In this document: in pieces, positions 1 to 64,000 of the stretch
Layout: each line of letters begins with the position of its first letter
Numbering within the stretch: position 1 is the stretch's first letter
Source: Marsupella aquatica
Lineage: Eukaryota > Plantae > Marchantiophyta
Direction: 5' to 3'
DNA length: 64,000 nt
Assembly (NCBI GenBank): GCA_973895155.1
Contig: OZ316891.1
Coordinates: 1,727,324-1,791,323 of the forward strand
Position numbers and translations under genes: made by a program
The notes under the pieces: model-generated
The model's input: only the letters and a program-made list of their open reading frames with translations
The model's database searches: none
Told to the model about the DNA's origin: nothing

Positions 1-346
1 ACAACCGTCGTCAACTTTATTTAAAAAATCAAAACGAAAAAAGGGACGAGAGCTACGAAACTTCGGTGAAGCCGACTCTCACCTTATGTGACCTAAGGTT
101 GAAGAGTGTAAAATGCGTATCGTCCGTTTGTTGTGATCTGTGTGTATGTGAGAGTGACAGCATACAGTTCGTTGTGAACTTTATTGGGTTTGGGTTGGTT
201 TGCCTGAGCACGATCCCGTGGCTCTGGTTGTTATAATTTTTATTTTTAGTGTTTCTACTTAGTGAGTTGACGGGCGCACCAAACACATTGTTACTGTTTA
301 GGAGAGGCCAAGTGTCAATCAAACACATTGATAGACATAAGGGGCA

Positions 347-743
347 TGTTCATTTTACTTATAAAGTGTCAATTATAAGCTAGAGTTGGTACCTAGGTTT
401 CTAGAGTTAAATCTCTAGACCATAACTCCATGTCTCATCATGTGGATGAGAAAATTCACGAGTATGATGTATGTCAATTGATAATCATGCATAGTTTTTA
501 TCATCATTTTTATTTATATTGAAAATGAGCTCTATCGCCCACCATATGAAATGGGCATAGAAAGAGAAATGTGCATAGAAAAAAATAGAATATGTAATGT
601 ATGATTATTAAAATGATCACATACATGATTATTTTTTTATCATTTCATTAACCTTCAAAAAATGTGAATAGGAAATATATTTTGGTTATAGTTTTATTGT
701 ACTCCCTGTTATTCACATTCAAAGAACGGGTAGGCGAGGATAG
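347..743 (+). mobile_element. Non-autonomous Helitron-like element, 3' portion (copy 1)
   Basis: Similar by eye to the reverse complement of 50260-50636. Ends in hairpin ccctgtt...aacggg followed by gatag-t, a degenerate CTAG|T Helitron terminus. Confidence 0.5.
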
Positions 744-921
744 TTGATATGAAAGAACCAACCAATTAAAATACCACTGGGCATATAAAAGGAGGAGTGT
801 CCAAAAATTCTCAATTTTTCACTTTTCTCTCATCAGTGGGTAAATTCAATCAGACCACCTTGAGACTTTGCTCCACAATTTTGGGAAAAAATACTAAAAA
901 TGGTGAAATATGTGTAACCAT

Positions 922-926
<5 letters not shown>

Positions 927-960
<34 letters not shown>
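927..960. repeat. (GA)n microsatellite
   Basis: Direct reading of sequence. Confidence 0.95.
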
Positions 961-965
<5 letters not shown>

Positions 966-1059
966 GAGTCCTGGCCAGTTTGAGCAGTTGTTGCTGGATT
1001 TCACTTTCTTTGTCCCCCAACAGAGAAGAAAATTAACCAAATGAACGATTTCACATCTT

Positions 1060-1140
1060 GGGGGTTTCACTTCCACAAAAATGACATATCATGTGCGACG
1101 AAGTATATGATCATTTTATTGATTTGAAGGGAAAACTTAA
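1060..1140 (+). repeat. Dispersed repeat fragment shared with ~53824-53905
   Basis: Both carry gggg..tcacttcca....catatcatgtgcgacgaagtata in the same orientation. Confidence 0.55.
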
Positions 1141-4100
1141 AAATTTTCTGAGAAGAACAATAGGGTCTTTTAAATTCAATTTTGAGATTCATAAGAACAT
1201 TAGGGACCTTATAACCAAATTTTTGGAATATTCCAAAATATTCTAACTTTATAAAGGTTGAAAAATAATATTTTTTTCTTACATTTTAGGGGGTCTGAGG
1301 CCTAAAAACATCGTAGGTGATGGGGAGACATCCATATAGTGAGAGCCCCGAGCTTCACATTGTAAGTTCAGTGGTATATTTCTGGAGCCTATAGGTCATA
1401 ATGTATCTGAGAACCTAGGAGAATTCTAGGGATCAAGTGGATTCATGAATTCACTAGTGTCAATGCCCTCGCAGTGTACAAATTAAATTTTGTCATTCAA
1501 GAATAAGTGATGTTGGGCTCAAAAGTGGCAGAACATAAATGACATGGTCAGGAAGTGGATTTGTGCGGGGAGTTGGTGAGTTTGTCTCACAACTCGATTT
1601 CAAGGAGTGTGCGTCTAGATGGAGGGAGTTATGTTGGGTTGGGTGAGTAAAAAATGGTTATGAAAAAATGTCAACATTGAACAGCTAGGGAGGCTTCCCA
1701 CCACAATGACATTTCATAAACAAACTATGATAAAACAAGAGCACGATTGAATATTCTAGTGTTACTTACCATTCATGACATGTACTAGAGCATGGACTGT
1801 AGACGATAAATTAACAAAGGGCCTCCACTTTAAAGAGGCACTAGCCATCGCAAAAACATGGTCATGCACAGATTTCACCATTTTTTAGTACTTTTCTTCT
1901 GAAATTGTGGAGCAAAGTCTCAAGGTAGTGGAGAGAGTAATGTGAAAAAGGAAGAAATCATGGACAGTTCTCCCTTTTATATGGCCAGTGGTGGTTTAAA
2001 TGGTTGTTACAACTTGGGGTTGCAGACTATATCTGGCCGGTCATTGAGTTGGCAACAAGTGGGTTTGATAGATTTCATCCATTGTTCCAAGATTTCTCTC
2101 AAATTTTTGGTTTCGATAGACACCTTAAAAAACAATGATGCATAACTTTTCATGAAAAGGAAACCGACAAGGGCCTGGTCAGCGGAGATGTGTCCAATAG
2201 AACATGGTTTATTTGCAGAGCTTCAGTCAAGTTAGAGCATGCTTGTGATTGAATGACGCTGTTGACAGTTTAGACAGACAAGCACAATAAAATATATGAA
2301 TGATGGTGTTAAAAGGTTAGACAGGCATGCAGAATAAAATAGGAAGAGAGCAAAATCAAGTGTTGGTGTGCAAGGAGGTTTGCAGGAAATGGAAGATACT
2401 TTAATGGAAAGAAAGCCAAACGAGAAAGCCTAAAGAACTAGTCGTTTGCACTAGTGTAGTGTTAGACACTTTTCTCTTTCTCTTTTTCCTTTTTTAGGGT
2501 TGCACTTGCTTTTCTTTTTACTTGTTGGGTGTTTGTCCTCTTTGGCCCTCTTTTTCTTTCCTTTCATTTGACTTTGTTTTTACTGTTTTATAAATTTTGG
2601 TGTAAATTTCTTCTCTGGAAATTTTCTCAAGAGGATGAAAGAGAAACTGAACAAAAATGGACTGGATTATCTAATTATTGTGACGCTGTTCCTTTTGTGT
2701 ACACCTTCCCAACGTGTATGTGCTAAGTATTTGCCATTAATACATTCCTCCAGCTTCGCGGACAGAAGGGTTGTCACCTTCCACTGGATCTGTCATAAAA
2801 TTATGCAGTTCGAGTGGAAGGTCCCTGTATAACAACGAGAGGAGCGAGATAGCGAATGCGATCTGGTAGAGTATCGGAGAGGTGTTCCACAAGCTCTCAC
2901 GAGATAAAGTCCAGGTCATGTAAAAGTTTTGAAGTAGAAAAGGACGCTGCATTAAAATGCATATACGCCGTAATATATTTTGTTCTTGAACAAAAATTGT
3001 CTCCCAACTGAAGACTAGATATTTCACCTACCTTAGTGATGTTGAGGTTAAGGATGCTCGTGAGGAAGATGATACGGCGTCTGTCTTGGGAGCAGAAGCT
3101 AGGTAGCACAAGCGTACCAAACTTATCTTTTATAGTTCACAAAGTTCAACTCTACAATTCTTTAAGAAGCAAAATTACTTACCAACAACGGAGAGTCTCA
3201 GTCCGTTGCTTACATGCAGGGAACTTGTTCAAAGAAAAGATATGCAAAGAAGATCTTTAAATTTAACTCACCGAAAATTACCGGGCAAAAATCAGCATCA
3301 ATCTTCACTTTTTCTAGGGCAGCAGATTGAAGTCTTCAAGACTACTCTCGCGATATTTTCTGCAAGGCAAACCTGGAACCGGTTCTAAGCAAAGGCAGAC
3401 TTGTAATCTAAGGCCTTCCGACCAAAGAAAAGTATTAGTCATTCTAATATCATTGTAATGTCCTGTCTGTGGAAGAAATAAACCGTTTACCCGGACCGTT
3501 TAGATCCTTTATTTCGTGCACGTACAAAATTGCCGCGATAGAGTTACTCACAGAGAGGCAGAATAGAATGCTGAACAAAATCGGCCGAGTTCTATCTCGT
3601 AGATTTAAATCTTTATTTCCTGCGATTTAAGGTTGCTTTCGACAGCACTCTCTATAGGGGATGCCCCCAATAGATCGCCATGCCCCGACAATTAGTCTTG
3701 GACATCTGATGTTGTCTAGAAGGTGGTCATGTATTCGACATTCCCTCTATACTATCCAAAACAAAACTAACATTTTCACGAAAAATGTAAAGCTCCTTTC
3801 ACAGCAGACCAGATCTAACAAGCACCGTGGCAAGAAGAGGTTTTACGACGCTTTTGATTGATCAAATGAGTTTTTCCCATGCGACCGTACTTCTCTAAAT
3901 TTGATTGTGTCATCCATGATGTTATTGTTACTAAGGTCAAAACTATCCGACCTCTGGCTACTGTTTCAGAATTTTCTATCACCCTGTACGAGGAATGGGA
4001 GACGGGTTTTCAGTAAAGCTTCGTAAATAACAGTAGATTAGCTTTCGAGTAAAACAAAGAGCCGAATTCAGGTATTTTCGACGGCCACTCGGAGCCCCCC

Positions 4101-4546
4101 GGTTCCCATGTTAGTGCTGTCGTCATGCTCACATCGTAATAACAGGCTTTCTAGGACACAGGATCGCATAAGAACTGGCTCTCAGCCCCTTTGTTCATCA
4201 TTCAATTCACAAAGTGTCTTCACTTGTGATACAGGTTCTTATCAGTTCTCATGGTGTTCGACAAGAGTTGAGTACTGTGAATGTTCAACACTTCAAGCGC
4301 TACTTCGAGGCTTGAATGTCCCAAGCTCTTCTGTACAAATCTAACATCAATGTCTCGATCTTCGTGCATCTGTCATTCATGAGTGGTGCACTTTTGGTCT
4401 TCTACGTACCGAGGTCTTTCTTATGGTGTGTGCTAGAAGACGTATCCTTCACGATAGGCATAGTGAAAATGAATTGTAAGTTAGGACAGCGATGAAGTCG
4501 GACATCCTCTCAATTTGATGATCTCTATGTTGGGACGTTGATTTCA

Positions 4547-4722
4547 AGTTTCAACAGACTGAACCTTTTATTTTTCCTGAAGTATCGTATCTTGATTGCA
4601 GAGTTTCAACAGACTTAACCTTTTATTTTCCCTGAAGTAGCGTATCTTGATTGCAGAGTTTCAACATACTGAACCATTTATTTTTCCTGAAGTATCGTAT
4701 CTTGATTGCAGAGTTTCAACAG
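4547..4722 (+). repeat. 55-bp tandem repeat, ~3.2 copies
   Basis: agtttcaac starts at 4547, 4602, 4657 and 4712; each unit ends gtatcttgattgcag. Confidence 0.9.
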
Positions 4723-4871
4723 TGTCTTTATCCGAAGTCCGTGTAGAGTTAGAAATAGTTGTGTTGGTACGGCCAGATAATTCTGGTGCGACCTTATAGC
4801 GACATAACATTATGCCTTCCTGCTACAGATGAGACACGTGCGACGGCTTGAAAATGAATGTGCTGTGTTCC

Positions 4872-5041
4872 TGGCCAAAGGTGGTACATGGAGACCATAG
4901 GGTTCCATTCAAGGAACAATGGGTTCGATCCTCCTTCTTAAGCTGGGAAGTTCCACTTCAGCATGTCGAGTGAATTCGCCTCACTGACTCGCTGAATTCT
5001 CTTTCTGGGATGCTGTGGTCTCCATACACCACGATTGGCCA
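4872..5041 (+). ncRNA. Candidate pre-miRNA hairpin H1 (long loop)
   Basis: 5' arm TGGTACATGGAGACCATAGG (4882-4901) pairs with ctgtggtctccatacacca (5013-5031) at 17/19 positions including one G:U; closed by tggcca/tggcca. Confidence 0.7.
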
Positions 5042-5242
5042 CGAGGCAAAATGGGAAGGCAAAGTGGTTCGATTATCTGAAGTGTTTGGGGCTATTCTGA
5101 TAAGTCCGCCCTGCAAATCTTCGGTTCAACATACCATGAATGACCTGCAGTTGAAAAGATATACACATAAGTTTTCGTAGCGGAAGACATTGGGCCTTCT
5201 CGTTTGTATTCATCCTGTACGAGCTTACAATCAATAACCTCC

Positions 5243-5325
5243 AGGCCAACCATGGTACATGGAGACCATAGGCTGGCAAGCTAACTAAGGCTGCACTTCT
5301 ATGGCTCCATGCACCATGATTGTCA
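5243..5325 (+). ncRNA. Candidate pre-miRNA hairpin H2
   Basis: Identical 20-mer at 5253-5272; 3' arm ctatggctccatgcaccatg 5299-5318. Confidence 0.65.
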
Positions 5326-5427
5326 TGTGGGTGAACGGGAATGAAAGCTTGTATAGCTGAAGACATCTGTTTGTTGGGCAGGGATCTGAACTGCTAACGT
5401 ACGTGCATAGACTGCACGTAACGACCT

Positions 5428-5510
5428 CCAGGCTTGAGGTAGTCCACACTTAGAGACCCTGTAGCCTGGTAGGCTTTGATGCAAATCTATGTTTCCAGAT
5501 TCCAGGCATG
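5428..5510 (+). pseudogene. Decayed hairpin H3 of the same family
   Basis: Flanks and loop (gacctccaggc ... ctggtaggctttg.tgcaaatctatg.ttccaga) match H5, but the conserved 20-mer is disrupted. Confidence 0.5.
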
Positions 5511-5617
5511 TCTTGCTTGTGATTGTTTCCTGGTCGAAGAACTTTAGTTAGTCAATCTTGACTTGATTGGTCATGTACAGTAGATATTACCATAAATGAT
5601 ATATATATATATATGTC

Positions 5618-5698
5618 CAAGCCATCCATGGTACGTGGAGACCATAGGTTGACAACCTTCGCTGCAAATCTATGGGTCCATACACCATGAGCGGCTTG
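5618..5698 (+). ncRNA. Candidate pre-miRNA hairpin H4
   Basis: TGGTACGTGGAGACCATAGG 5629-5648 (1 change); 3' arm ctatgggtccatacaccatg 5670-5689; base caagcc/ggcttg. Confidence 0.65.
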
Positions 5699-5791
5699 CA
5701 GATAAACTGACAACAACCTTCGTTGCTGCAGACATTGGGCCAGTTACTAAATAAGGCCCTCACGTTGGTGTCGGTGGCAATTGACGACCTC

Positions 5792-5872
5792 CAGGCCAGC
5801 CGTGGTACATGGAGACCATAGGCTGGTAGGCTTTGCTGCAAGTCTATGGTTCCAGATACCACGAATGACTTG
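5792..5872 (+). ncRNA. Candidate pre-miRNA hairpin H5
   Basis: Identical 20-mer 5803-5822; 3' arm ctatggttccagataccacg 5844-5863. Confidence 0.65.
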
Positions 5873-5950
5873 CTGGTGAAATTTTTTGGTCGACATATTA
5901 GTCCATTTCGACTAGATTGGTTACAAAGGTACTACAATAAATGATGTCTT

Positions 5951-6031
5951 CAAGTCATCCATGGTACATGGAGACCATAGGTTAACAGCGTTCGCTGCGA
6001 ATCTGTGGCTCCATACACCATGAGCGGCCTG
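5951..6031 (+). ncRNA. Candidate pre-miRNA hairpin H6
   Basis: Identical 20-mer 5962-5981; 3' arm ctgtggctccatacaccatg 6003-6022. Confidence 0.65.
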
Positions 6032-6134
6032 CAGATAAAATGAGGCGAAAACTGTTCTTACTGGAGATCTAGCTGGAGATGCTGGACTATCTAGTGCAAC
6101 TTCTCACGTTGGTGTACAGTGGCAAATGACCTCC

Positions 6135-6214
6135 ATGCCAGCCATGGTACATGGAGATCATAGGGTGGCAGTCTTTGCTTCAAATCTATGGCTCCATACA
6201 CCATGATTGGCGTG
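6135..6214 (+). ncRNA. Candidate pre-miRNA hairpin H7
   Basis: TGGTACATGGAGATCATAGG 6145-6164 (1 change, still pairs as U:G); 3' arm ctatggctccatacaccatg 6186-6205. Confidence 0.65.
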
Positions 6215-7071
6215 CAGGGTAAACGTGGAAGATTCGCGCCCCCCGCTCCTGTTTGCCTTGGCCGAGAGCCGTGCGTGTCCTCAGCTTCCTACTGGCGTCG
6301 GGATTTGAGCAATATCAATGGCAGTTTCCCTATTAGCTAACTTTCCCCTCCTCAAATGTTTAATCGTCCTGGAAGACAATCTTCTTGAATTCGGATTCAC
6401 AACTCGGAAGTTTTCATAGCTTAGAAATATATTACGTAGTCTGCTTTAGCACGGCTGGTGTTTTATGGTATATATGGTGTTTTACGCTTTCTGTTATATG
6501 TATGCATTTAGTCTGGTATATTACGGATGCATTCTTACACTGGCGGAGGGGAACACAGCGACGGACTCGATCGATGCCAATAGATGGTTATTGCCATGGA
6601 TCTCGTGCCCGATCTCATGTCGTGTTTCTGTCTTCTCTCCCGAGAAGAATGAGCATCACTACGCTATTGCATGCAATCAGTCTATGGAGAGAGCTGTCTC
6701 GATTGTGTTTCATCTCCTTGAATTTGTTGCTGTATTGCTGCTGTGTCCATATACTTTGGTCAAATTAATGAACTAGCCATTGGTCAAATGAATGAACTTT
6801 GACAACGGGACTACTTGAGCTCAAGTGGCCGCCCCTGTCATTTCTAAAAGTAATTCAATCTGTACGTTTGCCAGTTAGCTTGCCTCCAGCGTTATTTATG
6901 CATGAATTACCTCTTTTCCTTTCCCTTTCATGTTCAGACTTTGATGATCTCCTTTGCTTAATCTTCTTCACTGCTGATAAGATATAAATTTCCTGAGAAT
7001 TTTTGGTCGAGGAGCTTTGTGGATCGCGAGCTCAATATATGCATTCGTGCATTAAATGGACGATTGTGCTT

Positions 7072-7187
7072 TTGGCCAGCTGTGGTACATGGAGACCATA
7101 GGATCGCAGTAAAGAAGCAATCGGATCGTTTGATCTCATTGAACTCTTCTCTGAATGCTGTGGTCTCCATACACCACGATTGTCCAA
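7072..7187 (+). ncRNA. Candidate pre-miRNA hairpin H8 (long loop, H1-like)
   Basis: Identical 20-mer 7083-7102; 3' arm ctgtggtctccatacaccacg 7158-7178, same as H1. Confidence 0.7.
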
Positions 7188-8639
7188 CAGGCAGGACATG
7201 CTGCATCATTTCTGGTAGTACAGCTACTCCAACGACTATCGGTGGCCAATGTTGCAAGCTCCGTGACAAGTCAATCCGGCAAGGTTTTGTGTATCCAAAA
7301 TTCACACACTACCTCAGCACATGACAAGATTTCCCAGTAGTACAAAAGCCACGGTTTAGATCGTGAAGGATTTGAGTCTGAATTTTACAAAATGTTCTAC
7401 CTCCAACTCCTATCGAACTGTCTGTCATTGTGCAGTAAGTAAACAGCAGCTTGCAGCGCGGAGTGAAGAGTGAAGAGTGGAGATTGTGTCCCTGAGGGTT
7501 TCCGCACATCGCCGGCGCCAGGCTTAGAATTCTAGCGTAAACACGCTATGCTCATCTTGTGTAATGGAGACCACAATATTACAGCCAAATTACATTGTGG
7601 GGCTCTAACGGTGACTTTGAGAAAAACATTTAAGTGAGAGTAGATTTGGAACCGTTTACATTTCTGGCCCATCTGCATTCCTTCCGGTCGAGTACGAAGC
7701 TAGGCATAGTTGTAGCGTTGTTTATTTTGTGAGATATCAAGAATTATAATAAAGTGCGACTCCTTTTTAACAATGGTGTTCATTTGAATTTGCAGTTTCA
7801 TTGCCAGAAAAAAATGTAAAGAAACTTAGTATAGAAGGGAAAACTTAAGCACCCAATGGATTCCCGCTAGACACTCCATTGTCCTTGCCATACATTGTAC
7901 ATACTCCAGTATAATATTTTTGTCAGTACAATCTCAGTCTGTGCTGTGTCAATCATTCTCTATAGAGTATTTACCCTTGCCCCAATGTACAATTGGTTGT
8001 ATTCAAAAGCAAACTCCCTAAGAGCCAATTTGGTGTAATAGAAACTATCTTAGTTCTCATTTTACACAAAGTTTGCATTTTTTCACCTTTTCTAAGGCTC
8101 ATCTTACAATTTTCTCATCTTTTCTAGGCAGACCTGAAATCTATTAGCTAAAACATAACTTTATAAGTGCAAAACCCTTTACGAGTGCATTTTGTACTCA
8201 AACTAAGAAAGGTTATACACTTATCAGTAACCACATAATCCAATGAGATGCATTGTCTGATAAGTGCACACCCTTTCTTATTAAAAGAAACCTGGACCCT
8301 TGGAATTGGACACCCACTTTTAGGGCAAATATTTACCTTCTGTGTAACGAGTCACGCAGCTTACAGGTGGAGATGCCACTTATTATAAGTGCAAATTTTA
8401 GGGGGTTTGCACTTATCAAGCAATGGAAAAACTATTTAGTGCACATCGGATCCGTCTTTGTGACAGTGTCACTTATAGAGAGTTAACTGTATTTGCATGT
8501 GTCATACAATGAACATACAATGAACTCAATCTGCACCTGCCCCTCCACTTGTACTCACTCCAAGAAAACAAGTATACTAAGAAAATTGAATATGTTTTTA
8601 AAAAAATGGTAACTTCTTGAAAAAATGGCAACTTCCTGA

Positions 8640-9480
8640 GCGCAATAAGCTAAATCTTCATCATGTGTTGTCTTCACATTTTAATGTTTACTATGTTTTC
8701 TTTCACTTTGCACATTGTAACCTCTTTTGCATTATTTATAATAATTATATACACAATAACGTCTTTCACGCAACTACGTAGACTTCTGCACAACTTTATT
8801 TTATCTAATTTGCAAAACATATTTCTTGTGCAATGATATCTTTTGTGTGACGCACGGGCATTGAATTATCAAAATCATTCTAATAGAATGTTTCTGTAAT
8901 TTTGGTAGTGGTTGTTAAGAGTATTCTTATGTGAATGAGAGAATTCAATATCTTTTACACAATGACATCCTTTACACAACAACATCTTTAATTTGCAAAA
9001 ATAATGTCATCCTTTTTGCATCGACATTGTTTGCACAATCATGTCCTCTTTTTTGTAAATAAAATTTTTGCGCAATCATGTCAGTTAGTTAATGATGTCA
9101 GTTACTAAACAACGTCTTTTGCATAAAAGACATCTTTACAATGTCTTTCATGCAATGACATGTTTTACACAAAATCATCTTCTGTGCAATGCACAAGAAT
9201 TGAACTTATTATGTGTATTCTCTTCAAAACTTTTATCTTGACTTTGTTTTCTTTCACTTTTCTACCCGCTTTCTATAAATATATTACCATCCTTAGCACA
9301 AATATGTCCTATTTTTTTGGCAATGTGTTTTGGGCAACAACATGACCATTTACACAACAACACACATAGTTTACTTAACTACTTCTTGACTTAACCTAAC
9401 ATTGTTTACTAACAACATTGTACTTAACAACATTCTTGAGTTCACACTTGAGTTCACAATATCTTCACTAACTACATCCA
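8640..9480. mobile_element. AT-rich degenerate repeat region, possibly Helitron-derived
   Basis: Many degenerate short units (caatgacatc/ttttacacaa type) and tgtgtgacgcacgggcat at ~8844, resembling Helitron 3' hairpins. Confidence 0.3.
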
Positions 9481-9674
9481 TTTATTTATCACCATTTTGT
9501 ACTACCCATGTCCCCCATGTCCAGTATCAAGGAGAATCAGTGACTGACCAAAATAAAATTTTTGCCTGACATGATGCGTGGCACCAGCATATATTCTAAG
9601 AAGGCAATCAAATTAATAATAAACAGTGTTCATTGCCTTTGGAGCTTGGCCCTGGTACGTGTTCTGCAAATTCT

Positions 9675-10924
9675 TTAATCGTTGCGTGACGCTTCTGGAA
9701 TCGAAGAGGGCCAACGACGAGTATTGGGCCTGAAGCTTCCCTGGTAGAATTGATTGTAGAGCTCTGGAAAGTCCGTAATTGCTACGTGATGATAATGGCT
9801 CTCAGGGCGGAAGGCGTACATCGAGGAGATGGTTGAATGTAGTCTTGCAGGGGTCGGATGTACCGCTGCAGGAGATCGATGTACCGGTGCAGGAGATGAA
9901 AGTACTGACTAAAGCTGTTCCACTTTCCACTCCAGCAACTCAGTTGTGTCTTGGTTCACGGCTAAATCGTCCTGCTCTTTTCGGCCGAGGTCTAGAAGTC
10001 AGATCGATACGTTGGGTTCTGTTTGCTCCTGTTCCTGCTGATCTCTTTTCGCCATTCTTGTGCTGGATGCCCAGCAAGGACGGAGAGGACTGGGGCGAGC
10101 GCTGTTCCTGTTCTGGGAAACTACTTCGGCAGTACCGTCAGCGTCCTCATCAAAGTACGTCATCGAAGCCGAATGGTAGTGTTTGTCACTCGATTTGTGG
10201 AGAAAATCGCTAAGACACGTATTCTGCCCTCTGCTCTTGGATCTCCTTTCCCATAAACCTCCAGCTGCTAGCTGCTCCTTTGATATTAACGTATTCATTG
10301 TGGCTTGTCGATGGTTACGATGGTAGTAGTCGGGCGGGGAGCAAGATAAATCGCGAGCTGGGGACAGCATCCTGTACTCTAGCTCCTATGCAACAGAATC
10401 CACATCGACATTAGAAAAGCAGACCCAGAGGAATGTGTACATTCAATCCGAGTCTGCCAAGGGGCCCATCTTCGAAATGGACAGGAGCTGATTGTAGAAC
10501 CCCAGCAAATCCAGCCAGAACAGTGATTGAATTAATTCTTAATCCGAGTCTGACAATCTGGGACTGGACTGTAAATTGAACTCAATTCAGAAGAAAGGGG
10601 CCTTCAATACTTCCAATCAACAGGAAGGGATTGTGGAACCAGCAAGGAAGTATATATTATGATCAAGGACACATTCAAACGCACGTCGAATACAATGCAT
10701 GGCTGGTCAATTTCGACGGGATACCGATGGTAGTAGAGACTTTGTCTGTCAAAGGCAAAGGCCCCAAACTGGGAGATTGAACGGGCAGACGTGAGGGAGC
10801 AGCCTAGTGGTCGTGCTTTCTTCCCATCCGAGGGAAGTGCAGTATCCGGAGCCAAGTCTCCATACTGAGACGCTGAGACAACGACTTCTAGACATCCATT
10901 CTTGTAAAGCCGCCCGGGTAGCAA
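9675..10924 (-). pseudogene. Possible decayed coding sequence of unknown family
   Basis: GC-richer stretch with broken minus-strand ORFs (10604-10924, 9999-10370, and a frame reading SPAPVHRSPAAVHPTPARLH...); no recognisable domain. Confidence 0.25.
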
Positions 10925-12171
10925 TTGTTCTTAATTATGAACGGGGTTATTCATTGTGCAGGGTCTTGAGTTGCTGAAGAAATCTTACTCGTATAAAGGA
11001 GTTTTCGAGCTTTTTATTTCAAGGGGGGGCACCTACAGCCCAAAGAATCGCAAGTTCAGATGCGAATTATGCAAACCCTTTCCTATCCCAGCACAAGATT
11101 TGGGATGGGATCCCATTCAACCTACAGCTCGAAGCTTGTCAGTTTCTAGAAACGAATTTTTGCGTAATCAAAATTTTCTTATATTCTGTAGCAAAGTGAG
11201 GGCTGTTGATAGACTGTCAGTCCCTGTGCAAGGAGAAAGAATGGGTGAGAGGGGAGAAATAACGGCCAGGTGAAATGTCCTCGGCGAGGACCTAGGGGTG
11301 ACAGGGGGAATGGCGGGCAAAACAAAATGGCCAGGCAAACGCAAACAATATACATTTTGTATCATGGATAACAAAAGCGGGTTACACTTTTCATGCAGCC
11401 TTGCTTAGACTAACGTAAACAAAACACTGAAGAGCGTGATGGTGAATGGGGAGCCACGAGGTCAGGCCTGCAGCTGCTTCGTGCAACGTGGATCTCAACT
11501 GGCTGGGATCTGCGTGCGGGCGGTGGTCGACTGTGAGTTACAATAAACGGGATTGGTAAGCTAAGAGTCATGTCGATACTATTTGGGGGGCAGCATAGGA
11601 AACATCTTCTGTAGTTTTGGGGCTAGGTTTATAATAATTAAAGTTCAGTTTTCTTGTCTTGAACGGAAATGAGGAAGAGCACAAAGAGAATTAAAGCTCA
11701 GTTTTGGGGGAAGCCTAGTACACGTCTTGTCTTCATATCCTCTGTCGAAGGGACTAAAAAGGTTGGAGCATTCAATGCTGGGAAATGGAACCATCTCAAC
11801 GTCTCAACGTCTCAACGCTCCAAATTAAATGCCACAATTTGCTTAGCTGCTAGCTTCGAACATCGGTAAAATCTATGTTACTATGGTAGATTCGAGATGG
11901 TGTCGGCAGGATCTCAACAACACTCATCCATAACTTGTAGTTTTGTGAATTTGACAGATGTTCGAAACAAGTGTCTCAATCTCAGTAGACTGCTTCGTTA
12001 CAAACAATGGAGGCTTTTTGACTGTGGCCGAGAGCTGGTCTCAATCCCCAGCAGGTCTACAGTACGCAAGAATGTGTTTGCATTGTCCTCACAGAAACAG
12101 TGCTCAACATTTCCCCTCCAGCTGCAATTTGGCTCGATTTCATCAACATCATTCTAGCGATCCTCCCCAAA

Positions 12172-12996
12172 ATGAGGCAAGTACGAGAGAATCTCTTCCT
12201 GGGGGACATCACAGATGCATATTCGGTTCTTCAATCGGCCCAGCCCAAAGTCACACACTTGCTCTCTGTATTTGCAGAGGAGCTTCTCTCCAGCCAGAAC
12301 TTCGGAAATCTTTGTTCTCTAGTTACAATAAATACTGCTTGGGCCCCCCGGTCCGTACCTGTCTTCTTCAATACAGGAAATCCTAGACCATCTCTCGAGG
12401 CCCCGGTTTGTGGAGCTGAGGTTGGCCAAGATGTAGCAAGCGAACGGGAGCTCATTCGGAAGACGGTGTCCTTGAGGGACATGGAATCCGAGAACTTGCT
12501 GGACCATCTGGAGTCGTGTCTCGAATTCATAGAAGAGGGGAGGAAGGCTCGAGGAGGTGTGCTAGTTCACTGCCTGGCTGGAATCTCTCGTAGTGCGTCT
12601 GTGGTCACAGCATATCTGATGAGAACTGAGAATCTTCCTTTAATTCATGCTCTGGCGTCTCTTCGTGAAGTGAGTGCAGCTGTCTGCCCTAACAATGGGT
12701 TCATCGATCAGCTGAGAATGTTTGAAGACATGGGTTATAGAGTCGATCAGGAGAGCCCCATTTACAAGCAGTTTCAGGCTACCACTTTGGCCAGCCGCGC
12801 CAAATGCACTCCCGGGTTCAATTGGCTCTCGTTTGGGGGACAGTCGTCGTTTATGAAGCACGTCCACAGTGTCGCTCCGCCAGGGAAGGGCGGGAAGTCA
12901 GTGGCAAAGGGCATTTCATCGAAAGATTCATCAGGTAATGCTCCCTTTCGGGTTTGGAACTTTCGTCTCTGGCGGAGACCGTTGGATCCCAAATGA
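12172..12996 (+). CDS. Dual-specificity phosphatase, DUSP12/YVH1-like, intronless and lacking the C-terminal zinc-binding domain
   Basis: ORF 12100-12996, likely ATG 12172 (MRQVRENLFLGDI). DSP motifs LRDMESENLLDHL, catalytic VHCLAGISRSASVVTAYLM, VCPNNGFIDQL. Homology ends at about YKQFQATTLA. Confidence 0.8.
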   Translation: MRQVRENLFLGDITDAYSVLQSAQPKVTHLLSVFAEELLSSQNFGNLCSLVTINTAWAPRSVPVFFNTGNPRPSLEAPVCGAEVGQDVASERELIRKTVSLRDMESENLLDHLESCLEFIEEGRKARGGVLVHCLAGISRSASVVTAYLMRTENLPLIHALASLREVSAAVCPNNGFIDQLRMFEDMGYRVDQESPIYKQFQATTLASRAKCTPGFNWLSFGGQSSFMKHVHSVAPPGKGGKSVAKGISSKDSSGNAPFRVWNFRLWRRPLDPK

Positions 12997-14418
12997 AACT
13001 TTGTTGATGACGTACACTTGTGCTTCTGGAGGCTTTGTCATTACAGAGAGTGTGCTGCCGAGGAGCCCTCATTCATTTCAAATGGATCAATATCATTTCT
13101 GGCTTTGGAGGGTATTATAATTGCAGATAGCTCTGGTTTGGAACACCCTTTCTCAAGGTCAGATAGGAGATGGACCAATCGAGCGTCTTCTGAAGGCTTG
13201 TCACTGTCACTGCAGAGACTCTCATGGGGGCGAGCTGGCATTCAGGTCAAAGATGCGACGAGTTGAATCTCTAGTGTTCCAGGGTGTTGTAATTGCAGAA
13301 AGCTCTTTGAACTAGACGAGCCCTCCATCCAGATCAAGGAGGAGATGAGGAACACTTGTGGCGTCTCAAGTTTAAGTGATTGCAAACAGCACTGATGTGA
13401 AACAGCCTTCATTTGCTTCTTCATGAACGCCACGGGTCATTCCGATCCGTCTAAATCAGTTGTGTTCTGGGATTACTGACATCGCGTCGCAAATTCGTAT
13501 GTACCTTTCTTAATGGACGCGATCTCGTTGACCTAGTGCTGTTAAGGGATTATCCGTGGGAAGACAGCTGAAGTGACCTTCGCCAGATGTTATGGGCCTT
13601 ATCACCGCTGGGAAGAAAGAAAGGGAGGGACTTTACGTGGGAAAGGTCTGTACTCATCTGGAGTAGCATTCTTTCTTCTGTTCTCTGAGACAGAGGGCTG
13701 ACTACTTGATGGCGAATGCGTTTGGACACTCTCACCCTCATCATCATTGATTGATACAATCCAGACTGTGAATGCGTTGTCTGCGCCCGTGCACCAATTG
13801 GTTGTGCTAAATTTCTCGCAAGAAGAGGATTTTTCAAGGTGCTCTCATTTTCTTCACGGTATCATTGCTGGCCTCAACAGCCGAATAGCTTCAATGCCGA
13901 CAGACGCATTAGACTAGAAAACCATGACATAAGCTCTGTTTCCAGTTGTCAAAACTTTCCAAGAATTGAAGAGCAGATAACATCCAAGGGACGGGATGGG
14001 ACTCCTGAGGTAGATGGGATCTGGCAGACGTATCTTGAGGTTACCAGCCCTGAGTTGGCAATTTTGTCTTAGTAGACTTGTTAAATTCATTTGTTTCCCA
14101 GACATCGTTGGATATCTGGAATTGAAGGTTTTCAGAAAGAGACTGGGCCCTTGATTTATAGAGATTTTCAGAGCAGAAAGGAATTCTCACCAGCTGCCTT
14201 TCGGCCAAGTCCAATCTGAAACGGATCGTTGTGTGTTGGTTGAGTGCTAGTGACACTACTTGGCTATACCCAAAACTTCTAGTCAGAGCACTTTCAAATA
14301 GTTTTCTACGTGTGACTATCGTCTCGTTTCTGGTTTGATGCATTTTGGACGAATGAACACAATCATGGACTACCACAAAGTGAAGTCGTGAGCTGGACAG
14401 GAACTTGACCAAGTCCAA
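12774..14418 (-). pseudogene. Decayed coding-like fragment antisense to the end of the DSP ORF
   Basis: Series of short S/D/E-rich minus-strand ORFs (12774-12992, 13041-13241, 13550-13837, 14041-14418) separated by stops and frameshifts. Confidence 0.3.
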
Positions 14419-14702
14419 TGGAGACTTTCTGGCAAGGAGCCCTATGATGGATCTACTAGATAGCTAGGGGACTCTGGGTGATGATCTAATCCAAGGGCTG
14501 ATTAGTAGGCAGAGGCATATGGAAGGCCACAACAGTGGGGCACAAGGCATTAAGGGGAACGGAAAATTACAACAGAAGATTTGTTTGCATCCTTTGACCA
14601 CATTCAAGATATAAAGGAGCATTGGATCATTCTATAGGATCCTTATCGCCAACATGTTCAAAGCTGGGACTGACCACAGTGGAATGAAGTATTGAACCTT
14701 CC

Positions 14703-14797
14703 TGACAGTTGGGACAATACCATAATACACCATATTGTCACATTTTGATGACAGTTGGGACAATACCGTAATACACCATATTGTCACATTTTGATGA
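14703..14797. repeat. ~46-bp direct tandem duplication
   Basis: tgacagttgggacaatacc(a/g)taatacaccatattgtcacattttgatga occurs twice. Confidence 0.85.
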
Positions 14798-16526
14798 GCA
14801 ATTACATCAACAACTGACAGCCAGTACACTCTGTGAATCAAACAAAATAATTGGGTGTGTCTTGGTGTGGAGGACTCAGATTATTAAACAGACTAATTAG
14901 GCTTATCCTGGTATGGAGTGACAATGCCATACTACAACACTCAGTGAATTAAACCGAATAATTGCGTTTACTTGGTCAGGAAGTGACAATGCCATGGTAC
15001 ACAGTATATTGACACATTTTGATGAGCAATTACCACGACACTTAAATTGACTTGATCAACCCAGTAAAGGATCTGGAGGAAATCAGGGGGAGAAGAGAAG
15101 AGAAGAGAACCCAAATGTGGCGACAAATATTTGTGAACAGCATCGTTCATTTCCCAAGAAATAGAATGCACGGTCAGCACCCTGTCGTGACCAGGCCTTC
15201 ATTGTTTGTCAAGGAATACTGCTTACTGTACAAATCGGAGGTTTCATTAGAAAGCTAAACTCGTCGGTTACCATCATGGCCACAAAGGAATGCCACATTC
15301 GTGATCCACAGAATCCAGAATAACAGTTTCTCTCCAACTCTTGTGACTGAGGGTAATTGATGTATAGGGACTCTGAAAGACCTGAATCGCATTCATTTCG
15401 GAAGGTATGAAGTGTAACACAACTCGTGTGATTGCAAACAAAACAATAGAAATCCAAAGATATTTTCGCCTTCGCAATCAACATTGATGCTTGCAGTGAT
15501 ATCCCAATATGCTCATACTCCCATCATTCGAGGTGTTTAAAAATAAAATGTTACAACAGGCATCAGAGCAGCTCTTTCATAATTGTGTACTGCGATGGGT
15601 CTTAACATGCCTGCAGTTGCCAAGTCTAACCTGCCGATGGGCAACATGAAAGATTGGCGCCTCCAGTTAACAATGAACGGACCATTGCTTTAGATTATTA
15701 TCACGACTTAGAAAGGAACTTCCTCAATAGTTGCTCCGTTCTTGTACAAACCCAATGACTCCCGAAGCTGAATCAATATATAAAACAAGCTTCTACAAGT
15801 CATCATCCTCAACCAGCTCAAGTGAGAATGATAGTTTCATTAGCTACCATTGCCACAGAGGTTTGGATCTTCCTACCATTCATTCCTACTGAGCTGAACC
15901 TATACTGCGAACCATGCAGTGACATTCTACAAGTTATTTGCATAATTGTGGCAACTTCAAAGGCAGCGCTTTGCGTTTTGCCTTAACTCTTCAGGTACAG
16001 GACCGTTGGCAGGTACCGAACTTGGATACTGAACTGACAAACCATCTAGTACTGAAGCATATACCAGCATGATCCAAAGCCACGACACGATCAATCCAAC
16101 GTTCATACTCAGCTCCCTAGTTGTAATGGCGAAGTAGATGACCTGAGTATTCCAATCTGCTCTACTCATTGACCTGTGCTGGTCAGCGTTGTCATTTCCT
16201 TCGGAAACGAACTGCCACATACTGTGGCCGGTGTGGGCAGCAACATTGACTTCACCCCATTGATCACACTTGAAAGAGAATATATCGACACCAGAGGAGC
16301 ACGTTGCTCTCACTAGGAAAACTAATACAAACGTCAGGGAAGTTACCAGTCGACCTCAGTGGATGGAGGTCTGAACAAATGCATCATAAGAATCCTTTCG
16401 TCAAAAGAATTGTAAACTAGGACATCCACCTCACGAAGTATCAGCCAAACCATGGATTCAGATTGAATATCTCGCCCACCCCATAGATAAGCATTTCGTC
16501 AAACTATAATTAGCTGGTATAACAAA

Positions 16527-24361
<7,835 letters not shown>

Positions 24362-25580
24362 CTTCTCGTTCGACATCGCCTGGGTGTAACCACAGTTGAA
24401 TTAGATATGGACTCGTAATCAAGAAGTCCTAAGCACAGGCCGATCATTCACGGAAAAGCCCCTCCTGACAGATCTAGAGCCAATCGTACGCTTTAGGTTT
24501 TAATCAACACTCCAGTCGGGGTAACCCTGTAAACCAACCGTGGGCAGACATCCAGTGTGCCCTAAACCTCCATGGAAGTTCAGTCCTTCGTTCATCCCTC
24601 TCCCACACAGTGCAACGACCACAGCAGCAGCCCTCTTCCGAGTAAGGGCACATTACATCGAATGCCACATCACAATTCACGGTCCTGACCTTAAAAGCCA
24701 GGAAACGCGCGTGATTTGTAAATTGAAATGCTGTGCGTACAGTGTAGATAATTACATTCTGAAAGTTTTTTGGGGGGGAGGGGAGGTTTACAGAACCCAC
24801 CCCGAAGAACTTTCGCACCGCATTACTGGGAGGGAGCCGCGAAATATGTGAATTATCTGGCGTGTTAAGTAGACATCCCGACAAGATCAAGCTGTAGATG
24901 TATGACTACCTACCGTGAAATGCTTTCCTGAAAGCTCGAGGACAAACCCTATTCCCTCATAAGATGAAAATGGACGTACATAGTCCAACGAAAGGCAAAA
25001 CTCGTCACAATCTGAATATATCATCATTAGACAGGTTAAGACTGCACTGTCGCCCTTACCATAACTTGCTCTGCTCGCTTCTTATGCTTCTAACCCTTCT
25101 CGTCCCCTTTCTCCTTCTTCTCTATCATTCATTCATTCTTTCCTCCTAAACCTTCCTTGCCTTCCGCATATATAAACTCGTCTACATGTAAACCCTGTTC
25201 TTCTGTTTCCCTCGAGCCCAAACTACTGCGGCATTGGCATCGTCATCCTAGGGCCCCGCATCCCTGCCGTTGTCTCCCGCTTCTTCCGCCATTCCAGAAT
25301 GAGCCTCCTCCTGCTCCCAATCCCGTTCACGTTCCTGTCCACCCCGTCCGCTCCACCTGCCATTATCATCCTCCTCCGACGCAACCCAAACCTTCTGCAG
25401 CTACTGTCCCTCATAGCCAATTATCACTATGTCCTCCCATCAGCGAGCACGAAATCAGGAGCATGAGCAAGCTGCGCGGGCAGGCAACAATTGCCTCTGC
25501 CGTTGTCTTTATCTGTCTCACAAGGCAGGTAACAGCAATCTCTCAACCTCTCACCCTCTCACCCTCGCAGGCAACGACAA

Positions 25581-25585
<5 letters not shown>

Positions 25586-25617
<32 letters not shown>
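25586..25617. repeat. (CT)n microsatellite
   Basis: Direct reading. Confidence 0.9.
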
Positions 25618-25622
<5 letters not shown>

Positions 25623-25986
25623 GTGGTCTGGTCTAGTGTCTTCTAATCGAATCTACTTCGCTGACTCGCCCTTCATGTCCCTCGCCTCGCTCCTCGTGCG
25701 TTGCGTCCTGTTTGCTTCATTGCTTGCCCGACGGGTCACTCATCACTCGCCAGTCTACTCCTGCGCGTCCGCCATGAACATGAAAAATGTGGAGACCGCA
25801 GAGAGAGAAGAGAGAAGAGAGAAGCAGCCATGCCCCCTGCCCCAAAGGCGCAGTGTGGGACTCGGCAGGAAAGGCCTGGTGGAGGACGCACCTAACAAGG
25901 AAAGGAACAAGACTACAGTTGAGAGACTAGGGTTGCCCATTGATAGTCCTTGCCCCCTCTTTCTTTTGTAAGTCGCTACTGTAGAC

Positions 25987-26309
25987 CTAAAGGTAGAGTT
26001 CATGAGCCACTATTAGGGGCTCTCAAACCTCACAAATTGATGAAGTAGTCTAAAGGTAGAGTTCATGAGCCACTATTTAGGGGAATAGTGGCTCTCAAAC
26101 CTCACAAATTGATGGAGTAGTCTAAAGGTAGAGTTCATGAGCCACTATTTAGGGGCTCTCAAACCTCACAAATTGATGGAGTAGTCTAAAGGTAGAGTTC
26201 ATGAGCCACTATTTAGGGGCTCTCAAACCTCACAAATTGATGGAGTAGTCTAAAGGTAGAGTTCATGAGCCATTATTTAGGGGCTCTCAAACCTCACAAA
26301 TTGATGGAG
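25987..26309. repeat. ~64-bp tandem minisatellite, 5 copies plus degenerate copies to ~26540
   Basis: ctaaaggtagagttcatgagcc starts at 25987, 26050, 26122, 26186 and 26250; copy 2 has an 8-bp insertion. Confidence 0.9.
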
Positions 26310-29199
26310 CTTGACTACTAAGTTATGCTTATGGACTGAATTGGCCTCTTTTTTCTTAAATCGCTAGTAGAACCTGGAGGTAGAGTTCATGAGCCATTAG
26401 GGGATCTCAAAATTCAAAAAGTGATGGACCTTAAGTAAAGTTATGGTTATGGGCGGAGCCATTTGGGGTTCTCAAACCTCAGAAATTTATGGACCTTAAT
26501 TACTAAGTTAAGATTATGGACAGAAAAAGTGATGGACTTCAAAATTCATAATCCATAACTTTTTATAAAGATCATTGGTCATATGGCAGGAGAATAAGTC
26601 AATGCAAAGGCTAGTGAAAATATATATATATATATAACCCCGTGAAAAAGCTATGGCCAAAGTCATCATCTGTAACTATGAAGCTTTGAGAGGCCCATTA
26701 GAATCACTAGCCTAAGTATCCGTGCTAAGGGCTCCCCTTACTTACCCAAACTCCATGCCCATCTTGTTCACAAGCATAACTCTGAACATCAAATATTTAT
26801 GAACCCCCGAGTTTTTCTCAAAGTTCCACCACTCATGCACCACAACTTGACTTTACAATTAATCCGTGGACCCCCATGTTCATCCAAGGAATGTTTGTGT
26901 GATTAAGTGAATCAATTTTCATCAAGGCGGTAACCAATGGTTTTGAGTCTCCCGATAGTGTTGGTGTGTGCTCGTACAAAAACAAATGCTCAAAAGATAG
27001 AGATCTATCAAACGGAAGGTTGAATGTGGAGGAATTGAGCTTTCTTATAGGTTTTGCTTACACATTGGAAAAATCATCTTTCAATCATTCTTGATTGATT
27101 GTTTGTGAGTTACATTGAGCATTACCGCCACAAGACAGACTAGAGCACAACACTCAACTGTTGGCAAAAGAGCGCTTGTCAATTTGGTGGGAAAAATACA
27201 CAAAACAAACGAGCCGTCACTTCAAACAAAGGATTTGTAGTTATTTTTATTTAAAAAAGTTATGGTGTGAGGGGAAGACCAACAATTGTTTCTTTGACAT
27301 AGAGGCTGCATTTGGCGTCAACCTGTGTTTAGAGTGAGCTTTAGTTGAAGAATATCTAAGAAATGCAAACAATTCAAGTCAGGAAGCAAGCATTGTGGAC
27401 AAGCGATGGTGACGTAATCAAAGAAATCAATTTGTAGCGGCTAAGTTTGTGACGGTGACAAGATTGTGATATCTCTTAATCGTGAAAGGGTTTCCAATGA
27501 GCCTCAAATTGATAAATTTTGTCAAGTTTCATATGAGTTTTTGAATATCTTTGCCTTTCCAATGAGTGTTAGTATAAATTTTTTTGATTATCAGTTCATG
27601 AATTCTTTTAGCTTTCTAATATTGAGTCTGACATTTACAAATTTTATGCCAGATTTTGTCACGGTACTCAGAGATCAGGAGGTGTTCAAACTTTTTAACT
27701 TTCTAATGTGTGACATTGAGATTATTTGTCAAGAAATAGAGAGATCATGAGTATCTAAATTTCTCTAGCTTTCCAATGAAACTAACATTGATAGATTTTG
27801 TCAAGTACTAAGGAGATGATGAGTTTTTAATTTTACTCTAGCTTTCCAATGAGTGACATTGAGAAATTTTATCAAGACATTACTAAAGAGATCACGAGTT
27901 TCTAAATCTTGATCTTGAATTTTCCAATGAATCAAACATTGGCAAATTTTATCAATTACTAAGGAGATTTATTATTTAGTTTTACAATGTGAAGCCAATG
28001 GGTTTTAATTATGTACATTTCTATCAATTGATTTTTTCAAACTTACAAACAATTAAAAAATACAAGCATTTTGATATAAAACACTGATATATTTTTGACA
28101 AACATCAAAATGGTAACTTTGTTTTACTAAATGACATCTCTTCCTTTATATTTTGGTTTTTTTACGTTTAATATTTACGGCATGGCGCCCCAAAAATTAC
28201 GTTGTTTTTGCCACAAACAGGAATGTGCACGTTTGTTATTGTTAAAAGTAGGATCATTCCTGTTTGTGGCTAGTTGTGATGATGTGGCGCAACCTCATGG
28301 CAGAGAATTTGCAAGAGACCCCTAATGGGGGTCCGTAAATAGGTATGTTGCCTCAACTTCCTTTTGTGTTTTAATTTGCTTACTGCTGGTTATACTCATG
28401 GTACTCAGAAAATTTGGGTGAAAAAGAGACACTCATCAGTCTATTTGATATTTTCTATTTGGCACATTCTAAAGAGTGAGCTTCCCATCCAAATATTTTG
28501 CCTATCAGTCAGAACTAAGCTTGTACTAACCCCTCATTCTGAGCCTCAGGCATCCAAACCTTATGCCTAAGTTGCACATGTATTACAACTGTTTTTCTGG
28601 GTCATCTGGTATATGTCCCTGTGGACCCAGCTGTGGACAGACAGATGGAAGGATAGGCCAGGAAAAGCAGGGTGGAAAAGGGACCATAGTTTGTTGATTG
28701 ATATTTATGATATTCCTGGTGATATTCATTTCAAATAATTATTTTGGTACTGGTTATAGTCATGCAGTGGGTTACAACTAATGCGCCAAGGGGATAAATT
28801 TGTGGGCTCCAATCCCTTCCCCGCCACCCCGCCGCCCCCCTCCCCCCCGCCCCCCCAAATAAAAAACTCAGGCTCTAATCCTTTGGGATCAGGGGCTAGA
28901 ATGACAACACTTTTTGCAAAATCACACAGCCACTATATATGACAACCCAATTGAAACAACAGTTGACTTTCAAAACCACTACATAGTGACAGTGACATCC
29001 CAACCTCAAGCAGAACACATTGAGAGTGATAAATTGTGCAATGTATGGACATTGGCTCCAAAGATCACCTTGGTTTCCTCCACGCCACTAATTCTTTTCT
29101 TCAATGACTTCCTCCACAACTTACAACATTTTCTCTACAATATACGCATGTTGGGGTGTCGTTGTACTAACAAGATATATATGGCGACAATGTCGTGCA

Positions 29200-29508
29200 A
29201 TACATGAGCAATGGGCTATTAACACATCATGGCCTTACTTTTGTATTCCAACATCTTAGTACACATATGTCTTCATTGGGAGGATTGATTTTTATTCTTT
29301 GACAATTTTCAGTACACTAAACTTGCGAATTTCATAATGTCATTGCAATGCAATGGCCACAATCCTTGCCTCACATGCATTTCTTTGTCAAGTCTCAACA
29401 TCTGTTCCTCCCTTTGATATCTTTGTCCCTCAACATCTTTACCTGATCACAAGTTGTGTCTTTGCCACTCCTCAACATCTTTTGCGCAACGCACATGCAT
29501 CGGGCTAG
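29200..29508 (+). mobile_element. Helitron-like 3' end
   Basis: tgcgcaacgca hairpin followed by catgcatcgggCTAG|t at 29505-29508; similar motif at 39844-39870. Confidence 0.4.
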
Positions 29509-30964
29509 TTCTTACATAATACTAATTAATAGGGTGAACTTTGTAGCTCATATCTTGCACCTTTGACATCTCGTTTGACATGGGCACATTTATAGTTGTC
29601 GTTCATTCCTAATGAAGCTTTAATGAGAAGCCAATCTTAGCTCACCTTGCTCAGGACCCATTCTAGACATAGTTGAGGACGGGATTGAGCATGGGAGATT
29701 TGGGAATGTGAGCAAACTATTTGCTCAAATGACTTAGTTTGGAATGGGGTTTGCAAATAATAAATTATGCAGTTTTTTGCTGATGTCACAACCAAACTAG
29801 TATAGCAAAATGATTATGTATGGTTTTTGAATAAACAAGGTTAACTTGCCATCTCTAGGGTTTTGAAGTTAGCAGCCTCCAATCTTTATACTTTGTTGCA
29901 CAGTGTGTGAACCCCCTAAGTGTCAACAATCAGCCACAACAACATGCAATTGTGCCAGTTTTCCCTTATTGTCTTGTTTAAAAAAGTGAAATGGGTGGAA
30001 CCTCAAAGATTTAACAAGCAACCACTACAACATGCAATTTTGCCAAAACTCCTCCATCGTCTATTTTAAAAAAGGAAATGGGTGGGATTAAAATAATACT
30101 GACCAAACATTGAAATCATGTTTATTCCACACTGTTCAATCAACCCCCAAAAAGGTCTCACCGACCCTTGAGGCCATGCTCAATCCCTCCCTGACCCCAA
30201 ACTCCCTGATGCGCATCTGGGAGGAGAGAACGAGGGAGAGCCGGGAGGTCAAGGGGAGCACGAGAGTGAGTTTAAGAGGAATTTTGTGAAACCTCACAGA
30301 AAGGGAAGAGTATGCCACTATAGTTGAACTGCCACTATAGTTAAACCCAAGACCTATTAGTCTCTAATCAGGTGAACTACCACAAAGTCATGCTTCTCTG
30401 GGCACACTCAGTCATGCTTCTCTGGGCACACTCAGGAACTTGACCATTAAATATGGAAGACCTGGTAAAGGGAAACAACTGAGTACTGTAGCCATATCAA
30501 GATGCATGTGTTCTGTAGAGACAGTCAATTTAACTTGCTCTAAAGGCAACAGAAATGGCAAGAGGTCAAAGACAACAATTCAAGCATCAAAACAAGAAAC
30601 TTGCTAGCGCCACACAAATCACCTCCATTTTTGCAGTGCTGATGTGGAAATTATTTTTAGCACTTGGAGGAAATGGGGAATGACCTTGGATGGATAGAAA
30701 ACGTATAGTAACTTGCCTGCATTTTCATATTCCAAATTGCCCGAAGTCCTTACTATCACTGGAGCATTGTTTCATTATATCAACACCATGTCTCTACAGC
30801 AGGGAGGATATCAGCCACATCAACTACTAATCTTGAGCTGATACAAGTCAATTTGCCACTGCCACTGCTGCCATCACCAGCTGGACGTAATACTGTTTCC
30901 AGTCATCAAGATTAGTTGATCGTGGCGGACATCACCCCAACAACGGATTCTGACGCGCTACCAC

Positions 30965-33054
30965 TTGTACCTGAGAGTGAGTCTTACGTACATAGCTCAA
31001 GCGGACTCAGCACCACCGTCTGTTCCACATGATGAGTATCCCACAATCATTCCACCACTTGGCAATGTCGCATCGGAGGAGCTCGTTGATGATCTTGAGG
31101 CAGCTCTAGCAATTACACCACCAATGCTACGAAGGTCTTCACGTTCTACGAAAAGGAGTACCACCGAGAGTACCACCAATACAATTAATACTCTAATCTG
31201 GTCAACATTGTCTTTGTTGTCACATATGCCATCCAAGCTGTTGTACTCCTACTCCATGGCATTACATTCCTTGTCTACCACTGATCATGTATGGCATACA
31301 CATAGGGAGGCCATGATGAGTATATCTGATGCACAACAATGGTATGATGCAAAGCAACTGGAGTTGGCACAATTACAAAAATTGAAGGTTGCACATCTTA
31401 CAACTTTACCAGCGGGGGACTGCCTGATCCCATCAAAATGGGTCTACTCTTACAAAAGATTGACTGGACTCCACAAGGCAAGGTTTGTGGCTATAGGGGA
31501 CAAGCACAGGCCCAAGGAAGATTTTCAGGACACCTTTGCATCTGTGGTCCGACCCGAGACATTTTGCCTACTTATGGCTCTCATCACAACACAAGACCTT
31601 GAGGCTATTTAAGGCAATTGATGTGGTCACAATGTTTCCCTACGCTCTCATGGCTGGACAAATTCCCATTTACATTCCTCCACCTGGGTATGAAACATAT
31701 GATGTTCAAGGTAGATTACTTGTATGGCTTCTATTTAAAAGCTCTCTATGACTTGCGTCAATCTTTGCGTCTGTGGTACCTAGAGATACTGAGTATTTGA
31801 CAATATATGATTTCTTACCACTACCTTTAGATCCATGTGTATTGCGCCATTCATCAGGGGATCTACTCATGCTGTGGGTGGATGATATATATCATTGTCA
31901 TTTCAAGCAATGTTGAGGGCACTACGAGATTGCAAAATATTCTACAATCCAAGTATGAAATTCGTGAACTAGGTGATCTTACTGAGTACCTTGGCCTCAC
32001 CATTGTTTGGGATAGAGCTCGGGAAGAGCAAGAGGAATACTTTATCTCTCTCAAAATCAATACTGCTGAGAAAATTTTGCTCAGATTCCACATGGAAAAT
32101 CATGCAGCAACATCAGCCCCATCAAGCGACACCGATAGATTGCTTCCGAGCAATATGCAGGCAACCCCTGATCAATGTCAATTGTACCAATTGTTTTGTT
32201 GGCTCATTAATGTATCTCACAGTGTGGACTAGGCCGGATATTGCTAAGAGGTGTTCCCGGCTTGGGCAATTTGCCCACAATCCAGCCCCTGAGCATCAAA
32301 GTTACATTAGACATGTCATGGCGTATGTGGGTTCAACTGTCAACCTGGCCATTAAGTATCAACAGACCTGCTCACTTGGTTTTGGAGATACATTCTCTGA
32401 ATTTTCAGGGCTTTTCAAATGCATCACATGCAGGAAATGAAGTCGATCGGAAATCAACTTCTGGATACCTTTTTCAAGCTTGTTGCCGGGGCAATCAGCT
32501 GGAAGTCCTGCGAGCAACCTCTCACTGCTACTAGCTCCACTGAGGCAGAATACATGGCATACTCAATTGCCTGCAAAGAAGCTGTTTGGCTTTGACAGCT
32601 TCTTTCAGACCTCAAGCTTTGTTCTCCAGACCTGATATTCAACAGTTCTGATCTATGGTGATGATAAGCCGACTTTGGCGCTGACTGTGAATCCAAAACA
32701 TCATTTGAGGACTATTCAAGCACATTTCAATTTAGTGGCATTACGTGCGAGAATAGGTTCGCAAAGGAGTTGTCAAGTTGGAATACCTATCAACTTTGGA
32801 TGTGCCTGCAGATGGACTCACTAAACCACTGGCAGGAGCCCCTTTTTGAAGGTTTGTCGAATTGTTGGGACTGTGCTCTCTCCCCTCAACATTTTCCTCT
32901 GATTCTGGATGCTCAACCTATCAACTTTGGATATGCCTGCAGATGGACTCACGAAACCACTGGCAGGAGCTCCTTTTCGAAGGTTTGTCGAATTGTTGGG
33001 ACTGTGCTCTCTCCCCTCGACATTTTCCTCTGATTCTGGATGATCAAGGGGGTG
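30965..33054 (+). mobile_element. Degenerate Ty1/Copia pol (RT + RNase H) with PPT
   Basis: Motifs IPSKWVY, HKARFVA.G, KALYDLRQS, LWVDDI, VGSLMYLTVWTRPDI, DRKSTSGYLF, SSTEAEY across frameshifted ORFs; PPT aagggggtg ending ~33054. Confidence 0.9.
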
Positions 33055-33459
33055 TGTCAATCTGCCATATTTTGTCCGCTTCTCTAAATCTGATCATCTG
33101 AATTGAGTAAAATGATCTTCACCGTCCAATTTGGACCACTACACACTGTTAGTGTATTTAGTGAGCGGGATGTCGGGATGTCAACGTGTTTTTGCTGATT
33201 GTGCTTTCCAACTGTAGAGTGAGTGTCGCAGGTACACGCCTCCTCCTTTGTTTGAATTGTTTTCTCACCATGCGCGCCACCCTGTATTCTCAACGGGTTT
33301 GCAGCGCATCGGGTTGTATACTGCTCAACTCTGAGCAGTGAATCAAGAGCAAAAATACATCATTATTCATTCTATCTGAATCGATCTATTCGTGTGTACA
33401 CAGCTATCTCTTTGTTCACATCTCATGCTCATTTTGTGCTTTAGCTCGCATAGTTGACA
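33055..33459 (+). mobile_element. 3' LTR of the Copia element (~405 bp)
   Basis: Starts TGTCAA right after the PPT and ends TTGACA (perfect 6-bp terminal inverted repeat). Confidence 0.7.
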
Positions 33460-33470
33460 ACCATCAAAGT

Positions 33471-33688
33471 TGTTGGAACTAACGGCAGCATGGATCAGCT
33501 AGGATTGAACCTAGGACATCCTGTGTACATCATAGTGCTCTACCACTGAGCTAGAGGCCCTTCATGCCTACACCATCATAGTGCTCTACAAGTGAGCTAC
33601 AAGCCCTTCATGCCTACACCATCATAGTGCTCTACAAGCTACAAGCCCTTCATGCCTACATCATCATGAGTGTGGTTCATTTCTAACA
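33471..33688. mobile_element. Short LTR-like element (TGTTGGAA...TTCTAACA) containing a tRNA-derived segment
   Basis: LTR-type termini enclose a minus-strand tRNA-like sequence and ~45-bp internal repeats. Confidence 0.5.
33491..33560 (-). pseudogene. tRNA-derived sequence with Pol III A and B boxes; not a functional tRNA
   Basis: Minus strand reads GGGCCTCTAGCTCAGTGGTAGAGCA...CTAGGTTCAATCCTAG. D-stem GCTC/GAGC intact; anticodon arm and acceptor stem degenerate. Confidence 0.7.
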
Positions 33689-34116
33689 AACTAATCACCT
33701 GAATATATATATATATATATGAGATCAATCATTCGAACACTCGATGTGGGTCTTGCGAAATTTGAGATAGGAGCTCGGAGTCTCAAGCCTTGCGTTATGA
33801 AGGTGTCCAATCGACAGACAATATTGTAACTGAAGACTTGAACTGATGGGACAGAGCTGCCGAATTATATATCGATCATTCTAGCGAGGTTGGATGCAGA
33901 CAAGCTAGGAACTGGTGCATAAATCAAATACTAAACATGATGCACCTATTACTCGTTGATCACTTGATATGATCTAGACATACCTGATCTCCTTTAAAAT
34001 GACTAGATTTGTCTAGACCTACTGTAGGTAACCAGTTCCGCTCCAGCAGGCCGGCGCGGTCCAAAATGGAAGAATATTGTACAAGCCAATTACCTAAACA
34101 TCTATTGATGAATCGA

Positions 34117-37032
34117 TCAAAAAATTAGCGCGGGGAGAACTGGAAGGTGACCATCTTCGGGATCCCACATGTTAGAGCAGCTGGTGTTGCCGCCATTGCC
34201 CATGGTATCATATTTCATTGAGAGGGTGGGCGTCGGGTCCATGACCAGAATCTCATTTTCGTTCCCGAACGGCTGAAGGATATCCATGTCCCAGATGCTC
34301 ACGTCGTCGACGCTACTGCAATTGGATATCATCCCAAGATAGTGGGCACTGTTGGTAGACGACGAGTGGTCTGCACTGACCGATTCTTGGAGTTGGCAGG
34401 AGCTTTGCATGCGGGTTTGCATGTCATCTGTATCCCCAATATCCGTGAGCAAAAAAGAATTCAACTGCTGAATACTTTGTGTGCCAGTGCGTATGACCTC
34501 CGGTAATTGAACATGTGCCTCCCATCCATTTCTCGATGTGAGCCCAGATTCGTACGATGATGGAGTTGAGATTCCTGTACAACTCAGATTACTATTTTAG
34601 ATCGATAACAATGAATACACAAAATAAAGGTTAGAATGAAAAATTGAGCAAGAATCCAAAGGTTTTTTTCCCCTAATTACTATTTAGCCCAGGATAGGGG
34701 GATCGACAGATGAGGAGCCATATGTATAGGAGCTCAAGAGATTGTTGCGTTCAATAACAATGATGAGGTCCAATTATGGCCAAAGTAAAAGCTAGCTAAA
34801 TTACCTCCGTCAACCAGATATCCGCTGCTGGCGGTGGGTGTGGATGTGATGGACGGGCTTTCTCCAAAGACACCAAGCGGTTGCTGGTGTCTTTGGTCCG
34901 GGAATTGGAGCTCGAGATCCGAGTGACTGCAGCTGTTGCTAAAATCTGAAATCATGTGAGAGCACTCTCTGTCTGCACACCCGAAGCTGCAGTGCTGGAG
35001 GATGCTGACGGGAGAGCACGGGGAACCTAGCATGGATAGACTCTCCATGCCAGACTTATCCAGTGCGAAGCTGGAGCTGAGGGATCTGCTTACAGGAAGA
35101 GCATCTGACGCAACACAATGATGCTCTTTTAATTGAGGCAGCTGCATCATGTGCGAGTGATCGGGATACATCACGCTACCCCTCAGGAAGCTCTCGACAA
35201 GGGCCACTGATTTTTTATAGTTATCGTCACGTGTTGCGGCTGCTGTGCCACCGTTTGAGGATGCGTGATTGGAGGACGAGATAACAGACTTGGGCTTGAA
35301 TCCAACTGCTGCGTTAGTGGTCGATCTGTGAAACAGCTGCTGGGGTACTTGCGCAGGACTGAAATTGCACTGCTCATGTGATCCATCTTGCCCCTCGGCT
35401 AGGACGCCCGTTTGTAGCTGTTGCTGCTGCTTGCTCAACGATCGGTGTGTGTGTGGGTCGATTCCCATACTCCGTAGCTTCTTCTTGAGATGAGTGTTCC
35501 AGTAATTCTTAATTTCATTGTCAGTCCTCCCTGGTAGGCGGCCAGCTATCAACGACCATCTGCAACGACGCAAGTATTTGAACTCATTATCATTTCGAAG
35601 GTGCCGGCAGGGCTTCGTGCTGTAACATACACTTGGGGTATGGTGAGTTCGTTGCTACGAGGGAGTGTACGTCTTCAAACCATACAGTCATTCAATTACT
35701 GGAGAGATACAATTCTGATTTCTCGTGATTACTGGACAGATCGAATTCTGATTCTCTGAACTTTCGGCTCTCCGAGCGCCTTCGCGATTTACGGAATTCG
35801 TGACATACTGAGGGTACGCGTTCCTCATAAACAACAAAACGACACATAATTCTAGACTGTAGCAATACATGAATGATTGAGGAGGTTGTCGAGATAATCT
35901 TGAGAGCAAGCGTAGCTTGACTGACCTGTTGCCAAGAAGAGTGTGCAAGGTTATGATAAGCTGGTCCTCTTCCTCCGAGATGTTTCCGCGCTTAAGGTCA
36001 GGGCGGAGGTAGTTGATCCAACGCAGTCGGCAGCTCTTCCCGCAGCGCAACAGCCCTGCACACGTACAATAATTCATGTCGCCAATGTTTCAGATAATTA
36101 CTATCTCCAGGCAATTGACGTTGCAATTGGAGTTGACGAATCGGAAAACGTGTCATCCGTTGAAATATTCGCCAACGTAACACTCCAATTGAAACATCTA
36201 TCCTAGCTATAAGTAAGATCGAATGATCATCAGGCCATTCGAAATTGCTATGCTCGACATATCATATTTTGTCGTCGCGCGAACTCACCACACGCAATCG
36301 TTTGGAGACGAGGAGGCGAGAATGAAACAAAAAAAATGAAACAAAAAAAATGAATAAATGCACGTACCCTAGTACTTCGTAATATTTAGGCCAAACTAAG
36401 TCTAAAGGATCAGAATTGCTCAGTTCAAATTATCCATTGGTGCTGTGCACGCGAGTCAGTTAAGTATAAGTAATTTGATTTTGTGCAGGCAGCAAACTCC
36501 CTTTAGCCAGCCGTTCAGTAAGTCTGGCCAAGATGTAGAATTGTTCGTAGAGCGAAAATTCGAATTGCGGGCATGGGCACTTGCAAAATAAGTTTTTAGG
36601 CAATAATTCGACGACTCCTTACCAAAGTTATCCTCGAAAAATCTGCTCTCTAAAAAATTCTCAGAAACTGGCTTTCTGATGCGTCCAAGACTTGTGATTT
36701 CGAAATGATTGTCGCCAGAAAAACAACCAAAGTCAAACATCAACAAACGAATGGACAACGCAGCGCAAATCACAAGTCCAGAACCAAGACCCTAGTACTT
36801 CCATATCCGCGATATCATGGACCCCTGGCTCTGGTATTTCACAGTTCGCTTGAATTACACTACAGGATTATCACACATGTATATGACATCGGTGTTCACC
36901 AGCAGATTTTGGAAGCGTTCGCCAACAGCCTTCGCCATGCTTCGTAATATATTCCGTCAGCGTCAGATCCTCCTCCCTTGTCCACGGCCCTCTGTTCAGC
37001 CCAACTTTCTCGCAACACGGAGCTCGTCCCAT
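34117..37032 (-). CDS. R2R3-MYB transcription factor, 4 exons
   Basis: E1 37032-36900 (133 nt, [18 protein letters not shown]...); E2 36055-35926 (130 nt, [24 protein letters not shown]); E3 35559-34805 ([33 protein letters not shown]); E4 34574-34117 in frame via GT-AG. The 133/130 exon pattern is canonical. Confidence 0.92.
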
Positions 37033-39619
37033 CTTTCTAAACTAGCTTAATAAGCGCGGCCCGCCAACCTAAAACGCATTGCTGCACGCTCCCAGCAAAC
37101 TTACCTTTAACTTTTCCTCTATGCTAAATTCAGCACACGACGTGACTGTGTCAACTTCGAAGAATCCTCGACAAGCGCTTGATAGTCGCCAGAATTCAAC
37201 CAACCGAATTTCCTGCGCGCTCCTGCATAAGACTTAACAAGTTTTCAGTTCTCTGAAGCGGGGACTCATATAGACCGATCGAGAGTCACCTCGGTCGCTG
37301 GCTAGAACAACCTTCCTCTACAACTACCACAAGGTAAGTCAGTCGGTGCAATTCAGCCCAAGAGAGAGGTCTATAAGCGAGACTGACAGACCCAGCGAGC
37401 TTGCGAGCCGTGCGCAACTCAATTCTGAGCAAAGGAACCAAGGGATGCACGACGGCGGGGAATTCATGCAGTAGTACTGTCGCTCGATTCCACATCCCTG
37501 ACGAATGCTTCCAATGATTGCCACAGATTTGCCTAACCCGTTCCGACCGACGAGAAATGAAGTGCCCTTGCATCGCGGTAGTAGACTGATATGAAACACC
37601 GACTAGTTTCGTGCTCATGCAGAAACGCAGATTACATTCATGTGTATAGTGTGTCTCTCTGTGTCACTGTGTGTATATGTGTACAGTGTGGCCGCTCCGC
37701 TGACATTACTGTGTACCTCATTAATACCGTTCATGATTCTTGTGTTCATAGTTTTCAGTGCATTATTTTACGGAGAATATGGACACACAGCATTTGGATA
37801 GACTCATGGTGAAAGTATTTATATTTTCATTAACAAGTAGCCCTAACTTCCAATTTATTTAAAGAAATTTGCCTGAGCTTCCACTTTTTTTTAAAACTAG
37901 CTTGACTCTTTCCCAATGTTGGGTGGTGAATGTAAGGTGGTGAGGAGAGAAGATGTCAAGGCTCCGCAAAAATGTAAATGAAAGACAAAACATCCACTCC
38001 TAGACCTGCTAGGAGAAGAAGAGATGACATTGAGAATAGACAAAGATGTAGAGGAGAGAAAAGATGTTGAGTAGAGTCAAACATGTCAAAGAAAGACAAG
38101 TAAATGCAGGCAAGACAAAGAAATGCAAACACCACAAAGAAATGCAAATGAGGCAAATATTGCAGCCATGTCATTGTGACAAAGTGAGAGTGTTGCGCCA
38201 GAGGAGGGAGAATTGTTTCTAATATTTATTCTTTGTTTTTGTCATAGTTTCTTTGAAAGTTAAGCCCGGATGGACTGACGGAGGGATTTGTTGTCCCCAT
38301 CCCCATGAACTGTGTCAACACACACTACTTGAACAATTTACACCCAAAATCCACATTGTCAAGCCATCTTTAGAAGGACTCTTCACTTTTGAGAAGGATG
38401 CCCAGTCGAGTAGTTTCTCCAGGTGTCTTGACCAAGAGTAAAATGCTAGTTTGTGGCAAATTTGTGCATTTATTTGGACAACTTTTGGATTTCTATTTCA
38501 GCTCAGAATTTTCCAGCATGTTCTCCCATGTCCAACTTATTACCTGACAAAGTTCATTTTTTTCTGAAACTATTTGCTCCATTGCCTAAGATGCAATGAT
38601 GGTCAAATATTATGAACTAACCACCAATCAATGATTCACTAATGTGAATAACTCTCTCAATACTTGGGCACTTTGGGAAAGGATGTTTCACTATGTGAAG
38701 GACGCCCTGAGTAGGTTGCATGACTGTGCAAATGGTAAGGAGTCTGTTTACGGATCACATATGAGTCAATTAAACTGTAAAGAGTGTTGTACTAGTAGAT
38801 TTTGATGTTCTGAGTCAGTCCCTCCCAACTTTGGAAATCCATGGGGGCCTCACAACAAACCCTTCAGTCCATCCAAGCTTTACTTTCTAATTTTTTCCTT
38901 TCTTTATTACTTTATTTTGTTTCTTTTTCTTGTTTCTTGTTTTAATTGTGGGCAGGTGGGCAAGCGTACCAGAGTCCTGTGGGGTGCAGCGTCCACTTGC
39001 GAATATTTGCACATCAAAAACCAGCAGCATATGGTGTATTGCTCTAAACTCTAAAGTGCAGCATATACCTTGCCCTGCAGGCGTATCACGACCATACCAA
39101 ATTGGCACATGTACAGCAGTACCATGGATGTATGTGTAATGCAATGTACCTTGCCCTCCAGGCACATCGTGATGGTACGAGGCTTCAAGCATATTGTGAT
39201 ACATGTGCAGGCATACCATGGCTATATGCATGCCTAGTGCAAGGAGAGCAATTTTCAAATGGTCGAGCAAATTGTTTTTTCAACCAACAACCAACCACTG
39301 ATCTTGCATTTTTTGGGGGTTTGTAAGCGGACAGTGGTGAGAAAGTGACAAGACAATATATGATAGTAGTTGATAGTAAATCTGATTTTATACTAATGTC
39401 ATGTAATAAGAGTATGGGCAATAATAGCACTTCAAACTAGAGAACTAAAGACTTTCCACAGTATTACAACCCACAATTTTTTAGACATTATAACATATCT
39501 ACAACTATAATTAGTGATCCCGTCTTTTTTTATCCTTCGTCCCATTATGAAATCTAGAATCGACGGGAATCAAAACTGACGGTTAGATATTTTAAGGAAT
39601 TTTTGTACCTGTTTGATTA

Positions 39620-39870
39620 GCACTTGCCCTCTCTAGCAAGGCCTCCCACACCCGTGCCTTCATCATGGACCCCCACTCACGATATATGTATACGGGCATC
39701 AATGCTCGCTATGTTTCACCAGCCTTCACGATGCCTCGCCTTGATGCCCTGCCCTGCCTTGCTTTCCCCTCGGTCCACACCCTGCCTCGCCCCTGCCTCT
39801 CACCCCCCCGGCCCAACTCCCTATGGGCCGGCCCTCATTGCATTGTGCAACGCACAGGCATAGGGCTCGT
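39620..39870 (+). mobile_element. Helitron-like remnant (C-rich body, 3' hairpin)
   Basis: tgtgcaacgcaca hairpin then ggcatagggctcgt, similar to 29484-29508. Confidence 0.3.
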
Positions 39871-41473
39871 GAGCTAATAATACTGGAACACAAATAGCAT
39901 GGGTACTCTTAGGCCCAACTCACATCTGATGGTAACTTTGTTTTGCTGCACTCAAAATGACTCATGTCAGTTATTACACCATTCAGCGAGACTTTCATGC
40001 AGTAAACCCCTTGTCAGGCAGGCTTGAAGGCATCTCCTCTCGAGAACCAAGGGCTGGAATCTTTAGACTGGCCGTGTGAGGTCCCAACGTCAAACTTGGG
40101 AATAAAACAACAAAAAATCAGACCAGGACATGCAAGTATAGACATTCGCAAGAATGAGGGACTGCATAGGGACGCACGCATTGCACTGTCTTGATCATAT
40201 CCTGTTTTGAATCAAGTTCATTCTGCTTATTGTTACTTTTTTGGCTCTTAATAAGGGCCGCATTTTTCAGGACGGCCCACATGAGTAGGAGAGAGAATGA
40301 CTCCACTCGCTTTTGGTCAAATCCAAGGCAACAAGTGAAAATGTGAGGGTAGGGTCTCAATTAGTCTTCTAGGCCACTTCGTGGGTTCTTTGTTTTTTGT
40401 TACCTCTATTGTTGTGGGGGACTCCTTGGCTCTTGTGGGGGTCTCCTTGTTTGGCTTGTTGCTCGTCTTGGGGCCTTTTCCCCCAGAAGACAAGGAAGGG
40501 GAAAAGGTCTTGGGCAGTGGCATAATTATATAGCAAGTAACATCAAATAGGCAGGCTGGACAACAGGTGGCCCCTGCCCACCAATCAGTGAGGTGTGGAA
40601 GCCACCATCTCTCTTTTCTCCCAAAGAAGCGGAAAAGTTTTCCCAAGGGACTGGAGGACCTTTATTCCAGGACGCTCTCTGTGACGACACCATGACTCCT
40701 TCCTAAGTACCCCCCAACCTTCATTTCGCCGTTCTTTGCTCGTATGGCACTCGTTTTCCACAAATTCACAATGGCGAGCTCTGCATTGATCGATGTGGAG
40801 CAACAATTATTATACCGAACAACTGGGTGGGTCCTCTTCCCCGTTGGTGACAGCCGAGTGCTTTTCTGGGTTTGAAGCTCTCTGCGGGAGAACAGTTCCA
40901 AGGCGCGTCGATCAGGTGAGTTTCTCATGCCCAAAGCAAGTGAGTCGGCTCAAAGGGGATGAGCCGGTCTCCGCCACGATGTTTCAAAGCGTGATTCAGA
41001 AGCACGTAGTGGTGTTAATGGCGGAGAGGAACCGACTGTCTGCACTGTGTTGGGAGTTTTGATCCGTCTTGGGAGTTCTGATCCAAGCGTTAGAGATAGA
41101 GAGAACGGTGCAGGCTTCGAGGAGGAGCAACACTGAAAAGTGGGTCACGAAAACTAAGAAACGAGGAGCATTCGGCTGTGGAAGCGAAAGGGGAAGAAGA
41201 ATGCCGATGCTTCTCGAGTGAAGGAGGGGCGAAGCGGTTGCGCAAGTCGAACTGACAGGGCCCTGCAGGAAACACGATGGCTGAACGATTTAACTATGGA
41301 TGACCACAGCTCGGGCAAACGTTTTGGTTAATCTATGGCATTACAAACCTTCAGCTGAGGCAGCGTGGGACGCCGGACAGGCGCGAGTTTCATAGTGACG
41401 ATATCGGATTCACATTGACATTGACATTGGAATCCTTCCAGACAATAGCCACGATAAGCCAAAGACAGGCAGG

Positions 41474-42817
41474 ATGCGGATCCAGACTCTGAAGGAGTTA
41501 AGGGCAGGGGAATACGTTGGCACGAATAGGCTCAAGTTGGCATCATGTGGTCTGTCCGAATTTCCTCGGGAAATCCTCGACCTCGCGGACTCCCTCGAAG
41601 TCCTCGATCTGTCTGGTAATCCGCTCTCTCGACTACCAGATGACTTCAGTCGCCTGCAGAACCTCAAGATTGCGTTCTTCTCCGATTGCAGTTTCGCCGA
41701 GTTTCCGAAACAGTTGGCCCAATGCTGCTCCCTTGAAATGATTGCCTTCAGGGGCAATGGCATGACTACAATTCCTGAAGGTGCGTTTCCACCTGAGCTT
41801 CGTTGGCTCATCCTCACAAACAACCTCATTGAATCTCTTCCTCGGAGTGTTGGCGAATGCCATCGCCTTCAGAAAGCGATGTTGGCGGGAAATCGGCTGA
41901 CTACTTTACCGGATGAGATGGCCAATTGCAAGAAGCTGGGGCTGCTGAGAATATCAGCAAATAGGATCACCGATTTGCCAGCTTGGTTCTTTACCATGCC
42001 TGAATTGGCTTTCTTTGCCTTTGCTGGCAATCCGTGCGCCCCTTCGTTTGAAGACAATCCGGAGCTCGACGACATTCCCTGGTCAGACTTGTCAGTCAAC
42101 GAAATCCTTGGGGAGGGCGCCTCAGGAATCATTTTCAAAGGAACGTGGAGGTGTAAAGGAAATGAGAAGGATCAGGAGAAGGACGTGGCGATCAAATTGT
42201 TCAAGGGCAGTGTCACGAGCGATGGCTCCCCGGCTGATGAGATGGTCGCCTGCATTACGGCCGGCTCACACCCGAACCTCATTGATCCGATCGGTAAAAT
42301 TCACGGCCATCCAGAGGAGAAACGGGGCCTAGTCCTGCAGCTGATCCCGCCACATTACTCGAATCTGGGCCTCCCTCCCACGCTTCAGAGCTGCACCCGT
42401 GACTCCTTCGCTCCCGGAACATGCTTCTCGTCCGAAAAGTGCATCGTGGCGATTCTCCGCTCCATCGCTTCAGCGGCTGCTCATCTCCACGGCAAGGGAA
42501 TTGCTCATGGTGATCTGTACGCTCACAATGTCCTGATCGACGACGCTGGGCATGCGCTATTGGGAGATTTCGGCGCCGCAACGATCTATCGGAAGAGTCA
42601 TGCCAACGTCGAGGCCATTGAGCCCTTGGAGGTGCTGGCTTTCGGACATCTCATCGAAGATCTGTTGGGCTTGGTCGATCACGGGACCATTGATAACAAG
42701 GGAGCATTCGTAGCTGACCTTCACAGACTGCATGGTTGGTGTAGGCAGCCTGTTGTGCAAAAAAGGCCATCATTTGTGGAGATTTGCAAGGATTTAGACA
42801 ATTTGGAAGAGATGTAG
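41474..42817 (+). CDS. Intronless cytoplasmic LRR + protein kinase of microbial (fungal/bacterial) type
   Basis: 447-aa ORF with N-terminal LxxLxLxxNxLxxLP repeats; kinase motifs GEGASG, VAIK, HGDLYAHN, DFG; no signal peptide or TM segment. Confidence 0.88.
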   Translation: MRIQTLKELRAGEYVGTNRLKLASCGLSEFPREILDLADSLEVLDLSGNPLSRLPDDFSRLQNLKIAFFSDCSFAEFPKQLAQCCSLEMIAFRGNGMTTIPEGAFPPELRWLILTNNLIESLPRSVGECHRLQKAMLAGNRLTTLPDEMANCKKLGLLRISANRITDLPAWFFTMPELAFFAFAGNPCAPSFEDNPELDDIPWSDLSVNEILGEGASGIIFKGTWRCKGNEKDQEKDVAIKLFKGSVTSDGSPADEMVACITAGSHPNLIDPIGKIHGHPEEKRGLVLQLIPPHYSNLGLPPTLQSCTRDSFAPGTCFSSEKCIVAILRSIASAAAHLHGKGIAHGDLYAHNVLIDDAGHALLGDFGAATIYRKSHANVEAIEPLEVLAFGHLIEDLLGLVDHGTIDNKGAFVADLHRLHGWCRQPVVQKRPSFVEICKDLDNLEEM

Positions 42818-43148
42818 ATGGAGATTATTCATTTCTTCACAAGCGCCGCTTTGGCAATCAACTTTTTGGATAATTGACCTCCTAGTAGATGGTCTGTCAA
42901 GGTAGAAAGTAGTCGAAGTTGTTCTACCTCCTATCAAAGCAACAGGCGAAAGCTTATGCATAAGCTTAGTCGATTGGACTATATTGGACTAGAATAGAGA
43001 AATTCTTTACCATAATTTATCTTAGATCTTAGGAGAATTACAGCATTCATTCAGACGTCAAATTCTTTCATTTTACATTGATTCTTCCATCATCGTGCGA
43101 TTCGTTTTCAGTTCTTTCTACTTCCGGAAACGAATTTCACTGGAAGCT

Positions 43149-43557
43149 TATTGAAGCAATTCTTACTGCTCGAAGCAGCATTAACTTTTTCTGTGTTTCG
43201 GACCCATTCATTGGCTGCGCTGTTTGCAACTATTACCGATGTCAATCTTGTTCAATGGGAAATTATCTATATGTTCAATCTTTCTCGATGGGAAATTATG
43301 TGTCTATTCGTCTTCTTCAATGGGAACTCTCTATATATTCATCGTGTTTTTAATATTGAAGCAATTCTTACTGCTAGAAGCAGCATTAACTTTTTCTGTG
43401 TTTCGGACCCATTCATTGGCTGCGCTGTTTGCAACTATTACCGATGTCAATCTTGTTCAATGGGAAATTATCTATATGTTCAATCTTTCTCGATGGGAAA
43501 TTATGTGTCTATTCGTCTTGTTCAATGGGAACTCTCTATATATTCATCGTGTTTTAA
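43149..43557. repeat. 205-bp tandem duplication with nested ~31-bp subrepeats
   Basis: tattgaagcaattcttactgct at 43149 and 43354; each unit has three ttc..tct....c.atgggaa subunits. Confidence 0.92.
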
Positions 43558-45499
43558 GAGGTAATCCTCCCTCAAAAGTCTATACGGATCGTATGATGGA
43601 AACTATTCAAGAGTTTCGTAGCAAAGCATTCAAAATTCTAAAGCAAATGCCAAGTCCGGACGAATGGAGGAGCTCACCACAGCGTCGTTCACCTTGAATT
43701 CTTTCGTCAAAATGTACTCGTGTACTCGCTCTCAGAGGGCATTGTCCACAAAGACACGAGGATCCAATACACGACGAGGGACAGTCTGCTGGCATCTTGA
43801 CGTTCTGTTCGGTTTGTGTGAAGAGGTCGAGGGCGAGCTGTCCACCCAGTGCGAAGGTCAACTCAACACTTTGAATAACCAGCAATGGGAACATTCTTCA
43901 AAAAAGAAAGCGGAGATTATTTTGAACTGCTTCGAAAACGTCCAGTGCTTTCGTAGATATGTACCCTGTGTGACCTCAGATTCTCCAATTGCTTCTTCAA
44001 CGGTAGAAATCGAAAGCTCATAGCCAACGAATATATGCATTGGAGAAGAATTGACCGCTTTCTACAGAAGGGACTCGAATCGCGCTCATATATCACTGAC
44101 AGAACAGAGGTGAATGCCAGGAAAGAATGGACGGTTAAGAGCACGATCATTAGGCGGTTGCAAGTGGTACAGTAGGACACGAGGTAGCCATAAACTTGAT
44201 GGCAAAGCCAGAGCAAGCTACGCATGGAACCATCCCAAGGAGAGATAATGGAAAAGTTTTACAAAACATCGATTTCAGGCAGTAGAAGTACTTCGTTTCC
44301 TTTCAAGAAGTTAACAGTTCCGACATTGAATGCTGGGGTCTTCTAAGCATGAATGGATTCGGATCTACGGAAAAACACTGATGTGCTTTGTAGGTTTCTA
44401 ATTGTAGCAAAACAAGTTACCAATGGAACAACTCACAGATACCCCATAACCAGACAACCCACACTGCCAACGCCGCCAAGTAAATGTGAAGTAATTTCAA
44501 CGATGGGCTCACCATGAAATTTATTATAGAAAGCATAGTCAGTACATAGTCTCAATCTGAACGAAGAAACATAGTCAGTATATAGTCTCTATCTGATGCT
44601 CGTGGTCTGTACCGTGCAGTCACACGTCCACAATTGTCAACATTAAGCTTTCCATCCACATTTTTACTTAGGTATGCAATATTTAGTTAAGCGTATTTGA
44701 CTGATTGTTACGGATGTCGTGTGTATCACGTAGACCATAATTCCTGGACACATTGAACTTTTCATTCGCTACTATACTGACATTCAAGTATACAAACGCA
44801 CAACGGAAAACATTATTTCATGATTTTTGTCCACAACTTACTGCGGATCAGGTGGCGTGGGCGGAATTTCACATCAAGCTATCAGTTGTTAGTAGATTAA
44901 TAGGCAGGGACACAGCCAACGTGGATAACCCACTTTGCTTTGTTGCAAAATATGAGAACACCACACTTCTCATATGGCAGAAAGGATCTCACGCCTAAGA
45001 GGCCAAAAGTGCGACATAAAGATTTTATCAATGAGAAAGGTTTGGGTCGACGTGTAGGCCTCCCTGACATTAAACATTCACTGCATTGGCGCCACACCAG
45101 ATTTCAGCTCTGTAGATGGAAAATTCTGCCCCTGTTAGCTTGAGCCTCACTACCTCACGAGGCAGAAAGAATTTCAATAACTGCATGAAAATTGAAGTAC
45201 TTCCCTGTACAACCCACAAGTGAAGTAAACTGGCATCACCCCAAAAAAAGAAATCTGGAGCACTACAGTAGATCTACAAGTCCGGACATTATCTGCAACT
45301 GCCAGGCGAAAATTCCCCAGGAGCCGGCTGTATGACTCTGCTTTAACTTGCAAAGGGTAATAGGACGCTGCAAGATCCTGGGGAGCATACAACCAGCTAC
45401 GGCATGGTCGACCTGCCTACGTCATATTATTGCAGGCACCAGATCTTCTCCTAACGAGAACGAAAGGGTGAATCAGCAGGTGGCAGGGGATTGTATCAA

Positions 45500-47239
45500 T
45501 CAGTCTCTGGGAGGGCCCTTCTTTGCGGCTTCAGCAGCTGCTTTCTCAGCTTCTATCACGGCAACTATCTCTTCAACTTCTGACTCCTCCAAAAGTCGTA
45601 GGCCTTCCTTTCGGGTCATGACTGCAATTTCTATGTTTTTGCCCCCACTTTCCACAACCTGCAAAGCACGTAACAGCATCAGAATCTAAGGAACTCTCAC
45701 GGATTGGATATGTAATTCCATATAAGTCCTTATCTTGGCTACCGTAATTGACCTATGTTTCTTGTTTGTATGCATCCATCTCCAAGCTAGTTCAATAGAA
45801 GACTCACATTTGGGCACAAACCAAAAATTTGCGGTCAAACCCTAGATAAAATCGGCATTTCTACAGATACAAAAGGCCATACAAGCTCCACGATGCAATC
45901 CGTATGTTTCCATTCCAGTGACTGATTAAAACAGCAGTTTGAGGAGCTCACTTCAAGGAGAGCCCGCACAGCAAGCTTCACAGTTTCTTTCCCTGCCGTC
46001 TCTGTGTAGTTTTTCTCCAAGAATTCTCGAACGGATGTGGAGTTGCGTCCTGTAGCATTTGCTTTCCAAGCTTTGAAGGTTCCCGACGGATCCGTTTGAT
46101 ATAAAGACGGCACCCCAGTGTATGGATCGAATCCAACGATTAATGTAGAAATTCCAAAGGGTCTAACGCCTCCACTTTGTGTGTACTTTTGTTGCAGTCC
46201 AGCAATAAAGCGCGTGATATACTCCACTGTAACTGGATCTTCTACAGTAAGCCTATGACTCTGACATTCCACACGAGCTCTGTTTACTAAAACTCGTGCA
46301 TCTGCTGTGAGTCCAGCAAAGGCGAGAGAGATATGATCATCCACCTTCAATATTTTCCGAACAGTGCTGCAGAAACCATTCAAGGTACTATTAGTTAACC
46401 AAGATCCGTTCCACAAATCTGCACAGTTCAAAGTTTGGAAAAACTCTTTTCGAGACTAACTTCCCAATACGCTCAATGGTCCGACTCTACAAATCCTCGT
46501 CACCATAATGTCAAGATTGGAGCAAACATTAAATACCTGTCCTTGACTAATATCTTGGACAAAGTCTGAACGGAATTCAGATCGAAACGAAAGGAATATG
46601 GTTTGTCGTAGGATCAACAACGTGTTATAACAGCTCGAGGTCTAGCCAGAACCAGATAGGTCAGAGGGACTCTCGGCCCTAACCTAAAACAGAACTTCAA
46701 AGGAGGAAACCCTAATGAAACCCCCGCACGAACCAAAGGTAATAGAAACCTACAAATGGCTTCTGAGCTGGTAAACATCCAAATTGAATTCAGGGCTAGG
46801 TCAGAAGGAAACAACTCACACGAAATGTGAAATTCATTCAACCATGACATTGAAAAGTCGACGTCCCGACACTAACGAGGACACCATTAGAAAACCTAAG
46901 ACTGGAATTCCGACACACAGGGACTAGTCCAGGACAGAAAAGTCTATGGTAGTGCCCGACCACCTCCTAGTACTGAAAAACCCAAGAGACCGATCCGCAA
47001 AGCAAGCAGGCACGAGACAGGCAGACAGGGAAGTAAGCAGAGTGGAAGGAGGGCAGCGAGACCAACCGAGCATCTTCAAGCTTGGCAGTCGATTTCTTCT
47101 CAACTCCTAGCACGATGGTGTCCGTTCCTCTCACTCCGACAGCGGCATTACCCTTGCGCACGGCCTCCAATGCATACTCCACCTGGAAGAGATGCCCGTC
47201 CGGTGAAAAGACAGTAATTGCTCGATCGTATCTCGCCAT
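45500..47239 (-). CDS. PAD1: 20S proteasome alpha-4 subunit (PSMA7/PAD), 3 exons, 248 aa
   Basis: E1 47239-47067 [27 protein letters not shown]; E2 46366-45952 ([11 protein letters not shown]); E3 45658-45500 ([14 protein letters not shown]...). Total 747 nt in frame with GT-AG junctions. Confidence 0.97.
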
Positions 47240-47532
47240 CGTCCTGTTTGCCCTCCTCCTCCTGTTGCAGCAGAACCTCAGTGAAGAGCGACCCTCGAAC
47301 TGCTCGTCGCAGGTTGATTGTCCAGGGAGTCGAGCGGGTGGGTTGGAGCTTCTGGGATTCAACGAGTGTCACGCATGACGAGCCACGGCTTCTCTTCGAG
47401 AAATGACAATTCGGAGAGAAAGTAGCAAAGAAGCGAAAGACGCAAGGGCGAGCGAATTGCTCGTGAAGAAAACGGAACAAGACGACGCAAAGGAATCAGA
47501 AGACGTGATGGGTGAGACAAAGAATTGGGTCC

Positions 47533-48137
47533 GGCTTAATTAAGGTCCGGTTCCATGGGTAATTTACGGGGAGGGTTTAAAGCTCCAAAAGCACTCACAC
47601 TTTAAACCACACCTTCCCTTCAAAAGCTACTGGTTACTTGTAGTTACGAGTATGAGGGCTCTGGGGTCACACAGAGTCCTTTGACGCTCCTTGTACCCTC
47701 ATGAATGGTTCAAAGTAGTTCCTAGGATTACAGTGAGGCTTAATTAAGGTCCAGTTCCATGGGTAATTTACGGGGAGGGTTTAAAGCTCCAAAAGCACTC
47801 ACACTTTAAACCACACCTTCCCTTCAAAAGCTACTGGTTACCTGTAGTTACGAGTATGAGGGCTCTGGGGTCACACAGAGTCCTTGACGCTCCTTGTACC
47901 CGCATGAATGGTTCAAAGTAGTTCCTAGGATTACAGTGAGGCTTAATTAAGGTCCAGTTCCATGGGTAATTTACGGGGAGGGTTTAAAGCTCCAAAAGCA
48001 CTCACACTTTAAACCACACCTTCCCTTCAAAAGCTACTGGTTACCTGTAGTTACGAGTATGAGGGCTCCGGGGTAACACGGAATCCTTTGACGCACCTTG
48101 TACCCGCATGAGTGGTTCAAAGTAGTTCCTAGGATTA
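47533..48137. repeat. ~204-bp tandem repeat x3 upstream of PAD1
   Basis: ggcttaattaaggtcc at 47533, 47737 and 47940; near-identical copies. Confidence 0.95.
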
Positions 48138-50259
48138 AAGTGAGCAGTGGAGTCTGCAAGCTCTGTTGCTGGAAATGATCTTGCATCAATTTGTTGAGGG
48201 TGAGCATATATGCTAGAAGATGTTGCCATTTGTGTAGGATTATTTTCTCTTCAGGAGCTTTGGTTGCCAATGGGAGGGGCACTGATGGCTCACAATGTTT
48301 GACCTAATTGAGACCCAAATGGACCAAACACTTTTGATATCCAAAAGGGAAAACGTTATTAATAGAGGAGAATGCTGCTATGCAAGTACTACACAATGTT
48401 TCAAAACAGTGCACAAGAGTAAAGCTGTCCATTCAAACATCTTATTAACAAATGTTATGATCTATCAGAAGTTCTTAATAAAATGTTTGTAAGAATTGAA
48501 AGGATCAGCACTGATTATTCAAACGCATAGCCAACAATCCACAAAGAACAACCCAGACACACCCAACCTAAGTATGCCCAACCAGGAGCTGCAGTCGGGC
48601 TGCCAAGGAACAACCCAGGACAGTGTGTGAGTTCTACCGGAACTTCAAAACCAAATACAAATACAAGAAAAGACTTGAGCAATTGGGAGTGTCCCCTTAT
48701 CAAAGTTGATGTAGGCTCGAGTGGACAACAATGTGTCACCATCCAACCTGGACACCTTTGCCTAGTCCAAAAGTCCAGACATTGAATGGGTATTTCTGTA
48801 AGTTTCAAACTTCAGGGTATTCAGTAATTTTGATGACTTCCCAGGGTAACATTCCCTAATGATTTAATGTGACAAAGGCAAAATATTAAACTGTGTTTAA
48901 AGCAAAAGGTGAAATGGTCTAACCAGTTGCAATGGTCCATTCGAGTTGTTTGTTAAACATTATGGTCCATCCTAGCTTGTCTTTTGCCAACTATTATCAG
49001 CCCAGGGAAATTCTTTTGGGGACATCAATAGAAGAGCTTATCTATCATCTTGGCTACAATTTTGGGAATTCAAAGCTACCCGCCTAATATCTTCACACAA
49101 CAACAACAGATCCTGGTGCGCGCAGTAGGATGGACATTGATTTAGGCAGCATACTACATATTCTCAATGAATACTAGAGTCGACAAGTAACACAATGCTC
49201 CATTTGTGACTCCCTTCTTTTCCCATGCACCAATGCCTGGCCAAAAGTCAAAATGAGATAAGAAAAGGCCACTAGCCATCAAGCAAAGGATTCCAAACTT
49301 TTACATCTATATCTAATAATCTCTAAACATTACTGTAGACCCGGAGAGAAATTCACTACCATCAAAAGCTTTCCACAATTTTAGGTCTATAACTAAGATT
49401 TTTGAAACTGTAGACCCACAGAGAAACTCACCACCATCAATGGCTTAAGGAGAAACTCATAAACTTTGTCCATAATCTTTACTTCACTACCTGCACAAAG
49501 TCAAGACATACGGCAAAAATTTGAGAGAAATTAATAATGACATATGTGTAGCACCTAGGGTTAATTTGGATGGCGATACGTTGAGTGGGAGTCTGATACA
49601 TTGAGTGGAGTCTATATTGATTGATGACACTGTATGTACCTCTGCATGGCGGAAGCAAAGTTGTTGTCACTATGAACTGTGGACTCCTTTTGCTGTGGTG
49701 CTGCAGCAGTACCATGCCAAGCTCCTTCTTCCCATAGGCCCTCTTCCCTTCTCAGGACACCTGTGCTTCGAAGTCGGCAATACGTCGTCTTCAGTGGGCT
49801 TGACATCACTCTTTTCCTGGAGCTTGCGGTTCACCTGTGTGAGCTACACAAGAGCATTAGTTCCACTGAAAAATCAATGCAACAATGATAAAAGGAGGAA
49901 CCAGAGTCCAAAGTTGATCCCCCAAAAAACTCTTGATCTACATGATTTCTATATGGTTGTTGAAACTAGCCAATCCTCTTGCATCTTCAACAATTGTGGC
50001 CGGTTTTTGAGCCTTGGCCTTCCGTTTACTAATATCCTTTAGATGTCCCTCCTTGTCACTTGATTTTCCTCCATGGCAGGCCAATTCAAATCCTAGTGAA
50101 ACTGCTGATCTGCAAACCCTGCCATTGATCTTAAGCATCGTTTTTAGAAATTGTCTATTCAACTCCATGTGGAGTTCAAGCATATCATTGTTGGTGTAGT
50201 GGGAAGATCATCTTCACTGTATAGAGTCACCACGTATAGACAACAAATAATAGATTAGA

Positions 50260-50636
50260 CTAGCCCCGACTACCCGTTCTTTGAACGTGAATAGTAGGGA
50301 GGACAATAAAAATGTCACCAAAATATAGTCATTCTTCACATTTTTTGAAGGTTTTCATCATTTTAATAATCATACATTATATACCATACTCTTCTCTATT
50401 CACATCCCTCTTTCTATGAGATACATGTTATGGTGAGGCCATAGAGCTCATTTTGTAATATAAATAGAAATCATGACAAAAAACATGCATGCATATCATT
50501 TAACATACATCATATAGTCATGAATTTTCCCATCCACATGATGCATGAGCCATGGAGTTACGGTCTAGAGGCTTCACTCTAGAAACCTAAGCCCCAACTC
50601 TAGCTTGTAGTTGGCGCTTTATAAGTAAGATGAATA
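50260..50636 (-). mobile_element. Helitron-like element 3' portion (copy 2)
   Basis: Minus strand ends ...ttcaaagaacgggtagtcggggCTAG|t; homologous to 347-743. Confidence 0.55.
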
Positions 50637-52799
50637 TACATAGCATATTCAGATGACAATTCTACTACCTTGCTAGTTGGACAAGTCCTAGACTACTTTA
50701 AAATCTTTTACTCATAAGATTAGCGGGAAGATTAGGAGTGATTTCATTCTCCAAAGTCACAAATTTGGTACATTCTTGGATTTATTAACCAGGCAACGTG
50801 TTGTCAAGCTAGTTTGATATCACAATGGAGGACCCCATAATTTGTATCCTTGATCATGCTTTAATGGATTAACAGTAATTTGGCACAAGCTTGGAAACAG
50901 TAAACATAATGTCAATATTCGGCCCAAACAATGAAACTTCAAGCAGGTTTGTGTCCGGGATTAGAACATATATGAGACAAATGATGCTCATAATTAAAAC
51001 TAGAGAGAATATGTGCACAATGTCTCTTGTGTCCAAGGTCTGCTCTAGTGCATTCAAACTTTAATTAATGGCAACAATAGACCGAGCAATAGACAATATG
51101 TTGTGCCTGGCAAAAATATATAGGGCATGATAGGCAAAGCTCCAAGCCTACTATATAGACAACCATACACATACTATCTAATACCCGATTGAAGTGAAAC
51201 TCAAGGACAGCCAAATAGGAGCTATTATATGTCTATATTCTCTCAATAGATAGCAAGTACGTACTGAAGCCAAAATTGAGCTATATCTCCTTATTTACGT
51301 ATCCTGGATGTGCTAAGCTATATCCTTATTTACTTATCCTGGATGTGCTGAGCAAAGAGACTAACCTTGAACCATTCATCAATATAGGAGGGTTCAACAA
51401 TAGTAACTTTTGTTTCTAATGCCCATGTTACATGGACATCTAGTAAAGTTGGGATATATATTCCATCTTTTGATATCCAAAAAATGGAATGGACAATTTC
51501 TCACCAAACAATGCACGCTCATTGAATAACTGTATTCTGTGATTTTGGGCTGTGTCATGCAAACCCTTGTCTGCGCTTAACCATGTACTTAGGTTTGAGC
51601 GACTACCCTAGTTAGCACTTACCATGATTACGTTAGGGCACTATCATTTAACCGTAGACTTAGCGATTAGTGAGCATTTGGCGCTAGGTTGATGGCTCAA
51701 GACTCAACTTGCCTCGCCGCCACCTAGGAGACGACGGCACTAGATAGGTTAGGTAGGTTGTAGGGTAGTTAGTTGGTAGGATAACATGGTTTGTGATCAT
51801 CCTCATCTTGCACCCCACTGATTCATTTTTGGTGGGATCATTTTCAGTGGCTAGGAGAGCTTGCTTGGAATTTCCTATCCATAGGGGCCTCCTAGCCCCC
51901 TAGGGTCCTCCTTCATTCACTTTAGTTCTGAAGTGAATTTGGTTACACATTCTTCATTTCTCGGTAGGCATAGCTCATCGTTCATGTAAAGGTGACAATT
52001 GTATATATAGCGTTTCTACCGATTACAGAGACGACGGTTGGTTTTTCATTGTGGGATAGCAATTACATTGCTGCTTCATGATTTTCAGCCCTTTAGTAAA
52101 GCATACCACATATTTGCTGACTCCGGACTCACTTCATCTCACATTTTGTTATAAGTAGATAATTATGATGCTTTTCTTTTTCTCTTTTTGCATGCAAGTA
52201 GACGGTTGATAAGATAGCAAGCGCATTCACCAAATAGGTTTATAGTTATGACACAACTAGTACATCGATGCACTCTAGCACGACAGTTGCCATATAACTT
52301 TTGAGTTGAGGTTTGACCTCTTTCTTGCTAAATAACCTCATTTCCTTGTAAGCAACAATGAGCTTGGCATCCTCAACTAGATTACAAATGTCAATTTATA
52401 TATGTCAAAAAGCTCTAACTTTCCCATATCAACAAGGTAAGTCATGATATATGTCATGTATGTACTCACATGTCATGGCATGGACTAACTATAACTTTAT
52501 AAATGATAGTGGCAAATCTAGCTGAAAAACTTATTCAATAATAAGTTTCTATCTTACCAAGTCTTGCATAGTTTTGAGTGACCTTTGCATTTTTCTTTTG
52601 CTAGAAGGACCTAATGATGCAGAGATAGAAAATGAAACCCGGATAGACCTCTAGGTTTGTCAAAATGCTCCCAAAGATTTTTGCAACTCATATGAACCGA
52701 GTTTAACTCACAATGTCATATGGAATATTCTTAATCACTCCATCTAGATTGTATAGTTTCTTCCTACGGTCCATGGGAGCATTGTCTTCTGTAGAGGCA

Positions 52800-55100
52800 A
52801 CATTTTCTTTGTTCTTGGAATTTTTAAGTAACCGATATCAGGTTTGATGTTTGCCAAGATGACAATAAATACTGTAAGCATTCAAGTTGCTCAATGGGAT
52901 ACCTGAAGGCATGATGAAAAGTAGAATATAAAAAATCATCAACACAAAACTAATGGTTTTGTATGGATACGAGTTCTAAGTAGATAAAGTTAAAAATTCT
53001 CTTTACTTACCTACTTAGTTACTCAAGTTATAGACACAATTGGTTTACTTTCAACTTGACGTAAATTGTTGTGACCAAAGAAATGGATACGTGATGGAGA
53101 TAAAACTGTTGGAAGATGTTCATAAATATGTTCTTGTGGTGGTTGGGGCATCAGAAATTGGCACTTAGTTCATAGATGTCCTGAACGGAGTTTTTTGGGA
53201 TGCTTGAGTTTGACTGAGTAATCTGTTTCAATGCTAGTTTTTGACTGATTCGGTGAGTTTGCATTTGTACTTATATTTGAAATCAATGACTCTGTCTTGC
53301 GACATACAAGTCCAGGCATGATGCGAATCATATGCCAAAGGTCCTACCAAAAATAACATAAATAATACCACAATTAGTCATTCTAGTGCTCCCCTTTAAG
53401 CATGCATGTCTGCCTACTTGGGTAATGCATTCAGATTATACCAAAATGAGGTGGATAGTTGGCAAACTCCATCCCTTCCGATTATTCTACTAGAATTCTC
53501 ATACATTGAGTCACAAACTTGATCCATTGCAAAGATATAAGAAGATACAGGACTGTCTAAATATTTTGCATAGAATGATAGTACACTCAACTCCACATAT
53601 CAAATAACTAAAGAAAAGGAATAAATCACTATACATTAGCCCCATTTGAACATTTTGACCTTGTCCCGGACCCTGTATCTGCTGTACCAACCACAACTTG
53701 AGTTTTCTTATAATGATTGTGTTATGGTGTAGCCCCTCCTAAAAGCTTTGAACCCTTTGGTGCTCTGTAGGCCACAAATGGAGTTTTTCTATGACGTTTG
53801 TGTTCTGGTGACTTTGACTCTCGGGGGGGTCACTTCCATGGAAGTGGCATATCATGTGCGACGAAGTATAGGGCCATTTAAATGGTTTTGGCGGAAGACT
53901 TATTAAGTCTTCTATGGAAATATAGGGTTATTTAATTGCAAAATGCATACGTGTCATCACATGATTGGTGCCATACAACTTTCTAGAAAGTGACTTAGGG
54001 GGGTTATAAATGACCCAAACCGTCGCACGTGATGTATGACCCTTCATATACTGACCCCCTGAGCTTTGACTCCCTTCTTTCAAAATGATATGTTGCAATG
54101 CCTCTGAATTGTTGTAGGCCAGATTGCCTCCTTCAAGAACAGTTGTTTGTGATGCCCCTGTATCATCCAAGCTTGGACTCCCTCCTTCAAGTACGTAAGT
54201 CTTCTTGGATGCCTCTTAACCATTTGAATCTGGACTTTCTTCTCCTAAGAGAATTGTCCTGGACAATCCAATGAATCTTTGAGTAAGCCCCTCTAGATCT
54301 TTCAACTGACAACCAAATTCATAAGAGGTAATTGATTGAGGATCCAACTGAGGAGAAACATGAGGAACAAATTCATGGGGGGTAACAGGAGTTGACTCTT
54401 CTATAGAATCCAAGTAGTTGGTATCTTTCAAATCCTGAGAAAAGTAATTCTCATCCAAACCACTTGTGTGAGCAGAAGCTACAAGGCTCCCCAAAATGCC
54501 TCATTTTCTACTTCAACTAAAGAGATTTGTTGGAGCCGTTTGTTGGAGACTTGGTGTTTCTGGTGTTCTAGAAACCACCTCATAATATCCATTGCAGGCC
54601 AGGTAATCCGCATAGTCACTCCGCCAATTGCCAAAACAAGATCTTCCAGTTGATCGAGGAATGCAATGGTCCTCTATGAATTCCAGAGTGCTGATGTAGA
54701 ACTTCTGATCCTTCCTAACATTAGACCTCCAAGCATTGGCAATCACTGGATTGTACATATCAGGAAAAAAAACCTCATTTGTTCCACATTTCTATTATAT
54801 GCAGATTGTGCTCTTGGGTGATAAGTCTCAAGATAACCCTTTCCCTACATATTGGTATACTCTCCTGTAGGTTTTCTGTCAAAGAATCTAGCATTGAGCT
54901 CAACAATATAGACAACAGGTCTAATGGCAACTTAGTAGAACTCAACTTTCTCACACTACCTTTGTCATTGCTGTTGCAAGAATATGGGTTCTCATCAACC
55001 AATGATCTCTCTTGTGGTACTCGATTTATAACTTTCTCACTTTTGCTGTTAACACAAGCTGCTGTCCTTGTTTACAAGTGCCACTCTCTGCACAGGCATC
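52800..55100 (-). pseudogene. Highly decayed coding-like sequence, probably transposon-associated
   Basis: Consecutive broken minus-strand ORFs (54775-55002, 54513-54758, 54216-54494, 53928-54170); no diagnostic motif recognised. Confidence 0.25.
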
Positions 55101-55206
55101 GTCTCACTCGCACCATTAACTACTGGTTTGATAGTTAACTACTGGTTTGATAGTTGGTTGAATAATATTCTTTTTCATGCAGCCAACACGTTTTGGATGC
55201 CGCGGC

Positions 55207-55760
55207 TGTTGGGGATAGGGCCAGGGTGCTCTTTGCCAAAACCTTGTACCTGCACCACTTGGCTCACTATTGACAGCAATACCAGGTTACAAATACTGAG
55301 TCAGGTGGGGATGCTCTAAACCTTAGTTTTCCAATTGGAAAAAAATAGTTGGAAGCCCCAAAGTAGTTTGGATCAGTGTTTATTTTGTGTGTGTGCAAAT
55401 ATTGCACATTTGCTACCAAGTGAAGGGGCTCGCAACCAATACAAACAGGTTTTCAATAAATTATTAGTGATTTATTCCCCAAAATCAATGGCCCATATCT
55501 CAATGTACATAGATCTAATGGTCATGATGTGCAACTAAAGAGTTGATGGTGCTCCCCACAAAAACAGACCCCTGACGAGTCCCTCACCTTTCAAATGGAC
55601 TTTGTGAGGCCCTTGTCCTTGCAACCCTCCCTCCTCATGGTTGGGAGTACTTTTCTCTTTTGTATGATACCAACATGGTAAGAGCCAGGTATGTCACTCA
55701 ACCAGGTGAGTGTATTCACTGGAAAGTATTCTTAACTCTTAAAGGGGCAGATGTGGTTTA
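55207..55760 (+). mobile_element. LTR remnant (TGTTGG...CCAACA) with iMet-type PBS and nearby PPT-like tract
   Basis: CCAACA ends at 55675, followed by tggtaagagcca (cf. TGGTATCAGAGC); aaaggggcaga-TG at ~55741-55753. Confidence 0.5.
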
Positions 55761-55817
55761 ACTCTTAATATGAGTTGCTGAAACTCTATAAAGCAAGTTG
55801 CTTAATCTCACTAAATT

Positions 55818-56238
55818 GGAAACAAAAGCCTGGATGGACCAAGACGTTGTCCCTGCCCATCCATGCGGACTGCGTAACAAGATCTTCCCTTTTCCACCAA
55901 AATAAAAAGGAACCGGTTGTGGATTGCAGTGGACAACTTTGACTATCTTGTGGAGAAAGTAGTCAAGACGTCATGGTGATCCTGAGTAATGGCATGACGT
56001 CTTGACGTCTTTCAAGTTCAAGGTAGTCTAGTCATCAAGTTACCGAGGAAACCTGTCCGATAATGTAATTGACACCAGCTAAAAACGGTAAGGAGAGCTT
56101 TTACACATCACATTTCAGTCAAAAGTGTAAATAGTGTTATCTGAGTCAGTTCAAATGTTTTGAGCAAGTCCATCCAAGCTTTGCCGGGTCTATCTGGGCC
56201 TCATAGACAAAGTGGAGGTCTATCCTGGCTTTAGTTTC
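55818..56238 (+). repeat. ~420-bp repeat, inverted partner of 62463-62883
   Basis: Shared blocks: aaataaaaaggaaccggttgtggat, tcatggtgatcctga, tagtgttatctgagtca, tcatagacaaagtggaggtc. Confidence 0.85.
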
Positions 56239-56533
56239 CATTAAAACGAGTTGATTAACCTGAGAAGTAAGAAAACACTCAGCGCTACCGTAGTCCCAAT
56301 GTGGAAGCATTCACTGCTACCGTAGTCCTAATTTGCAAACAGTCATGGCTACGTTAGTGCTCCAGAGACTGAGCTCGCCACCTAAACACAGAACTTCAAT
56401 TCTTCAGAGAGTAGACGAACGACATAATCACAAAAGAGTTGCACAGCGAAAACACGCTCTTGTCTGCTTGTCGTGGTCGTCTCTGAGAGTAACCCACATT
56501 TGATTGAATCACAGGGGGCAGCAGTCTGCAGAG

Positions 56534-57754
56534 ATGCCGGCCACAGCTACATTGCTCGGTGGGGCTATGGGATTGTGCGTGCAGCTGTACTCGAATGCAG
56601 CACGGAGGCTGCCGCCGATGCGCCGTGAGTGCTCTGCCTGTCTTCTCTCCATGCCCTGGTCTTCCGTTCTTTTTGCTCGATGAGCTTCTGTTTCTGAAGG
56701 ATAGGGTTTGGGTCGGGATGAATTAAGTCTACTCTTGCTTTTGGAGGATTTGAGATTTTCGGGCGGGCTGATGGGGAATTTGATGAATTGCAGATCCTTG
56801 GGAGCACTTGCTGGCTATAGGAATTGGAAGTGCTTTTGGCAACGGGCTGGTGAAGTGGGAAGAGAATCTGCAAGTTGAGCTGGACAAGTCGATTGAATTT
56901 GCCCGGAACGCCAACAAGAAGCGTTACATCGGTAAGACTCGCTCTCGCTCTCTTCGTCTTCCTTGTTGTAAAGACCCGTTTTTGTTCACTTTATGCCGGC
57001 CTGTTTCTCGCCTCTGTGCGGCATTTTAGATCCCCAATCCCTGTGATTAAAGTCCTTCTTACTTGAGCTGCTCTGTTGTTGCACGCTCCCCGACTCTAGA
57101 GGGCTCCTGTTGTTCTCTGTTTTTCGGGGTTCTACTGTGAATGTGGCTACCCAATAGGATTCGTGATCAATGCCCTAAGAATTGAGCCTTGCGAAGTATT
57201 TGCCTTCAATGGTCGTCTCAGATCATTGGGAATTTGATCTCGCCACAACCGCTAGTAGGGACATTCTTCCTTGCAGTTTTTCACTGTTGTTGGCACATTC
57301 AAGGCCAATTCCTCTCGGGAATGGGTTGTTACAGCTGTGCAATTGCTAAAAGGGATGATTTAATGAAACAATGCAAATCTACTGGGACAGAAAGGGTCAT
57401 GCGACCAAAAGTGAAGTCATAAAGTAGATAAATTGGACATTAACCCCACCGACCGAAGAGACGATAGAGCAGGATCGCTGATATCCGCTCAAGGTCTAAC
57501 GAACAACCGACCAACGGTATTTTTACCAATGCATGACACATACCGATGCATAGCTTGATTGGCGCATCTAAGTAGGTGCTTCAGAAAAAGGAAAATTCAA
57601 CAGAAAGTGGTGCTCATCATCTCACCCACCTGCCCACAGTTCTGTTTGCAAAATCTTTGACTTGCCTCCGTTAATTTCTATCGAGAACTAAGGTGTTTGA
57701 CCTCTTTTGACAGCTCCCAGTGAGACCCTTACTGAATACACTCCATCCTCTTAG
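56534..57754 (+). CDS. Mitochondrial complex I subunit B14.5b/NDUFC2-like small protein
   Basis: E1 56534-56624 MPATATLLGGAMGLCVQLYSNAARRLPPMR; E2 56794-56931 HPWEHLLAIGIGSAFGNGLVKWEENLQVELDKSIEFARNANKKRYI. Matches the plant family pattern QxYSNAxRKLPxMRHPWEH...LVKW. Last exon 57714-57754 is tentative. Confidence 0.85.
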
Positions 57755-59461
57755 CCAGAGCTCAGACTAAAAGTACTATCATGAGAAATTCATTCTAGAA
57801 GTACGTTGGGAAGCAATGAAGCCTCTCCTGAAGACAACGAATGAATACATGAAGCAATTGCGCAGGAGTGATAAGTCAAAGAAACACAGAACTTTGAAAT
57901 AGTGCAAGGAAGGGAAGGGGGCAGCAACGCAGGAGATAAACTTGAGAGCAGATATCTTCACAATCTGTTCATGATCTTAGACATCAGATTTAGGTACTCC
58001 AGAAATTGATGCCCTAATTCTGCGTAGGCGATTCAGCCCAGTTTTGGCTTACCATTCCCGTGAACAGGGAAAGATGGCATAAATTGCTATTTATTGTTAA
58101 TAATAAGAAGAATAGCAATTTATTCAATAATTGCACATGGCAATGGTTGAGATTACGGCTTGCCTTGTTTGCGAACCCAGTTGGCGTCAATTGTTGGGAT
58201 GGATTGTCCAAAATTGAATTTCTTCCTAAGAAAGTTTCCACCAGTTTGTAAATATGGAGGGTTGCCTGAAGTGGTACATGCAATGTATAAATAAGTTGCG
58301 TCGTTGATACAAAAGTTTCAATCAGGTCCTGCGGGTTGTATTGGTTGACTTTCAGGAACCGACCTGGCTTAGGATCTGAGGGACATTGCCATCTTTGCCT
58401 TGCGCATGAAGTAGGACTCGTTTGGTTTTTTCGAAGTACAAGTGGTACAAATATCTCAAACCAATCTCATGCTTCTTATTGTGTTTGGTGCGTGTGGCAT
58501 GGCAGGTACCATGAGAGTTCAACAAGAGGAGGACTAGTATCGGAGTTGAATTTGTCTAAGCTGAGATTGGCTGGTATTGCCTAGATCTCGGTCATGATTA
58601 AGGAAAGTTGTAAGAATTACCAAGCTCTGAGTTTAGAATTTATCGGTTTACCCTGACGGGTTTTAAATAATTTTGTGTGTATCCAGCACATACTCACAGG
58701 CCCACCTGTACACCGTAGGCCAGCAGTCCTCCTGCCTTCCATCTGAACGCAGTTCTGTACCCTTCGTATGGGGCGAGTAGAAGGTTCAAATGAGGGATTC
58801 AGACTTAACTGTCCACTTGCTTGGTCAGTTACTCCTGGTATGCTCTGGGTATTGATTTTTTAATTGAGCTTCCGGAGGCTTAATTTCACAAGGTTTCTCT
58901 TGGTAGTCATATCTTCTGAATTACGGGAATGCAATTGAACACGCCATATCTATTTTACAACGAGAATGGACAATTTTACCGGGGAGCTCTCAGTGAAACC
59001 AAATCTGATATGAGTGATGCACTGCAGTCATCATTGTTTAGCAACTAATAATCGTTTGCTTAGCTTCCGCCCTCATAACAAAAGCACTCCGAGGAGGTTA
59101 AGAGACTGTCTACTGCATTTCATCACAACCCCGAGGCACAATCCGCCAACCATAGTACGCCAGAGTTCAGAAGGAATGAAACAAGTCTGACTACAGTCAT
59201 AATTAGTTCGTTGGCTTCTGGCTTCTTTAGCTGGGATGATGCCTGCTTTGTATGGTAGGCTCTGGTAAAAATGGATACGTCCAGAGTAATGGGAATCTTC
59301 GTAATGAAGCACTGAATAACATAGGATGCCTTTCCACTACTTCTATGAGGGTTAGTTCTCCCAAGCGAAAGTACAATTAAAGACGAAAGCAACGATACTT
59401 GTAATAATTTGGAATTTTACCAAAAATTATTTTGATGCTTCTTTATTTCATCAACCAAAGA

Positions 59462-60043
59462 GCTTATCAGGTCTTTACAAAATTAAACCTTTGGGGCTTA
59501 CTATTTAAGAATAACGTTTTCATTTCATGAACCACAGGGCTTATCAGATCTTTACAAAATGAAACCTTTTGGGCTTACTATTGAAGAACATGAAAGGGAA
59601 AAAATTCAAGAATGCTTGTTTAAAAGTCAGAATTTTTTAGGGTACAGAATGGGGTATGGTTCTTTTTGAATTGCTGAAGCATTGTGAATACATCGAGTGT
59701 TCATAGTTGTGGGCCTCAGTCACGCAGAGACTTGGATGGCTTGCGAAGTCACAATTCAATCGGGTACAAAGTGGGGTATGGTTCTTCTCTGCATTGCTGA
59801 ACTACTGTAATTGAAGCGAGAGTTCATTGTTGTGGGCTTCAGTTACAAAGAGACACTTGGAACGCTTGTAAGTTGCATCACTGGCCGAAATTGAGAGATA
59901 TGCCTCGCTACCCGTCCCAAGTATCAGGGCCCTCGTTACCATTACCCGAAACTCTCGTCTGAATCTTCCTTTGTAGTTTCATTGAAAGTTATGAGCCATA
60001 CTCTCGTCTGAATCTTTAGTTTCATTGAAAGTTATGAGCCATA
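59462..60043. repeat. Cluster of short direct duplications
   Basis: gcttatcag.tctttacaaaat x2 (59462, 59539); ggtaca.a.tggggtatggttct x2 (59641, 59762); actctcgtctgaatctt...gttatgagccata x2 (59951, 60000). Confidence 0.75.
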
Positions 60044-62462
60044 AGCCCCTTACCAGCCCATTTGGAGAATTCATTGATTTAAACTCTGTTATTGGCATGG
60101 ATCAAGGCTACTCCCAAACATAGTTGTTCCCGAGACGCACTTTAGGTTTACGCTCAGTAACCCATTCCCTTTTTAAGGGCCATGTTTTGTAATCCCCATT
60201 GGTGGACTGCCTTCATGCATTACAGCCCATAACCCACTGAGGAGATGGGTTACCCTGCACTACCAGTCTGATGATGGCAGACTTGGAATTTTGACTATGC
60301 TTTGGCTGACTGTGCTAAAGATCACAACCCATGCAGACTGTGTGCCCCCTACAGAGCACTACCACGTCACAGCAGTATGTGTGGAGCTGGCCTGCCTCTG
60401 AACCTCTTGGGCGGTGGCTTCTGGATATGTGTGGTGAGGGATCCTGTAATGCATGGCCCATTTAGTCTCACCTTAACGCATGGCCCAACTGAACTACGGC
60501 GTTAGTCTCACATGTTGGGTTCTCAGTTGAGTAAGTTGTAGAATTGAGATTGGGGAATGGAGCTTTAAACTAGAAAAAAACTGGGGTGTTGGGCTCAAAA
60601 TCTAAGCTTGTTTAATTTAGGGTTATTTATATTCAAGTAAACCAGTTTAGAATTTGAATCCAACAAACCAGTTTTTTTAACCTATGATTACACTTAGACA
60701 AGCACCTCTCCAAGAAAAAATTGTTTCAAAATAGATTACTACTGTAGTTGAATGTGGCATGATAAATGAGACCAAAGAAAATTCCCTATCTGGGTTGATC
60801 CTTTTCCAATGCTGTTATCTGCTGGTAAGCACTTAAGATTTCATTTAAAAAATATATATACCACGCGTGCCTTGATTATGGGAAAATGGAAATTATGAAT
60901 GGCTTTCCTCAGCACCAAAATAACGTTAATGAGACGCGTACCAGCTACACAGTACATTATTGAATTGTCCAGCGAAAAAGGTCAACGAATCTGCCCTCGT
61001 TCAATATAGATCTTGACCGTCCATTGCATTACCCAAGTACACATCAATGGCCCCTCCGAAGAGATTGTACCATTTACCTTGCTCCCAAGCCCACGTAAGG
61101 TAATAATAATGATCTTCATAATGACAGTGGGAGTGATTGAATGTGATTGATGGCCACTATATTCTTCAGTGCTCGTTGCGGTATGCCAGTAATGCTAATT
61201 ATGACAGTGTTTGCAATGAATTTTGTGAATGTTTTGTTTTTGCCTCAACGCATCTGAAAAAGCACTGATGGCATTTGCACTAGTCTTCCTGGCTAGACAG
61301 ATCAGCTGGAGTAAAGAATGGTTTCTTTGGCACTGCTGTGCAAAAAACCACACTGCCCCATCTCACACTCTTTTGGAACATGCCACCCTTGCCAGCTATA
61401 TTTTCTTCTTGGCACTCGAGACTTGGTGTGGGCCAATGTACTGGGTGCTGCCGTGCCATCCTACTTGAAGTTGCAATGCATGGAAGAACATTTTATCATT
61501 ATTGTGGTGTTCTCTGTTGCTTCAAGGACCTTAATGTGTGAGAATAGCGCTTTGGGTGAGGTTAGTGTTTGATTGCTGCCCTCCAATGAATATGTCGTCG
61601 CTACATCCTCGCTACTCCCTAATACCAAGTTGTAAATTGTGCTATGAGTGGGAATCGTTTGAGTACTGGAATTGATACTTTGCAAGTTTGCATTACAGGA
61701 AGAACATAACTTGCACCCGAGTAGCAAAAAGGGAGACACCAACCATGATATAGATCCAATCACCTAGGAACCCAAATTCTTGTCCATTGTTCTTGTGGTC
61801 AAATGAGTTGAGCATCAATTATTTAGGAATTCTAGTAAATCTTGGGTTCCTTTGTAAGATAATAAAGCTTTGATAGCTCACTTATCTTAGGGGATACCTA
61901 TTTTTAAGTCACCTCAAATCCTTTCTTACAAGTGATCATGGTTTTTACATACTTTAAACTAACTTTTGTAGGGCTGCCCTTCCTACGGGCATTCTGGATT
62001 TAATAAAATGTCTTGCTTGCAAAAGAGAATGGTTTAATGGTTTTGTCACTCCATAGCTTCTTGGTGAAATAAAACTAAAATTTCAAAACCAATTGGGAGA
62101 GCTGGCTCCTTGCTTCAAACTGGCACCTGAGCTCAATCCAGTATGGCGCCTACAATACACTTTTCAGTGTTCACACTTTGGTCAACTTTTTGTAAAGTAA
62201 TGCATGTTCCATCTGCTTTTGACTGGCCATGACCTTCTAGTCTCATCATGACAACTTTAAATTTTGGCTTAGAGCTAGCTTTGTACAAAAGATATACAAA
62301 TGTTGGCTGCCCCAATTTTCAGTCCCATTCACTAAGTTGGTGTAAAGTATAGCCATCGTAAGCAAAAACGCTGTGTTGTTACTCCATACAAAGGTAAGGC
62401 TACGTAGTGTATGGAGAGAGGGATCCACAAGTTTTTCATATTGTACCGAAGAGCTTGAAAGT

Positions 62463-62883
62463 GAAACTAAAGTCCCGGATGGACCTCCACTTTGTCTATG
62501 AAACCTATATGGACTGGCAAAGCTTGAATGGACTTGCTCAGAACATTTAAATTTGACTCAGATAACACTATTCAAATTTTTGATTGAAATGTAACTTGTA
62601 AACTGCCTCCTTACCGTTTGCAGCTAGTTTAACTACATAACCAAACCGATGTCTTTGGTAACTTGACGACAAGATGACCTTGAATCTAAAAAATACCAAG
62701 ATGTCATGCCATTATTCAGGATCACCATGACGTGTTGACTACTGTCTCCCCAAGGTAGTCAAAGTCGTAGACTGCGATCCACAACCGGTTCCTTTTTATT
62801 TCAATATAAAAGCGACGATTGCTTTACGCAGTCCATGGGGATGGGCGAAGACAATGTCTCCATCCATCCGGGCTTTTGTTTCC
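62463..62883 (-). repeat. ~420-bp repeat, inverted partner of 55818-56238
   Basis: Reverse complement aligns by eye along its whole length with 55818-56238, with many substitutions. Confidence 0.85.
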
Positions 62884-63053
62884 TTGAAAGTTTGCTGTGA
62901 AAAGCTCGTGAGGTACTAATATTCAATCTGCATATTGGTGTTGCAAACAGCAAGAGGAGCTGAGCATGAACCCATATAGTTATGAAGCTTGCCAATAAGC
63001 ACACGTCAAAATGTGATAATATATGACCTGGACTCATTGATTTATGAAGGTTG

Positions 63054-63397
63054 TGTTGAGCATAGACGACATTCGCAACGGCAAGCCCATGAACCATCCA
63101 ACGCACAATAGTCGACATAGAGAGATACGTGGTTCACCTCCACATGAGGCTACGTCCACGGGAACACACAAGAGCTTTACTGCACTCTAGGCCGACCGGC
63201 CATACCAAGCATCCACAGCACAAGCTCTCCCTATCTCTCAACTAGCTCCGTAACAATGAGCCTAAGTTCCACCAGGGTCTGGCATCAGCCCTGGCTATAT
63301 ACACAACAGCACTACCGCTAACATTAGCTAAGTCCTAACCCGAGTTAGACTAACTGTGGTTAGCTCATGAGTCACAAGACTAGAGCAATATCTAACA
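63054..63397 (-). mobile_element. 3' LTR of second Copia element (~344 bp)
   Basis: Minus strand: PPT aagggggagtt, then TGTTAG...CTCAACA; TATA-like gtatatag inside. Confidence 0.7.
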
Positions 63398-64000
63398 AAC
63401 TCCCCCTTGACTCTTGTCTTGGGGACTGGACTAAATGCAACCATATGGAATCCTCAGCGGGAAGTTCTAGACAATCACCAAACCAGGTCTCCCCCTAAAA
63501 ACCACAAGGATTAACTAAGGGTTAACTAGAACTAAGCCGTAGCCTAACAGGAATGAGTAATCCATATACAAATAGTCACACATTGTTAAATAACTCTACT
63601 TGCACTACAACTGCAAAACCTGCAAAGTAGCACGGTGTCTTGAAAAACTCTCCAAAGGAATCACTTTGGTAAAGGCATCAGCGGGATTGAGCTTTCCATC
63701 AATCTTGACTAGCTCAAAAGTTTTATCAGACACTGCTTGCCTGATAAAATGGTACCTGATATCAATGTACTTCACCCTGCTATCCATCACCTGGTTAGCA
63801 GCCAAGTGAAGAGCACTCTGACTATCACAGTTTAGAGTCATTTTGCCATGCTCTAAACCCATCTCCACGATCAACTTGTCCAACCAAATTGCTTCCTTTG
63901 CTGCTTCTGCTGCTACAACATACTCTGCTTCTGTAGTAGACTGAGATATGCACTTCTGCAAGGTAGATTTCCAACTGATACATCCTCCTCCAAGAGTGTA
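63398..64000 (-). mobile_element. Ty1/Copia element, RNase H end of pol (continues beyond window)
   Basis: ORF 63605-63961+: ISWKS..QKCISQSTTEAEY, CDSQSALHLAAN, KYIDIRYHFIR, NPADAFTK; frame is open. Confidence 0.95.

What the first reader, a model, noticed from the sequence alone, without database searches (positions are those of the whole stretch)
4872..7187. Polycistronic cluster of 7 (+1 decayed) miRNA-like hairpins with a near-invariant 20-nt 5' arm
Seen: TGGTACATGGAGACCATAGG occurs on one strand at 4882, 5253, 5803, 5962 and 7083 (identical), and at 5629 and 6145 (one change each, at least one of which still pairs as G:U). Each is followed downstream, after ~20-110 nt, by an imperfect complement (ct[a/g]tgg..tcca.[a/g]cacca) forming a ~19-bp duplex with a small internal mismatch plus a lower stem. 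The 3' arms and loops diverge far more than the 5' arm. Established knowledge: a conserved guide with a drifting star and loop, 5'-U and an imperfect duplex is how plant DCL1/AGO1 miRNA paralogues evolve; neutral tandem DNA would diverge evenly. Inference: a lineage-specific, dosage-amplified miRNA family (predicted guide UGGUACAUGGAGACCAUAGGN) in one pri-miRNA. I do not recognise it as a conserved plant miRNA family, and 7-8 hairpins is unusually large for a plant polycistron.
Basis: partly seen in the sequence, partly recalled or inferred. Interest (0 to 1): 0.88.

Follow-up and report, generated by a model that had tools for sequence, protein, structure and literature searches.

The report
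Amplified liverwort microRNA miR11699 cluster
A liverwort carries seven tandem hairpin copies of a microRNA already known from the model liverwort Marchantia (miR11699), and five of them have a new one-base bulge that is predicted to lengthen the microRNA to the 22-base form that can start amplified gene silencing in plants.

Summary
Observation confirmed: seven + strand hairpins (4882-7102) share a 20-nt 5' arm that is 97% identical between copies, against 78% for the partner arm and 55-60% for the lower stems; two decayed copies lie between them. The arm is not new. It matches positions 1-20 of Mpo-miR11699 of Marchantia polymorpha (Lin et al. 2016, supplement: 21 nt, 2,753 reads, star read once), and the copy at 5962 gives the exact 21-mer. 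The host is a different liverwort. Marchantia's reported precursor is one long-loop hairpin. Here there are seven in 2.3 kb, plus further hairpins at other loci (about 13 short-type copies by contig depth), with single-copy flanks, so it is not a high-copy MITE. The five short hairpins share a one-base deletion in the star arm that leaves an unpaired base in the guide at position 12-13, a geometry that can give 22-nt miRNAs. No RNA data were available, so expression, one shared transcript, product length and target are untested. Clusters of 7-8 same-family miRNAs exist in rice (MIR395). My look-ups found no earlier record of this cluster on other DNA in this scan.

The parts
4862..5053 (+). 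Hairpin H1, long-loop type. Guide 4882-4902, predicted star 5013-5033, symmetric duplex with a 2x2 mismatch at guide positions 5-6. Closest to the Marchantia precursor in star and lower stem.
   Evidence: by-eye comparison with the precursor printed
5111..5155 (+). Relic 3' arm of an H4-like hairpin; no recognisable guide upstream
   Evidence: family D3 (80% to the H4 3' arm), alignment
5233..5338 (+). Hairpin H2, short type. Guide from 5253, star about 5298-5318, guide A13 bulged.
5421..5525 (+). Decayed hairpin (duplicate of H4). Guide region broken by insertions and substitutions; it no longer folds as the family hairpin.
   Evidence: (D4, D9)
5609..5709 (+). Hairpin H3, short type. Guide from 5629 with A7G (G:U in the hairpin); 2x1 internal loop at positions 12-13.
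5783..5883 (+). Hairpin H4, short type. Guide from 5803, 1-nt asymmetry at position 12 or 13.
5942..6042 (+). Hairpin H5, short type. Guide 5962-5982 is the exact 21-nt Mpo-miR11699 sequence; A13 bulged.
6125..6225 (+). Hairpin H6, short type. Guide from 6145 with C14U (U:G in the hairpin); A13 bulged.
7063..7198 (+). Hairpin H7, long-loop type like H1. Guide 7083-7103, predicted star 7158-7178, symmetric duplex.
   Evidence: (D7, D8)

Best explanation
This is a tandemly amplified cluster of the liverwort microRNA miR11699: seven hairpins on one strand that keep the Marchantia miR11699 sequence and are likely transcribed together and cut by DICER-LIKE1 into a guide that likely silences mRNAs through Argonaute. 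Shown: identity of guide positions 1-20 to the sequenced Marchantia miRNA, hairpin folding, constraint limited to guide positions 1-20, tandem duplication with death of two copies, low copy number, and a shared bulge in five hairpins. Inferred: one RNA polymerase II transcript over at least H1-H6 (start-to-start spacing 159-376 nt; H7 lies 938 nt further). Inferred: base-to-loop cutting, because the short hairpins have an outermost lower-stem pair 15-17 nt below the guide's 5' U. Inferred: AGO1 loading through the 5' U, and mRNA cleavage. H1 and H7 would give the 21-nt form. H2-H6 would give either a 22-nt guide with a 21-nt star or a 21-nt guide with a 20-nt star. The effect is a higher dose of one guide. 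The target is not established. The only candidates in print are Marchantia's ABC1K3 and APG1/VTE3 homologues (both plastid vitamin E/plastoquinone metabolism), with weak scores; VTE3 pairs better over guide positions 1-12.
For: Exact sequence match to Mpo-miR11699 (21 nt, 2,753 reads; star 1 read; 5' arm of a hairpin) in Lin 2016 Table S1. Host is a liverwort: a proteasome alpha gene in the window is 95-97% identical to Marchantia over its main exon, 92% to mosses, 87% to Selaginella, 84% to an angiosperm. Homology extends beyond the guide (by eye): H1/H7 stars match the Marchantia star at 18 of 21 bases, and the 10 bases before the H1 guide match at 9 of 10. Conservation stops sharply at position 20: position 21 takes all four bases, as expected for a guide's 3' end. 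Both guide changes keep G:U pairing. 6 of 39 consensus pairs show two-sided changes among H2-H6, five in the lower stem and one in the upper stem. The dead duplicate of H4 lost its guide while the duplicated block aligns at 263 of 328 positions. Flanks are single-copy in the matching run: depth 15.5-18.1.
Against: No RNA evidence for this organism (one search listed no RNA holder, which says nothing either way). Marchantia support is one study with a single star read and a 267-nt loop. miR11699 was not found in any of 16 supplementary files of a Marchantia dcl-mutant study, so DCL1 dependence is not shown. The covariation term of the H2-H6 consensus fold is unfavourable (+2.04). The minus strand folds with lower energy in 2 of 7 hairpins (H2, H3). 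In organism B one paralogue has a 4-nt duplication after guide position 18, so the arm is not invariant everywhere. No TATAAA lies on the + strand between 3000 and the first hairpin. Published targets score 3.5 and 4.5 with 12 and 46 degradome reads, and their sites could not be checked in this host.
Confidence: 0.87

Rival explanations
1. Same family, but the hairpins are separate genes, or only some (for example the Marchantia-like H1 and H7) are processed; the short bulged hairpins are poorly processed by-products of tandem duplication.
For: No transcript data. H7 is 938 nt from H6 and a TATAAA lies at 6983, 100 nt before its guide. Two copies have already decayed. H3 against H5 alone (19 of 20 guide bases, block 137 of 166) is not a strong test of selection.
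Against: Among H2-H6 alone the guide has 2 of 20 variable columns against 12 and 11 of 20 in the lower stems and 20 of 20 in the flanks, so the short hairpins are themselves constrained. Same-strand spacing under 1 kb is taken as suggestive of co-transcription in plants.
Confidence: 0.08
2. A MITE or other foldback transposon family whose terminal repeats mimic miRNA arms.
For: Related hairpins occur at other loci of the same run.
Against: Summed depth is only about 13 times single copy (196.1/15.5), while a true repeat at 8176-8500 shows hundreds of summed depth. Conservation sits on one inner arm, not on both outer ends. No shared target-site duplication: longest flanking direct repeats are 3-6 nt and differ between units. 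The flanks are single-copy. The arm is a sequenced Marchantia miRNA.
Confidence: 0.03
3. The functional RNA is the minus strand: a non-coding target or decoy carrying seven near-perfect miR11699 sites (multi-hit siRNA locus or sponge).
For: The minus strand necessarily holds seven sites scoring 0-2 against the guide, and it folds better for H2 and H3.
Against: Each site sits in its own hairpin with a lower stem and star homologous to the Marchantia precursor, in the orientation that yields the Marchantia miRNA. The + strand folds better in 5 of 7.
Confidence: 0.02

Closest known systems
Mpo-MIR11699 of Marchantia polymorpha (Lin et al. 2016, PMC4788410; abstract, passages and term searches of supplementary file 2 seen; file 1 not searchable; blot image not visible)
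   Same: Guide positions 1-20 identical (5 of 7 copies; H5 identical over all 21), 5' arm, 5' U, similar star and lower stem in H1 and H7.
   Different: Marchantia: one hairpin in a 1,165-nt transcript contig, 267-nt loop, duplex without asymmetry. Here: seven hairpins plus two relics in 2.3 kb, further hairpins at other loci, guide-to-star distances of 20-110 nt, an internal mismatch at positions 5-7, and a 1-nt asymmetry at positions 12-13 in five hairpins.
Homologous polycistronic plant miRNA clusters, e.g. rice MIR395a-g and MIR395m-s,x (Merchan et al. 2009, PMC2812943; passages)
   Same: Same-strand tandem hairpins of one family, up to eight, from successive duplications, with birth and death of copies.
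   Different: Those are conserved angiosperm families with known targets. This is a liverwort family without an established target; co-transcription is untested here.
22-nt miRNAs from asymmetric duplexes that trigger secondary siRNAs (PMC4615586, passages; bioRxiv 10.1101/310920, start of abstract in a search listing; the miR482/2118 parallel is recalled, not from a call)
   Same: A single unpaired base on the guide strand, and a G:U pair at position 20 in all five short hairpins that gives a 22/21 duplex with 2-nt overhangs.
   Different: No length or phasing data. PMC4615586 shows that such a bulge can instead leave the bulged strand at 21 nt and shorten the partner to 20 nt.

Membership tests
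MIR11699 family | Mature sequence identical or within about two changes of Mpo-miR11699 | tested here: met
   5 of 7 copies identical at positions 1-20, 2 of 7 with one change; H5 identical at 21 of 21
MIR11699 family | Guide on the 5' arm of a hairpin with a homologous star and lower stem | tested here: met
   Folds; H1/H7 star 18 of 21 and H1 upstream 9 of 10 bases equal to the precursor printed (compared by eye, not aligned by a tool)
MIR11699 family | Orthologous (syntenic) locus and shared target site | not testable with these tools
   No host genome is held and no Marchantia genome is on hand
Plant MIRNA locus (criteria recalled from the annotation literature) | Hairpin under 300 nt, duplex with at most five mismatched positions and at most three bases in asymmetric bulges | tested here: met
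   101-192 nt folded; 2-4 unpaired guide positions; at most 1 nt of asymmetry
Plant MIRNA locus (criteria recalled from the annotation literature) | Precise miRNA and miRNA* reads in replicated small-RNA libraries from this organism | not testable with these tools
   No RNA holder listed; reads exist only for the Marchantia homologue
Homologous polycistronic miRNA cluster | Same-family hairpins on one strand less than 1 kb apart | tested here: met
   Spacings 371, 376, 174, 159, 183, 938 nt
Homologous polycistronic miRNA cluster | One primary transcript covering several hairpins | not testable with these tools
   No RNA reads
MITE | High copy number, dispersed | tested here: not met
   About 13 times single-copy depth at 80% identity or more to H6; the other hairpins seen are also in tandem (tables 5, 8)
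MITE | Conserved terminal inverted repeats with target-site duplications | tested here: not met
   Outer stems 55-60% identical against 97% for the inner arm; no common flanking duplication (a simple test)
22-nt secondary-siRNA trigger miRNAs | One-base asymmetric bulge on the guide strand | tested here: met
   In 5 of 7 hairpins (H2-H6) 18 star bases span guide positions 1-19; in H1 and H7, 19 do
22-nt secondary-siRNA trigger miRNAs | Predominant 22-nt product and phased siRNAs downstream of the target cut | not testable with these tools
   No small-RNA data

The most novel reading that the evidence does not exclude
A liverwort lineage turned a single-copy 21-nt miRNA into a multi-locus battery of about a dozen compact hairpins whose shared bulge makes a 22-nt form. 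That form triggers phased secondary siRNAs from its target(s), while the two ancestral-type hairpins in the same transcript still make the 21-nt form. This would be a bryophyte counterpart of the clustered 22-nt triggers of flowering plants, with both states side by side.
Probability: 0.2. Interest if true: 0.72.

Novelty: new variant of a known kind. Interest (0 to 1): 0.4.

Why it matters
miR11699 has been a row in one supplementary table, with no main-text mention among the papers searched. Its exact retention and roughly tenfold amplification in a second liverwort indicate a selected, functional liverwort miRNA with a target still to be pinned down. Marchantia is tractable, so the target is directly testable there. 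A 2022 review reported one two-hairpin polycistronic locus in Marchantia, so a seven-hairpin cluster changes what liverwort miRNA genes can look like. The locus also holds symmetric and bulged duplexes of the same guide, a natural test of whether a bryophyte DCL1 makes 22-nt miRNAs from bulged stems.

Tried and rejected
Whole-genome search: no genome is held. Rfam: no family at gathering score over the cluster; the only hit in the window is a borderline tRNA; weak MIR848, MIR169_2 and TCL6_2 hits at E 3.9-9 are chance. Sequencing runs: no RNA holder listed among 4 runs, which is no evidence on expression. Metagenome scan: 10 of 10 loci lack the family hairpin; nine are one bacterial coding sequence and one is an unrelated contig, taken as chance. 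Literature: the guide in RNA letters, 0 papers; 'miR11699' in main texts, 0 papers; no sequence hit in Pellia supplements (2 files), a 2024 Marchantia miRNA paper (1 small file), a dcl-mutant paper (16 files) or a 47-plant small-RNA paper (8 files held, file 1 not searched). The 2022 review's supplements and Tsuzuki 2016 could not be read and may name this miRNA otherwise. The northern probe is listed but the blot is an image, so its result is unseen. Target scan of the window found only the cluster's own minus strand at score 6 or lower. The per-base variant table shows 13 of 13 rows at 6165-6185 (loop side) and none in the guide, but it seems to hide differences within about 30 bases of piece ends, so I did not use it as evidence. 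I considered a miR538-like MADS-box target and PPR targets from recalled motifs and dropped them: no call supports them. No ORF within the cluster is a plausible gene: the two frames of 120 codons or more at 6364-6768 and 6962-7324 have no Pfam hit.

Full report
Observation. The 20-mer is present at all seven stated places on the + strand and nowhere else in the window at up to three mismatches; shuffles give none. Each copy is the 5' arm of a hairpin with z-scores of -4.2 to -6.6 and MFEI 0.79-0.92. There are two types. H1 (4882) and H7 (7083) have long loops, a symmetric duplex and resemble each other (D7 and D8). H2-H6 (5253-6145) are compact, with 20-25 nt between guide and star. A decayed duplicate of H4 lies at about 5421-5525 and a relic 3' arm at 5111-5155. 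The block holding the decayed copy and H3 aligns with H4 plus H5 at 263 of 328 positions, which shows a two-hairpin tandem duplication after which one guide died.

Pattern of constraint. Mean pairwise identity is 0.97 for guide positions 1-20, 0.78 for the star, 0.55 and 0.60 for the lower stems and 0.24-0.30 for the flanks. Position 21 takes all four bases. The contrast holds among the five short hairpins alone: 2 of 20 variable columns in the guide against 12 and 11 of 20 in the lower stems. Both guide changes (A7G, C14U) keep G:U pairs. In the consensus fold of H2-H6, 6 of 39 pairs have two-sided changes, five in the lower stem and one in the upper stem, although the overall covariation term is unfavourable (+2.04).

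Host. A proteasome alpha-4 gene in the window is 95-97% identical to Marchantia proteins over its main exon, 92% to two mosses, 87% to Selaginella and 84% to an angiosperm; its C-terminal part is only 59% identical to Marchantia (7 of 120 listed proteins were compared). I read this as a liverwort related to, but distinct from, Marchantia polymorpha. Earlier unchecked notes on this genome also said liverwort.

Identity. Supplementary Table S1 of Lin et al. 2016 (PMC4788410) lists Mpo-miR11699: 21 nt, 2,753 reads, star read once, from the 5' arm of a precursor with a 267-nt loop. Its first 20 bases are the window's 20-mer, and H5 reproduces all 21. By eye, the H1 and H7 stars match the Marchantia star at 18 of 21 bases and the ten bases before the H1 guide match at nine. 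The guide occurs once per listing of the 1,165-nt Marchantia transcript contig (7 occurrences over three table rows), so the reported precursor is a single hairpin. A northern probe is listed; the text says most miRNAs above 700 reads were detected, but the blot itself is not visible to me. The name appears in no main text searched, and the sequence was not found in the supplements of four other papers. Supplements and papers that I could not read (file 1) may hold more.

Copy number. No genome is held, so I used public contigs. Four runs of two coded organisms hold the stretch; the best may be the window's own source. In that run the flanks are covered by single contigs at depth 15.5-18.1, with no other contig over 3500-4501 or 6339-7006, so the cluster is not inside a multi-copy element. 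Laying contigs on H6 alone gave 10 contigs in X1 and 18 in X3, including other contigs with tandem hairpins; summed depth over the star is 196, about 13 times single copy. This counts only copies at least 80% alike to H6 and is rough. It argues for a small multi-locus family and against a MITE, as do the lack of a common target-site duplication and the inner, one-sided conservation. One paralogue in organism B has a 4-nt duplication after guide position 18, a result against strict invariance.

Mechanism. Shown: sequence identity to a sequenced miRNA, folding, constraint, duplication history. Inferred from general knowledge of plant miRNA biogenesis (recalled): transcription by RNA polymerase II, base-to-loop cutting by DCL1 (outermost lower-stem pair 15-17 nt below the guide in H2-H6), AGO1 loading by the 5' U, and mRNA cleavage. 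Marchantia has DCL1a, DCL1b, DCL3 and DCL4 and a miR390-TAS3 pathway (PMC11799827), but miR11699 is absent from that study's 16 supplementary files, so its DCL1 dependence is not shown. Co-transcription is inferred from same-strand spacing of 159-938 nt (criterion in PMC2812943). The target is open. Lin et al. list an ABC1K3 homologue (expectation 4.5, 46 degradome reads) and an APG1/VTE3 methyltransferase homologue (3.5, 12 reads), both plastid vitamin E or plastoquinone genes. These are weak, and I could not test them in this host. No target lies in the window.

In all five short hairpins only 18 star bases span guide positions 1-19, against 19 in H1 and H7; the Marchantia duplex printed is also symmetric. 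The unpaired base is A13 in H2, H5 and H6, G12 or A13 in H4, and part of a 2x1 loop in H3. All five also pair G20 with U, which H1 and H7 do not, giving a 22-nt guide with a 21-nt star if DCL1 ignores the bulge. Asymmetric bulges are the known source of 22-nt miRNAs, which are enriched among triggers of secondary siRNAs; the same paper shows the alternative outcome, a 21-nt bulged strand with a 20-nt partner (PMC4615586). The listed paralogous pieces align to H6 without gaps, so the amplified form is the bulged one. This is a prediction only.

Comparison. It is a member of the MIR11699 family by sequence and precursor anatomy; orthology and target were not testable. It works like the homologous clusters of flowering plants, where up to eight miR395 hairpins cluster in rice. 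It is unusual for liverworts: the 2022 review found one polycistronic locus of two hairpins among 23 units in Marchantia, against 25% polycistronic miRNAs in Physcomitrium. Look-ups in this scan's earlier findings returned no look-alike stretch, an unrelated cephalopod array and a different hairpin cluster inside a transposon.

Verdict. A real, selected miRNA cluster of a catalogued but unstudied liverwort family. New are the second host, the amplification and the bulged duplex. Expression, one transcript, product length and target all await RNA data. Interest 0.4; the 22-nt trigger reading has probability about 0.2 and would deserve about 0.72.

Noticed in passing
window 7556-7612: A weak hairpin (-13.9 kcal/mol for 7545-7620) containing a 10-base core of the guide (D6); possibly a further, older relic, or chance.
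   Followed up: partly
other loci in runs X1 and X3: Further tandem hairpins of the family: a 6,789-nt contig with at least two hairpins about 170 nt apart, a 428-nt contig with two, and a 312-nt contig; listed pieces align to H6 without gaps, so they share the bulge.
   Followed up: partly
paralogue seen in runs X3 and X4: In organism B one paralogous hairpin has a 4-nt duplication after guide position 18; the matching paralogue in organism A does not.
   Followed up: no
window 4547-4722: Three copies of a 55-nt tandem unit (94-97% identical) just upstream of the first hairpin (D5).
   Followed up: no
window 8150-8490: Multi-copy element with nested inverted repeats, MITE-like; summed depth 263-2,254 across the four runs. 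A moderately repeated stretch precedes it at about 7675-8175.
   Followed up: no
window 858-910 and 1872-1925: A pair of long inverted repeats about 1 kb apart, seen by eye; possibly the ends of a non-autonomous DNA transposon.
   Followed up: no
window 12022-58466: Pfam hits in open frames: dual-specificity phosphatase 12022-12996 (+), SAP and cwf21 17060-18625 (-), copia-type RT fragment 30920-31612 (+), Myb repeats 34734-36089 (-), LRR plus kinase 41399-42817 (+), proteasome alpha subunit 45503-47239 (-).
   Followed up: partly
window 33491-33560 (-): Borderline Rfam tRNA hit, 29.4 bits against a cut-off of 29.
   Followed up: no
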